From positions 7,478-71,477 of the forward strand of contig CAIQCQ010000038.1 of NCBI GenBank assembly GCA_903870365.1: DNA of 64,000 nt, given 5' to 3'. The stretch is from an uncultured bacterium. GTDB lineage: Bacteria; Patescibacteriota; Minisyncoccia; Phycocordibacterales; DATDWN01. Positions 1-64,000 of the stretch are shown piece by piece. Position numbers and translations under genes: made by a program. Position 1 is the stretch's first letter; each line of letters opens with the position of its first letter. A model generated the notes under the pieces. The model was not told where the DNA came from, did not search any database, and worked only from the letters and a program-made list of their open reading frames with translations.

Positions 1-235
1 AAAGAGGGTAGGTGGTCAATAATACCACATCAAGAGCGTCACCATCTTCCCAGAGAGTCTGTGGGACAAAACCATAATCAAATGGAGTGGTCTGAGTGGT
101 AAAATGCACTCGATCAAGAGCGATAAGACCGGTCTTTTTGTCTATTTCGTATTTATTGTGTGAACCTTTGTTAATTTCAACAATAACGTTCATCTCTTCG
201 GCTGTTCCCGGGGCAATGTCTGTAAGTAAGTTCAT
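1..235 (-). CDS. ppa: Inorganic pyrophosphatase, N-terminal part (gene continues beyond window start)
   Basis: Reverse translation from CAT at 233-235 gives MNLLTDIAPGTAEEMNVIVEINKGSHNKYEIDKKTGLIALDRVHFTTQTTPFDYGFVPQTLWEDGDALDVVLL, which matches family I PPase motifs (EIPKGS.NKYE, DYGFIP.T, DGDPLDVLV). Confidence 0.6.
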   Translation of the reverse strand, partial: MNLLTDIAPGTAEEMNVIVEINKGSHNKYEIDKKTGLIALDRVHFTTQTTPFDYGFVPQTLWEDGDALDVVLLTTYPL

Positions 236-357
236 ATATTAGGCAATCGTCATGAGTAATACAGGCAATGGTACAAGAAAATATAAAAATTAACAATGTT
301 TGTATATAAAAAAACTTCCCAGACAGTGTCTAGGAAGTTTTTTATCAAGAAAGTGGA

Positions 358-1611
358 TTACTCAGCTTTTGTTTCTACTACTGGCTGACCAATGTCATCT
401 GTTATTGTCGATTCAATTTTAGTTTCTTTCAAAGTTTTATATCCTTCTTCTGAATCAACCACTGCTTTTACTTCAGGAGTTGGAGCAACGACAACGTCGG
501 GCATACCTTCAGACTGAATATCTATCTTCCACCCAGTCAACTTTGCTGCCAAACGCACGTTTTGACCACCCTTACCAATAGCCAGTGACTGCTGGTCTGG
601 AGATACCTTGACTTTGGCCATCATACCCTGCTGATCTATTTCAATTGAAAGAATGTTTGCAGGAGAGAGAGCTTCTTCAATAAATTTCTTTGGATCTTCT
701 GACCACTCGATAATATCGATCTTTTCACCACCAAGCTCTGACATGACTGTCGCCACACGCACACCACGCTGACCAACCATGGAACCAACAGGGTCAATAT
801 GTGAGTCTGTAGAGGCTACCGCGATCTTTGTACGAGATCCTGGTTCACGAGCAATAGATTTAACAATGACGGCACCTGAGGCAAGCTCAGGGGCTTCAGA
901 CAAGAAAAGTTTTTCCAAGAATTTTGGATGAGATCGAGATAATCGCAAGAATACACCTCGACCAGAGTCTTCAACACGGAAGAGGTATGCGCGAACACGT
1001 TCACCTTGAGCATATCGCTCGCCAGGGATCTGTTCTTCGTATGGGAGAATACCAGTAGCACGACCCATTTCTATATAGATATTGCCACGTTCAATACGCT
1101 GGACAGTACCTGTGACGATCTCGCCATCACGCTTGCCATATTCTGCCATAACAGAATCCTTTTCTGCTTCACGAATTTTCTGCATAATGACCTGCTTTGC
1201 AGTCTGTGCACTGATACGTCCATAGTCGCCCTTGTCTTCAAGAGGGAAGATCATTTCTTCACCCACCTTGGCGCCTTTTTTAATAAATTGTGCGTCTTCT
1301 ACCAAGATATGATGTTCTGGGTTGTAGATTTCTTTTGCTTCGCCATTGTCCTGTAGGGGCATGTCCTCACCATCCTCTGGTAATTCCATGACAATAATTG
1401 AATCATCAGCGACGACTTTTACCTGATACATTTCCACCTTTCCTGAATTAATATCAAATTTAGCACGGATGATTTGTCCGCGTTTACCGTATTCTTTTTT
1501 GTAGGCAGTCGCCAAAGCAAGCTCGATCGCTTCGAGCACTTTTTCCTTGGCAATACCACGCTCTTCTTCGAGCTGGGTTAGAACACTATTGATTACTTTT
1601 AGATCAAACAT
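358..1611 (-). CDS. nusA: Transcription termination/antitermination factor NusA
   Basis: 417 aa with N-terminal domain, S1 and two KH domains (GAVIVKSIAREPGSRTKIAVAS...DPVGSMVGQRGVRV). Confidence 0.9.
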   Translation of the reverse strand: MFDLKVINSVLTQLEEERGIAKEKVLEAIELALATAYKKEYGKRGQIIRAKFDINSGKVEMYQVKVVADDSIIVMELPEDGEDMPLQDNGEAKEIYNPEHHILVEDAQFIKKGAKVGEEMIFPLEDKGDYGRISAQTAKQVIMQKIREAEKDSVMAEYGKRDGEIVTGTVQRIERGNIYIEMGRATGILPYEEQIPGERYAQGERVRAYLFRVEDSGRGVFLRLSRSHPKFLEKLFLSEAPELASGAVIVKSIAREPGSRTKIAVASTDSHIDPVGSMVGQRGVRVATVMSELGGEKIDIIEWSEDPKKFIEEALSPANILSIEIDQQGMMAKVKVSPDQQSLAIGKGGQNVRLAAKLTGWKIDIQSEGMPDVVVAPTPEVKAVVDSEEGYKTLKETKIESTITDDIGQPVVETKAE

Positions 1612-1684
1612 ATTGTTTATTTTATATTTTTAATTTCAAATCTGGATGAGATGTTAGGCGAAAGTGTAAAAAGACGAGGAGCCG

Positions 1685-1720
1685 TACACTGGTACGGTGA
1701 CGAGAATTTTTATGCTTTCA
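1685..1720. repeat. REP-like palindrome, minus orientation CTCGTCACCGTAC-cagt-GTACGGCTCCTCGT
   Basis: Near-identical arms recur at 53786-53822; partial copies sit at about 6470-6500 and 8160-8200. Confidence 0.5.
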
Positions 1721-1903
1721 ACAACACAGATCGCCAGATTTGAAATTAAATTTGGTAAAAAAATGGCCCGCCTGTGAAGGCGAACATAACCCTCATATAT
1801 TACAGCACTATACTTTTTTTGTCAAATCAAAATGTGTCGCACCTTATCCACAGGTGGATATACGAACACATGAATAAGAGTATAGAAATGCTATACTAAA
1901 GGT

Positions 1904-2566
1904 ATGGCAAACTTCAAAGGAAAACATGATGCAATCGTTCTTCGTAAAAAGGGCTATAGTTACAGCCAGATAAAGACAGCTCTTGGAATAAGTAAGGGGA
2001 CTCTGAGTGAGTGGTTACGTCCGTATCCACTTTCCCCAGAAAGAATAAAAGAATTACGGGACAATAGTCCTCAGAGAATAGAACGCTACAGGAATACCAT
2101 GGCTCAAAAACGCCAGGCAAAACTTGACTCCGCCTTTAATAAAGCAAAGGGGGATATTAAAAAACTCTCAAAAAGAGAATTGTTTATCTTTGGTTTTGCG
2201 TTATATTGGGCAGAAGGTGGAAAAACAAGAGCAAGCTCGTTATCACTCGGAAATACAGATCCTGCAATGTTGAAAGTTTTTATACAATGGCTTACATTAC
2301 TTGGAGTTCCCAAAAATAAACTACGTATTAAGCTTCATATGTATAAAGATATGGATCAAAAAAAGACAATTGCTTTTTGGAAACAAATATTGGGAGTAGG
2401 GGATGATCAATTTATCAAACCGTATATTAAAGATTCTCGTCTTACTGACCTGACATACAAAAATGGCTTTGGGCACGGCACATGTAATATCGTGTATGAT
2501 AATACAGAAATGACACGTTACGTCTTGATGGGAATGAAATATATAGTAGAGTATCTAACGACATAA
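1904..2566 (+). CDS. HTH domain protein with single LAGLIDADG-like motif (putative free-standing homing-endonuclease-like protein)
   Basis: N-terminal HTH (YSYSQIKTALGISKGTLSEWL); FGFALYWAEGGKT resembles the LAGLIDADG motif with a conserved acidic residue; lies directly 5' of tRNA-Ile. Confidence 0.4.
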   Translation: MANFKGKHDAIVLRKKGYSYSQIKTALGISKGTLSEWLRPYPLSPERIKELRDNSPQRIERYRNTMAQKRQAKLDSAFNKAKGDIKKLSKRELFIFGFALYWAEGGKTRASSLSLGNTDPAMLKVFIQWLTLLGVPKNKLRIKLHMYKDMDQKKTIAFWKQILGVGDDQFIKPYIKDSRLTDLTYKNGFGHGTCNIVYDNTEMTRYVLMGMKYIVEYLTT

Positions 2567-2570
2567 AAAT

Positions 2571-2643
2571 GCACGCATAGCTCAGTTGGTAGAGCAGATG
2601 TCTTATACACATCAGGTCCTAGGTTCGAACCCTAGTGCGTGCA
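2571..2643 (+). tRNA. tRNA-Ile, anticodon UAU
   Basis: Cloverleaf: acceptor GCACGCA/TGCGTGC, D-arm GCTCAGTTGGTAGAGC, anticodon stem GATGT/ACATC with loop CTTATAC, T-arm CTAGGTTCGAACCCTAG; no CCA encoded. Confidence 0.75.
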
Positions 2644-2644
2644 C

Positions 2645-3244
2645 ATGGCGAAATTTTCTCAAAAACTGGAACGATTGATTGATTTTGTGCAATTTACGCA
2701 CGAATTTCAACAGGTGGTTCGCGTAGCGCGTATCCCATATGGCAATCGCATGGAAAATGATGCGGAACACAGCTACCAGCTAGCTATGGTAGCTTGGTTT
2801 TTAATTGACCAAGATAAACTCAAATTAAACAAAGAACTTTGTTTCATGTACGCACTTGCACATGATTTGGTGGAGGTGTATGCAGGGGATACTTTTGCAT
2901 ACGATAAAAAAGCAGTTTTATCAAAACATACGCGAGAAAAAGAATCACTAAAGAAGATAAAGGAACAGTTCTCTCATTTTAAAAGTCTTATACAGACAAT
3001 AGAAAAATACGAAGAAAAATCTGATGCTGAGAGTACATTCATCTATGCGCTCGATAAAATATTACCTCCACTCCAATGCTACCTTGAAGACGGTGCTATT
3101 TGGAAAGAATACGGAATGTCACTACAAGATGTGATTGAAATGAAAAATAATAAAATCGCCACATCAAAAGATGTTAATACATACTGGGTTGAGCTCCTGG
3201 CAGAAATAACAAAACAAGAAAAGAAACTTTTTAAGAAACGGTAA
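2645..3244 (+). CDS. HD-domain phosphohydrolase (YfbR-like 5'-deoxynucleotidase family)
   Basis: ENDAEHSYQLAMVAW...ALAHDLVEVYAGD HD motif; ORF-track start 2639 is GTG, first ATG at 2645. Confidence 0.75.
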   Translation: MAKFSQKLERLIDFVQFTHEFQQVVRVARIPYGNRMENDAEHSYQLAMVAWFLIDQDKLKLNKELCFMYALAHDLVEVYAGDTFAYDKKAVLSKHTREKESLKKIKEQFSHFKSLIQTIEKYEEKSDAESTFIYALDKILPPLQCYLEDGAIWKEYGMSLQDVIEMKNNKIATSKDVNTYWVELLAEITKQEKKLFKKR

Positions 3245-3268
3245 CTCCCTATTCACAGATCAGTGTGT

Positions 3269-4114
3269 TTACCTCGGAAATTCGTTTACCAACTCGTTTG
3301 AATCATAAAAACTTTTTGCGAGTGATCCAAAACTCCAGACTACTGTACCGAGGGGGATAGCTGCACCGCCAGACTGTGCGCCCATATGTGGGTGAGAATT
3401 AGCAAAGCCAATATTATACAGTGTGGCCACTACATCTGGTTTCTGTGAAATATCAAAGCCAGAAGTGAGCCACTGATGCTCAACTTGGTGAATATACAAA
3501 CCAGCATAGAGATAACTGTAATAGTGATCATCTTGATTGGTCATGCGTGTAAAACGCTCTTGATTGATACTGGTAGATTGGAAATCCAATAAATGTTGGT
3601 ATTGATTACCAAGATAAAATGGTGAGGTGGTGGCTGTGATATTTTTTTCAATATTGACTGCTGTCGCCTCCTTGATACCCATGACACCCCAAGAAAACTG
3701 GGTTTCACTACCCAGGATTTTGAGGGGAGCAAAAAACTTTTCATACGATGCGCGGTCATCGTAATAAAACCGAAGTTGTTCAGCAATCAGATTTTCTACA
3801 ATTAACCGTGCCGGTACACCAGAGGTAGTTGCGGCACGGTTAATCACCACCTGATCTTTGAGGATAGCAGCCTTGAGAGTAAACCACTCGGGAGTATTAT
3901 CCCATGAGTTCTGACTAGAGCTGTCTATAACACTGGCCATCTGACCTGCCACATTGTTTCCTCCATCCAAAAAAGCCTGGCGTTGATTGTCGATCATACC
4001 AGGGGTATTGGTCCAGCCGAGTCGTATGGCAATATAACCAGCAGTCAACACAAAACCAATAAGTGCAAAGAGCAACACGATCGCAATACCAATTATTTTC
4101 AAAATTTTTTTCAT
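3269..4114 (-). CDS. Hypothetical membrane-anchored protein
   Basis: N-terminal TM helix (ILKIIGIAIVLLFALIGFVLTAGYIAI) followed by a soluble domain; no recognised motifs. Confidence 0.45.
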   Translation of the reverse strand: MKKILKIIGIAIVLLFALIGFVLTAGYIAIRLGWTNTPGMIDNQRQAFLDGGNNVAGQMASVIDSSSQNSWDNTPEWFTLKAAILKDQVVINRAATTSGVPARLIVENLIAEQLRFYYDDRASYEKFFAPLKILGSETQFSWGVMGIKEATAVNIEKNITATTSPFYLGNQYQHLLDFQSTSINQERFTRMTNQDDHYYSYLYAGLYIHQVEHQWLTSGFDISQKPDVVATLYNIGFANSHPHMGAQSGGAAIPLGTVVWSFGSLAKSFYDSNELVNEFPR

Positions 4115-4198
4115 GAAATGGTTATACTCAAAGAGTTAGAGAAAAGTATATATACCACATTCTCCGCAATCACCCCTCTTTACGTGACCACAAATATA

Positions 4199-6358
4199 TC
4201 ATTCAAAGTGAATACTGCCTGCAGTTTTTTCAAGTTCAGATTTTAAAAGAGGATATTTTTTCAATTGAAAATCCTCTGCAATAATTTGTTTAGCTTCTTC
4301 GCGAGCAGCCTCAACCATCTTGAGATTTTGCAACGCGTCCATGGCTAAATCAGAAATGCCCCATTGTTTACCGCCGTACAGTTCACCTGCACCACGTTGT
4401 GACAGGTCAAACTCTGCCAACTCAAAACCATTTTTTGCTACACTCAAAGCCTTCAATCGAGCCACTGTTTTTGCCCCAGTACTCTCGGTAAAGACGTAAC
4501 AATATGCTTGGTGGTTACTCCGAATCACTCGTCCTCGAAGTTGATGGAGTTGAGACAAACCAAATCGTTCAGCACCTTCGATAAGGATCATTGTTGCATT
4601 TGGTACATTAACCCCGACCTCCACTACTGATGTAGCCACCAAAATATCTGTCTTGTGATTCGTAAAGTCCAGCATATTTTTTTCTTTCTCTGAAGTAGTC
4701 ATCTTGCTATGGAGGATGCCCACTTTCCAACGTGGAAAAACTTCGGTCTGTAGACGTTTGGCTTCTTCGGTCACTGATTTAGCGATGACAGCCATTTCTT
4801 TGGTTGGGTCGGCTTCATTGATACGTGGACAAATAATATAGAGCTGTCGACCCTCTTGTAACCCTTTTTCAATTTCTGTATATGTTGCCACACGGTCTTT
4901 TGGTAAGACAATTTTAGTAATGATTGGCTTTCGTCCGACTGGCATTTGATCAAGAATAGAAAGATCGAGGTCACCATAGAGTGTCAGTGACAATGTGCGG
5001 GGAATAGGGGTGGCGGTCATCGATAACAAGTGTGGCATATGGACCTGATTTTTCTGTGTCAGTTTTTGTCGTTGTGCTGTTCCAAAGCGATGTTGTTCAT
5101 CAATAATAACAAAGGCTAAATGCTTGAAAATGACTGATTTGGAAATAAGCGCATGAGTACCTACCACAATAGGGATCTCACCATTTGCTACCCATTTAGA
5201 CAGTTGAGCTTTAGAAACACTGGTCCATCCATTTTTATCTGATTTAGATGGGAATTTTTTACAGCCCGACCCAGTGATCAAACCGACTGCGATACCAGTA
5301 CCACGAAAAAACTCTATAAAATTTTCAAATTGTTGTTTGGCCAAGATTTCTGTCGGGGCCATGTAGGCCACCTGGAGGTTACCAAAGTTTTGACCTGTCG
5401 GTCGTGATGTCACCACGGCAAACGTGGTGGCCGCAGCTACCGCTGTCTTGCCAGAACCAACGTCTCCTTCGAGTAAGCGTGACATGGGGTGACCCGAGCG
5501 AAAGTTAATCAGGATAGTTTCAATACTTTTTTGCTGGGCGTCGGTGGCTTTAAATGGAAAGTTTTTAATGAAACCATCAACAGATTTTTTGTCTGCAGTA
5601 ATATCAAAACTTTTTTCCGCTTTCCATTGTGATTTTTCTTGTTGTTTACGTAGCTGAATAAAAAATATTTCCTGAAAGGCAAATCGTTTGCGGGCAGCCA
5701 GGGCATCACTTTCACGTTTTGGCGCGTGAATATATATCAGAGCATCAGACATACCTGGCAAATGATATTTGTCCAAAATCTCTTGGGGGATAGGATCGAC
5801 CAATGTTTCCAACATGCCGCTTTTAAAAATACGTTCGATGTTGTGATAGATCCAATTTGATGTCAGACCACGACTTTCTGGATAGACTGGATACAACGCA
5901 TGCTCTTCACCCTGGTCTCCAAATAGATTTTTACCCACAGCTAGTGGCACCTTGCCAGCAATTTCTATTTTTGGATTAGAAAAATAAATATCTCCTTTGC
6001 GATCAGAGACTTTTCCTTCAATACGCACGGTGGCACCCTCACGGATCATTTTTGCTAAATATGGTTGATTAAACCAGACGATTTTGACTCGACCAGTTTC
6101 ATCAGTGACTGTTGCCTCGGCCATGGGAATTTTTTTCACAAAAGCTTTGCTCATCTTCAAACCAGTAATAGTGCCATACACCACGGCATCTTCGCCAACA
6201 GCAAGAGTGCCAATATTTTTTACTTCACTGGTATTACCGTAGCGCACAGGGAAGTGATACAGCAAATCTTCAACAGTTTTTATGCCAAGTTTATGTAAGG
6301 CTTTTTTCTGTGGCTCAATGGTACGAAAAGCTTGTTCAATAGGAGTGTTGGGATTCAT
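4199..6358 (-). CDS. recG: ATP-dependent DNA helicase RecG
   Basis: 719 aa; wedge domain, Walker A GDVGSGKTAVA, DEQHRFG, helicase C-terminal motifs (QLHQLRGRVIRS). Confidence 0.9.
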   Translation of the reverse strand: MNPNTPIEQAFRTIEPQKKALHKLGIKTVEDLLYHFPVRYGNTSEVKNIGTLAVGEDAVVYGTITGLKMSKAFVKKIPMAEATVTDETGRVKIVWFNQPYLAKMIREGATVRIEGKVSDRKGDIYFSNPKIEIAGKVPLAVGKNLFGDQGEEHALYPVYPESRGLTSNWIYHNIERIFKSGMLETLVDPIPQEILDKYHLPGMSDALIYIHAPKRESDALAARKRFAFQEIFFIQLRKQQEKSQWKAEKSFDITADKKSVDGFIKNFPFKATDAQQKSIETILINFRSGHPMSRLLEGDVGSGKTAVAAATTFAVVTSRPTGQNFGNLQVAYMAPTEILAKQQFENFIEFFRGTGIAVGLITGSGCKKFPSKSDKNGWTSVSKAQLSKWVANGEIPIVVGTHALISKSVIFKHLAFVIIDEQHRFGTAQRQKLTQKNQVHMPHLLSMTATPIPRTLSLTLYGDLDLSILDQMPVGRKPIITKIVLPKDRVATYTEIEKGLQEGRQLYIICPRINEADPTKEMAVIAKSVTEEAKRLQTEVFPRWKVGILHSKMTTSEKEKNMLDFTNHKTDILVATSVVEVGVNVPNATMILIEGAERFGLSQLHQLRGRVIRSNHQAYCYVFTESTGAKTVARLKALSVAKNGFELAEFDLSQRGAGELYGGKQWGISDLAMDALQNLKMVEAAREEAKQIIAEDFQLKKYPLLKSELEKTAGSIHFE

Positions 6359-6597
6359 GTAAATATTGTATGTTTTTAGATTTGAAATATATACTTGACA
6401 AAAAATTATACGAGTATATAATACACCCAGACTAGTTGCCAGGAGAGGCTTACGGAGAGGAATAGAAACTCACGTAAAAATCTTAGTGGCTGTCGTACGA
6501 CATGTGGTCAGCTTCCCCCATTTTTAAAAAGAACACAAAAAACAAAACCAAAAAAAATAATCCCTTTAGGGGTGGGCCGCACTGCAGTGTGGCCCTT

Positions 6598-7452
6598 TTA
6601 ATTTACACAAAATCTATTTTTTACTTTTGAAACCATCCCTTCTATTTCTAAACCATTCAAAATCTCTACAACCAAAGATTGTTCATACTTTGTCAGTTTT
6701 ACAATTTTTTTCTCAGTCTGGGGTTTTTCCAAAATCAATCGCAATATTTCTGCACGTTTCTGACGATTGGAACCTACAAACTTTGACTGTTTTGTATGGT
6801 GCTTACTTTTATGATTTGGGTTTTTGATCTTAGTACTTTTTAAATAAGCTCCATAGTCAAACAATGCCCAATACCATTCTCGTGGGCCTGTCCCGTTAGA
6901 AGTAGGCTTTTTTTGAAAGCCGTTAGTTCTAATGGGATTTTTTGGTAAAGTTTTTTTAATCAGTGGCAAAATTTCTTTATCAGAGACCTTCACTTGATCA
7001 GTAAAATAAAAATGAATAAACACCGCACGAATATTTGTTTCAATCACCACAATAGGAATGTTCCATGCAAAAGCCAAGATATCTCCAGCAGTAGCCGGAC
7101 CAATGCCGGGGAGGGAAATAAGTGCTTTCATATCACGTGGAAATTTTCCATCAAAATCAGCTACAATTTTCTCTGCACATTGTTTCAAATACATCCCTCG
7201 TCGGTTGTAGCCAAGTCCTTGCCATTCCAAGAGCACATCGCGTAAGGATGCTTGGGCCAAAGCCTGCGCGGTCGGAAATTTTTCTAAAAAACTTTTGTAT
7301 TTTACCAACACTCGTGACACTTGCGTCTGCTGCAACATCACTTCTGAGACCAAAATCTTGTACGGGTCACGTGTTTTTCGCCAAGGTAGATCATGTCGAC
7401 CAGATTCTCGGTAATAGCCCCAGATTATTTTTTTAAATTTCTTTTGATTCAC
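6598..7452 (-). CDS. HhH-GPD DNA glycosylase, MutY-like N-terminus, no Fe-S cysteine cluster
   Basis: LPWRKTRDPYKILVSEVMLQQTQVSRV...LPGIGPATAGDILAFAW matches the MutY/EndoIII fold; lysine-rich C-terminus lacks the 4Cys loop; position corresponding to catalytic Asp reads IETNI. Confidence 0.65.
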   Translation of the reverse strand: MNQKKFKKIIWGYYRESGRHDLPWRKTRDPYKILVSEVMLQQTQVSRVLVKYKSFLEKFPTAQALAQASLRDVLLEWQGLGYNRRGMYLKQCAEKIVADFDGKFPRDMKALISLPGIGPATAGDILAFAWNIPIVVIETNIRAVFIHFYFTDQVKVSDKEILPLIKKTLPKNPIRTNGFQKKPTSNGTGPREWYWALFDYGAYLKSTKIKNPNHKSKHHTKQSKFVGSNRQKRAEILRLILEKPQTEKKIVKLTKYEQSLVVEILNGLEIEGMVSKVKNRFCVN

Positions 7453-7521
7453 TCCGCAAGCATAACAAAAACCACCACAGCAACAAAGACGTGGTGGTTT
7501 TTAAAAACTCTATAATTAATA

Positions 7522-8040
7522 TTAACGTGTCAGTGCAATAGTCTGACTCAACTCTGACGCAGTGTTTGCCTCTGGTGCAGAGACGGTGATACGGCCAGTG
7601 GTGGCATCTTTGACCACCTTGTACCCAGTATCATACGTTGATCCATTCAGCGCCCTACCAACAGTTGGATCAATTGGTAACTCTGACATATATGTCGGCA
7701 CCAAACAGCCACGGAGATCAACACCACCACTTGAAGCAATATCCTGAGCAGTAGTAGTAATATCATTAGCAGATGTACAACCAGCAGTGGTAGTAGCTGT
7801 ACCAATAAACAAACCTTGATTGTCGGCCATACGCTGACCAATGGCATTTAAAATAGCTTCGACATTACTCTGACGCTGAGTATTGCGCGCTTGAGCAAAC
7901 TGCCGACTCGGGTTAATAGCCACAATCACAATGGCTGCCAAAATAGCGATAATACCAATAACCACTAAAATCTCGATCAATGTAAAACCTTTTGATCTTT
8001 CCACCTGCTTCTCATTTCTACCAAAGAACAATTTTTTCAT
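7522..8040 (-). CDS. Type IV pilin / pseudopilin with prepilin leader
   Basis: MKKLFFGRNEKQVERSKGFTLIEILVVIGIIAILAAIV, the classic G/FTLIE class III signal; ORF-track N-terminal extension to 8127 is probably spurious. Confidence 0.8.
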   Translation of the reverse strand: MKKLFFGRNEKQVERSKGFTLIEILVVIGIIAILAAIVIVAINPSRQFAQARNTQRQSNVEAILNAIGQRMADNQGLFIGTATTTAGCTSANDITTTAQDIASSGGVDLRGCLVPTYMSELPIDPTVGRALNGSTYDTGYKVVKDATTGRITVSAPEANTASELSQTIALTR

Positions 8041-8259
8041 ATAAATGATAAACATGAATAATACTTTAATCTTACAAAAAAATATTTTTACAGAAAAATT
8101 AAACTGTGGATTACAAGACCTACGCATTCGTTCAATTTCAAACTATTTTTGAAGCAGGATTCGCAAACGTACTGTCGTACGGTGGAGAATCATGCGTAAA
8201 AAATAGAAAGAAATTATACGAACCTGTGGCGAATTGCATATGAGTGCGCAGGTCTTGTA

Positions 8260-8721
8260 TTAATTACTAGATGTCGCAACTGTCCAGGATTGAATAGTAA
8301 TATTTTTTACTCCTGGCATCAGAGCAAACACTGGATTTTTAATAGTTGCAGTGACGACCATATTACTCCACACATCATGTGTATGAGCACTGGCTGTCAC
8401 ATATGCATTTTTTTGGTGATTGACCGTATCCTCGGCACTGTAGACAACCGAAACAATCGTGCACTGATCATCACCAACACTGACCACATCACCACCAGAA
8501 GCAGGTGCATACGTATAATTTTGAGCAATTCTCAACAGAGCCACGTTCCCACACGACTGAGCGAGCAGAGTACTTTGCGCCTGTAACTCATGATCCATCA
8601 AACCAAAGCGCGCCACAAATTGACTGCTACTGGCTGCAATAGACAATCCAATCAAGACAAGAGAAATGACAATAGCTGAAACGAGAGCAATGAATCCTTT
8701 ATTATAATATATTCTATTCAT
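8260..8721 (-). CDS. Pilin-like protein (minor pilin candidate)
   Basis: MNRIYYNKGFIALVSAIVISLVLIGLSIAA has a prepilin-like hydrophobic N-terminus; adjacent to the pilin gene. Confidence 0.45.
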   Translation of the reverse strand: MNRIYYNKGFIALVSAIVISLVLIGLSIAASSSQFVARFGLMDHELQAQSTLLAQSCGNVALLRIAQNYTYAPASGGDVVSVGDDQCTIVSVVYSAEDTVNHQKNAYVTASAHTHDVWSNMVVTATIKNPVFALMPGVKNITIQSWTVATSSN

Positions 8722-8729
8722 ACAAATCA

Positions 8730-8762
8730 TTCCTATTCTATTCGTAATTCTTAATTCTTTCT
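8730..8762. repeat. Heptamer-type repeat, family 3 (ttctattcgtaattcttaattc)
   Basis: Shares the ACGAATTAAGAAT / ATTCTTAATTCGT motif with copies at 14317-14453, 45387-45433, 57221-57293 and 58030-58116. Confidence 0.5.
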
Positions 8763-8802
8763 ATATTATTATTTCTTCAATTCTCTATGTTAGAATAACA
8801 CC

Positions 8803-9618
8803 ATGCCTCATTCAAAAGTTATTGCTACAGGTATCATGTGCTTGGCCGTGCTCGGCAGTATCATGATCTATACTAACAGAAACTATCTTTTCAATGGAAG
8901 AAAAGCTATCATCGGTGCGCCACAAGTCACAGTCGATACCACCGCAGGAACATCCATCAGTAACGACGACTGGAAAAAACTCCTCAACATCTCTGTGGCA
9001 AGTAGTGGCCCTATAGAAATTATTGGTCAACCAGCAACAACCGATGATACAAACAATATCACCGCCCAACTGTCTAAAAACTTTTTTACTCTCTACCTCC
9101 AAGACCAGAAAAATGGCGTGGCCATTGATCAAAACGAAGCAGACAAGATTGCTCAAGAGGCGATAAGTGGGATTAGTGTTCTACCAAATACCAAAACATA
9201 CGGCACAAATGACATACGGATTACCGCTGACACGAGTACTGCCTCAAAAATACAATACGAGACGGCTATGGCCCACACACTGACAAACAGTACACTTCAA
9301 AACAAACAAAATGAAATTGCCATCCTATCTACGGCAACAAAAAGTCAAAACCAAACAGATTTAGATAAACTTGATCCAATCATTGCAGGATACCAAAAAT
9401 TAATCCACGAGACACTACTCGTAACAGTACCTGCAGATAATGTTGGAACACATTTGGTCTATCTTAATGCACTTAGTGCAATACTTTCTGATATTAACGG
9501 TCTCAAACAACTACTCAATGATCCTGTCGCGGGATATGTCGCATTTACTTTGTATCAAAAAGACGTCACCAAACTTGGATTAGTGAGTAAAACAATGAAT
9601 ACATACTTTGGTCGCTAA
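8803..9618 (+). CDS. Hypothetical membrane-anchored extracellular protein
   Basis: N-terminal TM segment then a 240-aa soluble region; no motifs recognised. Confidence 0.4.
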   Translation: MPHSKVIATGIMCLAVLGSIMIYTNRNYLFNGRKAIIGAPQVTVDTTAGTSISNDDWKKLLNISVASSGPIEIIGQPATTDDTNNITAQLSKNFFTLYLQDQKNGVAIDQNEADKIAQEAISGISVLPNTKTYGTNDIRITADTSTASKIQYETAMAHTLTNSTLQNKQNEIAILSTATKSQNQTDLDKLDPIIAGYQKLIHETLLVTVPADNVGTHLVYLNALSAILSDINGLKQLLNDPVAGYVAFTLYQKDVTKLGLVSKTMNTYFGR

Positions 9619-9697
9619 CATATACAAATAGATACACACTGTTTTCAACAGACATACGGGTAGATATTGCCTTTTTGTTATATACTTTAGTCAAAGT

Positions 9698-11482
9698 ATG
9701 TCTTTTAGAAAAAATATCTTTCATAGAAAAAATTTTTCAAAAATCTTGTCAAGTTTTTTGATTATTGTACTACTCGTGCCGACAGTTTTTTTGGCTATTC
9801 CTGCAAAACAAGCTGATGCGATTTCTGGTATTGGTGATATCACGTTCGACCCTTCAAATTTTTTCCAAAACACCATCACTGCAATAGCAACCCCAGTCAG
9901 TGCAGGTGCCAACACAACCAGTGCAGTCCAACAAACATCTTTTAATCTGAAGGTCTTTCTCCTTGATGGTATCGCCACTGCTCTCGCTCGAGGTATCGTC
10001 CAGCAGATCACTGCTCAAGCCGTCAATTGGATCAATACAGGTTTTAATGGTAACCCAGCATTTATCACCGACCCAGGACAATTTTTCGAAAATATTGGCG
10101 ACAAAACTGTGGTCAATGCCCTTGGTAGTAGTGCGGGATCAGCTGGTGGTACACTCCTCCGACAGATCTGTAGTCCATTTCAACCTCAAATCCGGTTGGC
10201 CCTGGTCACTCAGTACCTTCAGGACAGTAACAATCAGATCGGCCAGTGCTCTATTCAACAAAGTATTAAAAATTATGATGCATTTACTCAAAACTTTGAA
10301 AATGGTGGTTGGGAAGGTTGGTTTTCTGTCACCCAAAACATGCAGAACAACCCATATGGGGCATATATTGAAGCACAAAACAGCCTAACACTCAGTATTC
10401 AAAACCAAAATCAGAAATACCAGGACCAATTGACCCAGGGTAAAGGATTTTTGTCATATGAAAAATGTACCAATACCACTGCAGCAGGAAACAACAACCA
10501 AGATTTTGCTGACTGTATAAATAGCGGTGAAGACGAGGCTTACTGTACTGAAACATATCCCACAACACCAGATACCAATAGTTGTAAAACCGTCACTCCT
10601 GGCAGTGTCATCAGTGACCAACTTGGTAAAGTCCTTGGTTCAACAGTCGACGAACTCAATCTCACTAACTCTATCAATCAAGTGGTCAGTGCCCTCATGA
10701 CACAAGGGATCAAGAGTATATTTGGTGGTATACAAGACGGTCTCCGTGGCCTCAGTGAATCTGGTCAAAACAACAATGCATCACTCGTTTCCCAACTCAT
10801 GGCAGGATCATCAGCCTCAAACACACAAAATAGTTCTACATTAGCAGGTATACAGAGTAATGTACCAACTTCACTCAGTGGTTTGACCAGTGGCAGTGCA
10901 GACACTAGTGGCTTTCTCCCAAGTATTGATGAAGCAGCTATTCAAAATGAAATTAAACAACAAGCGGCCGCTCTCCAGGCTCAGGCCACAGCCAGTGCAA
11001 ATGCAACAAGTACTGGTGTGGGTACAGTCAGTTCAAACACCGGCACCTGTACATATGTCACTGCAAAAAATGCACAAACCACCAGTACCACTATGTCACC
11101 TCCAGATTGTGCAAACGTTAATGGTACTTGGACACCAAACACCAGCACAACAAACAGTACAGGTGGCACTACATCGACCAGTGCATCCGTCTGTACTAAC
11201 ACCACCAACACTACACCGATCAATATCACCGGCATCCAGGGCTACAGTGCAGATACCAAAACATATACATCTACTATATATGCCAACAGTTACATGATTG
11301 TGTACGGTACTGGCTTTAACCCAGCCTGTGACACAGTGGCTGTGGGAAACACTGCATACACACCAACATATGTCAGTAGTACCCAACTCAATGTCCTGCT
11401 CGGGACAGCCACAGGTACAGTTGGTGTCCAAGTCTCATCTGCTTCGGCCAAATCAAATGCACTGCCGGTGACGATCCAGTAA
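9698..11482 (+). CDS. Large secreted or surface protein, Ser/Thr/Asn-rich, C-terminal IPT/TIG-like domain
   Basis: N-terminal TM/signal (ILSSFLIIVLLVPTVFLAIPA); C-terminus PINITGIQGYSADTK...YGTGFNPACDTVAVGNTAY...VQV resembles an IPT/TIG fold; first gene of the T4SS-like cluster. Confidence 0.45.
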   Translation: MSFRKNIFHRKNFSKILSSFLIIVLLVPTVFLAIPAKQADAISGIGDITFDPSNFFQNTITAIATPVSAGANTTSAVQQTSFNLKVFLLDGIATALARGIVQQITAQAVNWINTGFNGNPAFITDPGQFFENIGDKTVVNALGSSAGSAGGTLLRQICSPFQPQIRLALVTQYLQDSNNQIGQCSIQQSIKNYDAFTQNFENGGWEGWFSVTQNMQNNPYGAYIEAQNSLTLSIQNQNQKYQDQLTQGKGFLSYEKCTNTTAAGNNNQDFADCINSGEDEAYCTETYPTTPDTNSCKTVTPGSVISDQLGKVLGSTVDELNLTNSINQVVSALMTQGIKSIFGGIQDGLRGLSESGQNNNASLVSQLMAGSSASNTQNSSTLAGIQSNVPTSLSGLTSGSADTSGFLPSIDEAAIQNEIKQQAAALQAQATASANATSTGVGTVSSNTGTCTYVTAKNAQTTSTTMSPPDCANVNGTWTPNTSTTNSTGGTTSTSASVCTNTTNTTPINITGIQGYSADTKTYTSTIYANSYMIVYGTGFNPACDTVAVGNTAYTPTYVSSTQLNVLLGTATGTVGVQVSSASAKSNALPVTIQ

Positions 11483-11509
11483 ACGAACACCTCACCCACT
11501 CACAATATT

Positions 11510-13732
11510 ATGAAAAAGTTTATCACTAACATCACAAAAAAGTTTTCCTCCCCGCGCTTTTTGTCTGGGGTGTTGATGGTAGGGATGATGGTTGTTGTGT
11601 GTATGCCGATAGGTGTATATGCGGATCCATTGGGAACTTGTACTCTTGCGAGTGGCAACAATATGCCCAACCTCGTAACACTAACTGATTGTAATACTTT
11701 TCGTGCAGACGATATTAAAAATGGAAAAACTGGAGGTGGTTGGGTAGCAGATACAGGAGGAGCACAAGGTAATTCAGTCACCCCAGGAAATGCACCAAAA
11801 CCGTCATCATCAATAATACAGGATGTTGCAGAAGGTGCCATAAACACAATCATAGGTAACTTACTTATAGTGGTGATGGCTCTTATATCAGGACTTCTTG
11901 GTCTTGCAGGTCTTGTTTTGGACTATGTTATAAAACTAAGTGTTACAGATCTTGCAAGTAATATTAATAGTATTGCCGGTATCAATGTAGCATGGAGACT
12001 CATTCGTGATCTATGTAACATGTCTTTTATATTTATTCTCCTCTACTACGCCATCATGATGGTATTTGGACAAAAAGATGCGCGTAAAATCATTGTGCCC
12101 ATCATTATTGCCGCACTCCTCATTAATTTTAGTCTGTTTTTTACTAAAATAATTATTGATGCATCAAATATTATTACAGTGTCTTTTTATAATTCTATTT
12201 CTCAAGCAACAGGACCATCAATAGTTCTTGGAGTAAACAACACCAACACCTTTTCCGGGGCTTTTATGAAATCACTCAATCTAAGCAGTATATACTCTTC
12301 TAGTATAAAAGTTCCAGCAGGAAACTCTGGTGTATATATTACTCAAATTATCGGTAGTGCATTATTTATGCTAATTGCTTGTTTTATTTTTCTTGCAATG
12401 GCGGTTCTTTTTATCATTCGTTACCTCACATTTATTTTACTCCTTATCATGTCACCGTTCGGATATGTTGCTTCTGCTATTCCAGGATTAAACGGTCTTT
12501 CAAAAAAATATTGGGAGACACTCACAGGTCAAGCACTTTTTGCTCCGATATTTATGATTATGATTTGGATTACACTGACTTTGGCTAGTAGTTTTACAAT
12601 GGCAACGGGAACAAGTGCAGCAAGTCTTGGTGCTGCTTTTTCCAACCCATCATCAACCACAATCGGAACAATGGTAAATTTCATTTTACTTGCAGGACTA
12701 CTCATATATTCACTTATTATTTCAAAAAGCTATGCAACTCAGGGGGGAATTGTTAGTGGAAAAATAGTCGGGGCGGGAATGGGTATGGCTGGAGGGGCGT
12801 TGTTTGGAGGCGCTTCATACCTAGGCACACGTAGTTTTGGAAAACTTGGAACAATGGCGGCTAACAATGATAGCCTGCGAGAAGCTGCGAGTAAAAAAGG
12901 TGTTGCCGGATCCATGGCAAGACTTAGCCTTAAAACTGCTCAAACTGCACAATCATCGTCCTTTGATGCTCGAAATATATCCGGTTTTGGAAAAGCAACT
13001 GATTTTATAGGGGCTGGTAGTTTTGGTAAAAAGGGTAATGCTCCAAAAGGGTATAAGGGTGTGTTGGATGACAAACAAAAAGCTTACAACGAAGCGGATA
13101 AAAAACGTGCAGAGGGGCTAAAGGTGACTGACACAGTGGCTGATGAAGCAAAGAAAAAACTTGATAAAGAAAAAACACTTAAAGAAGAAAACGCCAAAAA
13201 CTTAGACAATGAAATTGATCTTAAGAAGAAACAAAATAATGATTTAACTCAAGAAATCACAAATCTAGAAAAAGATTTGAAAAAGGCCGTTACCCCAAGA
13301 AAAAGAGCCCGAAACAAAGGAGAAATTTATAGACTACAGACAGTTTTAGAAGACAAAAGATCTACAATTTCAGAATCAAGAGAAAAATTAGCTCAAATAG
13401 AGAAAAATAAAACAAACTTGGATACCGATTTCAATGCTCGTGAAGATATTAAAAAACTTATAAAAGATTCTGGTGGAGATAAAGATAAAAAAATATCAAG
13501 TACAAGTGACGATAGAATAAATTCATATGCTAATACTGTTGGTGATCAAAAAACACGAAATTTTGTCATATTTAATCCTGAATTTAATAAAGAAAGAGCA
13601 CGAAAGATACGTAAACTTGCAAAAACAAAATCAACAAAAGAAACACTTGAAGAGCTTCTCAAAGAAAATGGTGATATAAAAAAAGATGATAAAAAAGAAG
13701 AGACACCTGTAGCAGAACCAAAAACAACATAG
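11510..13732 (+). CDS. Polytopic membrane protein, VirB6/TrbL-like candidate, with long K/E-rich coiled-coil tail
   Basis: Signal peptide, at least 6 predicted TM segments between residues 110 and 420, C-terminal 300 aa of charged heptad-like repeats; call is from genomic context with VirB4, PrgI and pilin genes. Confidence 0.45.
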   Translation: MKKFITNITKKFSSPRFLSGVLMVGMMVVVCMPIGVYADPLGTCTLASGNNMPNLVTLTDCNTFRADDIKNGKTGGGWVADTGGAQGNSVTPGNAPKPSSSIIQDVAEGAINTIIGNLLIVVMALISGLLGLAGLVLDYVIKLSVTDLASNINSIAGINVAWRLIRDLCNMSFIFILLYYAIMMVFGQKDARKIIVPIIIAALLINFSLFFTKIIIDASNIITVSFYNSISQATGPSIVLGVNNTNTFSGAFMKSLNLSSIYSSSIKVPAGNSGVYITQIIGSALFMLIACFIFLAMAVLFIIRYLTFILLLIMSPFGYVASAIPGLNGLSKKYWETLTGQALFAPIFMIMIWITLTLASSFTMATGTSAASLGAAFSNPSSTTIGTMVNFILLAGLLIYSLIISKSYATQGGIVSGKIVGAGMGMAGGALFGGASYLGTRSFGKLGTMAANNDSLREAASKKGVAGSMARLSLKTAQTAQSSSFDARNISGFGKATDFIGAGSFGKKGNAPKGYKGVLDDKQKAYNEADKKRAEGLKVTDTVADEAKKKLDKEKTLKEENAKNLDNEIDLKKKQNNDLTQEITNLEKDLKKAVTPRKRARNKGEIYRLQTVLEDKRSTISESREKLAQIEKNKTNLDTDFNAREDIKKLIKDSGGDKDKKISSTSDDRINSYANTVGDQKTRNFVIFNPEFNKERARKIRKLAKTKSTKETLEELLKENGDIKKDDKKEETPVAEPKTT

Positions 13733-13734
13733 AC

Positions 13735-14592
13735 ATGGATGAATCAACACAAGAGATAAAAGAATATATCGATAAACTCCCAAAACCACTCCAACAAGCG
13801 GTGCTTGGACAGGACTGGCACAAACGATTAGCTGAGATTAGTCAGAAATATTCACTACACCTGGACCAGATTTCATCACTGGAATACGAAGTGTTGTTTG
13901 TCATGATTGGTATGGAACCAGAAACAGATTTGGTGTCCAACATTCAAACAGAATTGGCAGTATCAAAAATCCTCGCTGAACAACTGGCAGGGGATATTAA
14001 TGTGCGAATTTTTCAATTTATTATGAAGTCGTTGGAAGAAAAAACGCCAGAGAAAGTAGAAAGGTTTGTGGAGTCGAGTAACGAGATAAGAGATACAAAT
14101 AAGGAGAAAGAAAATATACAAATACCCGAACAAGAAGATTTACCATCATTTCCACCTGTGGTGAGTGTACCAGCATCAGTGACTATACCGAGTCCACAAG
14201 TCATTGCGGTACCACAACAAACTATTCAAAAGGAAATTATTCCTATGGCTATGGAGACTCCACATCAAAAAATTACTGAACCACCAGTGAATTTGCCGGG
14301 GGAGGAAATAGTAGATGGAATAAAGAATGACGAATTAAGAATTACGAATAATGGGGAGGAGAACAGAATCTCGAATCTAGAAGCTGGAATTAAGAATGAT
14401 GTTATTGAAAATACTGTTCCATTCGTAATTCGTAATTCTGACATCGTAATTCCACAAAAATCATCCCTCGCTGACACCAAACTCAACTCCATTGTTACCT
14501 CTACGAGTGAGACTGTGGTTAAAGAAACACCTGCTCCTACACCAATTGTAAAAAGTTATGCGAGTGATCCATATAGGGAAGCGATAGAATAA
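13735..14592 (+). CDS. Hypothetical protein carrying an in-frame heptamer-repeat segment
   Basis: No TM; residues NDELRITNNGEENRISNLEAGIKNDVIENTVPFVIRNSDIVIP are encoded by repeat family 3 (14317-14453). Confidence 0.4.
   Translation: MDESTQEIKEYIDKLPKPLQQAVLGQDWHKRLAEISQKYSLHLDQISSLEYEVLFVMIGMEPETDLVSNIQTELAVSKILAEQLAGDINVRIFQFIMKSLEEKTPEKVERFVESSNEIRDTNKEKENIQIPEQEDLPSFPPVVSVPASVTIPSPQVIAVPQQTIQKEIIPMAMETPHQKITEPPVNLPGEEIVDGIKNDELRITNNGEENRISNLEAGIKNDVIENTVPFVIRNSDIVIPQKSSLADTKLNSIVTSTSETVVKETPAPTPIVKSYASDPYREAIE
14317..14453. repeat. Heptamer-type palindromic repeat, family 3, in frame within CDS 13735..14592
   Basis: Left arm ggaataaagaatgacgaattaagaattacgaataatgg, right arm ccattcgtaattcgtaattctgacatcgtaattcc. 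Confidence 0.55.
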
Positions 14593-14716
14593 GGGAGTGA
14601 AGCTAGAATCTAGAAGATTGAAATACCTAGAATAGAGTAGGATGGATTCCGGATCCCTAGGTAGTAGAGTAAAACTCACTACGAGAAAAGCGAGTCTAGA
14701 ATGATGAAAAGATGCA

Positions 14717-15241
14717 ATGAAAAAAGAAATTCTGCCGATTCAAATTATTGAAAACAAAATATATATTATTCGTGGTCTAAAAGTTATGCTGGATAGTGAT
14801 TTGGCACATCTCTATATGGTCAAACCTATTGCATTACGACAACAAGTTAAAAGAAACAAAGAAAGGTTTCCTGGTGACTTTGTATTCCAACTGACAAAAG
14901 AAGAGGCTCACATCCTGGTATCACAAAATGTGATACCTAATAGTCGCTACTTTGGGGGATCATTACCCTATGCATTCACTGAACATGGAGTTGCCATGCT
15001 CTCTTCTGTACTTAAAAGTAAGCGGGCAATAGAAATCAACATTTTGATCATCCGTGCTTTTGTAAAAATTCGTGAAATGTTGTCTGTCCACAAAGATATT
15101 GTTTCAGCCATTGAAAAACTGCAGCGAGAACAGGCTGATCAAAAAGGGCATATAATAGCCATCGTACAAGCAATCAATAAACTACTTGCACCACCAAAAG
15201 AAAAGAGGAAGAATACAATTGGTTTTCGGACGAGAGAGTAG
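14717..15241 (+). CDS. ORF6N-domain (KilA-N/Rha-like) DNA-binding protein
   Basis: IENKIYIIRGLKVMLDSDLAHLYMVKPIALRQQVKRNKERFPGDFVFQLTKEE matches the ORF6N consensus. Confidence 0.6.
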   Translation: MKKEILPIQIIENKIYIIRGLKVMLDSDLAHLYMVKPIALRQQVKRNKERFPGDFVFQLTKEEAHILVSQNVIPNSRYFGGSLPYAFTEHGVAMLSSVLKSKRAIEINILIIRAFVKIREMLSVHKDIVSAIEKLQREQADQKGHIIAIVQAINKLLAPPKEKRKNTIGFRTRE

Positions 15242-15253
15242 TAACATATACCT

Positions 15254-15688
15254 ATGCGTTTTCAAGTTCCACAATTTATTGAAATAGAGGACAAAGTTAT
15301 TGGCCCACTAACCATCAAACAATTTGTTTACCTTGCTGGTGGTGCGGGCATGGCTTTTGTGGCATATACATTTCTCCCTGGATTTATCGCTCTGTTTGTT
15401 ATTGCGGGCATCATTGGTTTGGCTCTTGCTTTAGCTTTTTATAAAGTAAACAACAAACCATTCATTGATATGCTCGAGTCTGCGTTTGGTTTTTACACTG
15501 GAGAAAAACTATACATCTGGAAAAAAGTAGATAAAAAAATAATTCCAAAAGAACAAGCGACCGGACAAGAAGAACTTCGTGAGGTATACGTACCTCGTTT
15601 GTCAGATAGTAAATTAAAAGAATTGAGTTGGAGTTTAGATGTAAATGAAAATTTAGGAGGAGGGAAAGAGACAAGAGATAAGAGATAA
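15254..15688 (+). CDS. PrgI-family (VirB3-like) small membrane protein
   Basis: IEIEDKVIGPLTIKQFVYLAGGAGMAFVAY followed by a second TM helix; the last residues ETRDKR are encoded by repeat family 1. Confidence 0.5.
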   Translation: MRFQVPQFIEIEDKVIGPLTIKQFVYLAGGAGMAFVAYTFLPGFIALFVIAGIIGLALALAFYKVNNKPFIDMLESAFGFYTGEKLYIWKKVDKKIIPKEQATGQEELREVYVPRLSDSKLKELSWSLDVNENLGGGKETRDKR

Positions 15689-15760
15689 GAGATACGAACA
15701 AAAAATATCCTACTCATTTTTCTTATTTCATATCTCTTATCTCAAATCTCATATCTCTAT
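15665..15760. repeat. Heptamer-type palindromic repeat, family 1, no cargo
   Basis: Left arm gagacaagagataagagataagagatacg, right arm tcatatctcttatctcaaatctcatatctctat, about 30-nt loop. Confidence 0.6.
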
Positions 15761-15777
15761 GTTATAATTTACCCACC

Positions 15778-16425
15778 ATGGCCACTAGTGCTCCACAATC
15801 AAAAGCAACACAAGACTTTGTTCCCATCCAAGAAGTACGTGATGGCATCATCACCCTCAAAGACGGGTCTCTTCGTGCAATTCTCCTCGCTTCATCACTC
15901 AACTTTTCTCTCAAATCAGAAGACGAACGCAACGCGATCCTGTTTCAATTTCAAGATTTTCTCAACTCACTCGATTTTCCTGTCCAAATAGCTATCCAGT
16001 CACGTCGATTGGATATTCGACCATATATTGCACTACTCGAAGACCGCTACAAGGAGCAGGTCAATGACCTCATGAAGATACAAACTCAAGAGTACATTGA
16101 GTTCATCAAGAATTTTACTGAAAACACCAACATTATGACCAAAAGTTTTTTTGTTGTCGTACCATACACACCAGCTATTCTCAAAGGGGAGTCACTTACT
16201 AAATTTAATTTTCTTGGTAAACAAACCCAAAGCGAAAAAGCTTCACAAAAAACAGAAAGTTTCGAAGAAAACCGTACACAAATCGAGCAACGTCTCGGGG
16301 TTGTAGAACAAGGTCTCGTCAGCTCTGGTGTTCGTGTCGTCCGTCTTGGTACCGAAGAGGTGATCGAATTATTTTACAAGATTTTCAATCCTGGTGACAC
16401 CGAAAAACCTATCAAATTGAGCTAG
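15778..16425 (+). CDS. VirB4/TraE-family ATPase, N-terminal fragment (CagE_TrbE_VirB-like domain)
   Basis: PIQEVRDGIITLKDGSLRAILLASSLNFSLKSEDERNAILFQFQDFLNSLDFPVQIAIQSRRLDI matches the N-terminus of Gram-positive-type VirB4 proteins; the ORF stops at a 10-bp hairpin and continues as 16890..18695. Confidence 0.55.
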   Translation: MATSAPQSKATQDFVPIQEVRDGIITLKDGSLRAILLASSLNFSLKSEDERNAILFQFQDFLNSLDFPVQIAIQSRRLDIRPYIALLEDRYKEQVNDLMKIQTQEYIEFIKNFTENTNIMTKSFFVVVPYTPAILKGESLTKFNFLGKQTQSEKASQKTESFEENRTQIEQRLGVVEQGLVSSGVRVVRLGTEEVIELFYKIFNPGDTEKPIKLS

Positions 16426-16444
16426 TAAGTTCAATTTGATAGGT

Positions 16445-16868
16445 TATAGAGATAAGAGATTTGAGAAATGAGATATGAAAAATCCATCTGATGAAAAAGA
16501 AACAATTAAAAAATTTTCTGATTTATCTGCATGGCAAGAGGGCCACCGTCTTGTAATTCAGGTATACACCATAACAAAATTTTTTCCTAAAGAAGAATTA
16601 TTCGGAATTACAAACCAAATCAGAAGAGCTGTTGTTTCTATTACTTCAAATATTGCGGAGGGTTTTGGTAGAGGAACAAGTCAGGATAGAGTTCATTTTT
16701 ATATTATAGCAATCGGATCACTTAATGAGGTGCAGAATCAGTTGCTTATATCAAAAGATATCGGTTATTTAAATCACACAGAATGGAATGAATTAGAAAA
16801 ACAAGGTATCATTGTACACAAGATACTCAGTGGTTTGATTAGAAAATCCAAATCAAATCTCTTATCTC
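16445..16868 (+). mobile_element. Inverted-repeat-flanked cassette with a four-helix-bundle gene inserted in virB4
   Basis: GAGATAAGAGATTTGA at 16449-16464 and its perfect reverse complement TCAAATCTCTTATCTC at 16853-16868 bracket CDS 16475..16879. Confidence 0.5.
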
Positions 16869-16879
16869 AAATCTCATAA
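16475..16879 (+). CDS. Four-helix-bundle protein (23S rRNA intervening-sequence protein family)
   Basis: WQEGHRLVIQVYTITKFFPKEELFGITNQIRRAVVSITSNIAEGFGR...SLNEVQNQLLISKDIGYL is the family signature. Confidence 0.75.
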   Translation: MKNPSDEKETIKKFSDLSAWQEGHRLVIQVYTITKFFPKEELFGITNQIRRAVVSITSNIAEGFGRGTSQDRVHFYIIAIGSLNEVQNQLLISKDIGYLNHTEWNELEKQGIIVHKILSGLIRKSKSNLLSQIS

Positions 16880-16889
16880 CTCTATTCAC

Positions 16890-18695
16890 ATGTCCCTACT
16901 CGATTTTTTAAAAAAGAAAGAACCTCTCCAGATCACCTCTATCCTGCCACAGGAAATATACGAGGCGGGCGCTTTGGAGTTGGCTGATGTTATCGCTCCA
17001 TCAGCACTCAAAATCAGTCCAAAAGAACTCAACTTGGGTGAAAAAATCGTCCGATCGTTTTTTGTTATCTCATATCCACGATATCTCAATGAAAGTTGGT
17101 TTGCGCCGATCATTAATTTGGACAAAGTTTTTGATATTTCCATCTATATAGAGCCGATTGAAACAGCCGCTGCACTCAAATCCTTTCAGAAAAAAGTGGC
17201 CGAGGTGCAAAGTCAAATCATGACTCGAGAAGAAAAGGGTTTGGTCCGAAACCCCATGCTCGATACTGCATATCAAGACCTCGAGCAACTTCGTGACAAT
17301 CTCCAGCAAGCCCAGGAGAAGCTTTTTAATGTTGGAGTGTATATCACTATGTATGGCGACAAGACAGAGGAGCTCGACAAAATCGAATCTGAAATCAAAT
17401 CTATCCTCGAAGCCAAGCTCGTGTATGTCAAACCCGCTCTCTTTCAACAAGAGCAAGCCTTTAAAACTGTGATGCCTGTTGCGACCGATCTTCTTGGTGT
17501 CTATAGTAAACTTAATTCTTCACCCCTCTCATCACTCTTTCCTTTTATTTCTTTTGACCTGACTTCTGACAAAGGTATTTTGTACGGCGTCAACCGCCAC
17601 AACTCATCCCTCGTCCTCTTTGATCGTTTTTCTTTGGAAAACTATAACTCTATTACCTTTGCAAAGTCTGGTTCCGGAAAATCATACGCTACCAAGCTGG
17701 AAATCTTGCGAACCCTCATGTTTGATACCTCGGTCATGGTTCTCGACCCAGAAAATGAATATGAGTACATGGCTGAAGCTGTTGGTGGACGACATTTCAA
17801 TATCTCACTCAACTCTGAACACCACATCAACCCCTTTGACCTGCCAATACCGACAGAAGGTGAGTCCTTTGCCAATGTCTTACGATCAAACATCGTCAAC
17901 CTTGTTGGACTCTTTCGTATTATGATGGGAGGTCTCACGCCAGAAGAAGATGCGATCATTGACCGAGCTATCACTGAAACATATGCACTAAAAGACATAA
18001 CTGCTGATTCTGATTTTACCAACACCGAGCCACCACTCCTCTCTGATTTTGAATTGGTGCTCTCTGGTATGGAAGGGGGGGATTCACTGGCTCAACGATT
18101 GACAAAATACACCAAGGGTACTTGGGCTGGTTTTATCAACCGTCCCACAAACATCGACATCAACAAAAAGTTTGTAATTTTTTCTATCCGTGACATGGAA
18201 GACGAGCTCAAGCCGATCGCTATGTATATCATCATGCATTATATCTGGGCAGCTATCCGACGTGACTTGAAAAAACGTCTCCTCGTCATTGATGAAGCCT
18301 GGTGGATGATGAAATCAGAGGACACCGCATCATTCCTCTTGTCACTCGCAAAACGGGGCCGAAAATACTACCTTGGTGTAGCTACTATTACCCAAGACGT
18401 GGATGACTTTTTGAAGTCACCGTACGGTCTACCGATCATCACCAACTCATCTATCCAAGTCTTACTCAAACAATCACCATCATCTGTCGACAAACTACAG
18501 CAAACATTTAACCTGACAGACGAAGAAAAATATTTACTCCTCGAATCAGCTGTGGGGGAGGGTATATTCTTTGCTGGTCTCAAACATGTGGCAATCAAGA
18601 TTATTGCCAGCTACACCGAAGATCAGATCATCACCTCTGATCCAAGCCAGATTTTGGCAATCAAGAAAGCGAAGATGGGATTGGCTAAGAGTTAA
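16890..18695 (+). CDS. VirB4/TraE-family T4SS ATPase, C-terminal part with ATPase domain
   Basis: Walker A FAKSGSGKSYATK, Walker B RLLVIDEAWWMM, ITQDVDDF; its N-terminal 200 aa (IAPSALKISPKELNLGEKIVRSFFVISYPRYL) match the second half of the VirB4 N-domain. Confidence 0.85.
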   Translation: MSLLDFLKKKEPLQITSILPQEIYEAGALELADVIAPSALKISPKELNLGEKIVRSFFVISYPRYLNESWFAPIINLDKVFDISIYIEPIETAAALKSFQKKVAEVQSQIMTREEKGLVRNPMLDTAYQDLEQLRDNLQQAQEKLFNVGVYITMYGDKTEELDKIESEIKSILEAKLVYVKPALFQQEQAFKTVMPVATDLLGVYSKLNSSPLSSLFPFISFDLTSDKGILYGVNRHNSSLVLFDRFSLENYNSITFAKSGSGKSYATKLEILRTLMFDTSVMVLDPENEYEYMAEAVGGRHFNISLNSEHHINPFDLPIPTEGESFANVLRSNIVNLVGLFRIMMGGLTPEEDAIIDRAITETYALKDITADSDFTNTEPPLLSDFELVLSGMEGGDSLAQRLTKYTKGTWAGFINRPTNIDINKKFVIFSIRDMEDELKPIAMYIIMHYIWAAIRRDLKKRLLVIDEAWWMMKSEDTASFLLSLAKRGRKYYLGVATITQDVDDFLKSPYGLPIITNSSIQVLLKQSPSSVDKLQQTFNLTDEEKYLLLESAVGEGIFFAGLKHVAIKIIASYTEDQIITSDPSQILAIKKAKMGLAKS

Positions 18696-18765
18696 GAGAT
18701 GTGAGACCTGAGAAACGATAGACATCATATATTTTTCTCTTTTCTCTTTTCTCATATCTCTATTC
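18690..18765. repeat. Heptamer-type repeat, family 1, degenerate copy
   Basis: gttaagagatgtgagacctgagaaacgatag ... ttctcttttctcttttctcatatctctattc. Confidence 0.45.
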
Positions 18766-18768
18766 AAC

Positions 18769-19188
18769 ATGGCAGAACAACAATATCAAAAAAGGCCGTT
18801 ACCCCAAGAAAAAGAGCCCGAAACAAAGGAGTTGAGTATTGGCAATTGGATGTTAAAAGGTTCTGTCGCTCTGTTTTTTGATACAACAGGAGCTTTGATA
18901 AATCTCCTACCTGTGGCAGGCCAAATTCTTGAAGAATTTAACGATCTATTTGCTGACGGAGTTTTTTTATTGTGGTTTACCCTTGATGGTGTCAAATACT
19001 CAAAAAACACTATGTTTGGTAGTTTTGTACTGAAATTTATACCTATATTAAATATGCTACCAGAATACACACTTATGATTATCATTATGTATATGAAATC
19101 AAAAAAAGACGCTGCGGTGAGAAAAACTGTCGGTGGTGGCAGTATTGCCCGTACCATTGCAAACCAAAACAAAAGTCCCAACGCATAG
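18769..19188 (+). CDS. Small membrane protein
   Basis: Two or three hydrophobic segments; N-terminal 43 nt are identical to 13280-13322. Confidence 0.4.
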   Translation: MAEQQYQKRPLPQEKEPETKELSIGNWMLKGSVALFFDTTGALINLLPVAGQILEEFNDLFADGVFLLWFTLDGVKYSKNTMFGSFVLKFIPILNMLPEYTLMIIIMYMKSKKDAAVRKTVGGGSIARTIANQNKSPNA

Positions 19189-19237
19189 TGTGAACAAAAG
19201 ACAAACACAACACTTTTCTTATGCTAAAATATAATTA

Positions 19238-20266
19238 ATGAAATTTTTTTCTAAAACTTTTATTTTTTTTCTTATTCTAGCTTCAAGCTTGTTGCTTCCA
19301 GCTTCTATTCCTGCCCACGCCCAGCTCAATGTTGGTCTCAGTCCTGCTGATATTTCAACTGATGTCGAGCCAACAAATCCTGGACCATTTCAACAAATCA
19401 GTGTCACCATAGACAGTTATGCCACCGACCTCAATGGGGTCAGTATTTCCTGGGTAGTTAATGGAAAAAAGGTTGTCTCTGGTATTGGTAAAAAGGGTAT
19501 CAGTCTGACCACCGGAGCCATTGGTAAACAAACCTCTATTAATATCACCATCGACTCTATTACCGGCACCATTACCAAAAACATCACCATTATCCCAGCC
19601 ACAGTGGATATGATATGGGAAGCCAACACATATACTCCACCATTTTTTAAAGGTAAAGCCATCTTTAGTCCAGAAAGTGTGGTGACATTTGTAGCAATAC
19701 CGCACCTCATACGAAACGGGGTAGAGGTCTCACCAAAAAATCTCATATACACATGGTCAAACAACGGCACTGTCCTCGGTAGTCAAAGTGGCTATGGTAA
19801 AAGTACCCTCAGTATCGCGGGCAGTATCATCCCACGACCCTTTGATATCACGGTAGAGGCTAGTGATCCGAACACAGGCTCTGTGGCCGACGGAGAGACT
19901 GTTTTGGCATCACAGACTCCTTTTGTACTCTTTTATAAAAATGATCCACTCTACGGAGTACAGTACGAACATGCACTGACTGGTGTTATTCCACTCACCA
20001 CACAGGAAATGGAGATCACTGCAGTCCCATATTACTTTAGTGCTCGATCTATGTTTGATAATCTCCTTTCCTACAATTGGGAAATCAATGGTACACCGAT
20101 CGGTGACGGTATAAACAGTCCGGACAAAGTCTTTCGCCGTACAGGCACAGCTGTTGGACAATCAAATGTTTCAGTGTCAACGACACAGAGTGCTACAATG
20201 TTTCAGACAGCCAACCAGGCAGTAACAATTGATTTTCAGAATAGTAGTACGCAAGTAGGGTTGTAG
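19238..20266 (+). CDS. Secreted protein with cleavable signal peptide
   Basis: MKFFSKTFIFFLILASSLLLPASIPAHAQ then a beta-rich Thr/Ser/Gly-rich region. Confidence 0.4.
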   Translation: MKFFSKTFIFFLILASSLLLPASIPAHAQLNVGLSPADISTDVEPTNPGPFQQISVTIDSYATDLNGVSISWVVNGKKVVSGIGKKGISLTTGAIGKQTSINITIDSITGTITKNITIIPATVDMIWEANTYTPPFFKGKAIFSPESVVTFVAIPHLIRNGVEVSPKNLIYTWSNNGTVLGSQSGYGKSTLSIAGSIIPRPFDITVEASDPNTGSVADGETVLASQTPFVLFYKNDPLYGVQYEHALTGVIPLTTQEMEITAVPYYFSARSMFDNLLSYNWEINGTPIGDGINSPDKVFRRTGTAVGQSNVSVSTTQSATMFQTANQAVTIDFQNSSTQVGL

Positions 20267-20342
20267 GAGAATAGAAATATGAATGAAGAATTATGATGCA
20301 CAATAATAGAGACCTAGGGAAAATTAGGAATAAGAAAATATT

Positions 20343-21347
20343 ATGAGAAAAAATACACAAAAAACTATTTTGAATATACTGCGGGTGACCATGATCAGTG
20401 CTTTTTTGTTTGCGAGTGCGACCTCGATCGCTATGGCGCAAGCACAAACGCCACAACCTTATACGGTATTAGCACCACTTCCGGGAACAACAATTGATGC
20501 AAATTGCACAGGTACAGCATGCACAAGTGATCTCTCTCATTATCTTCCCGGTATTTTTAATCTCATGATCGGTGTGGCGGCAGTGGCAGCCTTTGTCGCC
20601 ATTACTATTGGTGGTTTTGAATATATGTTTACTGATGTTCCAGGGGTTAAAGCGAGTGCAAAAGGTATGGTGTCCAATGCCTTTTGGGGTCTTGGTTTTA
20701 TTATTTTTGCTTATGCCATCCTCAATACCATCAACCCAGTGCTCCTCAAGGGAAGTTTGAATATTACTCCGCCAACAGTGGCAAGTGGTGGTGGACTAAC
20801 CACAGGAACTGGTGGTGCCACAACAAATGTCGGTGGAAATATCGCTGGAGTTGCAATGACAACAGATCAACAGACAGCATCAGATGCTGTGAGAGCAGCT
20901 TTAAAATCCCAAAGTGGTGGAGTTGTTACGGCTTATGCAGATCCTTGTACAAGGGGTCAAACAACTGGTTGTGTTGATTTAAATGGATTAACACCATCAA
21001 CCCAAAATGGTTTAGAATTATTGGGGAAAAATTGTGGTAGTGGATGTAAGGTTGTTATAAGTGGTGGTACCGAGGCGGGACACAGTACTGGATCAGATCA
21101 CAATAAAGGTAACGGTGTTGATATTGAACCAAACGCACAACTTACAAACGCTGTAACAAATAATTTATCTAATGATCCTTCTATTTGTAAAGCGGGGGCA
21201 GGAGGAACTTGTAATGGCCTTGCAGCATGTAATAAATATACAACATCAGTTGGTGGACAGACTGCAACTTATCTTTGGGAACCCACAGGTTCAACGTGTG
21301 GAGGAAATGTTCCTTCATCAGCTCCTCATTGGCATGCAAGCTTTTAA
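20343..21347 (+). CDS. T4SS pilin-like (VirB2/TrbC-like) N-terminus fused to a LAS/M15-type metallopeptidase-like C-terminal domain
   Basis: Signal peptide; LPGIFNLMIGVAAVAAFVAITIGGFEYMFTD...AFWGLGFIIFAYAILNTINP is a two-helix pilin pattern; C-terminus has GHSTGSDHNKGNGVDI (SxHxxGxAxD-like) and APHWHASF (EPWH-like) zinc-ligand motifs. Confidence 0.45.
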   Translation: MRKNTQKTILNILRVTMISAFLFASATSIAMAQAQTPQPYTVLAPLPGTTIDANCTGTACTSDLSHYLPGIFNLMIGVAAVAAFVAITIGGFEYMFTDVPGVKASAKGMVSNAFWGLGFIIFAYAILNTINPVLLKGSLNITPPTVASGGGLTTGTGGATTNVGGNIAGVAMTTDQQTASDAVRAALKSQSGGVVTAYADPCTRGQTTGCVDLNGLTPSTQNGLELLGKNCGSGCKVVISGGTEAGHSTGSDHNKGNGVDIEPNAQLTNAVTNNLSNDPSICKAGAGGTCNGLAACNKYTTSVGGQTATYLWEPTGSTCGGNVPSSAPHWHASF

Positions 21348-21352
21348 CTCAT

Positions 21353-22612
21353 ATGAAAAATATTCTTAAAATTTCAACTATTGTCCTCGGTATTATTGCA
21401 GTAGGGTTACTGTACTATTATTTCTTTTTCTTTAAAGCTAGTACACCGACAATCAACACATCGACAAAACCCAGTTCAACCAACTTCTTTCCTTTTGGTC
21501 AGGGTGGTACGACAGGTAACACAACTAAACCAAACACCAATACAAACCCCACCACTCAACAACTTCAGCAAGCGAGTAATTATCTCCAAAAACTTCGCCT
21601 CATTTCCAACGAACCCGTTGCTGGCGCCACATTCATCGAAAACAAAAATACAGTTATTATCCGTTACATAGAAAAAGCTACGGGACATATTTATGATGTC
21701 TCTACTAATTCTGCGACCATTAACCAAATTTCCAACACCACTTTACCAAAAATTCATGAGGCTTTCTTTACCGACCTTGGTCTTGGACTGATTGCTCGCT
21801 CTGTCGGAGATGATGGAGAAAGTATCCAGACTATTTATTCAAAACTACCAGCCAGTGTGGCCACAACTACGCAAAAAATAGCCTCAAGCAGTATACTCAC
21901 ACTAAACCCACTTGTTCTACAAACAAATATTCCTTTTTTGACCGTCTCTCCATCAACCAAAAATATCTTTTATACTCAAAAGAGTTTTGCTGGTAGTACT
22001 GGCATCATCGCCCTCTCAAACGGCACAAGTAAAAAACAAATCTGGAGTTCTCCGGTACGCAGTGTCTACCCACAATTTTCAGGGGAAAACACTGTCCTGG
22101 TCACGACCGCACCCAATGCATCCGTCTATGGCTATGCTTACTTGGTCAACACCAAAACGGGTGGAGTCAAAAACATTCTCGGTAATATCTATGACCTTTC
22201 CGTCTTTGCTAATACCACTGGTACTGATTTTGTATACTATACCAGTGCAAGTGGGGGACAATTCTTTCATTATGTTCTTGCAAATAGCTCCACCACCCCA
22301 CTGACACCAACAACCTTCCCTGAGAAATGTGTCTTTGATACCTCAAGTAAAACATCACTCTATTGTGCAGTGCCAAATGATTCGCTCTCACAAAATTCGC
22401 TTGATAACTGGTATCTTGGACTGAACTCGTACTCTGACAGTATCTGGAAATATGACCTCAAAGCAGGAACCTCTCAAATGATCGAGGATCTTTCATCCAA
22501 TGCTGGGCGAAATATTGACGTCATCAATATGCATATCAACACCGTTGGTTCACTCCTCCTGTTTCAAAGTAAGACAGATGGAAGTTTATGGAGTTTGAAT
22601 GTGGGAGCGTAG
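21353..22612 (+). CDS. Membrane-anchored protein with large extracytoplasmic beta-rich domain
   Basis: MKNILKISTIVLGIIAVGLLYYYFFFF TM anchor then a Thr/Asn-rich linker; the ORF-track start at 21275 overlaps the upstream gene, so the ATG at 21353 is preferred. Confidence 0.4.
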   Translation: MKNILKISTIVLGIIAVGLLYYYFFFFKASTPTINTSTKPSSTNFFPFGQGGTTGNTTKPNTNTNPTTQQLQQASNYLQKLRLISNEPVAGATFIENKNTVIIRYIEKATGHIYDVSTNSATINQISNTTLPKIHEAFFTDLGLGLIARSVGDDGESIQTIYSKLPASVATTTQKIASSSILTLNPLVLQTNIPFLTVSPSTKNIFYTQKSFAGSTGIIALSNGTSKKQIWSSPVRSVYPQFSGENTVLVTTAPNASVYGYAYLVNTKTGGVKNILGNIYDLSVFANTTGTDFVYYTSASGGQFFHYVLANSSTTPLTPTTFPEKCVFDTSSKTSLYCAVPNDSLSQNSLDNWYLGLNSYSDSIWKYDLKAGTSQMIEDLSSNAGRNIDVINMHINTVGSLLLFQSKTDGSLWSLNVGA

Positions 22613-22651
22613 AGAGGGTCTGCAGACAGAAGTTTGAAACTAGAAGTTAGA

Positions 22652-22689
22652 AAATTAAATTCCCTAGGTGACGCCTAGGGAATTTAATT
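22652..22689. terminator. Bidirectional rho-independent terminator
   Basis: Perfect 17-bp inverted repeat AAATTAAATTCCCTAGG-tgacg-CCTAGGGAATTTAATT flanked by A/T runs, between convergent genes. Confidence 0.6.
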
Positions 22690-22744
22690 ATAAAAATGGG
22701 TGGATTGAGGGCTCAAGCCCGCAATGACGAAAAGGAATATTTTC

Positions 22745-23476
22745 TTATTTCGTCCCTCCGCGTACTCTCTTTCGAAAGTATAACTCCTGAAGAACAGTAA
22801 ACACATTACTCGTCACCCAATACAGTGAAATTGCTGCTGAAATACTCCATGAAATAAAGAATACGAGCACAGGAAAAAAATATTTCATTTGTGTCTGGAA
22901 GGATTTCATCATTTCTGCAGTACTGTTTTTATCAGCACCTTTTCCCTCGAGATCTGCGGGTGTGGCATACTTTATCTGGAAAAATGTACTAATACCAGCA
23001 AGGAGAGCTAAAAAGACACTCTTTTGTGCAATATCAGAGATAAACAAAAAATTCATTGCAATATGCGCTGGAGCAGAAACAAAATGATACAGCTGTGTCA
23101 TATCAACTTGGGGAAGTCCTGATTTCAAAAACACTCGGTAGAGGGCAATGATGATGGGGAGTTGAATGATAAGGACAAAAAAACCAGCAAATGGATTAAT
23201 ATTCTTTTCTTTATAGAGTTCAACTGTTTTTAATGTTTGTTGCTCTTTGTCTTCTTTGTATTTTTCTTTAATTACTCTTAGATCTTTCTCTATTTCCTTC
23301 ATTTCCATCTGAGCGTAGGTAGCTCTCATGGCCAAAGGGAAGAGGACTAGTTTGACGATGATAGTAAATAAAATAACAACCAATCCAGCTCCAGCCCAAG
23401 GGAGAAGGTCAAAAAGGAAAATGAGACCATTATAGAGTGGTTGATAAAAAACAATAGTAAAAAATTGGGTAATCAT
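22745..23476 (-). CDS. yidC: Membrane protein insertase YidC (short form)
   Basis: NPFAGFFVLIIQLPIIIALYRVF and 5 TM segments; sits in the rpmH-rnpA-yidC operon. Confidence 0.85.
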   Translation of the reverse strand: MITQFFTIVFYQPLYNGLIFLFDLLPWAGAGLVVILFTIIVKLVLFPLAMRATYAQMEMKEIEKDLRVIKEKYKEDKEQQTLKTVELYKEKNINPFAGFFVLIIQLPIIIALYRVFLKSGLPQVDMTQLYHFVSAPAHIAMNFLFISDIAQKSVFLALLAGISTFFQIKYATPADLEGKGADKNSTAEMMKSFQTQMKYFFPVLVFFISWSISAAISLYWVTSNVFTVLQELYFRKRVRGGTK

Positions 23477-23594
23477 GGTTACGAATTATATTGGTAAATA
23501 TAATTCCCTTACTCGGACGATGTGAATAAGATTACTTATTCACCCGCTCCTCGATGGGAATTATACGAATAAGATAGAATACAAGAATAGGGGA

Positions 23595-23930
23595 CTACAT
23601 AATACCTGATTGTGTCAGTAATTGTAGCACCGTTCCATTAATTTCACTAAACGTACTTTTTTCAGCACCTTTTTTAAAACTATATACACCATAAAAACCA
23701 GGTTGTATTTTTATAAGGACTTTTGTGAGGGTATTGTACCCACGTCGACGGAGTCGATTACGATCAACAGCACTTTTTGCAACCTTTTTAGAGCACAAAA
23801 AAGAAAACTGACTTGGTGTTTGGTCTGTTTTCTTGTAGATATATAGGGAAAGAACAGGGGAATGATAGCTATACCCCCGACCAAGGGTCTTAAACTCGGT
23901 TTTACTGATTCTGAGGGTGCTTGGAAGCAT
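23595..23930 (-). CDS. rnpA: RNase P protein component
   Basis: KKVAKSAVDRNRLRRRGYN, the RnpA RNR motif. Confidence 0.8.
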   Translation of the reverse strand: MLPSTLRISKTEFKTLGRGYSYHSPVLSLYIYKKTDQTPSQFSFLCSKKVAKSAVDRNRLRRRGYNTLTKVLIKIQPGFYGVYSFKKGAEKSTFSEINGTVLQLLTQSGIM

Positions 23931-24026
23931 AGATTTATACAGTCTATAAAGTCCTTAAAGTCAAAAGTTTGTAAAGTTAGGGAATTTATCTCTACTTTAT
24001 AGACTTTATGGACTTGAGACTTTTAA

Positions 24027-24173
24027 CTACTTTTCCGATGATACAGACAATGATTTTCGGCCTTTTCGGCGTCTCTGAAGAAGGGTTCGTCGGCCCCCAG
24101 CAGTCTTTGTACGAGCAAGAAAGCCGTGTGTAGTAGCTCGTTTTCGTTTTTTTGGATTATATGTGAATGACAT
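24027..24173 (-). CDS. rpmH: 50S ribosomal protein L34
   Basis: Hand-translated [48 protein letters not shown]; below the 60-aa ORF-track cutoff. Confidence 0.8.
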
Positions 24174-24412
24174 AGTTTTTTTGGAAATGGCTAAATTTAG
24201 ATGTAGTCCTAGGCGGGCAAGGAATTTGATTCCGAGCTGTACTACTCTCGTACAGTGAGGATCAAATTATCGTGGCCCAACAACGGAATACGCTAAATGT
24301 AGCCGTTTCCGCTTGTACACATATTATTAACACGAAATAAACTTTTTTACAACTTCCTTGTTTCGTCGACACCTATATAATATGTGATTGATAAAAAGAA
24401 ATTTTAATTCAC

Positions 24413-25762
24413 ATGGAAGAAACAACTATCGATACAAAACAAATTTGGGATAAGGTACTCACTGAAATTGAGTTATCTATATCAAAACCAAATTTTAATA
24501 CATGGTTTAAAGACACATATATCGCAAAATTTGATGATGGTAGTATTCTTTTATCAGTACCAAACAACTTTGTTGAAGAATGGCTTTCAAGTAAATTTCA
24601 TACACTCATTCTTAAATCACTCCGTAATATTTCAACCACTATTCACTCACTTGAATATGTTATTACAAAAGAAGATACTCGAAAAAATTCATTAAAAGAA
24701 AAAACCATTCTCATTAACAAAGAACTTCCTCTTGAGGACTACTACATCAACAGGGAAGACAACCTCAATCCACGATATACATTTGATAATTTTATTGTTG
24801 GACCGTTTAATGAACTGGCACATGCTGCTGCACAAGGTGTTATTAAAAAACCAGGACTGACATACAACCCACTCTTTATTTATGGTAATACTGGCCATGG
24901 TAAGACTCATTTACTCCAGGCAATTGGAAACCATATAAAAAATAGTGGTAAAAAAGTCTTTTATATTACTTCGGAAAAATTTAGTCAGGAGTTGGTTAAT
25001 GCCCTCCAGATGAATAAACCAAACTTTTTCAAAGAAAAGTATCGTAAATATGATGTGTTGATTATGGATGATATTCAGTTTATGTCTGGTAAAATAAAAA
25101 CTCAAGAAGAACTCTTTCATCTCTTTAATCATCTATACGACAATAATAAACAGATTATTTTTTCTTCAGATAAACACCCAAGTTATATTCAAGATCTTGA
25201 GGAACGTCTCCGAAGTCGTTTTTCTGCGGGTATGGTAGTGGATATTCCTGCACCAGAAGCAGAATCTCGAGTAGCTATCATTAAATCAAAAATAGCTCAG
25301 GGTGGCACAAAGCTTTCTGAAGAAGTTATTAATTTTCTTGCATACTCTGTCACGGGAAACATTCGTGAACTTGAGGGTATTATCAACTCTATTGTCTGTC
25401 AGACTCAGTTAAAGGATCGTGAATTAAGTTTACATGAGATAAAAAACTTCATTAAAAGTAGTGCAAAACCAAAAAAGAATGTTTCTACAAAGGAAGTGGT
25501 TAAAACAGTAGCTGACTTCTACCATATAGAGGAAAATTTAATTTATGAAAAAACTCGAAAAAAAGAGATCATTAAACCTCGTCAGATTATTATGTATATC
25601 CTCCGTGAAGAATTTGCTATATCCTACCCAGCCATAGGGGAGAGATTAGGAGGTCGTGATCACACCACCGTCATGCATTCATGTGAGAAAATCAAGAATG
25701 ATATTTTAAAAGATCAAAACTTATCTGCAGAAATCAACCAATTGCGCGCAATTCTTGTTTAG
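24413..25762 (+). CDS. dnaA: Chromosomal replication initiator DnaA
   Basis: AAA+ Walker A GNTGHGKTHLL, box VII, C-terminal DNA-binding domain (DHTTVMHSCEKI). Confidence 0.95.
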   Translation: MEETTIDTKQIWDKVLTEIELSISKPNFNTWFKDTYIAKFDDGSILLSVPNNFVEEWLSSKFHTLILKSLRNISTTIHSLEYVITKEDTRKNSLKEKTILINKELPLEDYYINREDNLNPRYTFDNFIVGPFNELAHAAAQGVIKKPGLTYNPLFIYGNTGHGKTHLLQAIGNHIKNSGKKVFYITSEKFSQELVNALQMNKPNFFKEKYRKYDVLIMDDIQFMSGKIKTQEELFHLFNHLYDNNKQIIFSSDKHPSYIQDLEERLRSRFSAGMVVDIPAPEAESRVAIIKSKIAQGGTKLSEEVINFLAYSVTGNIRELEGIINSIVCQTQLKDRELSLHEIKNFIKSSAKPKKNVSTKEVVKTVADFYHIEENLIYEKTRKKEIIKPRQIIMYILREEFAISYPAIGERLGGRDHTTVMHSCEKIKNDILKDQNLSAEINQLRAILV

Positions 25763-26022
25763 AGTACTCTATGGTTGTTTGTGGATATGTCTGGGGATAA
25801 GGTGTTGGGTAAAATGGGGATTGTATGGGTATAACCACAGGTATATAGTGGGGAGAATAATGGGATAGAAAAGAGAGGGTAAAAGAAGTTGGTCTTCTAT
25901 TAACAACAGAACAAACTACTTTCTACAAAATACCTATATATTACATACTGTAAAACTTTATCCACATATCCACAGTCCTAATAGTAATAAATCTTTTAAA
26001 AAAATAAATTAATACAAATATT
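25763..26022. promoter_or_regulatory. Candidate oriC: DnaA-box cluster plus AT-rich unwinding element
   Basis: Perfect TTATCCACA at 25958-25966 overlapping ATATCCACA at 25966-25974; TGTGGATAT at 25780-25788 and TGGGGATAA at 25792-25800 on the other strand; AT-rich 25990-26022. Confidence 0.6.
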
Positions 26023-27123
26023 ATGAAGATTGAATGTGTTAAAGAAAAATTGGTAAAAGTATTAGTTAAGGCAGAAAAGATTTCTGGTAAAAATACTACA
26101 CTCCCCATCCTTTCATGTTTTCTTTTAAAAGCTGAGAAAGACTTTTTGGTTATTTCAGCAACCAACCTTGATCTCGGTATTGAAATATCACTTCCAGTAA
26201 AAGTAATTGAGCCTGGTCAGGTAGCTATACCTGCTCAAATATTTTCTCAATTTATTTCAAATATTTATAATGATAAAAATATTACTATTGAAACAGAAGG
26301 GAATAATGTAAAAATATCAACTGACCATACACATACCACTATCAAAACATTTTCAATTGATGATTTTCCAATACTCCCAAAAGTTGGAAAAGGGAATATG
26401 TTTACTCTTGCATCTCAGGATTTTTTGAAAGGTTTAAAGAGTGTGTACTATGCGGCATCAACATCAACCATCAAACCCACCCTCTCGAGCGTCTATATCT
26501 ATCCAGATGAAGAGTTTTTAGTTTTTGCTGCCACAGACTCATTTCGGCTCGCAGAAAAGCGAATAAAGCTTAAAAAACAGACTGATTTTGGTCAAATTCT
26601 CCTTCCATTAAAGAATATTCCAGAAATTATCCGGGTCTTTGAGGATATACATGATGATATAGCGGTATCTATCGATACAAATCAAATTTCTTTTGAATAT
26701 AATGGTATTTATCTCACTTCACGAGTAATTGATGGTGTGTTTCCTGATTATAAACAAATTATTCCAAAAGAATACAAAACTGAAGCAACAGTATTAAAAT
26801 ACGATTTAGTGAGTATTCTAAAAATGTCTAATATCTTTGCTGATAAATTTAGTCAGGTCTATATGTCTGTATCAGAAAAACCAAAATTATTTGAAATAAA
26901 AACAAAAAACGCTGATGTGGGAGAAAATGTCAGTCAACTTGATGCGGTAATTAAAGGGGAGAGTTTATCTATGAGTTTTAATTATAAATATATTATTGAT
27001 TGTTTCCAATCAATTGATTCTGATTCAATTATCGTACAGTTTACTGATGCGAGTCGACCAATGGTGATACGAGGGGTGAGTGATAAGTCATATTTATACC
27101 TCGTCATGCCAATGAATAAATAG
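26023..27123 (+). CDS. dnaN: DNA polymerase III beta sliding clamp
   Basis: 366 aa, three-domain clamp pattern, directly downstream of dnaA. Confidence 0.9.
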   Translation: MKIECVKEKLVKVLVKAEKISGKNTTLPILSCFLLKAEKDFLVISATNLDLGIEISLPVKVIEPGQVAIPAQIFSQFISNIYNDKNITIETEGNNVKISTDHTHTTIKTFSIDDFPILPKVGKGNMFTLASQDFLKGLKSVYYAASTSTIKPTLSSVYIYPDEEFLVFAATDSFRLAEKRIKLKKQTDFGQILLPLKNIPEIIRVFEDIHDDIAVSIDTNQISFEYNGIYLTSRVIDGVFPDYKQIIPKEYKTEATVLKYDLVSILKMSNIFADKFSQVYMSVSEKPKLFEIKTKNADVGENVSQLDAVIKGESLSMSFNYKYIIDCFQSIDSDSIIVQFTDASRPMVIRGVSDKSYLYLVMPMNK

Positions 27124-27124
27124 C

Positions 27125-27326
27125 GCTCGTTAGAGGGTTTTGAACAGCACTGATATTTTTCTGGTGAAAAATTCCTCTGCTCACTGGTCAAGAAAATGTA
27201 AGATTCGAAAGATCGACTTCTCGGCAAACTCGTCGTGACTACACTCCTCAGACAATGCCTCCAGTCTGCTTTCTCATCAACATTTTCTAACCAGCTCCGC
27301 AAGGCTTTCAAAACCCTCTAACTCGC
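27125..27326. other. Element of about 200 bp flanked by 20-bp inverted repeats (candidate structured ncRNA or MITE)
   Basis: GCTCGTTAGAGGGTTTTGAA at 27125-27144 versus TTCAAAACCCTCTAACTCGC at 27307-27326; no ORF; GC higher than surroundings. Confidence 0.3.
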
Positions 27327-27377
27327 TTTTGTGAAGGGGACTACTTATCAAAATTCGGGGTAGAATAAAGCATTCCT

Positions 27378-27414
27378 CTTTTTCTTATCTCGTAACTCAT
27401 ATCTCTAAACTCTA
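27378..27414. repeat. Heptamer-type repeat, family 1, solo right arm upstream of start codon 27420
   Basis: ttcttatctcgtaactcatatctctaaactctatccag then ATG. Confidence 0.45.
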
Positions 27415-27419
27415 TCCAG

Positions 27420-27665
27420 ATGTTTAACATCGCCGATTATCTCAAAAGAACAGTTGGTATTATCGACAAGAATATTTTATATAAAAAGGAAATTGCCGAT
27501 GTTATTACTAAACACACAGGTATTTCGAAAGACACCAATTTTTTTGAAATAAAAGATGGTGTCATGCGAACAACACTATCACCAATGGAAAAGGGGATAT
27601 TGTTTATCAAAAAAGAAGCCATCCTTGCGGATTTAGCTTCTTTTGGAGTGAAAGAAATTAGATAA
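27420..27665 (+). CDS. Small protein downstream of dnaN (possible DUF721/DciA-like)
   Basis: 81 aa; assignment rests on position after dnaN and size only. Confidence 0.3.
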   Translation: MFNIADYLKRTVGIIDKNILYKKEIADVITKHTGISKDTNFFEIKDGVMRTTLSPMEKGILFIKKEAILADLASFGVKEIR

Positions 27666-27744
27666 AATACCTTTATTTAATAGGTATTTTTAAATTTTAG
27701 AAGATGAAATCGGATAAAAAGACCAAAGCTTTTGTTGTTCAAGC

Positions 27745-29907
27745 TTAGTTATAGCCATGGGCAGTAGCCCAGGCTCTAACCCCATACTCCCAGTATTTAA
27801 ACTGTGGATCCTGATTTGGATCAGCCGGCTGTGGTCCACGAGGATCGTCCTTGTTTACCCAATAGAGAATAGAGTGCACTCCACCTGTTAACGTCTCCTG
27901 AATCGAATTGTAGGGCATATTAGGGTCTGCTGTCTGTGACTGTGTAATATTTGAAATACCTCCTTGCCATTTACCACGCAAAACAGGTTTGAGATCATAA
28001 GAATTAGTGTCTTGAGGTTTGGTAAAGGTGTCAGTCGTTGGATACTTACTGACTATTTGATCCATAAAAGCTCGCCACATAGGCACAACAATCAAACCAG
28101 ACACTTTATGTGCCATCGGAGTGTTGTCGTTGTTTCCAGCCCAGGTGCCAACCACTAGGTCTGGTGTATAGCCAATAACCCACGCATCTCGGTAGTCGTT
28201 GGTCGTACCAGTCTTGGCAGCGACATCACGACCAGGGAAGTAGAGTCCAGAGTTGGCACCATAGAGTGGTGTACGAGCGACATTATCAGAGAGGACGTCT
28301 GTAATTTCTCTGGAAACTTGTGGATCAAGCACTTGGTCACTCTTTGGCGCGTACTGTTCGAGGATATTTCCTTGTGCATCATCAATCTCGAGAATACTGG
28401 TGTATGGATTGCGCACACCATCGTCAGCAAAAACACCATATGCCGAAGTCATATCAAGCAGAGAGACTTCACCACCTCCCAGTACCAAGGTGAGGCCGTA
28501 TTGGTTTGGATTACCAAGCGAGGTAATACCCATACTTTCAGCCAAGTCGATAGAATCTTGAACACCAGCGAGATACATCAGTTTGACTGAGGGCACGTTG
28601 ATTGACTGAGCGAGGGCGTCTCGAGTGGTCATGGGACCACGAAAATTGTCGTCGTAGTTGACCGGTGCATAACAACCATTTTCACTGGTAAAATTATCAA
28701 CCGCACATGTGGTTTGAAACTGAGTGGGAACGTCGAAGAGGACTGTGTCGGGTGTGTAGCCTTTAATATAGGCTTCAGCGTACACAAATGGTTTAAAGGC
28801 GGATCCTGGCTGACGGTGTGAGGTGGCCACATTAAACTGCCCATCTATTTCTGTATCAAAAAAATTTCGTGAACCAACCATGGTGAGGATTTGTCCAGTT
28901 TTTGGGTCAATAGCCACAAATGCATCATTGGAACCATTAAAGTTTTTCTCGTTTGAAGTGGCGTATTGTAATGCTACCGCTTCAGCTTTTTGTTCCATAT
29001 CATAATCAAGAGTAGTGATCACTTTGAGACCACCATTTTGTAATACATCGTCACCATATTTTTGTTGGAGATAATTCATCACATACGTCACAAAATGGGG
29101 GGCTTTGATACCAGCGTCTGTTTTTGGAAGGAAGGACACGGTTTCTTTTTGGGCCTGTGTGTATTGATCCTGTGTAATATAGCCATTATTGAGCATTTCC
29201 TTTAAGACAACATTTTTACGAGCATCAAGATCTGCTTTGTGTGTGCCATATGGGGAATAGTACGATGGAGCTTGGGGCATAGAAGCAAGATATGCAGCTT
29301 GGGCAATATCCACATCAGACGCACTAATACCAAAATACGCTTCACTAGCTTCTTCGACACCATAGTTACTCCCACCATAGGGAATAGCATTGAGATATGT
29401 GTTAAAAATTTGATCTTTTGTCTCAGCTTTTTCTAATTTGAAAGAGAGGATAAGCTCTTTTAATTTACGAACAGGACTTTTGTCATTTGTGAGAAGAGTG
29501 TTTTTAACTACTTGTTGAGTAATAGTTGAACCACCCTGACTAAAAGAAAGGGAGGTGATGTTTACAAGGAGAGATCGAAGAATAGAAGTAAAAACAACGG
29601 CTCCATGAGTATAGAAATTTCTGTCTTCGATAGAGAGAGTGGCTTGTTTAATATACGGAGAAATATTTTCAAAAGGGATAACCGTCCTTTTTTTGTCTTG
29701 AAAGATATCGTACAAGACAATTTTCCCCGTACGATCGTATATTTTGGTAGATTGAGTAACTTGGGCTTGTTGAATACTGTCTATACTAGGGATTTTAATA
29801 TTGGCAAGCCAAATAAGAATGATACCAATAAGGATGGCAAAAATACCACAAAGAAAAAGAAAAATATTTTTCCATCCTGTTAGAGTTTTTGGTAATGAAC
29901 GTTTCAT
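27745..29907 (-). CDS. Class A penicillin-binding protein (bifunctional glycosyltransferase/transpeptidase, PBP1A-like)
   Basis: GT51 motifs EDRNFYTHGAV and GGSTITQQ; transpeptidase SxxK/SxN/KTG region; N-terminal TM. Confidence 0.9.
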   Translation of the reverse strand: MKRSLPKTLTGWKNIFLFLCGIFAILIGIILIWLANIKIPSIDSIQQAQVTQSTKIYDRTGKIVLYDIFQDKKRTVIPFENISPYIKQATLSIEDRNFYTHGAVVFTSILRSLLVNITSLSFSQGGSTITQQVVKNTLLTNDKSPVRKLKELILSFKLEKAETKDQIFNTYLNAIPYGGSNYGVEEASEAYFGISASDVDIAQAAYLASMPQAPSYYSPYGTHKADLDARKNVVLKEMLNNGYITQDQYTQAQKETVSFLPKTDAGIKAPHFVTYVMNYLQQKYGDDVLQNGGLKVITTLDYDMEQKAEAVALQYATSNEKNFNGSNDAFVAIDPKTGQILTMVGSRNFFDTEIDGQFNVATSHRQPGSAFKPFVYAEAYIKGYTPDTVLFDVPTQFQTTCAVDNFTSENGCYAPVNYDDNFRGPMTTRDALAQSINVPSVKLMYLAGVQDSIDLAESMGITSLGNPNQYGLTLVLGGGEVSLLDMTSAYGVFADDGVRNPYTSILEIDDAQGNILEQYAPKSDQVLDPQVSREITDVLSDNVARTPLYGANSGLYFPGRDVAAKTGTTNDYRDAWVIGYTPDLVVGTWAGNNDNTPMAHKVSGLIVVPMWRAFMDQIVSKYPTTDTFTKPQDTNSYDLKPVLRGKWQGGISNITQSQTADPNMPYNSIQETLTGGVHSILYWVNKDDPRGPQPADPNQDPQFKYWEYGVRAWATAHGYN

Positions 29908-30067
29908 ATATATAAAATTAAGAATGTGTGATTTTTTGGTGGCACAAAACTAAATATGCAAAACTCTAACAAGACCGACCCCACTTTTTGTATAACTTTT
30001 ACCTTGAGAAATGTGCGTATGCATTAGAGTGGATTATACAGGTAAATGTGTTAGTATTCTAGTTACT

Positions 30068-31303
30068 ATGGTTTTTTTCGGTGCAAAAAAAGTAAGTAAG
30101 GTGGATACTGATCCTCAAAAAATTGAGGAATTGTTAACTCGCGGAGTAGAAAATATTTTTCCAAATAAAGATTTTTTGAAAAAAAAGTTGTCTGAGGGTA
30201 TACAAATGACTTTTTATTATGGTATTGATCCAACAGGACCAACTATTCATGTGGGACACCTCATTTCTATTCGGAAGCTTGCTCAACTACAAAAACTTGG
30301 ACACAAAATAATTTTTTTAATTGGTGACTTTACTGCCATGATCGGTGATCCGACAGATAAAGTGGCAACTCGTAAAAAACTGTCTCGCAAGGAAGTGTTG
30401 TTAAATTGTAAAAATTATCAGAAACAGATTGCACACATTATTTCTTTTTCAGGTTCAAATAAAGCTCTTGTAAAATATAACTCTGAATGGTTGTCCAAAA
30501 TGTCTTTCCAAGATGTTGTTGAACTTGCATCACATTTTACTGTACAGCAAATTCTTGAACGTGATATGTTTGAAAAACGTATTGAAGAAGGTAAGCCTGT
30601 ATACATGCATGAGTTTTTATATCCGTTGATGCAGGGATATGATTCTGTTGCTATGGGTGTTGACGGTGAACTTGGTGGTAATGATCAAACATTTAACATG
30701 TTGGCGGGGCGCGACCTCATGAAAACTTTGCAAGGAAAAGAGAAGTTTGTGCTCGTTTCAAAACTATTGGTGGACCCAACTGGTAAGAAGATGGGGAAGA
30801 GCGAAGGAAATATGGTTGCACTCGATCAAACTCCAGAAGATATGTTTGGTAAGGTGATGAGTTGGTCTGATGGAATGATCGTACCCGCATATGAAATTGT
30901 GACAGATATTCCAATGAGTGAGATTGAAACAATTAAAAAAAATATCGAAGCTGGGGCAAATCCTCGAGATGCCAAGGTTGGATTGGCTCAGGAAATTGTC
31001 GCTATGTGTTTTGATGTGGACGCGGCAGAAAAAGCAAAAAATAATTTTGAAAAAACTTTTTCAAAAGGTGAAATACCAGAAAACATTCAACAAGTTGTCG
31101 TGGCTCATGGGGAAGTGCTTGGAGATGTGTTGGTGACCAATAAAATAATTGATTCAAAAACAGAATTTAAACGACTTGTGGATGAGGGGGCCATTATGAA
31201 TATGGAAACTTCTAAAAAGGTGACTGAGTGGTCTGCTCTGGTGGAAAAGGGGACATATAAGATAGGGAAGAAGAGATTCGTGAGGGTAGTCACTAGTCAC
31301 TAG
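30068..31303 (+). CDS. tyrS: Tyrosyl-tRNA synthetase
   Basis: HIGH (HVGHL), KMSKS (KMGKS), C-terminal S4-like domain; ATG at 30068 preferred over the ORF-track start at 30011. Confidence 0.9.
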   Translation: MVFFGAKKVSKVDTDPQKIEELLTRGVENIFPNKDFLKKKLSEGIQMTFYYGIDPTGPTIHVGHLISIRKLAQLQKLGHKIIFLIGDFTAMIGDPTDKVATRKKLSRKEVLLNCKNYQKQIAHIISFSGSNKALVKYNSEWLSKMSFQDVVELASHFTVQQILERDMFEKRIEEGKPVYMHEFLYPLMQGYDSVAMGVDGELGGNDQTFNMLAGRDLMKTLQGKEKFVLVSKLLVDPTGKKMGKSEGNMVALDQTPEDMFGKVMSWSDGMIVPAYEIVTDIPMSEIETIKKNIEAGANPRDAKVGLAQEIVAMCFDVDAAEKAKNNFEKTFSKGEIPENIQQVVVAHGEVLGDVLVTNKIIDSKTEFKRLVDEGAIMNMETSKKVTEWSALVEKGTYKIGKKRFVRVVTSH

Positions 31304-31315
31304 TCACTAGTCACA
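31287..31315. repeat. Tandem heptamer TAGTCAC x4 across the tyrS stop codon
   Basis: gtcactagtcactagtcactagtcac. Confidence 0.5.
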
Positions 31316-31448
31316 AGGCATTAGTAAAAAATCGTCCAAACGGACGATTTTTGTTTCCTCTATTGACTATTGCCTTGTGCCTATAAAATTCTCTTCGCCT
31401 CAGGAATACCTGATGCATAAGTGTTCGTTGTGGAGTACCACAACTCCC

Positions 31449-31742
31449 TTACCACTCCGGTCCATCACTAAATTCTTCATCTTCCATCTCTACTTCCTCA
31501 TCTTCATCAGGTAATTCAACATCTGGAAGTAATGGATCTTTTTCTAACAAAGATTCTTCAGGACTAACTTCGGCCACTTCTACCTCGACATCATCAACCT
31601 CACCTTCAATATGGAGACCTTTCTTCTTGAGATTTTTTGGGTCGATATCATCACCCTCTTCGTCACTATCATCATCAGCTTCATCCATCGCTTCTAATGG
31701 ATCTTCTTTTTCTTCATCAGCTATGTTATTTTTTTTCGCCAT
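31449..31742 (-). CDS. Highly acidic small protein (D/E-rich)
   Basis: MAKKNNIADEEKEDPLEAMDEADDDSDEEGDD...; the ORF-track N-terminal extension to 31874 overlaps ruvC and is rejected. Confidence 0.35.
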   Translation of the reverse strand: MAKKNNIADEEKEDPLEAMDEADDDSDEEGDDIDPKNLKKKGLHIEGEVDDVEVEVAEVSPEESLLEKDPLLPDVELPDEDEEVEMEDEEFSDGPEW

Positions 31743-31845
31743 ACATGTATTAAAGTTTTTTATAAAATATAGAATATTATATTTGTAACAAATATCAGAT
31801 TTTTTGCAATCATTTTTTAAATAACTTTTCCACAGTTGTGAAAAA

Positions 31846-32331
31846 TTAACTTCGGTTTTTAAAATCTGATGCAAAAAATGTTAATCCAATAGCAATTGCG
31901 TCAAACTCATCATCTGAACTTATTTTTTTATCTACCACAATCAAACGAGGAACCATGAGGGCAATTTGTTTCTTTTCACTTCGCCCATATCCGGTGACCG
32001 CTATTTTGATTTGAAGCGGAGTATACTCATAAATAGAAAGATCTGCAACTGTCGCTTCATAGAGGATGACACCACGGGCTTCGGCCACAGCCAGAGCTGT
32101 TTTTTGGTTGGTATTAAAGAAAAGTTTTTCGATACTTAAGCACGTCGGTTTCCATTCTTCGATAATATTATGTACTTTTTGACCAATAAGGAAAAGTCTT
32201 TCAGGGTGGGGGAGTTTGGCTGAGGTTTTAAAGCATTCGGAATAGAGGAGTGTTTCTTTGCCACGAGGGATTTTCTCCAAAATTGCAATTCCAACTCTTT
32301 CATAACCTGGGTCGATTGATAGGATAATCAT
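31846..32331 (-). CDS. ruvC: Holliday junction resolvase RuvC
   Basis: MIILSIDPGYERVGIAIL...; RNase H-like fold with catalytic D/E pattern. Confidence 0.85.
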   Translation of the reverse strand: MIILSIDPGYERVGIAILEKIPRGKETLLYSECFKTSAKLPHPERLFLIGQKVHNIIEEWKPTCLSIEKLFFNTNQKTALAVAEARGVILYEATVADLSIYEYTPLQIKIAVTGYGRSEKKQIALMVPRLIVVDKKISSDDEFDAIAIGLTFFASDFKNRS

Positions 32332-32335
32332 AATT

Positions 32336-32513
32336 TTAAATTTCGAATTTCCAATTTCGACATTGTTTTCTTACGAGCAAGACGAGTTAGAAATACAAGA
32401 AGTACTCTTGTGGTGGAAACAATTTCGAATTTTTGAATGATTAAATTTAAAATTAATTCATTAAAACATTGTTTCGAAATTCAAAATTCAAAATTCGAAA
32501 TTCGAAATTTATC
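32336..32513. repeat. Heptamer-type palindromic repeat array, family 2 (GAAATTC/AATTTCG)
   Basis: aatttcgaatttccaatttcgacattgttttc ... ggaaacaatttcgaatttttgaatgatt ... acattgtttcgaaattcaaaattcaaaattcgaaattcgaaattt; three mutually complementary blocks. Confidence 0.6.
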
Positions 32514-33044
32514 TCACTCAGCATTCGTATATACATCTTGCACCTCATCACAATCATCAAGGGCATCAACAAGCTCACCCAGTTTTTCCCCGTCCTCTTC
32601 TGAGATAGGAACCATGGTAGTAGCCTTCCACTCCATATCTGGTGTTCGTTCAAAAGCCCAACTAGCAGAGCCCATACCTGCTAATTCAAAACCATGCAAA
32701 GACAACGCATGTTTAATATCCTGAGCGGCTTTGTTGCGGTTGTCAGTGAGTGCCTCAATAATCATAGCGCATCCTCCGGGTCCGTATGCTTCATAGGTGA
32801 TGCTTTCCATGGCCGCACCTGCTTCAGTCGACTTTTTGATAGCTCGCTCTATGTTGTCGTTGGGTACGTTTTCAGCCTTGGCTTTTTCAATAGCAGTCTT
32901 CAGACCAGGGGAATTGCGGTTACCACCAGCTTTTTTAGCTTCGACAGTAATCATTTTGACGATTTTACTAAAAATCTTGGATTTTTGAGCATCCGTCTTT
33001 TCCTTTTGCCTTTTAATTTTTGACCATTTATTGTGTCCTGACAT
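32514..33044 (-). CDS. yebC: YebC/PmpR-family transcriptional regulator
   Basis: MSGHNKWSKIKRQKEKTDAQKSKIFSKIVKMITVEAKKAGGN matches the family N-terminus. Confidence 0.85.
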   Translation of the reverse strand: MSGHNKWSKIKRQKEKTDAQKSKIFSKIVKMITVEAKKAGGNRNSPGLKTAIEKAKAENVPNDNIERAIKKSTEAGAAMESITYEAYGPGGCAMIIEALTDNRNKAAQDIKHALSLHGFELAGMGSASWAFERTPDMEWKATTMVPISEEDGEKLGELVDALDDCDEVQDVYTNAE

Positions 33045-33253
33045 ATATGGATAGAATATAGAAATTAGAAATAAGAATCAAGTAAAAAGGGAAACTCACA
33101 GTTTTCCGCGAGTTTATAGGTATTTACAAAAAACTTTCATAATCTGGACAGGGTCGCGTATAAATATCAAAAAATATTCGTAGACGTATTAGACATACGG
33201 CGGAGAATATTTTTTGATATTTAGACGATGAGATTGCGCCAGATTTGGAAGTT

Positions 33254-34264
33254 TTACAGTAATGTCGGTGGTGTGAGACCGAGATGCTTGTACCCCAATG
33301 CCGTCACAATGCGTCCGCGGGGTGTGCGGTCAATAAAACCAATCTGCATAAGGTATGGTTCATTAAACTCTTCAATTGTCGCTTCTTCTTCGGATAGTGA
33401 CGATGCAATGGTATTGAGGCCGACTGGACCACCATTGAATTTATGGATGATGGTATTGAGGATTTCACGGTCTGCAGAGGTCAGACCAACTTGGTCCACC
33501 CCAAGGAGAGCGAGGGCTTGTTTGACCACATCTCTGTCCAAATCTTTTTTTTGCATCTGGCCGTAGTCACGAACCCGTTTCAAAAAGTAGTTAGCGGTAC
33601 GAGGTGTGTAGCGGCTGCGACTAGAAATTTCTTCGGTGGCATCTGGGTGGATAGTGACGCCAAGAATTTTAGCTGAACGATTGACGATAGCACCGATCTC
33701 TTCGGGTGTATAAAATTCTAATTTAAAGATACCACCAGAAAAACGGGAACGAAGGGGAGAGGAGATCATGGCAATACGAGTGGTGGCAGCAATGAGGGTA
33801 AAGGGTGGTAGTTCGAGCTGTATGGTACGAGCACTCGGTCCTTTGCCAATAATGATATCAAGCGAGCCAGATTCCATGGCAGGATAGAGAATTTCTTCAA
33901 TAGTTTTGTTCAAGCGATGGATTTCGTCGATAAATAAAATGTCTCCTGGTGAGAGGTTGGTTAGGATAGACGCCAGGTCACCGACACGTTCGATAGCTGG
34001 TCCAGAGGTTGATTTCATCTGCGCACCAAGCTCTTTGGCGATGAGATGGGCGAGAGTGGTCTTACCAAGTCCCGGAGGTCCATAAAAGAGGATGTGTTCT
34101 GGTGGGTGATTGCGTTCTTTTGCTGCACCAAGGAGGATTTTGAGATTGTTTTTGATATTTGCTTGACCAATGTAGTCGTCCCAGAGTGTCGGACGGAGTG
34201 TGGTATCGAGAAATGTACCATCACCACCAATCTCACGAGTTTTTTTGTCAGTAGTTTCAGTCAT
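33254..34264 (-). CDS. ruvB: Holliday junction branch-migration helicase RuvB
   Basis: ILFYGPPGLGKTTLAHLIA, DEIHRL, sensor motifs; ORF-track start at 34393 is TTG with a low-complexity F/L-rich extension; internal MTETTDKK start near 34264 preferred, exact base uncertain. Confidence 0.85.
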   Translation of the reverse strand: MTETTDKKTREIGGDGTFLDTTLRPTLWDDYIGQANIKNNLKILLGAAKERNHPPEHILFYGPPGLGKTTLAHLIAKELGAQMKSTSGPAIERVGDLASILTNLSPGDILFIDEIHRLNKTIEEILYPAMESGSLDIIIGKGPSARTIQLELPPFTLIAATTRIAMISSPLRSRFSGGIFKLEFYTPEEIGAIVNRSAKILGVTIHPDATEEISSRSRYTPRTANYFLKRVRDYGQMQKKDLDRDVVKQALALLGVDQVGLTSADREILNTIIHKFNGGPVGLNTIASSLSEEEATIEEFNEPYLMQIGFIDRTPRGRIVTALGYKHLGLTPPTLL

Positions 34265-34494
34265 GACGGTATTATATAGCAAGAAATATCTTTGTCGAAA
34301 CAGGAAAGAAGAAAAAAGAAATAGAAAAATAATAAACAAGAGGGAATCGTAGTAAAACTGTGTTTCTTCTTCCGTATCTCGTCTTTCTTTCAAGAGGGTT
34401 GACAGAAAATGTATAATATGCTAGACTCTCCCTGGAGCTGTCGGTTTGCATATTTGCGAACTGACACGCTTTTTTCTTTGTCTATTTTTCAGGA

Positions 34495-34642
34495 AATAAA
34501 TGTCCGAGCGACTGGGCCTTTGGTTTACGAGTGTATTTCACGAGGACGCTCTGGTGTTTGCTTTACGGCCACCTCTGGAGCTATCCTTTGTCAATCATTT
34601 AACTTTCTTTAATTTTATTGAAAGTGTCGCTCGGACATTTAT
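34495..34642. other. Inverted-repeat-flanked GC-rich element (candidate ncRNA or MITE)
   Basis: AATAAATGTCCGAGCGAC at 34495-34512 versus GTCGCTCGGACATTTAT at 34626-34642; a 113-nt GC-rich interior; lies between the pilB 3' end and the ruvB 5' end. Confidence 0.3.
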
Positions 34643-34830
34643 GTTCTGAAAACCTCGAGATATTTCAAAAAAGATTCACGGATAAATTTTTGCTAAAATT
34701 TTCCTCGTGCTCGGCTCAGTCATCCTCGCAAGGAACTTTTTTCGAAACATCTCTCGGAAGTGCTACGATATCTGTGTATCATTATTCATAAATAGCGTCG
34801 GTAGTGCAAGTCATTTTTACACTACACCTC

Positions 34831-34870
34831 ATAAAAATATCCCCGTCACAGTTGACGGGGATATTTTTAT
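34831..34870. terminator. Bidirectional rho-independent terminator downstream of pilB
   Basis: ataaaaatat-CCCCGTCA-cagt-TGACGGGG-atatttttat. Confidence 0.65.
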
Positions 34871-34883
34871 GTCTCAGGTATTT

Positions 34884-36560
34884 TTATTCCATCTCCACGT
34901 CTACAATTCTCTGTAATTCGTCAAGTGAAGTCACTCCTTGGAGGACTTTTAAAATACCATCTTGTTCAAGTGTCAGAATGTTTTGTGGTGCAGCAGCTTT
35001 TTTGATTTCTCGTTCACTTGGATTTTCGCGCAAGACTTTTTCAATCGCTTCATCCATAAGGATGGCTTCATAGATACCGACACGGCCTTTGTATCCAGTG
35101 TTGTGACAAACAATACAACCGACTCCGCGATAGACATGATCGGTGCTCACCTCATCGAGATATGTTTTGTCGGTAATGCCAGCCAAAACATTGTCGATAA
35201 TTTTTTTTTCATCAGCTGTTGGTACGTCAGTTTTTTTACACTCAGTGCAAAGTTTTCGCACGAGACGCTGTGCCATCGCCACATTGATGGCAGATGAAAG
35301 TATTTTTGGATTAACTTTCAGATCAATCAAACGGGGGAAGGTACCAGCGGCATTGTTGGTGTGGAGTGTTGAAAAGACGAGGTGGCCAGTCAAAGCGGAG
35401 TTTACCGCAATCTCAGCCGTCTCTTCGTCACGAATTTCACCAACCATAATGATATCTGGGTCTTGGCGAAGTGCGCTGCGGAGACCTTCAACAAAGGTGT
35501 AGTTTTTCTTTTCGTTTGTTTGGGTTTGAGTAATGCCGGGCAGGTGGTATTCAATCGGGTTTTCAATGGTAATGATTTTCACACCAGGGACGTGGACTGT
35601 TTTCAGGAGAGCGTAGAGCATGGTGGTTTTACCACTACCAGTCGGACCGGTGTTGAGGAGCATACCGTTTGGTTTAGAAATTTCGTGCAAAATAATTTTC
35701 AATAATCGTGGGTGAACACCGAGAGATTCGATCGGTACAGCAATAGACTGAGGATTCAAAATACGCATAACCACAGAGGCATCATACGCTCCAGGTAGTA
35801 GTGATGTTCGCACCTCGATCTCAGAGCTGTTTAGTTTGATAGAGAAACGACCATCCTGGGCATCAGAGATGTTCAGTTTGAGGTTGGAGATAAGTTTGAT
35901 ACGAGACAGAAGGAGTTTGAATGTCTCATTGTCAAAATCAAGCATGTCTGTCAACACACCATCGAGGCGGTATCGAAGGCGAACGTAGTTTTCTTCTGGT
36001 TCGAGGTGGACATCAGATGCTCCAGTAGCAATAGCTCCGGCAATGATGATTTCTAAAATACGAGAAATACGAAAGCCTTTTTTCATGGCCAATGTTTCGG
36101 TGATGAGGGTGGTGACATCGGCGAGGGAGTGCACTTCGGCTAAAAAGTCGGTAATTTGTTCATTGGAAATATCGAGGGCGCCACTTTTTGTTTCGAAAGA
36201 AAACGACAAGTCTTTGTAGCGATCCCATACTTTGTTTAAACTTTGGTGCGAGACCATGTGGAGCGTGGGTAGAAAACCTTTTTTCTTGAGTTTGTCGACG
36301 GCAGTTTGGGTCAGCTCGTTGTTTGGAGAAAGGACACCGACATCAATACGTTTGTCCACGATATTAAAGACGGCCAATTGGGCTTCACGAGCTTCTAGTT
36401 CAGAAATACAACGAAGGGCATCAATATTGATGGGTGCAATACTGAGATCTAAATAGGGAAGTCCATATTTTTGAGCCATAGCTTGACTCAAATCCTCTTC
36501 TTCACGTTTGCGAAGATCATCAACACGTCTGTTTTGTTTGTCTTCGTTAAAGTCGATCAT
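34884..36560 (-). CDS. pilB: Type IV pilus assembly ATPase PilB (GspE family)
   Basis: Walker A GPTGSGKTT, MVGEIRD, tetracysteine zinc motif C..C...CIVCHNTGYKGR. Confidence 0.9.
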   Translation of the reverse strand: MIDFNEDKQNRRVDDLRKREEEDLSQAMAQKYGLPYLDLSIAPINIDALRCISELEAREAQLAVFNIVDKRIDVGVLSPNNELTQTAVDKLKKKGFLPTLHMVSHQSLNKVWDRYKDLSFSFETKSGALDISNEQITDFLAEVHSLADVTTLITETLAMKKGFRISRILEIIIAGAIATGASDVHLEPEENYVRLRYRLDGVLTDMLDFDNETFKLLLSRIKLISNLKLNISDAQDGRFSIKLNSSEIEVRTSLLPGAYDASVVMRILNPQSIAVPIESLGVHPRLLKIILHEISKPNGMLLNTGPTGSGKTTMLYALLKTVHVPGVKIITIENPIEYHLPGITQTQTNEKKNYTFVEGLRSALRQDPDIIMVGEIRDEETAEIAVNSALTGHLVFSTLHTNNAAGTFPRLIDLKVNPKILSSAINVAMAQRLVRKLCTECKKTDVPTADEKKIIDNVLAGITDKTYLDEVSTDHVYRGVGCIVCHNTGYKGRVGIYEAILMDEAIEKVLRENPSEREIKKAAAPQNILTLEQDGILKVLQGVTSLDELQRIVDVEME

Positions 36561-36654
36561 GTGTTAAGTGTAACAAAAAAAAGTTTATAAATATATAAAT
36601 CTACGAATGATGTGGAACTATGAATATTTACGAATAAAGACGGATTTTATTTAG

Positions 36655-36696
36655 TTGACAAAATTTATAAAAGGTGATACAATTAAATTAGGAGGG
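36655..36696 (+). promoter_or_regulatory. Sigma70-like promoter plus Shine-Dalgarno for CDS 36708
   Basis: TTGACA (36655-36660), 17-bp spacer, TACAAT (36678-36683); AGGAGGG at 36690-36696. Confidence 0.5.
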
Positions 36697-36707
36697 TCGG
36701 AAGACCT

Positions 36708-37469
36708 ATGTTCAATTCAAAAGGTACTATCGCAGTTCTCGTAATTCTTTTTTCGCTTTCGGCCTTCGGGCAGGAGGTGAAAGGATGGGAGACGGCTTCT
36801 CAGGAAGTCGTCGCACCAGCAACTCCAACTACCACAGCAACCCAACAGGCTGTCACGACACCCGTGACACCTCTGCCGGCTCAAACCAAGGAACAACCAG
36901 TCAAAAAAGCTGGGAGTTTCTCTGACATCTGTACTAACCCGCAGACTGTCGAAGACAAAGCAATTTGTCGTCGCGCAGCACAAATCGAGGCAGAGAAATC
37001 TGCTAAGGTCGCTCGGGCGGAGAAGGAGAAGAAGGCGACGCCTGCCGAAAAACAAGCCATGAAGGAAATGGCCAAGGTGAAGAAAAGACAGAACGAAGCT
37101 CTCAAAGAGATGAGAGATGCCTTCCTTCAGGCCAATGTCCAAGGATGTAAACCTGGAAGTGTGATAGTGACACCGTTCGTCACACATTTCTACAATGGTA
37201 ATGGGCCTTGGTTGGAGGTCACTGTTTACAATAAGAGTTTGAACACTGTCGATATATCTTCTGGAAAATGGACATGGATCAGAAATCTCTGTCCCGGCGG
37301 TTCAGCTACTTTTGTCCGACCATTTGTTTCCGGAGAGGTGCCGGATCAGACTTTTGTTCTGGTTGCTCGCAATACAAAGGGGCAGACGGCTCATAGTCAA
37401 GAGTATCTTTTGTCGGTGAATAATTATTATCACCGGCAGGAACGGTGGGACATCGACCTACTTAATTAG
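36708..37469 (+). CDS. Secreted hypothetical protein
   Basis: Signal peptide MFNSKGTIAVLVILFSLSAFG, A/K/E-rich middle, Cys-containing C-terminal domain; local GC clearly above window average. Confidence 0.45.
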   Translation: MFNSKGTIAVLVILFSLSAFGQEVKGWETASQEVVAPATPTTTATQQAVTTPVTPLPAQTKEQPVKKAGSFSDICTNPQTVEDKAICRRAAQIEAEKSAKVARAEKEKKATPAEKQAMKEMAKVKKRQNEALKEMRDAFLQANVQGCKPGSVIVTPFVTHFYNGNGPWLEVTVYNKSLNTVDISSGKWTWIRNLCPGGSATFVRPFVSGEVPDQTFVLVARNTKGQTAHSQEYLLSVNNYYHRQERWDIDLLN

Positions 37470-37486
37470 TTCTTGTTTCTAAATCA

Positions 37487-37520
37487 GCGCCTTTGGGTCA
37501 ATCCCCCGAGGCGCTTTTTC
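37487..37520 (+). terminator. Rho-independent terminator
   Basis: GCGCCTTTGGG-tcaat-CCCCCGAGGCGC followed by TTTTT. Confidence 0.65.
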
Positions 37521-37572
37521 GTATCAAAAATATGTTTGACCAAAATATTATCGAGAGTATAGTGTATCTGGA

Positions 37573-38259
37573 GTGAATATAGATATACAAAAAAATAAAA
37601 ACAAAAGATTACTCATTTTTGCCTCGGGGTCAAAAGACGGTGGGGGATCTGGTTTTGCAAAACTGGTAGAAGCCCGTGATGCTGGAGTATTACAGGCAGA
37701 CATTGTTGGGGTGGTCTCTAATCATGAACATGGTGGGGTGTATGAAAAAGCAGTCAAATTAAACATTCAATTTTACTATTTTCCCTTACCTCGAGAAGCA
37801 GAGGACTATCAAAAACTGGTGACTCAAACTGGTGCAGATTACGTGGCTTTGTCTGGCTGGCTCAAACTAGTCCGTGGGTTGGATCCTCAGACGACTTTTA
37901 ACATCCACCCTGGGCCACTGAGACGGTTTGGTGGAGCAGGTATGTATGGTCACCACGTTCATGAAGCGGTGATCGAGGCGTATAAAGCTGGCACTGTCAC
38001 ACATGCCGGTGTCTCGATGCACTTTGTGACTGAAAAGTTTGATGAAGGTCCGTTATTTTTTGAAGTGGCTGTGGCTATACATCCAGATGACGACGCTTTG
38101 AAACTGGGGGCACGAGTCAATCGAGCGGAACATGTCTACCAACCAATGGTTACTGATGCGGTGGTCAATGGTCGGATACACTGGGATGGCAAGAACAAAG
38201 CATCACTCGTGGTGCCAGACGAATTTACGAATTTACCGGTGTTTGATGATAGTGAGTAA
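37573..38259 (+). CDS. Formyltransferase-family protein (PurN-like N-terminal domain)
   Basis: NIHPGPLRRFGGAGMYGHHVHEAV and HFVTEKFDEGP resemble the PurN NIHPSLLP and H..D catalytic motifs; GC above average. Confidence 0.55.
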   Translation: MNIDIQKNKNKRLLIFASGSKDGGGSGFAKLVEARDAGVLQADIVGVVSNHEHGGVYEKAVKLNIQFYYFPLPREAEDYQKLVTQTGADYVALSGWLKLVRGLDPQTTFNIHPGPLRRFGGAGMYGHHVHEAVIEAYKAGTVTHAGVSMHFVTEKFDEGPLFFEVAVAIHPDDDALKLGARVNRAEHVYQPMVTDAVVNGRIHWDGKNKASLVVPDEFTNLPVFDDSE

Positions 38260-38377
38260 TAAACAAAGGACTCTGAGTAATCAGAGTTCTTTTTGTATGG
38301 TATGTGAATTGTTCGTCATTCCCGTCTGCATGGGAATGACAGAGGGGAACAAACTGATATTGTGCTAAAATACCGGG

Positions 38378-38869
38378 ATGAAAGAATCCATTACCAGTGC
38401 AGAGGCAATGAAAGGTTTCGCTGATAAATTTTTGTCACGTATACAACCGCGGGGTAAGACGGCTACTGTGGTGGGTCTGTATGGTGACCTTGGTGCAGGT
38501 AAGACGACATTTACTCAAGCTGTAGCTGAGGCACTAGGCATTACAGAGTCTGTAGTTAGTCCGACGTTTGTTATAATGAAAAGGTATGAGATAAGAGATA
38601 TGAGACACGAGATACGAGAGGAAAAATCAAACGTAAATCAAATCTCAAATCTCATTTCTCATTTCTCAACATTATTTCACATTGATGCGTACCGTTTGGA
38701 GAAAAGTTCTGAACTTCTCAATCTTGGTTGGTCTGATATTATTTCTCATCCCGAGAATTTGATTTTGATCGAGTGGCCAGAGCGGGTGGCGGATGTGATG
38801 CCAGAGCATATTAAAATTAATTTTACTCATGTGTCAGAGAATGAGCGGGAAGTGGAAATAATAGATTAA
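38378..38869 (+). CDS. tsaE: tRNA t6A37 biosynthesis protein TsaE, with in-frame repeat insertion
   Basis: P-loop GLYGDLGAGKTTF, SPTFVIMKRY, IDAYRL, LIEWPE; about 25 extra residues EIRDMRHEIREEKSNVNQISNLISHFS come from repeat family 1. Confidence 0.8.
   Translation: MKESITSAEAMKGFADKFLSRIQPRGKTATVVGLYGDLGAGKTTFTQAVAEALGITESVVSPTFVIMKRYEIRDMRHEIREEKSNVNQISNLISHFSTLFHIDAYRLEKSSELLNLGWSDIISHPENLILIEWPERVADVMPEHIKINFTHVSENEREVEIID
38586..38668. repeat. Heptamer-type palindromic repeat, family 1, in frame within tsaE
   Basis: atgagataagagatatgagacacgagatacgagagg ... aaatcaaatctcaaatctcatttctcatttctc. Confidence 0.65.
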
Positions 38870-38893
38870 TTTCGAAATTCAAAATTTATAACC
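38868..38893. repeat. Heptamer-type repeat, family 2, short copy between tsaE and polA
   Basis: taatttcgaaattcaaaatttataacc. Confidence 0.4.
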
Positions 38894-41278
38894 ATGTCTG
38901 AAAAAAAAATTAAAAAAGAAAAAGGAGGTGGTAAGCCAAAAACATTGGTACTGCTCGATGCTCACGCTATTCTCCATCGAGCCTATCACGCTCTACCGGA
39001 CTTCCGTTCGACTACTGGTGAGCCGACGGGGGCACTGTACGGCTTTTGTACGTTTCTTATGAAGATGATCAAGGATCTCAAACCTGACTATGTAGCAGGT
39101 TGTTATGACTTGCCAGAGCCGACCCTACGTCACGAGGTCTATGCTGACTACAAAGGTACGCGTAAAGAAACCGACCAGGATCTCAAGGTTCAGTTAGAGC
39201 GTTCAAAAGATATTTGTCGAGCCTTTAATATACCGATATATTCATCGCCAGGCTTTGAAGCAGACGATATGTTGGGGACTATTGTGGAACAGACAAAGAA
39301 TGACAAACATCTACATATCATTATCGCGTCTGGTGATATGGATACCATGCAGTTGGTCCGAGGTGATGAAGTCCAAGTATATACTTTAAAAAAGGGTATT
39401 AAAGAAACTATTGTCTATGATGAGTTGGCTGTGCTCGAACGTTTTGGTTTTGGTCCAAAACTCTTGCCAGATTATAAAGGTCTCCGGGGTGATGCATCGG
39501 ATAACATTATCGGTATTTCTGGTATTGGTGAAAAGACCGCAGAAATTTTAATTAAAACATTTGGCACGATTGAGGAGATGTATAAGAAACTTGAAGCTGG
39601 AAGCTGGAATCTTGATGAAGCAAAAAAGATAGGAATAACAAAGGGAATATTAGAAAAGTTGAAGAATGGAAAAGAGGAAGCATTATTTTCTAAAATGCTC
39701 GCTACTATTCGTCGGGATGCCCCTGTACATTTTGTGATTCCAGAACAAGAGTGGATTGAATCTGTCGATCAAGAAAAAGTTTTGAAGTTTTTGTCTGATT
39801 TGGATTTTCGATCACTCAAAGCCAAGGTCTCAGAAGTTTTTAATTTTACCAATACAGAAGAGACAGTGGATATCTCACCAGCTGACTTAAAAGAGGTCCA
39901 AATAATGTTCTGGGTTATTGATTCAAATAAAACCGATCCGTCACTCGATGATATCTTGGCCTTTACTAAAACATCGGATGTGATCAGTGCCAAAGAGAAA
40001 CTGTTGCATATGATACACGATCAGGGAATTGATGATATTTGGCAGACCATTGAAAAACCACTCATGCCGATTATTGAAGACATGCAAACAGTGGGTGTGA
40101 AGGTGGATAGGGGGGTGCTGGCACAGTTGTCAGAAATTGATCATAAAAAGTTGGCTACATTGGAAAAAGAAATCTGGGCTATGGCTGGGACGGAGTTTAA
40201 TATTGCTTCACCAAAACAGCTTGGAGTGGTCTTGTTTGAAACACTTGGACTTGGTGGTAAAAACCAAAAGAAAACATCGACTGGCGGCTTTTCAACAAAA
40301 GAGTCTGAACTAGAAAAACTGAAAGACGTCCACCCGATCGCTGGTAAGATATTAGAGTACCGTGAATTAGCTAAACTTCTCGGTACATACATCGATGCTA
40401 TTCCAAAACTACTCGATGACCAGTCGCGGGTGCACAGTACCTTTTATCAAAATGGTTCAGCGACCGGACGTATGTCCAGTGAAAACCCAAACTTGCAGAA
40501 CATACCGATCAAGAGTGAGCTCGGTCGTGAGATCCGTACGGCGTTCATTGCGGATAAGGGTAATGTCTTGTTGTCATTTGATTATTCACAAATTGAACTT
40601 CGCATTGCTGCTTTTTTATCTGGTGATAAAAAATTGATTGAAATCTTCAAACAAGGCAAAGATATTCACACTGCTGTGGCGAGCCAGATGTTTGGTATTG
40701 AGGAGGAGGACGTAACCAAAGAAATGCGTCGCCGAGCCAAGACTATCAACTTTGGAGTGATGTACGGTATGGGCGTGTTGGCACTCAAAGCCAACCTTGG
40801 CGTGTCACGCGAAGAGGCTCAGGAATTTTTGGACGGTTACTTTAATACCTATGCAGGGTTGGCTGAATACTTGGAAGACGTCAAACATGAAGCGCGACAA
40901 AAAGGCTATACTGAAACTTTTTTCGGTCGTCGCCGATATTTTCCAGATCTACATTCAAAACTACCATTTATAAAAGCCGCAGCCGAGCGTATGGCTATCA
41001 ATGCACCAATACAGGGGACAGAGGCAGATATTGTGAAGTTGGCCATGGTACAGATTCACGAATATTTGAAAAAAGAAAAGTTGGATAAAGATGTCCGACT
41101 GACAATGCAAGTGCATGATGAATTAGTCTATGAAGTAAAATCAACACTAGCAGAAAAAATTGTACCAAAAATTCGTGAGATTATGGAGAGTGTTATTGAT
41201 CCAAAAGATACGTCGGGTGTTGTTTGTGTGGCGGAAGCGTCTATCGGTGATAATTGGAACAGTATGAGAGAACTATAA
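38894..41278 (+). CDS. polA: DNA polymerase I
   Basis: 5'-3' exonuclease N-domain, polymerase motifs RRRAKTINFGVMYGMG and QVHDELVYEV; middle domain looks degenerate for 3'-5' exonuclease. Confidence 0.95.
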   Translation: MSEKKIKKEKGGGKPKTLVLLDAHAILHRAYHALPDFRSTTGEPTGALYGFCTFLMKMIKDLKPDYVAGCYDLPEPTLRHEVYADYKGTRKETDQDLKVQLERSKDICRAFNIPIYSSPGFEADDMLGTIVEQTKNDKHLHIIIASGDMDTMQLVRGDEVQVYTLKKGIKETIVYDELAVLERFGFGPKLLPDYKGLRGDASDNIIGISGIGEKTAEILIKTFGTIEEMYKKLEAGSWNLDEAKKIGITKGILEKLKNGKEEALFSKMLATIRRDAPVHFVIPEQEWIESVDQEKVLKFLSDLDFRSLKAKVSEVFNFTNTEETVDISPADLKEVQIMFWVIDSNKTDPSLDDILAFTKTSDVISAKEKLLHMIHDQGIDDIWQTIEKPLMPIIEDMQTVGVKVDRGVLAQLSEIDHKKLATLEKEIWAMAGTEFNIASPKQLGVVLFETLGLGGKNQKKTSTGGFSTKESELEKLKDVHPIAGKILEYRELAKLLGTYIDAIPKLLDDQSRVHSTFYQNGSATGRMSSENPNLQNIPIKSELGREIRTAFIADKGNVLLSFDYSQIELRIAAFLSGDKKLIEIFKQGKDIHTAVASQMFGIEEEDVTKEMRRRAKTINFGVMYGMGVLALKANLGVSREEAQEFLDGYFNTYAGLAEYLEDVKHEARQKGYTETFFGRRRYFPDLHSKLPFIKAAAERMAINAPIQGTEADIVKLAMVQIHEYLKKEKLDKDVRLTMQVHDELVYEVKSTLAEKIVPKIREIMESVIDPKDTSGVVCVAEASIGDNWNSMREL

Positions 41279-41329
41279 AAAATGACCCAAACCTTTTAAG
41301 GTCTGGATCATTGTTTGTTTGAATTGGTT

Positions 41330-41674
41330 TTAGATTTCTCTAAAACCTGCTGGAATAGCTGCTCGTGCCACTATTTCTGGTTGAGCACTTTGATATGAAA
41401 ATCTGAATTCTACCTTTGCAACTTCAACAAAAAAACTGTCTGGAATACGAGATTGTAAACTTAGTAACTCATCCAAAATTTCTTTTGTTTTTTCTCGTGC
41501 TTCTGATTCTGTCTCAGCCATGAATGTTTCGTTGATGACTGTTTCTCTCAAACTCGTGTGATCTGGCTCACCCCTTTCCGAGTCTTTTTCAAGAAAGCCG
41601 ATTGAACCAATGATATAGAATTTAGTCACGTTTCCTCCCAAGTCATTTTTAGCAAATGGTTGTATAATAGTCAA
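41330..41674 (-). CDS. Hypothetical protein
   Basis: 114 aa, no motif recognised. Confidence 0.3.
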   Translation of the reverse strand: MTIIQPFAKNDLGGNVTKFYIIGSIGFLEKDSERGEPDHTSLRETVINETFMAETESEAREKTKEILDELLSLQSRIPDSFFVEVAKVEFRFSYQSAQPEIVARAAIPAGFREI

Positions 41675-42394
41675 ACTTTAATGTATTACTTTCTCCACGG
41701 AAAAAATAATAAGGAGGCACGAAAGAAACTCAAGTCGTTGACAGAGATTTTGCATAGCAAACGACCAGATTCAGAAATTTTTCGTATACATGATGAAAAC
41801 TGGAGCGATGCCCAGTTTGATGAGCTGCTCGTGGCCCAAGGACTATTTGATCAAAAGTATATTATCGTTCTTGACTCATTATTTGATGATGCAGCTGTCA
41901 AAGAACGAATATTGGATCGAGCCAAAGATATGAAAGAATCAGAAAATGTCTTTCTTGTTTTGGAAGGTGATACGGATAAAAAGACTCTCGACAAGATTTC
42001 TAAACATGCCGACAAAGTTCAAGAATTTGATGGTGATGTGGTAAAAGTTGAGCGGTTTAATACCTTTGGACTGGCAGATGCATTTGGTCGAAGAGATAAA
42101 AAAAGTTTGTGGGTTGGGTACCTTCAGGCGATCGACCTCGGTATTTCGCCGGAAGAGATTTGTGGTGTACTCTTTTGGCAGATTAAAAGTATTATCTTGG
42201 CCATGAAGACAAACTCAAGTAAAGAATCAAAACTCTCGCCGTATGTCGACAGTAAGGCACGAGGCTTTGCTAAAAATTTTACTATAGGAGAAATATCAAA
42301 TTATGCACATGCACTGGTCGAAGCTACACAGGCTGTGCGTCAGGGTGAGGGGGAGATGGAAGTGCTATTGGAAAGGATTGTCTTGAATGTATGA
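41660..42394 (+). CDS. DNA polymerase III delta subunit-like (HolA-like)
   Basis: Overall size and C-terminal pattern ADAFGRRDKKSLWVGYLQAIDLGISPEEICGVLFWQIKSII resemble HolA domain III. Confidence 0.45.
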   Translation: MYNSQTLMYYFLHGKNNKEARKKLKSLTEILHSKRPDSEIFRIHDENWSDAQFDELLVAQGLFDQKYIIVLDSLFDDAAVKERILDRAKDMKESENVFLVLEGDTDKKTLDKISKHADKVQEFDGDVVKVERFNTFGLADAFGRRDKKSLWVGYLQAIDLGISPEEICGVLFWQIKSIILAMKTNSSKESKLSPYVDSKARGFAKNFTIGEISNYAHALVEATQAVRQGEGEMEVLLERIVLNV

Positions 42395-42455
42395 TATATA
42401 TACATTGTGTATTTCAAAAAAAACAACTTTTTTACAAGTTGTTTTTTTTGAAATG

Positions 42456-42761
42456 TTATGCGCGTCGGTGTTCTTGCTCGTATGACTCACTGGAGCCACC
42501 CCAGAGTCCAAGGATAAGAGTGAGTGCTCCTATGCCACCAAATGTCCACACGAGAGTTGTATCAATAGAACTAGCAACAGCAATAGAAATAATTATCAAG
42601 CAAAGTCCAAGAAGTGCGTTTACGTAATTTTGCCACATATATGTTGGGTTAGTTTTTTTGATAAACAAATCATTAATGACTAAAATATACAAGAAATATA
42701 TAAGAACAGAATCTTTTCTATTACAAAATCGTGCTAAAAAAGTTGAGACTAGGGCGACCAA
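42456..42761 (-). CDS. Small membrane protein
   Basis: Two TM helices; competes with an overlapping plus-strand ORF 42391..42627. Confidence 0.3.
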   Translation of the reverse strand: MVALVSTFLARFCNRKDSVLIYFLYILVINDLFIKKTNPTYMWQNYVNALLGLCLIIISIAVASSIDTTLVWTFGGIGALTLILGLWGGSSESYEQEHRRA

Positions 42762-43011
42762 CTCCCCAGTCGGAACCCGTATTATGGATACTAATATATA
42801 ATTTTAGAACGTAAAAAATCAATTATCTTGGTGGATATTCTGTGCATAAGATGTGTATTTCGTGGGGGCGTGTGGGGAGAGTGAGGTACCAATATTTTTG
42901 AAGTGGATTCTGTGGATGTTTATTCGTTTTGTTGTGGTCATGCATAGTTTTCTGTTGAAAACTTGCACGACCCTGACTCGCGCCGTCGCGCTCCGTCTCG
43001 CACACGTAAAC

Positions 43012-43037
43012 AAAAACAGCATACCAATGCTGTTTTT
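43012..43037. terminator. Bidirectional rho-independent terminator
   Basis: AAAAACAGCAT-acca-ATGCTGTTTTT. Confidence 0.6.
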
Positions 43038-43040
43038 AAA

Positions 43041-43212
43041 TCGTGTGCGCCCAGCAAGGTGATCTCCCTCGAATTTTCAAAATCGTCATTTTGAAAATTC
43101 TGGGCACCAGATTGGCGACAAACTCTACTGATTTCGTATACCGCCAATCTGTTCGATCCCTAACACAAAGCTTTGCTTTGTTCTGGTGCCACAAAATTCC
43201 TTTGAAATTTTG
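43041..43212 (-). mobile_element. Miniature tRNA-3'-end-associated structured element (copy L), bounded by a direct repeat of the tRNA-Lys 3' end
   Basis: Begins right after tRNA-Lys and ends with CCTTGCTGGGCGCACA (43044-43061, versus tRNA 3' end CCTGCTGGGCGCACA); 88-nt core shared with 52521-52701; four perfectly paired hairpins. Confidence 0.55.
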
Positions 43213-43285
43213 TGCGCCCAGCAGGGATCGAACCTGCGACCTTGTCCTTAAAAGGGACCTGCTCTACCGACTGAGCTATAGGCGC
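43213..43285 (-). tRNA. tRNA-Lys, anticodon UUU
   Basis: Reverse complement GCGCCTATAGCTCAGTCGGTAGAGCAGGTCCCTTTTAAGGACAAGGTCGCAGGTTCGATCCCTGCTGGGCGCA folds as a cloverleaf. Confidence 0.85.
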
Positions 43286-43368
43286 GTATAAGACAAAATA
43301 TATCAGAAAAACAGAAAAAGTCCAACAAAATATAGATGGTTTTCGATATTGGTAAAAAAATCGAACCC

Positions 43369-43719
43369 CTACAGAGGATAGTCCAAAGCAAAAGAACCAG
43401 GACCGAGGAAGAGGAGGGCGAGGGCGACGACACATGCAAGAGCGAGGATTATTTTTTCAGATTGATTTTCCACCTTTTTATCCATGATATATTCAAAACC
43501 AAGGAGGGCGATCACAGCAAGGAGTGCTCCTTGGGTGTAGAGACCCAGGAGAATCATGAAGCCTACTACAAACTCAAGGCCAGCAAATTGAATATGTTTT
43601 TTCTGCCATTGTACACGTCCGGCACGTAATACAACCCACACAACAAGTAGTCGGAGTACGAGGTAGGCGAGAAGGGGGTATGAGAGAAGATTGGGAAATA
43701 ATGCGAGTGGGTGTAACAT
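43369..43719 (-). CDS. Small polytopic membrane protein (DoxX-like)
   Basis: Four hydrophobic helices, GC-rich; family assignment tentative. Confidence 0.35.
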   Translation of the reverse strand: MLHPLALFPNLLSYPLLAYLVLRLLVVWVVLRAGRVQWQKKHIQFAGLEFVVGFMILLGLYTQGALLAVIALLGFEYIMDKKVENQSEKIILALACVVALALLFLGPGSFALDYPL

Positions 43720-43769
43720 CTCTCTATACTACTATTGATTTTGTTTGATGACAATGCGACTATGGGCAC

Positions 43770-44243
43770 ATGATACAAGATACTCGAGTTATTCTCCATA
43801 ATATCCGCAGCACGCACAATGTGGGGTCGATATTCCGGACGGCAGATGCGGCGGGTGTATCACATATATACATCTCTGGATATACCCCGACACCAATTGA
43901 CAAATTTGGACGAAAACAAAAAGATATTGCCAAGACGGCACTTGGGGCAGAGGATAGTGTGCATTGGGAATATATTGAAAATCTCACTAAATATATTGCT
44001 CATTTGAAAAAAGACGGTTATACAATTGTGGCTGTTGAACAAAGTAAAAAGTCAGTTGATTATAAGACGGTTGTTTTGAGAGATAAGTCCGTAGTCATTG
44101 TGGGGAATGAAGTGTTGGGTATGTCACCAACTCTCCTCAAGCAGTGTGACGTGGTAGCAGAGATACCAATGCGAGGCAAGAAAGAGTCTCTCAATGTGTC
44201 AGTGGCTTTTGGTATTGCTTTGTTTCGGATGCTCGGGATATGA
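43770..44243 (+). CDS. SpoU-class (TrmH/TrmL-like) RNA 2'-O-methyltransferase
   Basis: NVGSIFRTADAAG, VVGNE, LNVSVAFGIALF SPOUT motifs. Confidence 0.8.
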   Translation: MIQDTRVILHNIRSTHNVGSIFRTADAAGVSHIYISGYTPTPIDKFGRKQKDIAKTALGAEDSVHWEYIENLTKYIAHLKKDGYTIVAVEQSKKSVDYKTVVLRDKSVVIVGNEVLGMSPTLLKQCDVVAEIPMRGKKESLNVSVAFGIALFRMLGI

Positions 44244-44531
44244 TGAGGATAGAGGTGTTCTTGTGTTATCGTCGAATGCTGTAGATAGATCGTTGGGCTT
44301 GAGAACAAGTGTTGGCCGGTATGGGCCAAAGACTGAAGAGTCTTTGCAGGCACCGCCGGTGATAGAGTCAGCACCAAAGAGGTGGCGGAAACTGGCTTCA
44401 GTGAAGCTAGGAGTAAAAGTTCCTGAAGTTAATAAAACTCGGGAAATAATAAAAAAATCAGGAAGAGCAGATCGAGGAAAAATGGAAAGGAGAATTGATG
44501 TATAAGCGAGACAGAAATGTCTCGCTTTTTC

Positions 44532-45353
44532 CTAGCGTGCAATCGTTTGTACAGACTTGCCGGTGTTGTCGATGAGGGTGACGGACTCTCGTTCTACATT
44601 CCATAATGTACTATCACGATTGAGATAGACATACCATTTTTTTGGTGAATAGAAATCACTATCTTTTTTATGAAGATCAACGCAACCTTGGTAGGTGAGT
44701 GTGGTAGAGAAAAACTGCTGGCATTGGCTGGTATAGGTATTATCGAGTGCTTGTGAATGTATGCTACATGCAGCTGTTTGGTCTATGAGATCGAGACAGT
44801 TATTGTTGATGGGTGATTTGGTTATACCTACACTTTCTTGTTGGGGTGTGGGGCATTGGGTGTATAAACCTGGAGTAAACGTATTGGTCTGTGATAAATA
44901 TCCAGAACAAATATTTGCGCGTATGCCATAGCCTATGGGTGATCTGCCAGTGATAATGTAGGCTTGTTCACCAGGATAGAGCAGTACGTCATCTTGGTCA
45001 TTTGTAAATTGGGCTGAGTAGAGGTTTGTACTATGAGTGATGGTCACGTCTTGATGTGTATCATTGTTGTGGATTTTCCATCCAGTGATGTCTATCGGGT
45101 TTTGTCCATTGTTGATGACCTCGACGTATTCTTGATTTGGGTTGTTAGAAAAAGAACCCCAGCTAAAATACGTAGTATTTGTATATGATGAAGCTGGTGG
45201 TGGTGTGTTTGTTGTTGTGGCAACAGTGGATTGAGGAGGAGCTAAAAGAGCAAAATTTTGGAGACCAAAAATATTGGCGTTTTTAGCACCACCAAAGAGA
45301 GCGATTGCGATGATGCCACCGAGTACTACTATTGGAAATAAAAAATCATCCAT
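44532..45353 (-). CDS. Membrane-anchored protein with lamin-tail-domain-like segment
   Basis: N-terminal TM; EYVEVINNGQNPIDITGWKI resembles the LTD motif; Cys-rich C-terminal half. Confidence 0.45.
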   Translation of the reverse strand: MDDFLFPIVVLGGIIAIALFGGAKNANIFGLQNFALLAPPQSTVATTTNTPPPASSYTNTTYFSWGSFSNNPNQEYVEVINNGQNPIDITGWKIHNNDTHQDVTITHSTNLYSAQFTNDQDDVLLYPGEQAYIITGRSPIGYGIRANICSGYLSQTNTFTPGLYTQCPTPQQESVGITKSPINNNCLDLIDQTAACSIHSQALDNTYTSQCQQFFSTTLTYQGCVDLHKKDSDFYSPKKWYVYLNRDSTLWNVERESVTLIDNTGKSVQTIAR

Positions 45354-45386
45354 AATATAGAATGTTCATATTTGGCGCCCCGCGTT

Positions 45387-45433
45387 GTTGCTCGCCGATA
45401 AGAATTCTCCATCGTAGCTATAGTACGCCTACG
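45387..45433. repeat. Palindromic repeat (family 3-like), GATAAGAATTC ... GAATTCTTATC
   Basis: Perfect 11-bp inverted repeat with 25-nt spacer between the LTD gene and fpg. Confidence 0.5.
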
Positions 45434-45500
45434 AATTCTTATCTAGCTCGCGCCTAGCAGGGCATCCAAATCTGAGCATTCTATTAATGATATATTATTC

Positions 45501-46466
45501 TTACTGTTGATGCACGGAACAAAAGTGTGTGGATCGTCCACCGATGATTTTGCGAAGAATAACGCCAGAGCATCCACGCTTTTGACATGTCTTGCCGGTC
45601 TGGCGGTATGCTCGGTGCGAGTTTTGATAACCACCACGCTCACCATGAATGTTGCGGTAATCTGACATTGAGTCGCCACCGACGGTAATGGAGTGGGAGA
45701 GGATGCGACGGGCGTGCCAGAGGATATTGCGCACGTCTTTGTCAGATAGTTTTTTGACTTGTCGTTCGGGGTGGATGCCAGAGGCCCAGAGGATTTCGTC
45801 AGAGTAAATGTTGCCAATACCGGCGATGATTGTTTGGTCCATCAAGACTGTTTTGATTTTACCAGCAGGTTTTTTGGACAAGCGATCTTTGAGGATGTTC
45901 CACGTGATACTGAGGTCATTGGCTTCTGGACCTAGAGTGGTGATGTCGGCGTGGTCACGAAGGATACCAGTTTCTACCAGAGTGACTTTGGCAAATTTGC
46001 GCATGTCGGAGAAAGCGAGGGATTTGCCGTTGTCGAATTGGATGAGAAAGTGGATGAATTGATTAAAGGGATCAGATAAGTGCTTATCCGAGCTTATCCA
46101 CTCATAATTACGCTCTGATGTTTTTGTTTTCTTAGCATCCTCCTTAATTTCTAATTTCGAATTTCTAATTTCTAATCTTTCATATTTTCCATAGAGTAAA
46201 TGGCCAGTCATTTTCATATGTATCAACACTGTTTTATTGCCAGACAGGTGTATTAGCACATTTTTTCCTCGCCGCTCGGCCGAGACAAATTTTTTCCCGG
46301 TAATTTCTTTTTGAAAACGTTCAAAAAATGTTTTGTTTTTAATAGTGTCCGTCCGTTTGTTTTTGGTGTTCACAAAATAGTCCGTCCAGACTAGAGCGAC
46401 GGTGTGATTTTTCAGAACTTTGTTCAGACCATTGACGGTCGTTTGGACTTCGGGTAACTCTGGCAT
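45501..46466 (-). CDS. fpg: Formamidopyrimidine-DNA glycosylase (Fpg/MutM), with in-frame repeat insertion
   Basis: N-terminal MPELPEV, H2TH, C-terminal zinc finger CQKRGCSGVILRKIIGGRSTHFCSVHQ; about 40 aa longer than typical because of KLEIRNSKLEIKEDAKK from repeat family 2. Confidence 0.85.
   Translation of the reverse strand: MPELPEVQTTVNGLNKVLKNHTVALVWTDYFVNTKNKRTDTIKNKTFFERFQKEITGKKFVSAERRGKNVLIHLSGNKTVLIHMKMTGHLLYGKYERLEIRNSKLEIKEDAKKTKTSERNYEWISSDKHLSDPFNQFIHFLIQFDNGKSLAFSDMRKFAKVTLVETGILRDHADITTLGPEANDLSITWNILKDRLSKKPAGKIKTVLMDQTIIAGIGNIYSDEILWASGIHPERQVKKLSDKDVRNILWHARRILSHSITVGGDSMSDYRNIHGERGGYQNSHRAYRQTGKTCQKRGCSGVILRKIIGGRSTHFCSVHQQ
46142..46177. repeat. Heptamer-type repeat, family 2, in frame within fpg
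   Basis: ccttaatttctaatttcgaatttctaatttctaatc. Confidence 0.6.
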
Positions 46467-47024
46467 TTATTTATTTAAATTCTTCAACGTAGCACGAACT
46501 TTTTCTTCTGTTGTAGTGCCAGAGACCTTTTTCAAAGCTTCACGAGATTCTTTTTCAGAGTAGCCGAGGGCTTTGAGTGCCTCGAGCGCATCACTGTCGT
46601 GTGACTCGAGTTTACCGTCAAAGACATAATCACCAATTTTATCTTTCAGTTCGAGGACGATTTTTTCTGCATTTTTCTTACCGATGCCGGAGACTTTGGT
46701 CAGGTGAGAGCTGTCTTCGGTAGAGATGGCCGTTTTCAGTGTTGATATAGAGGCGACAGAGAGTATCGCCATAGCAGACTTGGGGCCGATACCAGAGACA
46801 GTCAGGAGGAGTTCAAAAAATTCGAGCTCTTGCCTCGTCACAAAACCATAGAGGTCGAGAGCGTTTTCCCGAACAGCGAGGTGTGTGAAAAACTCCTTTT
46901 CTTGATTCGTTTTTGTATCAAGCGAACCACCATTGGTAAAGACTTTGTATCCAACACCGTTTACATCGAGCAAAATACTCTTGATGTCATTGTGAATGAT
47001 TTTTCCGCGGAGGTAGCCGATCAT
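46467..47024 (-). CDS. ruvA: Holliday junction DNA helicase RuvA
   Basis: MIGYLRGKIIHNDIKSILLDVNGVGYKVF OB domain, HhH pairs (SGIGPKSAMAIL, VSGIGKKNAEKIVLEL), C-terminal domain III. Confidence 0.85.
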   Translation of the reverse strand: MIGYLRGKIIHNDIKSILLDVNGVGYKVFTNGGSLDTKTNQEKEFFTHLAVRENALDLYGFVTRQELEFFELLLTVSGIGPKSAMAILSVASISTLKTAISTEDSSHLTKVSGIGKKNAEKIVLELKDKIGDYVFDGKLESHDSDALEALKALGYSEKESREALKKVSGTTTEEKVRATLKNLNK

Positions 47025-47220
47025 GCCTGTATCATACGCTAATTTTTGGAAACGAAAAAGCCGCAACATAAATTATATGTACGGACTGTTTTTTCGCATT
47101 TTTATATGCATTTGAGATACTTCTAATGGTATAGAATTTTCTCATTTTTGTACTATAGATTAGCAATCTTTGTGACAAGACTGTTTCTCTGTATTGCAAC
47201 TACTCCAACAACTATTTGTA

Positions 47221-47886
47221 TCAGCGATACTTCTGGATAAAATCCAAGAGGTCACCGAGAGGGATTTTGGTATCCCAGATCGACTTCTGAGCAGGAACTG
47301 GGGCGAGTACAGGCTGAGGAATAAACCATGGGCGCAGGTCTTGTTGTATCGTTGGTTCAGGCAATTTCACCAGTGTAGCATAATACTTTGCGACAGATAA
47401 ATCCTTGCTTGTGACAGCTAGAAATATCCTTTGACTAGTTCCACTACCAAGAAAAGTTAGTGTGATGATGGTACCACCACCCAGCCAATTATGCCATGTT
47501 AAGGCATAGCGAAGTGCCAGGTCTCTTTTACAGAGAATTTGTTTCGGTAGGGGCCCATCAGGATTTGAGGCTTGGTGTAAATTGAGAGCGTTATTCCAAC
47601 TTTTGTCTAACATTCCTTGAATGTTATGAAATTGTCGAAAAAACTTTTTGCACAAAGGACCCTTTTTTTGTAACCAACCTTCGACCACAACCTTGAGTTT
47701 GTTTGGGTGGAAGGCATTGCCAAGGGGATTAACTACCTGGCAAAAAAGCAACAATGCTTCAGCAGCTGTGGTATCCAACTGTTTAAACGTACCGTAACTA
47801 TACCGCATAGACGTAGAACTCCTTTTTGTTGGGGTTGCCAACGAACTGTCCGGTGATACGTTACCATGATATAAAATATAAGTCAA
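47221..47886 (-). CDS. Hypothetical protein
   Basis: 221 aa, no motif recognised. Confidence 0.35.
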   Translation of the reverse strand: MTYILYHGNVSPDSSLATPTKRSSTSMRYSYGTFKQLDTTAAEALLLFCQVVNPLGNAFHPNKLKVVVEGWLQKKGPLCKKFFRQFHNIQGMLDKSWNNALNLHQASNPDGPLPKQILCKRDLALRYALTWHNWLGGGTIITLTFLGSGTSQRIFLAVTSKDLSVAKYYATLVKLPEPTIQQDLRPWFIPQPVLAPVPAQKSIWDTKIPLGDLLDFIQKYR

Positions 47887-47990
47887 GAAGTGTGCCTGTT
47901 GTCAAACAGAGTTTTTTCTGCTATTGTCTCTTTGTTTCAAATTACATATTATTCTAGATTCTTACTTCAAGACTCTAGCGTCTATCCAAC

Positions 47991-48254
47991 ATGCCAATAA
48001 CAACATCAGCTAAAAAAGCTCTCCGCGGATCAAAACGCAAGCGAGTATTTAATATAAAGAAAAAGGACCAAGTGTCTAAGGTGGTAAAACAGTTCAAGAA
48101 ACTTGTTGCTGACAAAGATATCAAAGGTGCAGAAAAGATGTTTCCTCAGCTCCAGAAAGCTCTTGATAAGGCAACAAAAACAGGATTATTGAAGAAAAAC
48201 ACTAGTTCACGAAAGAAAGAACGATTCTCTGCTATGGTAAAGAAAGGGAAGTAA
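47991..48254 (+). CDS. rpsT: 30S ribosomal protein S20
   Basis: MPITTSAKKALRGSKRKRVFNIKKK...KTGLLKKNTSSRKKERFSAMVKK. Confidence 0.85.
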   Translation: MPITTSAKKALRGSKRKRVFNIKKKDQVSKVVKQFKKLVADKDIKGAEKMFPQLQKALDKATKTGLLKKNTSSRKKERFSAMVKKGK

Positions 48255-48292
48255 GACAGAGAAGCGAGAAGCTCGAGACTTGAAGTTTCTAC

Positions 48293-48321
48293 AAAAAATC
48301 CGGCGGGAGCCGGATTTTTTG
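48293..48321. terminator. Bidirectional rho-independent terminator
   Basis: aaaaaa-TCCGGC-ggga-GCCGGA-tttttt. Confidence 0.65.
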
Positions 48322-48357
48322 TTTTATTATGAAAACCTAACGGTAAATAAAGCTGTA

Positions 48358-50139
48358 TTAGCTGTCTCTTTTTCCGTGCATGAGCATGTCTACTGCATGC
48401 TGTAGTGACCCCGCACGAATTACCTCCCCAGAATTTACAAAAAATATCTCATCAGCATTTTCAATCGTGTTGAGACGATGAGCAATAATAACTTTAGTTG
48501 TGTGTGGTGGAAGTTTTTTTAAGATAGTATCCAGGATCTCTTCTGTCACGGTATCAATATTGGCAGTTGCTTCATCGAGAATGAGGATGTCCGGACGGCG
48601 GAGGACTGCACGCATAAACGCAATAATTTGTCTCTCACCGAGACTGATCGCTTCGCCACCACTCTGCATTGGTGTGTCGAGACTTTTTTCAAAACGAGAA
48701 ATAAGAGAATCAAGATCAGCTTCATGTAATACAGCGAGTAATTCTTCGTTGGAATATTTTGAATATGCGTCATTACCATACAATATGTTGTCTCGTAGTG
48801 TCCCGCTAAAGAGGAACGGTTCTTGGAGAATAAAACCAATCTTTTGTGTTCGTTCGTATGGTTCATATGTTCGAATATCTTGCCCAGAAAGAAAAATAGT
48901 ACCTTTTGTTGGATCATATAATCGTGCCATGAGTGATGCTGTTGTTGTTTTACCACCTCCTGTCGGTCCGACGAGTGCATATGTTTTACCTTGTTCTAAT
49001 GTAAAACTGACATTGTGTAGTATTTCCTCGCCGTCTGGATATCCAAAGTAGACGTCTTTGAATTCGAGTAGAGATTTCTGTGTATCTGTATTGTCATCGT
49101 GTGGAACAACAGTAAGATTTGTTTTCAGAGCAAGGATTTCAGAAATACGATCAAGCGCAGCCAGTGCTGTCTGGAACTGAGTCCATAATGAGGCGATCTC
49201 ACGGAGGGGATTATAAAACTTACTCATATACGAGATAAAACTGACAAGCAGGCCAAGAGTAAAAGCACCTATGGAAATAAGATAAATTCCGTAAGCAAGA
49301 ACAATAAGCTGAGCAACATTTGCAATAAAACCATATAGTGGAGTGAGAAAAACAGTATTAACGATACCTGCTTGTATGGAGGCGTAATAGTTTTTTTGGT
49401 TTGCTTCTTGGAATTTTTCTCGGAAATAGTCACGACGATTAAATGCCACAATAACTTTGAAGTTGTTGATGGACTCTGAAATTTCACCACTCATACCACC
49501 AGTACTCTGTAAACTTGCAAGGTTCACTTTTTTGACGTAGGACGATATTGCTAATGTGAGGATCAGTAAACTAATAGCAGGAACAAGACCAGCCATTCCG
49601 AGCCTCAGATTAATAGAAAGGATAAAAATACCAGCACCAATGATGAGAAATGTATTACCGATAAATTGGACCAGTGCTTGTGAGAGGAATTGATTGAGCT
49701 TATCTGTATCATTGTTGATACGAGAAATAAGGTCGCCTGCTTTGTTTTGATTGAAAAATGCAACAGGAAGTTCTTGGAGTTTATTAAAAACAGAGTTACG
49801 TAGGTTGAACAACACACGCTGACCGACACCACCCATGACTTTTGTTTGGATATAACTGGCAACCAGAGCAAGAAGGTATATACCAAGTAATATAAGGGAA
49901 AATACCGCAACTCCATGATAGTTTTTGGTCAGGACATAATGATCTATGGTGTATCCAATAATGATTGGTGCAATCAGGTTCAGCAGTGAATTCATGAAAA
50001 TAGCACTGAATGCAACAGTCAAGTTTTTTTGTTCACCTTGTAAGAGGGGAAAGAGTTTTGCAACTGAACTCCATATATTTTGTTTTTTCGGAGCATTCAG
50101 GGGTATGTTGTTTGAGCCTGTGTTTAATGTGTAGTTCAT
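48358..50139 (-). CDS. ABC exporter, fused permease-ATPase (MsbA/heterodimeric type), subunit 2
   Basis: 6-TM domain then Walker A GPTGGGKTT, signature LSGGEAISLGERQ, Walker B ILILDEATANID. Confidence 0.85.
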   Translation of the reverse strand: MNYTLNTGSNNIPLNAPKKQNIWSSVAKLFPLLQGEQKNLTVAFSAIFMNSLLNLIAPIIIGYTIDHYVLTKNYHGVAVFSLILLGIYLLALVASYIQTKVMGGVGQRVLFNLRNSVFNKLQELPVAFFNQNKAGDLISRINNDTDKLNQFLSQALVQFIGNTFLIIGAGIFILSINLRLGMAGLVPAISLLILTLAISSYVKKVNLASLQSTGGMSGEISESINNFKVIVAFNRRDYFREKFQEANQKNYYASIQAGIVNTVFLTPLYGFIANVAQLIVLAYGIYLISIGAFTLGLLVSFISYMSKFYNPLREIASLWTQFQTALAALDRISEILALKTNLTVVPHDDNTDTQKSLLEFKDVYFGYPDGEEILHNVSFTLEQGKTYALVGPTGGGKTTTASLMARLYDPTKGTIFLSGQDIRTYEPYERTQKIGFILQEPFLFSGTLRDNILYGNDAYSKYSNEELLAVLHEADLDSLISRFEKSLDTPMQSGGEAISLGERQIIAFMRAVLRRPDILILDEATANIDTVTEEILDTILKKLPPHTTKVIIAHRLNTIENADEIFFVNSGEVIRAGSLQHAVDMLMHGKRDS

Positions 50140-50150
50140 TTTTTTGATGA

Positions 50151-51896
50151 TTACTTTTCATGAGGAGACTCATATGTATGTGTACTTTGTTGTGAATTGT
50201 AAATCTGGACGTATTCCGGAGATGTTTTCATGAGATTTTCATGAGTACCTGTTGCAAGTATTTCTCCTTCCATAAGTAAGACAATTTGATCATAGTGTTC
50301 AACCGCAGTGATCTTTTGTGTGACTGATATGAGGGTGATATCTGGATAATATGCTGCAATATTAGCAAGTATTTTTTCTTCGGTATTTCTATCTACTCGA
50401 GCAGTAAAATCATCAAGTAATAATATATGTGGATTGAGAGCAAGAGCACGAGCAAGCATAATACGTTGCTTTTGTCCTCCAGAAAGTGTTGTACCTCGCT
50501 CGGAAACGACAGATTCTAGTCCATGTGGCAGTGTGGTGATAAATTCACTAAGTTCTGATGTTTTGATCGCTCGATCTAAATTTTCATCACTTATATTTTG
50601 ACCAAAGGCAATATTTTCACGGATACTGAGATTAAACATAACACTGTCCTGAAAAACAAAACCAATATCTGCGTGTAAGTTTTCTTTGTTGTATTCATCT
50701 ACATTTTTCCCGTCAAAGGTGATGATGCCAGAATTTGGTTCAATTAAACCAATCAGCAGGTATAATAGTTGGCTTTTACCACCAGCTGTCGGACCGATGA
50801 TTGCAGTTTTTGTGTGTGGCTGTATGGACAATGATATATTTTTTAGTGCGATTTTGTCACCGTATGCAACAGTGACATCTTTGATGGTAATATTTCCCTT
50901 GAGTCTTTCTGTGATTGTACCAAATTCTTTTTTCTCTTCATGTTCAAGAATGTTGCGTACTCGAGCATATGAGGAACTTGCTTGGGCGATGACATTACTC
51001 ATAAAACCAAGGATGATAATAGGAAATATGAGAATACTAATGTAGCTGTTGAATGCAGCAAAATTTCCCAAGGTCATACTGCCAGCAATAACAAAATGTC
51101 CACCAAGTGTCAGGACTGAAAATATAGCAAGATTTGATATAAAGGTGATGAGGGGGATCATTGTGGCAAAAAGAGATAGTATGCTCATACCAATGTCTTT
51201 TGCTTGGGTATTGGCAGCTTCAAATTTTGTACGTTCGATATTGTTTGAATTGAGTACACGGATAAGTGCAGAGCCAAGAATGCTTTCGTTGATAACTTTA
51301 TTCAGCCAGTCAATCACTTCTCGACTTTTAGTAAAGAGTGTTTTGACTTTACCAAAGACAAAGAAAAATGTGCCGCCGATAAGCGGAATAATAGTCAAAA
51401 CAACAAGAGCAAGTCTCCAGTTTGTTACAAAAAGGAGTGTACTGGCTCCGATGATAAGTACAATAGATGAAATGATGGTAACAATAGCAAGTGAAATATA
51501 ACTTTTGACGGAATCAATGTCTCCGGTCAGGTTAGTCAACAGTTTTGCGGGGGAGATTGTTTGTATGTATCCGTAACTTTGGTGAGATATTTTTGCCGAT
51601 AGTTCTGTACGCATATCTCGAGCGACGCGTTCTGATGCATATGTTTGGATGGTACTTTGAAGTATTGTAAAAATAAGGATAGTGATAGTAGCAAGAGAAA
51701 ACTGCCATATTGTTGTACTGAGCATAAATATTCCAAGTGTATAACTGTCTATGGCATGACCAACTATTTGGGGGATAAGGAGGCTGACAATATTTGGAAT
51801 AATAGTGACACACGTTAATAGAGCGATAATACCTTTGTATGGACCAAGGAGATTGAGGAGACCTTTTTGCTTTTGTTGAGGAAGTGGTGTGGACAT
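50151..51896 (-). CDS. ABC exporter, fused permease-ATPase, subunit 1
   Basis: [36 protein letters not shown]. Confidence 0.85.
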   Translation of the reverse strand: MSTPLPQQKQKGLLNLLGPYKGIIALLTCVTIIPNIVSLLIPQIVGHAIDSYTLGIFMLSTTIWQFSLATITILIFTILQSTIQTYASERVARDMRTELSAKISHQSYGYIQTISPAKLLTNLTGDIDSVKSYISLAIVTIISSIVLIIGASTLLFVTNWRLALVVLTIIPLIGGTFFFVFGKVKTLFTKSREVIDWLNKVINESILGSALIRVLNSNNIERTKFEAANTQAKDIGMSILSLFATMIPLITFISNLAIFSVLTLGGHFVIAGSMTLGNFAAFNSYISILIFPIIILGFMSNVIAQASSSYARVRNILEHEEKKEFGTITERLKGNITIKDVTVAYGDKIALKNISLSIQPHTKTAIIGPTAGGKSQLLYLLIGLIEPNSGIITFDGKNVDEYNKENLHADIGFVFQDSVMFNLSIRENIAFGQNISDENLDRAIKTSELSEFITTLPHGLESVVSERGTTLSGGQKQRIMLARALALNPHILLLDDFTARVDRNTEEKILANIAAYYPDITLISVTQKITAVEHYDQIVLLMEGEILATGTHENLMKTSPEYVQIYNSQQSTHTYESPHEK

Positions 51897-51921
51897 AAGA
51901 TATGCATCATAGCAAATTTTT

Positions 51922-52410
51922 ATGATGGTTTATAGGATCGGTGATGAGAAAATACCTAGCTTTATGGAGATGAACCGTAGTAAACTTAGTTCGTATATGA
52001 AAAAAACCACAAACAATATGTTTGGTACCTCTGTCTGGCGTCATGTCGTTAACTTTTGGACGTTTGCATTATACGTTGCGATTATTATTGATTTTTGTTT
52101 TAGTCACAAGATTGATCTTGTTTTGGGACCAATATCTGCCATCTATATTGGTGCGCTTGCTTTATATAGTGCCGAAAAAGAGTTTGAGCGTTGGCATGAC
52201 TATCATGCTGGTCGTCATCCAGGAGAGATATACGTCATCATCTGGACATTTTTGGTCGTGACATTACTTGGGTTGGAAGTGGTGTATCACTCAAGCTATC
52301 GCATACCAGACGTGGTGTTCTCTACATATGTAGTCGTGATTGGTATCTTGGCCATTACAAAACGCTCAAAGCAAAAATATGACGAGGATCGGGGAGGGAA
52401 GAAAAAGTGA
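51922..52410 (+). CDS. Hypothetical membrane protein
   Basis: Three or four TM helices. Confidence 0.35.
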   Translation: MMVYRIGDEKIPSFMEMNRSKLSSYMKKTTNNMFGTSVWRHVVNFWTFALYVAIIIDFCFSHKIDLVLGPISAIYIGALALYSAEKEFERWHDYHAGRHPGEIYVIIWTFLVVTLLGLEVVYHSSYRIPDVVFSTYVVVIGILAITKRSKQKYDEDRGGKKK

Positions 52411-52448
52411 TTTTTAAAGTGTTTTGTGGTAGTTTTGGTGAGTTAGTA

Positions 52449-52520
52449 TGCAGCCGTCGTTCAATGGATAGGACACTCCCCTGCGAAGGGAGAAATGCAG
52501 GTTCGATTCCTGCTGGTTGC
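52449..52520 (+). tRNA. tRNA-Arg, apparent anticodon GCG
   Basis: GCAGCCG/TGGTTGC acceptor with two G-U pairs, anticodon stem CTCCC/GGGAG, loop CTGCGAA, T-arm GCAGGTTCGATTCCTGC. Confidence 0.65.
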
Positions 52521-52701
52521 ACAAAAAAACAGAAATCGCCACGGGCGGTTTTTGTGCAACCAGAACAAACCAAAGGTTTGTGTCAGGAATCGAACAGATT
52601 AGCGGTGCACGAGCTCAGTAGAGCTTGTCGCTAATCTGGTGCCCAGGATTTTGTTAACGGTTGTATTACAAAATCTGAGGGAGATATTCCTCCTATTGCA
52701 C
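52521..52701 (+). mobile_element. Miniature tRNA-3'-end-associated structured element (copy R), bounded by a degenerate direct repeat of the tRNA-Arg 3' end
   Basis: Immediately 3' of tRNA-Arg; 15-bp hairpin CTGGTTGCACAAAAA/TTTTTGTGCAACCAG; core 88 nt about 86% identical to copy L with compensatory stem changes; ends GAGGGAGATATTCCTCCTATTGCACA versus tRNA GATTCCTGCTGGTTGCACA. Confidence 0.55.
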
Positions 52702-52710
52702 AAAACAAGC

Positions 52711-53214
52711 TTAAAATCCAAACAAAATGAGGAGTTTTTCAAGGAAGGGTTCTGAATGCTTGATCTCGTGGAGATAGACAGAGAGTGCTGTGCGAATGTC
52801 TTCGGCAGGCACATCACCAAGAAGTATAACAATATATGGCATCAGTTTTTTTTCTGATTTGAGGAGGATACGTGGATGAAGTTCGTATTCTTCGATCCAG
52901 AATGATTCAAGACTATTATATGGATAGAGTATTTTATCTACCTGCACACCTTTGTCACTAATTTTTATCTCGTGCATTTCTGGCGGACGACTAGCATACA
53001 GTGATAGTGTAAATGTACCAACGAGGATGAGGATACCGAACAGCACATTACCGAGGACAATAGAAATGATAGAGAGAGTGACTGAAATAATACCAACGAT
53101 CCAATACCAGTCGGTGGTTTTTTCAGTGTGCATGTATTGTGGTGCTGTCCAGGTGATATTCATAAAGTTTTTTGGTATTTTTAGATTTTTACTCACTATG
53201 AATTTTTTGAGCAC
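52711..53214 (-). CDS. Hypothetical membrane protein
   Basis: Two TM helices near the N-terminus. Confidence 0.35.
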   Translation of the reverse strand: MLKKFIVSKNLKIPKNFMNITWTAPQYMHTEKTTDWYWIVGIISVTLSIISIVLGNVLFGILILVGTFTLSLYASRPPEMHEIKISDKGVQVDKILYPYNSLESFWIEEYELHPRILLKSEKKLMPYIVILLGDVPAEDIRTALSVYLHEIKHSEPFLEKLLILFGF

Positions 53215-53437
53215 GAATATTTTTTCGGTGAAAAATTTCTCAGTCTCGCACCGTCGTACTCCGAAGTCTCAAAAAATTTACAGCTTCGACAAATATAAAA
53301 AATATATTATAAACTTTATAATATCACATGAACAGCTTGTGGGGGTGTAAGAGGGAAGGGGTGTGTATATAATGTATGTTGTATGGCAAGGAATATTTGG
53401 AGTATACTAAAACCTAATTATTAAGTAACATATATTT

Positions 53438-53719
53438 ATGATGAATTATTATGACAATGGATATGGTATGCACCACGCATACACATATGGGTACGGACCA
53501 ATGACAAGTTCTTTCTTTTGGCCATTTGCTATTGGTGCAGCTATTGTTGGGGCTGTACTGTTTCTTGCATGGCTTGTATTGCTCGTGTGGGCATTGATTG
53601 ATTTGTTTAAAAACAAACCAGCACACATGACTGCATGGGCTTTTGTGATTATTTTGGGACATGTGATGGGACCGGTGGGGTACTACTTCATTGTCATGCG
53701 CGACCGAATAAAAAAGTAA
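53438..53719 (+). CDS. PLDc_N-like small membrane protein
   Basis: FAIGAAIVGAVLFLAWLVLLVWALIDLF...WAFVIILGHVMGPVGYYFI resembles the cardiolipin-synthase N-terminal domain family. Confidence 0.45.
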   Translation: MMNYYDNGYGMHHAYTYGYGPMTSSFFWPFAIGAAIVGAVLFLAWLVLLVWALIDLFKNKPAHMTAWAFVIILGHVMGPVGYYFIVMRDRIKK

Positions 53720-53779
53720 TTAGATCAACAGTAGCTCGGGTCTTTTTAAACAATCTCATCTGCTACATTTTGAAAATGC

Positions 53780-53840
53780 TCGTCACCGTACTATATGTAC
53801 GGCTCCTCGTATTTTCAAAATGTATCAGCGACCTTGTTTA
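53780..53840. repeat. REP-like long palindrome (second copy of the CTCGTCACCGTAC...GTACGGCTCCTCGT element), probable bidirectional terminator
   Basis: ACATTTTGAAAATG-CTCGTCACCGTAC-tatat-GTACGGCTCCTCGT-ATTTTCAAAATGT between convergent genes. Confidence 0.55.
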
Positions 53841-53961
53841 AAAATCCACCGAGATTCGTAGTCTGGTTTGTGCTTAGTGGTACATCCAGATTATGAAAGC
53901 TTGCTGTATTCAGAATACGAAAACAAAAATCGACTGATGTCGGTTTTTTGTATTGAAAAAA

Positions 53962-54672
53962 TTATGCAAAAAAGACACGGCGGATTTTTTCCACTTCTGA
54001 AAGGACAGAAGCACCTCGTTCGTGGCGTGGGTAAGGGATATCGATAGGAAATGTTTCTGTCAGTGATCCTTTTTTCATCAATACTACATCTTGGGCCAAC
54101 GTCACCGCTTCTTCAATCAAATGCGACACCATAACGATGGTGATTTTCGTCTCGTGCCAAATTTTGAGAATATCGAGATGGAGTTCGTGTGTCATTTTTG
54201 GGTCAAGTGCAGAGAATGGTTCGTCCAGGAGTAGGACTGATGGTTTGACCGCTAATGCACGAGCGATACCCACACGTTGACGCTGACCGCCGGACAATTC
54301 ACGAGGGAATTTATCGGTATATGCACCAAGACCGAGCATGTCGATATATTCACCAGATTTTTTTCGAGCTTCTTTTTTGGTCATACCTTGAGCTTGCAGT
54401 ACGGTCGACACGTTATCAGAGACCGATAACCAAGGAAAAAGAGCACCATTTTGAAAAACCATTGAAATATTTTCTGGTCGCGTGATGGTGCCAGCTGATG
54501 GGGTCTCTAGCCCAGCGATGATTTTTAATACAGTAGATTTACCACAGCCAGATGGACCAATAAGACAAACAAATTGACCTTTTTGAATTGCAACAGAAAA
54601 ATCATGAAGAGCTATTTCTTCGTGTGCAAGATACGTTTTTGTGACATTGTGTAATGAAATAATTGGTTCCAT
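53962..54672 (-). CDS. ABC transporter ATP-binding protein (NitT/TauT-like importer family)
   Basis: GPSGCGKST, LSGGQRQRVGIARAL, LLLDEPFSALD. Confidence 0.85.
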   Translation of the reverse strand: MEPIISLHNVTKTYLAHEEIALHDFSVAIQKGQFVCLIGPSGCGKSTVLKIIAGLETPSAGTITRPENISMVFQNGALFPWLSVSDNVSTVLQAQGMTKKEARKKSGEYIDMLGLGAYTDKFPRELSGGQRQRVGIARALAVKPSVLLLDEPFSALDPKMTHELHLDILKIWHETKITIVMVSHLIEEAVTLAQDVVLMKKGSLTETFPIDIPYPRHERGASVLSEVEKIRRVFFA

Positions 54673-54683
54673 ATATGTAACAT

Positions 54684-55514
54684 TTACTCAAATCGGAATT
54701 GTTCTGCATAGTGTAGTAATTTTTGCCAGACCAAAAAATTCATTATTGCAATAACTATAACCATACCAAGGAGGGCATACATAAAAGAAATAGTTTGACC
54801 TGTTGATATTGATTGAACAAGTAAGCTACCAATACCAAACAAATCTTGTGCGTGTGTACCCCCGGGGATATATGTGTGAAGTACTTCAGCCACAATGACA
54901 ATATTCCACCCTTGAGCCCATGCGAGTAAAGAACCAGTAACTAAATATGGAAAAACAGATGGCAATGCAATTTGGCGAAAGTATTGAAAACCTTTGATGT
55001 GAAAAACATGAGCGGTGGCATTGATATCACTCGGTATGACTTTGAGACCACCAACGAGACTAAAGACCATGTTCCAGACCATGGATAGGAAAATGATAAT
55101 AATGGCTGCACCATCAAGGAAATTAAATTGAATAAAAAATAATACGAGTATGGGGAAAAAAGCTAGGACAGGGACGGATTGAACGATATCAAATAGAGGT
55201 AACAAAACTCGCTCCATTAATGCACTTTTGTGCGCAAGAAATGAAAGAGGAATACTAACTATGAGGGCAAGTAGATATGCTGCGGACAAACGAATGAACG
55301 TATAAATAATAGCCCACGTAATAGTAGAAACAGATGTGCCACCAAGATATGGCATACTAGTATCACCAAGTACCCAGAGAATAAGAAAAATAGATGCCAC
55401 AATAATGAGTGGTACGAGCACAGTAGAATACACACGAGAACTCAGTTTGACCGGATAACTGATACTGAAATGGTGTTTAGTAGAATACGCATGACGATGA
55501 TCTTCTTTGAGCAT
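54684..55514 (-). CDS. ABC transporter permease (binding-protein-dependent type)
   Basis: 6 TM segments; adjacent to and co-oriented with the ATPase. Confidence 0.75.
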   Translation of the reverse strand: MLKEDHRHAYSTKHHFSISYPVKLSSRVYSTVLVPLIIVASIFLILWVLGDTSMPYLGGTSVSTITWAIIYTFIRLSAAYLLALIVSIPLSFLAHKSALMERVLLPLFDIVQSVPVLAFFPILVLFFIQFNFLDGAAIIIIFLSMVWNMVFSLVGGLKVIPSDINATAHVFHIKGFQYFRQIALPSVFPYLVTGSLLAWAQGWNIVIVAEVLHTYIPGGTHAQDLFGIGSLLVQSISTGQTISFMYALLGMVIVIAIMNFLVWQKLLHYAEQFRFE

Positions 55515-55611
55515 AGAAAAATTGTATCACCGCTGTGTTTTTTATGAAAGGTTGTGATGCGGAATAATTAAAAATTTTGTAAGAAAAAAGTCTCATACAC
55601 GTCTTTCTTCT

Positions 55612-57213
55612 ATGCAGGATGAGTGGTACAATCAGAATTATATGATTCAATTAAAATCTTTTTTTGTAAAAATATGGAATTTTTTGAAAACAAAATGGGG
55701 CATACTCATCATCATCCTTCTTTGTGTACTTGGGTATGTTATTTTTCACAAAAAAACTGTTCCGCACACACTCATTACGGTAACTAAAGGGTCTGTTACA
55801 GAAACAGTTTCAGTCACCGGTAATACCACACCAACACAAAGCGTTGCTCTTGGTTTTCAGAACGGTGGAACTGTCTCTTCTGTATCTACTCGTGTTGGAG
55901 ATACTGTAGTTGCTGGTCAATTACTCGCGTCACTCAATACCAATGATCTGGCAGCACAATTACAGCAAGCACAGGCTAATGTCGATGGACAACAAGCCAA
56001 GCTAGACAGTTTGAAAGCTGGCTCACAACCAGAAGATATTGCTAGTAGTCAGGCTGCTCTTGCAAAAGCAAGTCAAGATTTGGCTAATATGTACAGTAGT
56101 ATTAGTGATATTTCCAATGATGGGTATGCCAAAGCCAACGATGCTGTTCGTACACAAATCAGCAGTCTGTTTTCCAATGCAGAAAATAATAGTATTCAAT
56201 TTACTTTTGCCAGTAGTAATTCGCAGCTCGCATCGAATGCAAAAACAGAACGCCTGACAGCTGCGACATCATTGAATACGTGGCAAACTGAATTACTTGG
56301 AGTGAGTTCAGTATCAACACATACTGATTTGGATACAGCGGTCAATGACGGTCTTGGATATCTTGCTCAGATTCGACAAATGCTTCTGGATGTTTCAGGT
56401 ACACTCAACAGCGCAACAAATATAGATACAGTCACGTTGGCGACAGATAAAAATGCAGTAACCAGTGCGCTGACTGAAATAAACACTGCAACAAAAAATT
56501 TGAATACTGTTGCACAGAGTATCGCTTCACAAAAACTAATTGTGGCACAGGCTCAAGCTCAGTTAGATCTCAAACAAGCAGGTTCAACACAAAACGATAT
56601 TGATGCACAACAAGCACAAGTAGAACAGGCCAAGGCTGGTGTAGCCAGTATTCAGGCAAAAATATCAAACTCTTTGATTTACTCACCGATCTCAGGTGTG
56701 GTGACACAGTGTGATGCAAAAGTTGGTCAAATTGCTAACCCAGGAGTGACTGTTATTTCTGTCATTTCCAACAGTCAGTTTGAAGTGGATGCTCTTATTC
56801 CGGAAACAGATGTGGGTAAAGTCGCAGTGGGGGACCCCGTGACCATGACTTTTGATGCATTTACAGAGAAGACATTTACCGGCAAGTTGTTTTACATTGA
56901 TCCTGCTCAAACGGTGACTCAGGGTGTTGTTGATTACAAAATAAAAGTATCGTTTGATACTGCCGATCCACAAATGAAAAGTGGTTTGACTGCAAATTTG
57001 ACTATTCAAACACAGACACATACTGGAGTACTTGTCTTACCACAATATGCCATTTTGCAAAATGATACAGGAAATTTTGTAGATATTCTTGTGGGTGGAG
57101 TATCTACTTCAACACCAGTGACGCTCGGTATTTCTGATCAAAATGGAAATATAGAGGTGACCTCTGGGGTGACCGAGGGAGAACAGGTGTTGAATATTGG
57201 ATTGAAACAATGA
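55612..57213 (+). CDS. Efflux periplasmic adaptor / membrane fusion protein (HlyD/MacA-like)
   Basis: N-terminal TM, long coiled coil (QLQQAQANVDGQQAKLDSLKAG...), beta-barrel and lipoyl-like segments. Confidence 0.7.
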   Translation: MQDEWYNQNYMIQLKSFFVKIWNFLKTKWGILIIILLCVLGYVIFHKKTVPHTLITVTKGSVTETVSVTGNTTPTQSVALGFQNGGTVSSVSTRVGDTVVAGQLLASLNTNDLAAQLQQAQANVDGQQAKLDSLKAGSQPEDIASSQAALAKASQDLANMYSSISDISNDGYAKANDAVRTQISSLFSNAENNSIQFTFASSNSQLASNAKTERLTAATSLNTWQTELLGVSSVSTHTDLDTAVNDGLGYLAQIRQMLLDVSGTLNSATNIDTVTLATDKNAVTSALTEINTATKNLNTVAQSIASQKLIVAQAQAQLDLKQAGSTQNDIDAQQAQVEQAKAGVASIQAKISNSLIYSPISGVVTQCDAKVGQIANPGVTVISVISNSQFEVDALIPETDVGKVAVGDPVTMTFDAFTEKTFTGKLFYIDPAQTVTQGVVDYKIKVSFDTADPQMKSGLTANLTIQTQTHTGVLVLPQYAILQNDTGNFVDILVGGVSTSTPVTLGISDQNGNIEVTSGVTEGEQVLNIGLKQ

Positions 57214-57220
57214 GATAGAA

Positions 57221-57293
57221 GTACGAATTAAGAATAATGATGTACGAATGAGAGGAGATATTATTTTTCTTGTTCGTTATTCTTAATTCGTAC
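57221..57293. repeat. Heptamer-type palindromic repeat, family 3
   Basis: Perfect 17-bp inverted repeat GTACGAATTAAGAATAA / TTATTCTTAATTCGTAC. Confidence 0.65.
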
Positions 57294-57308
57294 ATCGTAA
57301 TTCTACCT

Positions 57309-58019
57309 ATGATTGAAGTTACAAATCTTACAAAAGAATATTTAGAAGGAGAGACTCCAACAACTGCTCTGAAAAACATAACCTTTTCTATTGCGAAGGG
57401 GGAGTTTGTCTCTATCATGGGTCCATCGGGATCAGGTAAATCAACTTTGCTCCATGTATTGTCTTTTCTTGATCGGCCGACAGGTGGGACGTATACTTTT
57501 TTGGGAAAAAGTATGAATGACATGGATGATGCTGAGCTTGCTCATGTCAGAAATGCTGATATGGGGTTTGTGTTTCAGTCCTTTAATTTGTTGTCACGGT
57601 TGACCGTCTATGACAATGTGGAAATTCCTTTGTTGTATTCCACTGTACCCGAAGAGAAACGAAAAGATTTGATTGAAGATGCGGTTAAGGCAGTTGGTTT
57701 AGAAGAAAAAATGCACAGTGAAGCCGGACGCTTGTCTGGAGGGCAAAAACAGCGTGTGGCTATTGCTCGAGCATTGGTGACCAACCCCGATGTTATCTTT
57801 GCTGATGAACCGACGGGTAACCTTGATTCTGTGTCTGGAGCACAGGTTATGGATATTTTGGAAAAGTTGCACGACAAAGGCCGAACGATTGTTTTGGTCA
57901 CCCACGAAACATATACGGCAGAATTTGCTAATAGAATTATTCGTGTTAAGGATGGTCAGATTGAGAGTGATGTGCCGGTATTAAAGTCACGACATACGAG
58001 ACAGGAGTTTATTAAATAG
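57309..58019 (+). CDS. ABC transporter ATP-binding protein (MacB/LolD/FtsE family)
   Basis: [37 protein letters not shown]; ATG at 57309 preferred over the ORF-track start at 57270. Confidence 0.85.
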
Positions 58020-58029
58020 GTAATAATAG

Positions 58030-58116
58030 AATTACGATGTACGAATTAAGAATGACGAATAAGAAAAACAAGATCTTCTCTTATTCGTACATCGTACGTC
58101 TTCATTCTTAATTCGA
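58030..58116. repeat. Heptamer-type palindromic repeat, family 3
   Basis: acgatgtacgaattaagaatgacgaataaga ... tcttattcgtacatcgtacgtcttcattcttaattcg, centred on AAGATCTT. Confidence 0.6.
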
Positions 58117-58121
58117 CCAAC

Positions 58122-59369
58122 ATGTTAATAAAAGACGCTTTTAAAACAGCAACGCGGGCACTGACACATGGCAAGATGCGGTCTGTTTTGACTATGCTCG
58201 GTATCGTCATTGGTATAGCCTCGGTCATTATTCTCATGTCAATCGGCGCATCTGCCCAAGCTCTTATTCTCAACCAGGTCCAGGGTATTGGCTCAAACCT
58301 CGTATTTGTCATTCCTGGTGGCTCGACTTCGAGTAAATTTTCATCACCAGCTGCTGCTCAGGGTATTGTTATTAAAACACTGAAGCAAACTGATATTGAT
58401 AATCTCTCTCGCGAACCATCGATCGACGCAGTAACCGCCGAAGCCCGTGGGCAAGGTAAGGTTGTCTATGGAGAAAATGATGTGAATGTCACCTTTGATG
58501 GAGTACCAGCCAATTTCTTTACCGTCAGAAATTATGCCACCACTGATGGGTATCCCTTTAGTCAAAGTGATGTTGATTCATTTAATCACGTAGCAGTTAT
58601 TGGTTCGTCACTTGCAAAAACATTATTTAACAATCTCGAACCAGTTGGCAAAATGATTCGTTTGAACAATATTTCTCTACGCGTGGTCGGAGTGTTGGAA
58701 AGTAAGGGGACAGGGCCAGGTGGTGTAGATCAAGATAATATTGTTATGGTGCCAAATACGGTGGCCCAAAGCCAGCTACTCGGTACCGATTATTTTACTG
58801 ATATCGTGGTCTCGGCCAATGATGCCTATACTATTGATTTTGTTAAACAGCGTATTACTTCGGTCTTGCGCCAAGATCACACACTACAAACCACTGATCA
58901 AGACGATTTTACAATTGAGACACAGGCAGATATTTTGTCTATTTTGGGGACTATCACTTCAACACTGACACTTTTTTTGGCGGCTATTGCCTCAATCTCT
59001 CTTATCGTCGGTGGTATCGGTATTATGAATATTATGTTGGTCTCAGTGACCGAGCGAACTAAAGAGATTGGTTTGCGAAAAGCAGTGGGGGCGACGGACA
59101 GAGATATTTTAGAGCAATTTTTAATTGAATCAATTATCCTGACGTTAGTCGGCGGCCTTATTGGTATCGCTATCGGGGCATTTGTGGTGACCGCTTTGTA
59201 TTTAATTATAGCCACTTTTTTCTCGTCACTTGGATGGGTTTTTGAATTTCCCATTTCGGCAGTTGTTCTTGGTCTCCTTGTATCGGCTATCGCCGGGGTT
59301 GGCTTTGGTGTGTATCCCGCCCGCCAGGCTGGTAAGAAAAACCCTATAGATGCATTGCGCTACGAATAG
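58122..59369 (+). CDS. ABC transporter permease, FtsX/MacB-like with periplasmic core domain
   Basis: N-terminal TM, large periplasmic domain, three C-terminal TM segments. Confidence 0.85.
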   Translation: MLIKDAFKTATRALTHGKMRSVLTMLGIVIGIASVIILMSIGASAQALILNQVQGIGSNLVFVIPGGSTSSKFSSPAAAQGIVIKTLKQTDIDNLSREPSIDAVTAEARGQGKVVYGENDVNVTFDGVPANFFTVRNYATTDGYPFSQSDVDSFNHVAVIGSSLAKTLFNNLEPVGKMIRLNNISLRVVGVLESKGTGPGGVDQDNIVMVPNTVAQSQLLGTDYFTDIVVSANDAYTIDFVKQRITSVLRQDHTLQTTDQDDFTIETQADILSILGTITSTLTLFLAAIASISLIVGGIGIMNIMLVSVTERTKEIGLRKAVGATDRDILEQFLIESIILTLVGGLIGIAIGAFVVTALYLIIATFFSSLGWVFEFPISAVVLGLLVSAIAGVGFGVYPARQAGKKNPIDALRYE

Positions 59370-59496
59370 AACTGCTAAATTTCACCGGTCTCATCGTCTA
59401 TATGTTGAAAAAGATTCTCGTCGTAGTGCTAACTACGCCACAACTATGTGTGCGAGTGGTATAATGACATTGTTAGTAATTAAACTATAAAATTTT

Positions 59497-59763
59497 ATGG
59501 AAGGAACGCCTGAAAATAATTATCAAAAAAAGCAAGAGAATCCGGAAATAAATTTTCGTTTTGGTTCATACAAAAAAGGGGATATTGTTACCATTACATT
59601 TTCTGGTGGGGTAGAAGAGAAAGACTGGATATTATTTGGACGCCGAACAGATACCGGAGACGTCATCGTGACAAGACCACCTGGAGATACTCGCCAAATA
59701 ATGGAAAGAGAAATTCCATATGATGAGTTTATTAAAGCACAAAAAGAAAGTGCAAGTGAGTAA
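59497..59763 (+). CDS. Small hypothetical protein
   Basis: 88 aa, no TM, no motif. Confidence 0.3.
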   Translation: MEGTPENNYQKKQENPEINFRFGSYKKGDIVTITFSGGVEEKDWILFGRRTDTGDVIVTRPPGDTRQIMEREIPYDEFIKAQKESASE

Positions 59764-59786
59764 ACAATCCTAATACAGAAATTAAT

Positions 59787-60887
59787 TTAGAAATGTATTG
59801 TGAGTGGGCTACCGAGGCCAGTGACGTAATCATAGTGCGCGCGGGCGGTACATACGTATCCGCAATCACCATTAGTGCCACCGGTAATATCACGAAAATA
59901 TTTTGTTGCATTGGTGCCGGATTTGTCAGTATAAAAATTTGTATTGCTCGCGCCTGTGCCGAGTGTAGCAAGTGCTGCCCATTGCGGGGCACCAGCAGAA
60001 GTACCACCGACGGTATGCCAGACACCAAGGCGGATGATAGGGAAGCCGGATGCTGGGTCGGCGTTGTAGGACACATCAGGGATGGCACGCATGCCACCAC
60101 TTTTTGATATAGCGTACCCATGTTGAAAGTCTGGAGCTTTTTCGTAGACGCTAATTCCACCACCAGAGCCACTCCATGCAGTTTCTTTTTTGACACTTCC
60201 ATTTGTATTGAGTGATAGTGTAGTGCCACCAACTCCAATAACATATGGTGAGCTGGCTGGCCAGGACGCTCCAGTGCCATTGTCGCCGGATGAAGCAAAG
60301 AAGGTAATACCTGGTTTGTTGAAGTGTGAGTCCAGCGATATTTCTTCGGGGAATTCCGTCCCACCCCAACTCATGGAGACTACCACCACATCTTTTCGTG
60401 TGGCTGCGTAGTCAATAGCTTGTAAAAAGTTTGCTCCACTGGGCGTGGTAGCTTCGACGAGTAATATTTTTGCTGTCGGAGCAATGGCATGAGCCCACTC
60501 GGCATCGAGGGTGGTTTCCATATCCCACCCACTGTCATCTTTTTCTCCGCTGGTCATGGTGTGTTGTTCGAAACACCCATTTTTGGTGGTGCATGGAGGT
60601 AAGTTGAATTGTGTATCAAAATCTACCAAATCTTTTTCAATATGCGTATCATTGTATGCACCAATAATAGCGATGGTTCCATGACCACCAGTGGAGGGGA
60701 GGTTATATATATTTTTTATCTGACTTGGGGTGATACCAACAGGTGTTTTACTGGTATGATCGTAGGTGTGGATCGGTGGATTGCCACGGAAATCAGAAAA
60801 ATGATATGAGGCAAAAGTAAGAATTGGAAACAAGAAAAAAGAAAGAGAAGATATGAAATAGAGGCTGAAAAAAATGACTTTTTTCAT
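59787..60887 (-). CDS. Secreted S8/S53 (sedolisin-like) serine peptidase
   Basis: Signal peptide; GGTSAGAPQWAA catalytic-Ser motif (GTSxAxP); GC above average. Confidence 0.6.
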   Translation of the reverse strand: MKKVIFFSLYFISSLSFFLFPILTFASYHFSDFRGNPPIHTYDHTSKTPVGITPSQIKNIYNLPSTGGHGTIAIIGAYNDTHIEKDLVDFDTQFNLPPCTTKNGCFEQHTMTSGEKDDSGWDMETTLDAEWAHAIAPTAKILLVEATTPSGANFLQAIDYAATRKDVVVVSMSWGGTEFPEEISLDSHFNKPGITFFASSGDNGTGASWPASSPYVIGVGGTTLSLNTNGSVKKETAWSGSGGGISVYEKAPDFQHGYAISKSGGMRAIPDVSYNADPASGFPIIRLGVWHTVGGTSAGAPQWAALATLGTGASNTNFYTDKSGTNATKYFRDITGGTNGDCGYVCTARAHYDYVTGLGSPLTIHF

Positions 60888-61288
60888 ACATTTACTATAC
60901 CACTTTTTTTTGCTAGGATGCTATGGTGATCCTATTAGAGTTGTATCGCACTCTTTTATAGGACACACAATATTTTCGGCGGCCTAAGATTATCAGGAGT
61001 TAAAATAGGTTAATTAAAACTCTAACGGGATGATGGCTAATTTTTTTGATTTCAATAATATGGGTTTTGTCAGTCTATTGGTTGTGTGGTCACTACCGTG
61101 GAAAGGTGTGGCTTTGTGGAAAGCAGCATGACTCGGTCAAAAGAAATGGTTTGTTGCATTGTTGATTGTAAATACATTGGGAATTTTGGAAGCATTGTAT
61201 ATTTTCCGTGTGGCGAGTAAATATGAAGTAGTGGAGATGAATAGTCATGAGTCAGTAGGATAGAAAATAAAATACTTGATAAATATAT

Positions 61289-61375
61289 GGATGAGTGGCC
61301 GAGTGGTTTAAGGCAACAGTCTTGAAAACTGTCGTGCTCGAAAGGGTACCGTGAGTTCGAATCTCACCTCATCCG
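61289..61375 (+). tRNA. tRNA-Ser, anticodon UGA
   Basis: GGATGAG/CTCATCC acceptor, anticodon loop CTTGAAA, long variable arm, T-arm GTGAGTTCGAATCTCAC. Confidence 0.85.
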
Positions 61376-61675
61376 CATCTCAGATAAAGTAAGGTTTTTA
61401 GGTGATAAAGCGATAGGCATATAGATGTTTTTGAATTGCCATTGAGCCACATTTTGCTTTTCGATACTTGCGTTCGAAAGTAACTTTTTAAGCATAGTAC
61501 GTTTTTCTACATCATTAACAAGCAAATACTTTTCTGTGGCTCTACTAGACTCTAGAAAGACATCTTTGATCTGTTCGAGAGTAACTTGAGATACACCGCC
61601 TTTTGCCTGTATTTCAGCGATTTGGCTATTTAGTACAACTCTCTGATTCTCAATCTCGATAATTCTGGAAACACT

Positions 61676-61951
61676 ATGCAGTTTGATTCTAGGACTGTCA
61701 CTAATGGAATTATAAGTGCTTATGATAACTCAATTAAATTTCAAAACTGGGGATTTACGACCACAGGTTCACTTCCGTATGGAAATTATTTTGTAACAAA
61801 TACAATAGATCATGGAAATTCCGGAGGTATAGCGATTTCAAAATATAATGGTAATTTGTGTGTACTTGGCATACCTACATGGCTAAACGCAGGAGTTAGT
61901 AATAATCAGGGTATAGTTCAAAATATTCAAAATGTTATGTACGTAAAATAA
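61676..61951 (+). pseudogene. Trypsin-like serine protease C-terminal fragment
   Basis: 91 aa; GNSGGIA resembles the GDSGG active-site box; no N-terminal His/Asp region upstream in frame. Confidence 0.35.
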
Positions 61952-61958
61952 TCGAATA

Positions 61959-62687
61959 ATGAAAAATGATTTGGATGCGACAAAAGAAAAACTCATAGAA
62001 ATACTTAGTCAAGAAAAGGGATATTTTGGACGTGTGCGCACGTGGGGACAAAGACCAACAGAATATGAATACATAGGTTATGAGTTGACAGAAGATTTTT
62101 TACCCACTTTACAAAAAATATCTGACGAACAACGAAAGAATCTTGTGATGATAATGTATTATTTTGAGATGCACGTACATCCCCTTAGGGATTTATTGGA
62201 AACGAAACAAAAAAATCAACTTGATAAACTTTATTCTGAAATAGCGTGGTCTCATTTTATGACAGTTGTTATGTTTGGGATGTTAGAAATTGCAGTGAAA
62301 GGTGAAAGAGGTGTCTGGTTGGGTGAAAAAGGGAAGAAAATAAAGAAGTTTTTACAAGATAATTTATCAGATAAAATTAAAGAAGATATAGCTGAAAGAT
62401 ATAAGGTTGATAAAATTTTTGATTATAAAAAAGAAGTCAAGAGTTTTTCCGATGTCATTGATCATATGTGGTCTCAAATTAGGTCTGGATTTATTCATGA
62501 TGCAGGAATCGAATCAAAAGGCCTTGAGTGGAATACGTTTGAGGGAATTGGTACAAAAGAAAACCCGATAACCATTAGATCAGATGTGCCTATTCAAGAA
62601 TGGTTACAGATTACATGGCAAGCTATTTTAAATTCATATGGTTACAAAGGTTTATTAAAACTTCCGAAATACAAAAGAAATACCTAG
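61959..62687 (+). CDS. Hypothetical protein with HEPN-like Rx4H motif (islet cargo)
   Basis: 242 aa, mostly helical; WSQIRSGFIHDAG contains R-x4-H. Confidence 0.35.
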   Translation: MKNDLDATKEKLIEILSQEKGYFGRVRTWGQRPTEYEYIGYELTEDFLPTLQKISDEQRKNLVMIMYYFEMHVHPLRDLLETKQKNQLDKLYSEIAWSHFMTVVMFGMLEIAVKGERGVWLGEKGKKIKKFLQDNLSDKIKEDIAERYKVDKIFDYKKEVKSFSDVIDHMWSQIRSGFIHDAGIESKGLEWNTFEGIGTKENPITIRSDVPIQEWLQITWQAILNSYGYKGLLKLPKYKRNT

Positions 62688-63027
62688 TTACTACTATTAA
62701 GTGGAAAAAACCTATTTGATATGGTTTAATGACTGCATTACTAAAGCTATTCGGACATCGTCCCACACTCCCCGCATTTTTGAACGCAGGGAAAAACTTT
62801 GGATGAAACAAAATTGAAGATTTTGTGTGTGAGATTAGAACGACGGAGCGATTCTTGGCTTAGTAAAGCCAAGACGCGAGTCGGTGCCCAGACCAAAAAT
62901 TTCTGACGAGAAATTTTTGAGTTGCGGGAGAAAAGCGTACTCGCGGTCTCACCTCATCCGCATTGTAGTAAAAAATTGAGAAGGAACTTTCGTCTAATCT
63001 CCACCGAAACTTAGTATACTTGTATAT

Positions 63028-63267
63028 ATGAAATCGCATAAAGACTTTACATGCATGGATTGCAAAAAAGATACATGGAATGAATACTACATGCTCTATA
63101 GTCGAGTATGGAAAAAAGCAAACCCGAAAATGAAAGGCAAACTTTGTATAAGTTGTGTAGAAGCTAGACTGGGCAGAAAATTAACAAAAAAAGATTTTAC
63201 CATATTGCTTGTTAATACAGAAAAAATCACAAGAAGCGCCCGGCTAAAAGACAGACTCGCAAATTAA
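63028..63267 (+). CDS. Small Cys-rich (zinc-ribbon-like) protein
   Basis: CMDC...18 aa...CISC. Confidence 0.3.
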   Translation: MKSHKDFTCMDCKKDTWNEYYMLYSRVWKKANPKMKGKLCISCVEARLGRKLTKKDFTILLVNTEKITRSARLKDRLAN

Positions 63268-63349
63268 ATAGGTTCCAATTTCCATCCACAACCCCCCCCG
63301 CAAACAAAAACCCGAAAGGGTTTTTCTGTTATGTGGTATATTGGTAGTC

Positions 63350-63730
63350 ATGAAGAGAACTCTCGGTATTGATTATGGATCAAAACGTATTGGTGTTGCC
63401 CTGACAAACGAAGTGGGGGATTTTGCATTACCATACTCTGTAGTTCAGAATTCCAAAAATGTGATTGACGATATTTTGAAAATCTGTACAGAAAATAATA
63501 TTTCGAAAGTTGTCGTGGGGGAATCAAAGGACTTTGCAGGACGGGATAATGTCATCATGAAAAATATCAATACATTTGTTGGACAGTTACGAGAGCGAGA
63601 TATTGAAGTGGTCTTGCACCCTGAGTTTTTGACGTCTGCTCAAGCCGAACATATACAAGGGAAAAATGGTATGTTGGATGCGAGTGCTGCAGCCATTATC
63701 CTGCAGAGCTATATTGATACACATAAATAA
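63350..63730 (+). CDS. ruvX: Putative pre-16S rRNA nuclease / Holliday junction resolvase-like YqgF
   Basis: MKRTLGIDYGSKRIGVALT, RNase H-like YqgF signature. Confidence 0.8.
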   Translation: MKRTLGIDYGSKRIGVALTNEVGDFALPYSVVQNSKNVIDDILKICTENNISKVVVGESKDFAGRDNVIMKNINTFVGQLRERDIEVVLHPEFLTSAQAEHIQGKNGMLDASAAAIILQSYIDTHK

Positions 63731-63747
63731 TATATATTAGAAATACT

Positions 63748-64000
63748 ATGGAAAAAATAACCATTGACGATTTAAAGAAGATTGAAATAAAGATTGGTAA
63801 GATTATATCCGCCGAACCCATCGAAGGATCAGAGAAACTTTTGAAATTGATGGTAGATATGGGCGAGGAAACACCACGACAAATTTTGTCTGGTATTGCT
63901 AAACAATATTCTGATCTTACTAAACTCGTCGGTATTATGTGTGCTTTTGCCTCTAATCTGGAACCACGTGCCATGATGGGGTTGGAAAGTAATGGTATGC
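63748..64000 (+). CDS. tRNA-binding (EMAP/CsaA/Trbp111-like) domain protein, 5' part (runs off window)
   Basis: LKKIEIKIGKIISAEPIEGSEKLLKLMVDMGEE...ILSGIAKQY matches the OB-fold tRNA-binding domain of MetRS-C/CsaA. Confidence 0.55.
   Translation, partial: MEKITIDDLKKIEIKIGKIISAEPIEGSEKLLKLMVDMGEETPRQILSGIAKQYSDLTKLVGIMCAFASNLEPRAMMGLESNGM

Follow-up and report, generated by a model that had tools for sequence, protein, structure and literature searches.

A structured module is tailored to individual tRNA genes

Analysis of a 64,000-nt stretch of DNA from a Patescibacteria genome (hereafter the window) uncovered an undescribed and uncatalogued structured element, a multi-copy module in which each copy is tailored to its own tRNA, whose 3′ third it carries once in antisense and once in sense orientation. 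One copy lies at the far end of a 1.6-kb islet behind a tRNA-Ser gene. The islet by itself is unremarkable, a decayed island of the kind expected at tRNA hot spots; the module probably does not form its right end but is an entity of its own.

On the tRNA-sense strand, the module adopts a five-helix fold spanning about 150–170 nt. The 5′ arm is reverse-complementary to the module's own tRNA between the T-loop and the 3′ end, and is interrupted by a hairpin at the T-stem/acceptor boundary. The 3′ arm repeats the tRNA in sense orientation from T-loop position 57 onward to the 3′ end, giving direct repeats that start inside the T-loop and vary in length from 10 to 20 nt. Between the arms lies a core of two covarying hairpins joined by GGTGCCCAGR ... 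GAGGGAGA, with conserved loops in P4b (AGCA/AGUA) and P5 (GACG). Within the core, the motif TCTGGTGCCCAGGA is exactly reverse-complementary to the 3′ end of the L048 tRNA-Leu(gag) gene with its encoded CCA, and keeps TGG (the complement of CCA) even where the tRNA genes of the genome do not encode CCA. A terminator-like hairpin precedes most copies, and the tRNA 3′ end, hairpin loop and antisense arm together form perfect palindromes of up to 22 bp.

Across 16 distinct copies, 94.1% of alignment cells are paired compared with 70.9% in shuffles, both partners vary in 28 of 33 pairs, and none of 500 shuffles performed as well; slid controls reached only 34–51% paired. This covariation is as strong as in established RNA families. 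G-U pairs greatly outnumber A-C mismatches (19 vs. 2), and the folded strand is accordingly the tRNA-sense one; the fold may form in RNA or in single-stranded DNA. Complementarity of the arm to the tRNA is far above shuffled controls in every copy, and arm-to-arm pairing is weak or absent in copies V, L040, and L051. Searches against Rfam 15 returned only tRNA matches at the gathering threshold and nothing credible at E values up to 10 for copies S, L, L037, L040, and L041.

Three copies were located in the window. Copy L (43044–43211, reverse strand) lies directly 3′ of tRNA-Lys(ttt) (43212–43285) and carries a 13-nt distal repeat, TGCTGGGCGCACA, at 43056–43044. Copy R (52523–52702, forward strand) lies directly 3′ of tRNA-Arg(gcg) (52450–52522), and in its 5′ arm 11 + 12 nt, on either side of hairpin P2, are perfectly reverse-complementary to the tRNA 3′ third. 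Copy S (62800–62963, forward strand) was identified from a covariance-model match together with its minimum-free-energy fold, and comprises the P1 5′ strand (62800–62806), the P2 hairpin (62808–62826), the P3 5′ strand (62829–62836), P4 (about 62841–62883), GGTGCCCAGA (62883–62892), P5a and P5 (62887–62928), and GGGAGA followed by the P3 and P1 3′ strands (62945–62960). The initial annotation had assigned the right end of the islet to the same family as L and R. A covariance model built without the S copy bears this out, recovering S at 62827–62940 (51.9 bits, E about 5e-14) along with L (108.7 bits) and R (109 bits), and no other match in the window. The features listed in that annotation before the second repeat are all present (GGTGCCCAGA, the hairpin CAAAAATTTC-TGACGA-GAAATTTTTG, GGGAGA, and a closing CACC), and the likeness to L and R extends over about 165 nt (62800–62963), further than had been seen. 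The minimum-free-energy fold of S reproduces the architecture, with a fold-energy z score of −6.1 (−5.2 for L).

The module is widespread on Patescibacteria contigs, where at least 15 distinct copies were found behind at least nine kinds of tRNA, always on the tRNA strand. This genome alone has at least four, after tRNA-Lys, tRNA-Arg, tRNA-Val (copy V), and tRNA-Ser. Nine copies sit immediately behind a tRNA with no cargo. Occupancy varies between genomes: tRNA-Val is occupied in this genome and in L039, and empty in L045, L047, and L048. The layout of the tRNA-Ser islet has a parallel in L044, in which tRNA-Ala is followed by 2.2 kb of cargo without a recombinase, then a module, and then the repeat. 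Truncated or degenerate copies occur at tRNA-Leu in L048 and as a second copy in L051, and P1 and P3 still close in copies that have no tRNA next to them. For the motifs scanned, pattern searches found no real copy among IMG/VR phage contigs and only chance matches (e.g., in a Nostoc coding region) in 185,579 species-representative genomes. A literature search found no description of this element.

The tRNA-Ser islet contains a probable decayed serine recombinase island

The integration target is tRNA-Ser(tga) at 61289–61376 on the forward strand (ARAGORN; Rfam tRNA 61.5 bits), which ends at 61375 according to Rfam and at 61376 according to ARAGORN. The gene was recognized as an insertion-prone site in the initial annotation, which proposed a search for an empty site in related genomes. 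In the relative L047, a tRNA-Ser that is 100% identical over 88 nt carries neither islet nor module and is followed directly by host genes, the flanks beyond being too diverged for a base-exact empty-site alignment.

The last 14–15 nt of tRNA-Ser belong to the first copy of a 17-nt direct repeat, TCTCACCTCATCCGCAT, at 61362–61378 (forward strand), which consists of the last 14 nt of the gene (Rfam end) and 3 nt beyond. The second copy, at 62947–62963 on the same strand, is also exact and, as the fold indicates, serves as the 3′ arm of module S, repeating in sense orientation the T-stem 3′ strand and acceptor 3′ strand of tRNA-Ser. The sequence occurs exactly twice in the window, with no matches in 100 shuffles. 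Of the att-like repeats described earlier, the exact pair stands; under the order of events inferred below, the distal copy is probably the module's own 3′ arm and not the island's attR. With attL at the tRNA end, candidates for attR are this 17-mer and a 26-nt repeat at 62750–62775.

The 26-nt repeat, TTCGGACATCGTCCCACACTCCCCGC (forward strand, unique in the window), lies between the cargo and module S, and its end, CCCACACTCCCCGCA, resembles the tRNA-Ser 3′ end. It also occurs elsewhere without modules: in a relative (L045/L046), the same 17–26 nt are found three times between the genes of the tRNA-Ser island, with no module in L045. Our guess is that it may have served the recombinase island as its attachment arm on the right-hand side.

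An integrase had been reported as missing from the islet, but the open reading frame at 61364–61729 on the reverse strand, abutting tRNA-Ser, is the C-terminal remnant of a large serine recombinase, limited to about 100–120 codons. It reads toward tRNA-Ser, and its final codons overlap the tRNA 3′ end. A phmmer search with the remnant gave 107 matches, several of them proteins of ~500 aa that align at about residues 388–485 and contain Resolvase, Recombinase, and Zn_ribbon_recom domains. Comparison with residues 389–485 of P0252 shows 47% identity (E 9e-25), and tblastn places the remnant alike. The open reading frame is homologous to this tail only, and since the catalytic part is missing it is a remnant rather than a working gene. 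Two homologues, P0245 and P0246, have C-terminal residues typical of a tRNA gene translated in antisense. In this genome and two relatives, an intact serine recombinase gene with the same orientation overlaps tRNA-His at its 3′ end; the one in this genome is unrelated to the remnant, which rules it out as the source. A Pfam scan of the 20 window open reading frames of integrase-like size found no integrase or transposase domain, and no intact recombinase of any kind was found linked to a module copy.

The cargo is as first described. A 91-aa open reading frame (61676–61951, forward strand) containing GNSGG matches Pfam Trypsin weakly (E 0.035, profile positions 137–217 of 220) and is probably what remains of the C-terminal part of a trypsin-like serine protease. 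It is followed by an intact gene for a 242-aa protein (61959–62687, forward strand) with an Rx4H motif, in which R175 and H180 are invariant in 30 homologues. Its best structural matches are HEPN toxins. The protein resembles HEPN toxins and abortive-infection proteins in the motif, the helical core and the defence-island context; it is probably HEPN-like, with a predicted RNase or defence function. This gene is also found elsewhere without modules.

Module and island are probably separate entities

The initial annotation took the islet to be the cargo-carrying relative of the miniature elements. The relationship is probably the reverse. Nine copies lie directly behind tRNAs without cargo. Together with the occurrence of the recombinase remnant and the 26-nt repeat elsewhere without modules, these copies make it the simpler reading that an island inserted between tRNA-Ser and a resident module. 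We lean, with modest confidence, towards this account of a decayed serine recombinase island and a separate resident module, including the history and mechanism proposed here.

In such a history, the module would initially have lain directly behind tRNA-Ser, as L, R, and V lie behind their tRNAs. The recombinase, putatively of a subfamily whose gene 3′ end overlaps the tRNA gene 3′ end on the opposite strand, would then have integrated its island at the tRNA-Ser 3′ end, displacing the module by 1.4 kb. Later decay would have left the last ~100–120 recombinase codons, the protease fragment, the intact HEPN-like gene, and the 26-nt repeat. The order, module first and island second, is inferred solely from the distribution of the parts.

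Our best guess is that the module itself is a non-autonomous, orientation-specific insertion element. Its arms may fold together (P1 and P3) into a double-stranded mimic of the T-stem/acceptor segment of the tRNA gene, which a recombinase supplied in trans would use as an attachment site. The module would bring a replacement tRNA 3′ end and a terminator hairpin, so that the tRNA remains intact; the predicted crossover point falls between T-loop positions 56 and 57. The weak or absent arm-to-arm pairing in V, L040, and L051 weakens the idea of a fold-back mimic. A protein recombinase with a fixed site also cannot account for the related cores of L and R having arms for different tRNAs. Possible, but in our estimate doubtful, is that the module is a self-targeting mobile nucleic acid, acting as a guide RNA, a folded attachment-site mimic, or a tRNA-primed template. 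Its arms would encode the target tRNA gene, and specificity would be reprogrammed by arm swapping rather than by protein change.

Three other origins were weighed against a resident module joined by an island. Were the module the native right end of the islet, the whole 1.6 kb would be one cargo-carrying element, and L, R, and V would be right-end-only deletion derivatives. This would fit the placement of the module at the far end of the cargo, beside the distal repeat, in both S and L044, and the recombinase remnant at the opposite end of S. However, the nine cargo-free copies have an identical left junction (tRNA, terminator hairpin, antisense arm), which independent deletions would not regenerate, and module S retains its own antisense 5′ arm and P2 at 1.4 kb from the tRNA. 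The 26-nt repeat, which separates cargo from module and occurs three times in L045 with no module, and the lack of a recombinase in the L044 cargo likewise argue against a single element, and we consider this origin quite unlikely.

It is also unlikely that the module is an immobile host non-coding RNA gene whose product, a tRNA-like minihelix RNA, is freed by tRNA-processing enzymes. P1 stacked on P3 would then mimic the acceptor/T-stem top half, with local gene conversion maintaining the identity of the arms with the tRNA. The covariation and G-U usage are typical of functional RNA, the core is conserved across genomes in which UppS is only about 55–68% identical, this genome and L039 share a module at tRNA-Val, and P1/P3 closure (even away from any tRNA) and the P4b and P5 loops are maintained. 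Yet the module is missing at the same tRNAs in close syntenic relatives, the truncated and degenerate copies in L048 and L051 speak against a host gene, and gene conversion would not explain the first arrival at a new tRNA. No consensus promoter is evident beside copies L or S, an intrinsic-terminator-like hairpin with a U-run stands between tRNA and module, and co-transcription would let the 5′ arm draw the tRNA out of its fold into a giant hairpin (about −30 to −37 kcal/mol). Highly improbable, in our view, is RNA-mediated movement, in which the antisense tRNA segments would serve as primer-binding or guide sites paired with either the tRNA gene or the 3′ end of a tRNA, and an enzyme encoded elsewhere, whether reverse transcriptase or RNA-guided recombinase, would copy or insert the element at a matching tRNA gene. 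Shared cores with tRNA-specific arms do point to targeting encoded in nucleic acid, and the sense-strand fold and the match of TCTGGTGCCCAGGA to the CCA-tailed tRNA-Leu(gag) end are in keeping with it. But none of the copies was seen to have a reverse transcriptase or an RNA-guided enzyme, IS110-type or other, in its vicinity, what the tRNA-specific 5′ arm matches is the gene flank (ACA and terminator) rather than the CCA-tailed mature tRNA, and both arms cover one target segment instead of the adjacent halves read by bridge RNAs.

Relationship to known systems

The islet resembles tRNA islands and prophages of large serine recombinases in its recombinase beside the tRNA junction, restored tRNA 3′ end, defence-type cargo, empty site in a relative, and decay to a remnant. 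Unlike them, it keeps only the last ~100 recombinase codons, and its own right junction is uncertain since the distal 17-nt repeat probably belongs to another element. The tRNA-Ser-integrating phage phiRSM uses a small serine recombinase.

As a small, gene-free element flanked by target repeats, present in several copies per genome and presumably mobilized in trans, the module recalls cis-mobilizable elements (CIMEs) and MITE-like miniatures, but it lacks terminal inverted repeats of its own and has antisense and sense target copies instead. Comparison with MITE/DDE miniatures failed in that the ends are not inverted element-specific copies and the repeats are 10–20 nt of tRNA of variable length. 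To our knowledge, no miniature of this kind, with a five-helix covarying fold and antisense and sense target copies, has been reported.

Closer in layout are CTX-phi-type IMEX (integrative mobile elements exploiting Xer), in which two inverted target-like sites fold into a hairpin that serves for attachment. The module would also be a fold-back duplex mimicking its target, both show strand asymmetry of the fold, and the order after integration is alike (target copy, short spacer, inverted target copy, element, target copy), with an inverted target copy beside the integration junction in the module as in IMEX. Unlike IMEX, the module targets a tRNA T-arm/acceptor segment and not dif, and is only about 150–170 nt with an extra conserved two-hairpin core. 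The bridge RNAs (seekRNAs) of IS110/IS1111 elements are likewise structured RNAs of about 150–180 nt in a mobile element with target matches on both strands; in the module, however, the putative guides cover one target segment and pair mutually, whereas those of bridge RNAs lie in internal loops and read half-sites that adjoin each other. Neither Rfam nor sequence comparison shows any similarity. No DEDD (RuvC-like) recombinase was found adjacent to the module in the available gene tables around copies, nor among the 20 window open reading frames (Pfam).

Several other identities were rejected. Group I introns are common in Patescibacteria tRNAs (PMC13011429), but such introns lie in the anticodon loop, and the module has no Rfam intron match. 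Self-cleaving ribozymes (hammerhead, HDV-like, twister) were set aside since 'CUGACGA' is a hairpin loop only and has no Rfam match, and tmRNA, SRP RNA, 6S RNA, and Y RNA on grounds of size, architecture, and lack of matches. A dif-like XerC arm (GGTGCGCATAA vs. GGTGCCCAGAA) was judged coincidental. The terminal 'TGTG...CACA' was dismissed as DDE-transposon ends, as it copies the tRNA flank.

Implications

tRNA 3′-end fragments beside modules are not automatically attachment sites of a neighbouring island. Should the insertion site be set by the arms, the module would amount to a compact, programmable device for targeting and would explain the build-up of foreign DNA at Patescibacteria tRNA loci. 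If it is a host RNA instead, it would add a new class of tRNA-like RNA to a phylum for which very few regulators are known. Should self-targeting prove true, ultra-small bacteria would possess a novel type of insertion system guided by nucleic acid.

A probable decayed recombinase island downstream of tRNA-Ser

The window has a G+C content of 39.8% and four tRNA genes. As dnaA and dnaN are adjacent (24413-27120), the replication origin of the chromosome is probably within the region covered, and together with ruvA, ruvB, polA, and nusA these genes confirm a chromosomal context, not a plasmid or phage. The 17-mer TCTCACCTCATCCGCAT occurs exactly twice, at 61362-61378, where it comprises the 3′ end of tRNA-Ser(tga) (61289-61376) plus 2–3 flanking bases, and at 62947-62963; no shuffled sequence contained a match. 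The initial annotation had thus placed this repeat correctly, and every motif it listed ahead of the second copy was found there. Its statement that the islet of ~1.6 kb lacks an integrase does not hold, as an open frame on the minus strand (61364-61729), running into tRNA-Ser, is the remnant of a large serine recombinase. This frame matched 107 proteins, among them large serine recombinases of ~500 aa that carry Resolvase, Recombinase, and zinc-ribbon domains and align at residues ~388-485 (47% identity to one of them, P0252, E 9e-25). Homologues such as P0245 and P0246 likewise end in residues of the kind that antisense tRNA sequence encodes.

At tRNA-His, intact large serine recombinase genes without close kinship to the remnant overlap the tRNA's 3′ end in the window's own genome (contig L001, 8142-9842, minus strand; tRNA-His 8155-8227, plus strand) and in two relatives (L045, 15919-17526, tRNA 15878-15950; L047, 13291-14919, tRNA 13229-13301). 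Together, the remnant homology, the antisense-tRNA ends, and these parallels mark the islet as a probable decayed recombinase island. The tRNA-His recombinase gene is followed by small ORFs and a DUF5659-family gene, with restriction-modification genes in L045 and L047, and the locus has the appearance of an island or prophage that has been conserved.

As for cargo, a 91-aa ORF shows weak similarity to the C-terminal portion of the Trypsin family. The 242-aa HEPN-like protein has no sequence match in Pfam, PHROG, PADLOC, or PDB, but is well conserved among 190 Patescibacteria homologues, often in restriction-modification or defence islands and twice downstream of other tRNA-Ser genes; no module was present in the homologue neighbourhoods examined. 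Directly outside the distal repeat, a 79-aa zinc-ribbon-like ORF (63028-63267) matches phrog_6053, a phage family of unknown function (E 4e-16), and relatives carry other genes at this position.

A folded module recurs behind tRNA genes

The motif GGTGCCCAGR also lies 3′ of tRNA-Lys (minus strand; copy L) and tRNA-Arg (copy R), and a fourth copy follows tRNA-Val of the same genome just past the window end (L001), while the window's tRNA-Ile has no module behind it. Side-by-side reading of the copies yielded a common plan. An intrinsic-terminator-like hairpin comes directly after the tRNA. The 5′ arm follows, in sequence the reverse complement of that same tRNA's acceptor 3′ strand and of its T-stem 3′ strand plus T-loop, and a variable hairpin (P2) interrupts the arm exactly where the acceptor and T-stem parts meet. 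A long stem (P4) topped by the conserved hairpin P4b leads to GGTGCCCAGR, then to a variable hairpin (P5) whose loop is of the GACG type, and on to GAGGGAGA. The module closes by repeating the tRNA in sense orientation, starting at T-loop position 57 and running to its 3′ end. Copy S follows this plan over 62800-62963, so that the second 17-mer is the module's own 3′ arm. Its unusual P4 (GACGGAGCG...GCGAGTC) is shared with copies in L053 and L055.

A metagenome scan with the core pattern recovered genuine modules at tRNA-Val, tRNA-Leu, tRNA-Glu, and tRNA-Ala, along with two that lack an adjacent tRNA; querying with a peptide spuriously encoded opposite the core added copies behind tRNA-Trp and tRNA-Leu. 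Modules always lie downstream of the tRNA and on its strand. When ten copies, S not among them, were used to train a covariance model, its scores were 108.7 bits for L, 109 bits for R, and 51.9 bits for S (E about 5e-14), and it matched nothing else in the window.

Covariation supports the fold. Across 16 distinct copies, standard pairs fill 94.1% of pair cells, as against 70.9% under column shuffling. Both partners vary in 28 of 33 pairs, and no observed measure was equalled by any of 500 shuffles. Sliding the partners lowers pairing to 34–51%, and a hand-aligned copy set gave the same picture. One short helix, CCC/GGG, reads CCU/AGG in two of the copies and ACC/GGU in another. There are 19 G-U pairs to 2 A-C mismatches, with one G-U kept in 11 of the 16 copies, which assigns the fold to the tRNA-sense strand. 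Thermodynamic folding of single copies reproduces the plan for S (z -6.1) and L (z -5.2), and Rfam holds no matching family.

The arms match the upstream tRNA

All copies have a 5′ arm whose pairing with the upstream tRNA is far stronger than that of shuffled arms (e.g., -37 vs. -13 kcal/mol). This pairing is also stronger than that between the two arms, owing to the T-loop complement that the 5′ arm contains; in copy R the 5′ arm matches 11 + 12 consecutive bases of tRNA-Arg perfectly. Modules with closely related cores carry arms that fit different tRNAs. The distal direct repeats span 10–20 nt and start within the T-loop. On a single transcript with the module, the 3′ third of the tRNA would be captured in a giant hairpin, a predicted outcome that the intervening terminator-like hairpin may prevent. 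The whole 257 nt of the L039 locus fold in a tRNA-like manner, the T-loop carrying a very large insertion and the distal arm completing the structure.

Most tRNA genes of the lineage (window, L001, L039, L045-L048) do not encode CCA, and CA follows most of them, giving many ends that read ...GCACA; tRNA-Leu of one relative, L048, does encode CCA. The core motif with the strongest conservation, TCTGGTGCCCAGGA (window 52633-52646), is the exact reverse complement of the 3′ end plus CCA of this tRNA-Leu(gag) (L048 11476-11498), and P5 sits at the T-stem/acceptor boundary, as P2 does in the tRNA-specific arm. From these sequence matches, the core looks like a second antisense-tRNA unit and may be a fossil one.

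Occupancy varies among relatives

Among syntenic relatives found through UppS homologues, an empty site of the kind sought exists in L047, where an identical tRNA-Ser (100% across 88 nt) is directly followed by a DUF2878-family gene and ruvX, with neither islet nor module. The tRNA-Val site is empty in L045, L047, and L048 and occupied in L039 and the window's genome; behind tRNA-Leu of L048, only a truncated 5′ part remains.

In L039, a different small element with an unrelated core (3921-4073, minus strand) follows the same rules behind tRNA-Arg(tct) (4074-4146): a 15-nt antisense T-arm copy adjoins the tRNA, and on the element's far side the tRNA 3′ end recurs as a 17-nt direct repeat. A second module type in L044 combines that arm logic with a core of its own, directly after tRNA-Ala and again downstream behind a degenerate tRNA 3′ end (6412-6600 and 8925-9130), and L043 has two modules in tandem (1700-1850); both arrangements suggest stacked successive insertions. 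Inverted repeats of ~170–280 bp in L044 (6600-6880 and 8310-8480), between tRNA-Ala and a module of the first type (type-1), flank genes for an HTH regulator, a 241-aa methyltransferase-like protein, and a 144-aa protein, a segment that may be invertible or composite. Free-standing LAGLIDADG-type ORFs occupy one conserved neighbourhood downstream of the L19 gene, adjoining tRNA-Leu(gag) in L039 (597-1274) and L045 (11988-12671) and just upstream of tRNA-His in L047 (12768-13226); the call comes from reading the sequence in L039 and from faint or weak Pfam matches in the others.

Origin and possible mobility of the module

The initial annotation took the module for the right end of the cargo element. 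Its islet at tRNA-Ser stands, as does the kinship of the right end with L and R, recovered by the model that excluded S, but the absence of an integrase does not. That the module is the island's native right end is itself improbable. The left junction is the same in nine cargo-free copies, something that repeated deletion could not recreate, and S still keeps its own antisense arm. An arrangement like that of S recurs at tRNA-Ala of L044, where cargo separates the tRNA from a type-1 module with further variants stacked behind. A 26-nt repeat, TTCGGACAWCGTCCCACACTCCCCGC (62750-62775), lies between the HEPN-like gene and the module, and its end, CCCACACTCCCCGCA, resembles a tRNA-Ser 3′ end. Absent from IMG/VR, it recurs nearly unchanged three times (5636-5661, 4377-4414, and 4014-4039, minus strand) in spacers of a module-free gene array downstream of tRNA-Ser in L045/L046, once per successive small-gene cassette (n=3) and behind a terminator-like hairpin, reminiscent of a cassette array. 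This repeat is a candidate for the island's right-hand attachment arm, and module S behind it is probably a separate, older resident.

We propose that the module inserts as a non-autonomous element. When paired as P1 and P3, its arms would imitate the double-stranded T-stem/acceptor part of the tRNA gene, and an enzyme supplied in trans would use this mimic as its attachment site, while a new tRNA 3′ end and terminator would be donated by the element; the folded attachment site of CTX-type phages resembles this layout. No recombinase was found near any copy or among the 20 window ORFs examined. We observe the fold, arms that match the tRNA, the repeats, a patchy occurrence, and the remnant of a recombinase gene; the insertion-element role is inferred. 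A host tRNA-like RNA, for which the sense-strand fold might speak, is unlikely, though the least so of the alternatives: patchy occupancy, multiple copies in a genome, and the presence of degenerate ones speak for gain and loss rather than for a fixed host gene. Mobility mediated by RNA is the least probable reading. By itself, the islet is a decayed island of an ordinary kind. The module family, which has no counterpart in Rfam or the literature searched, is worth following up.
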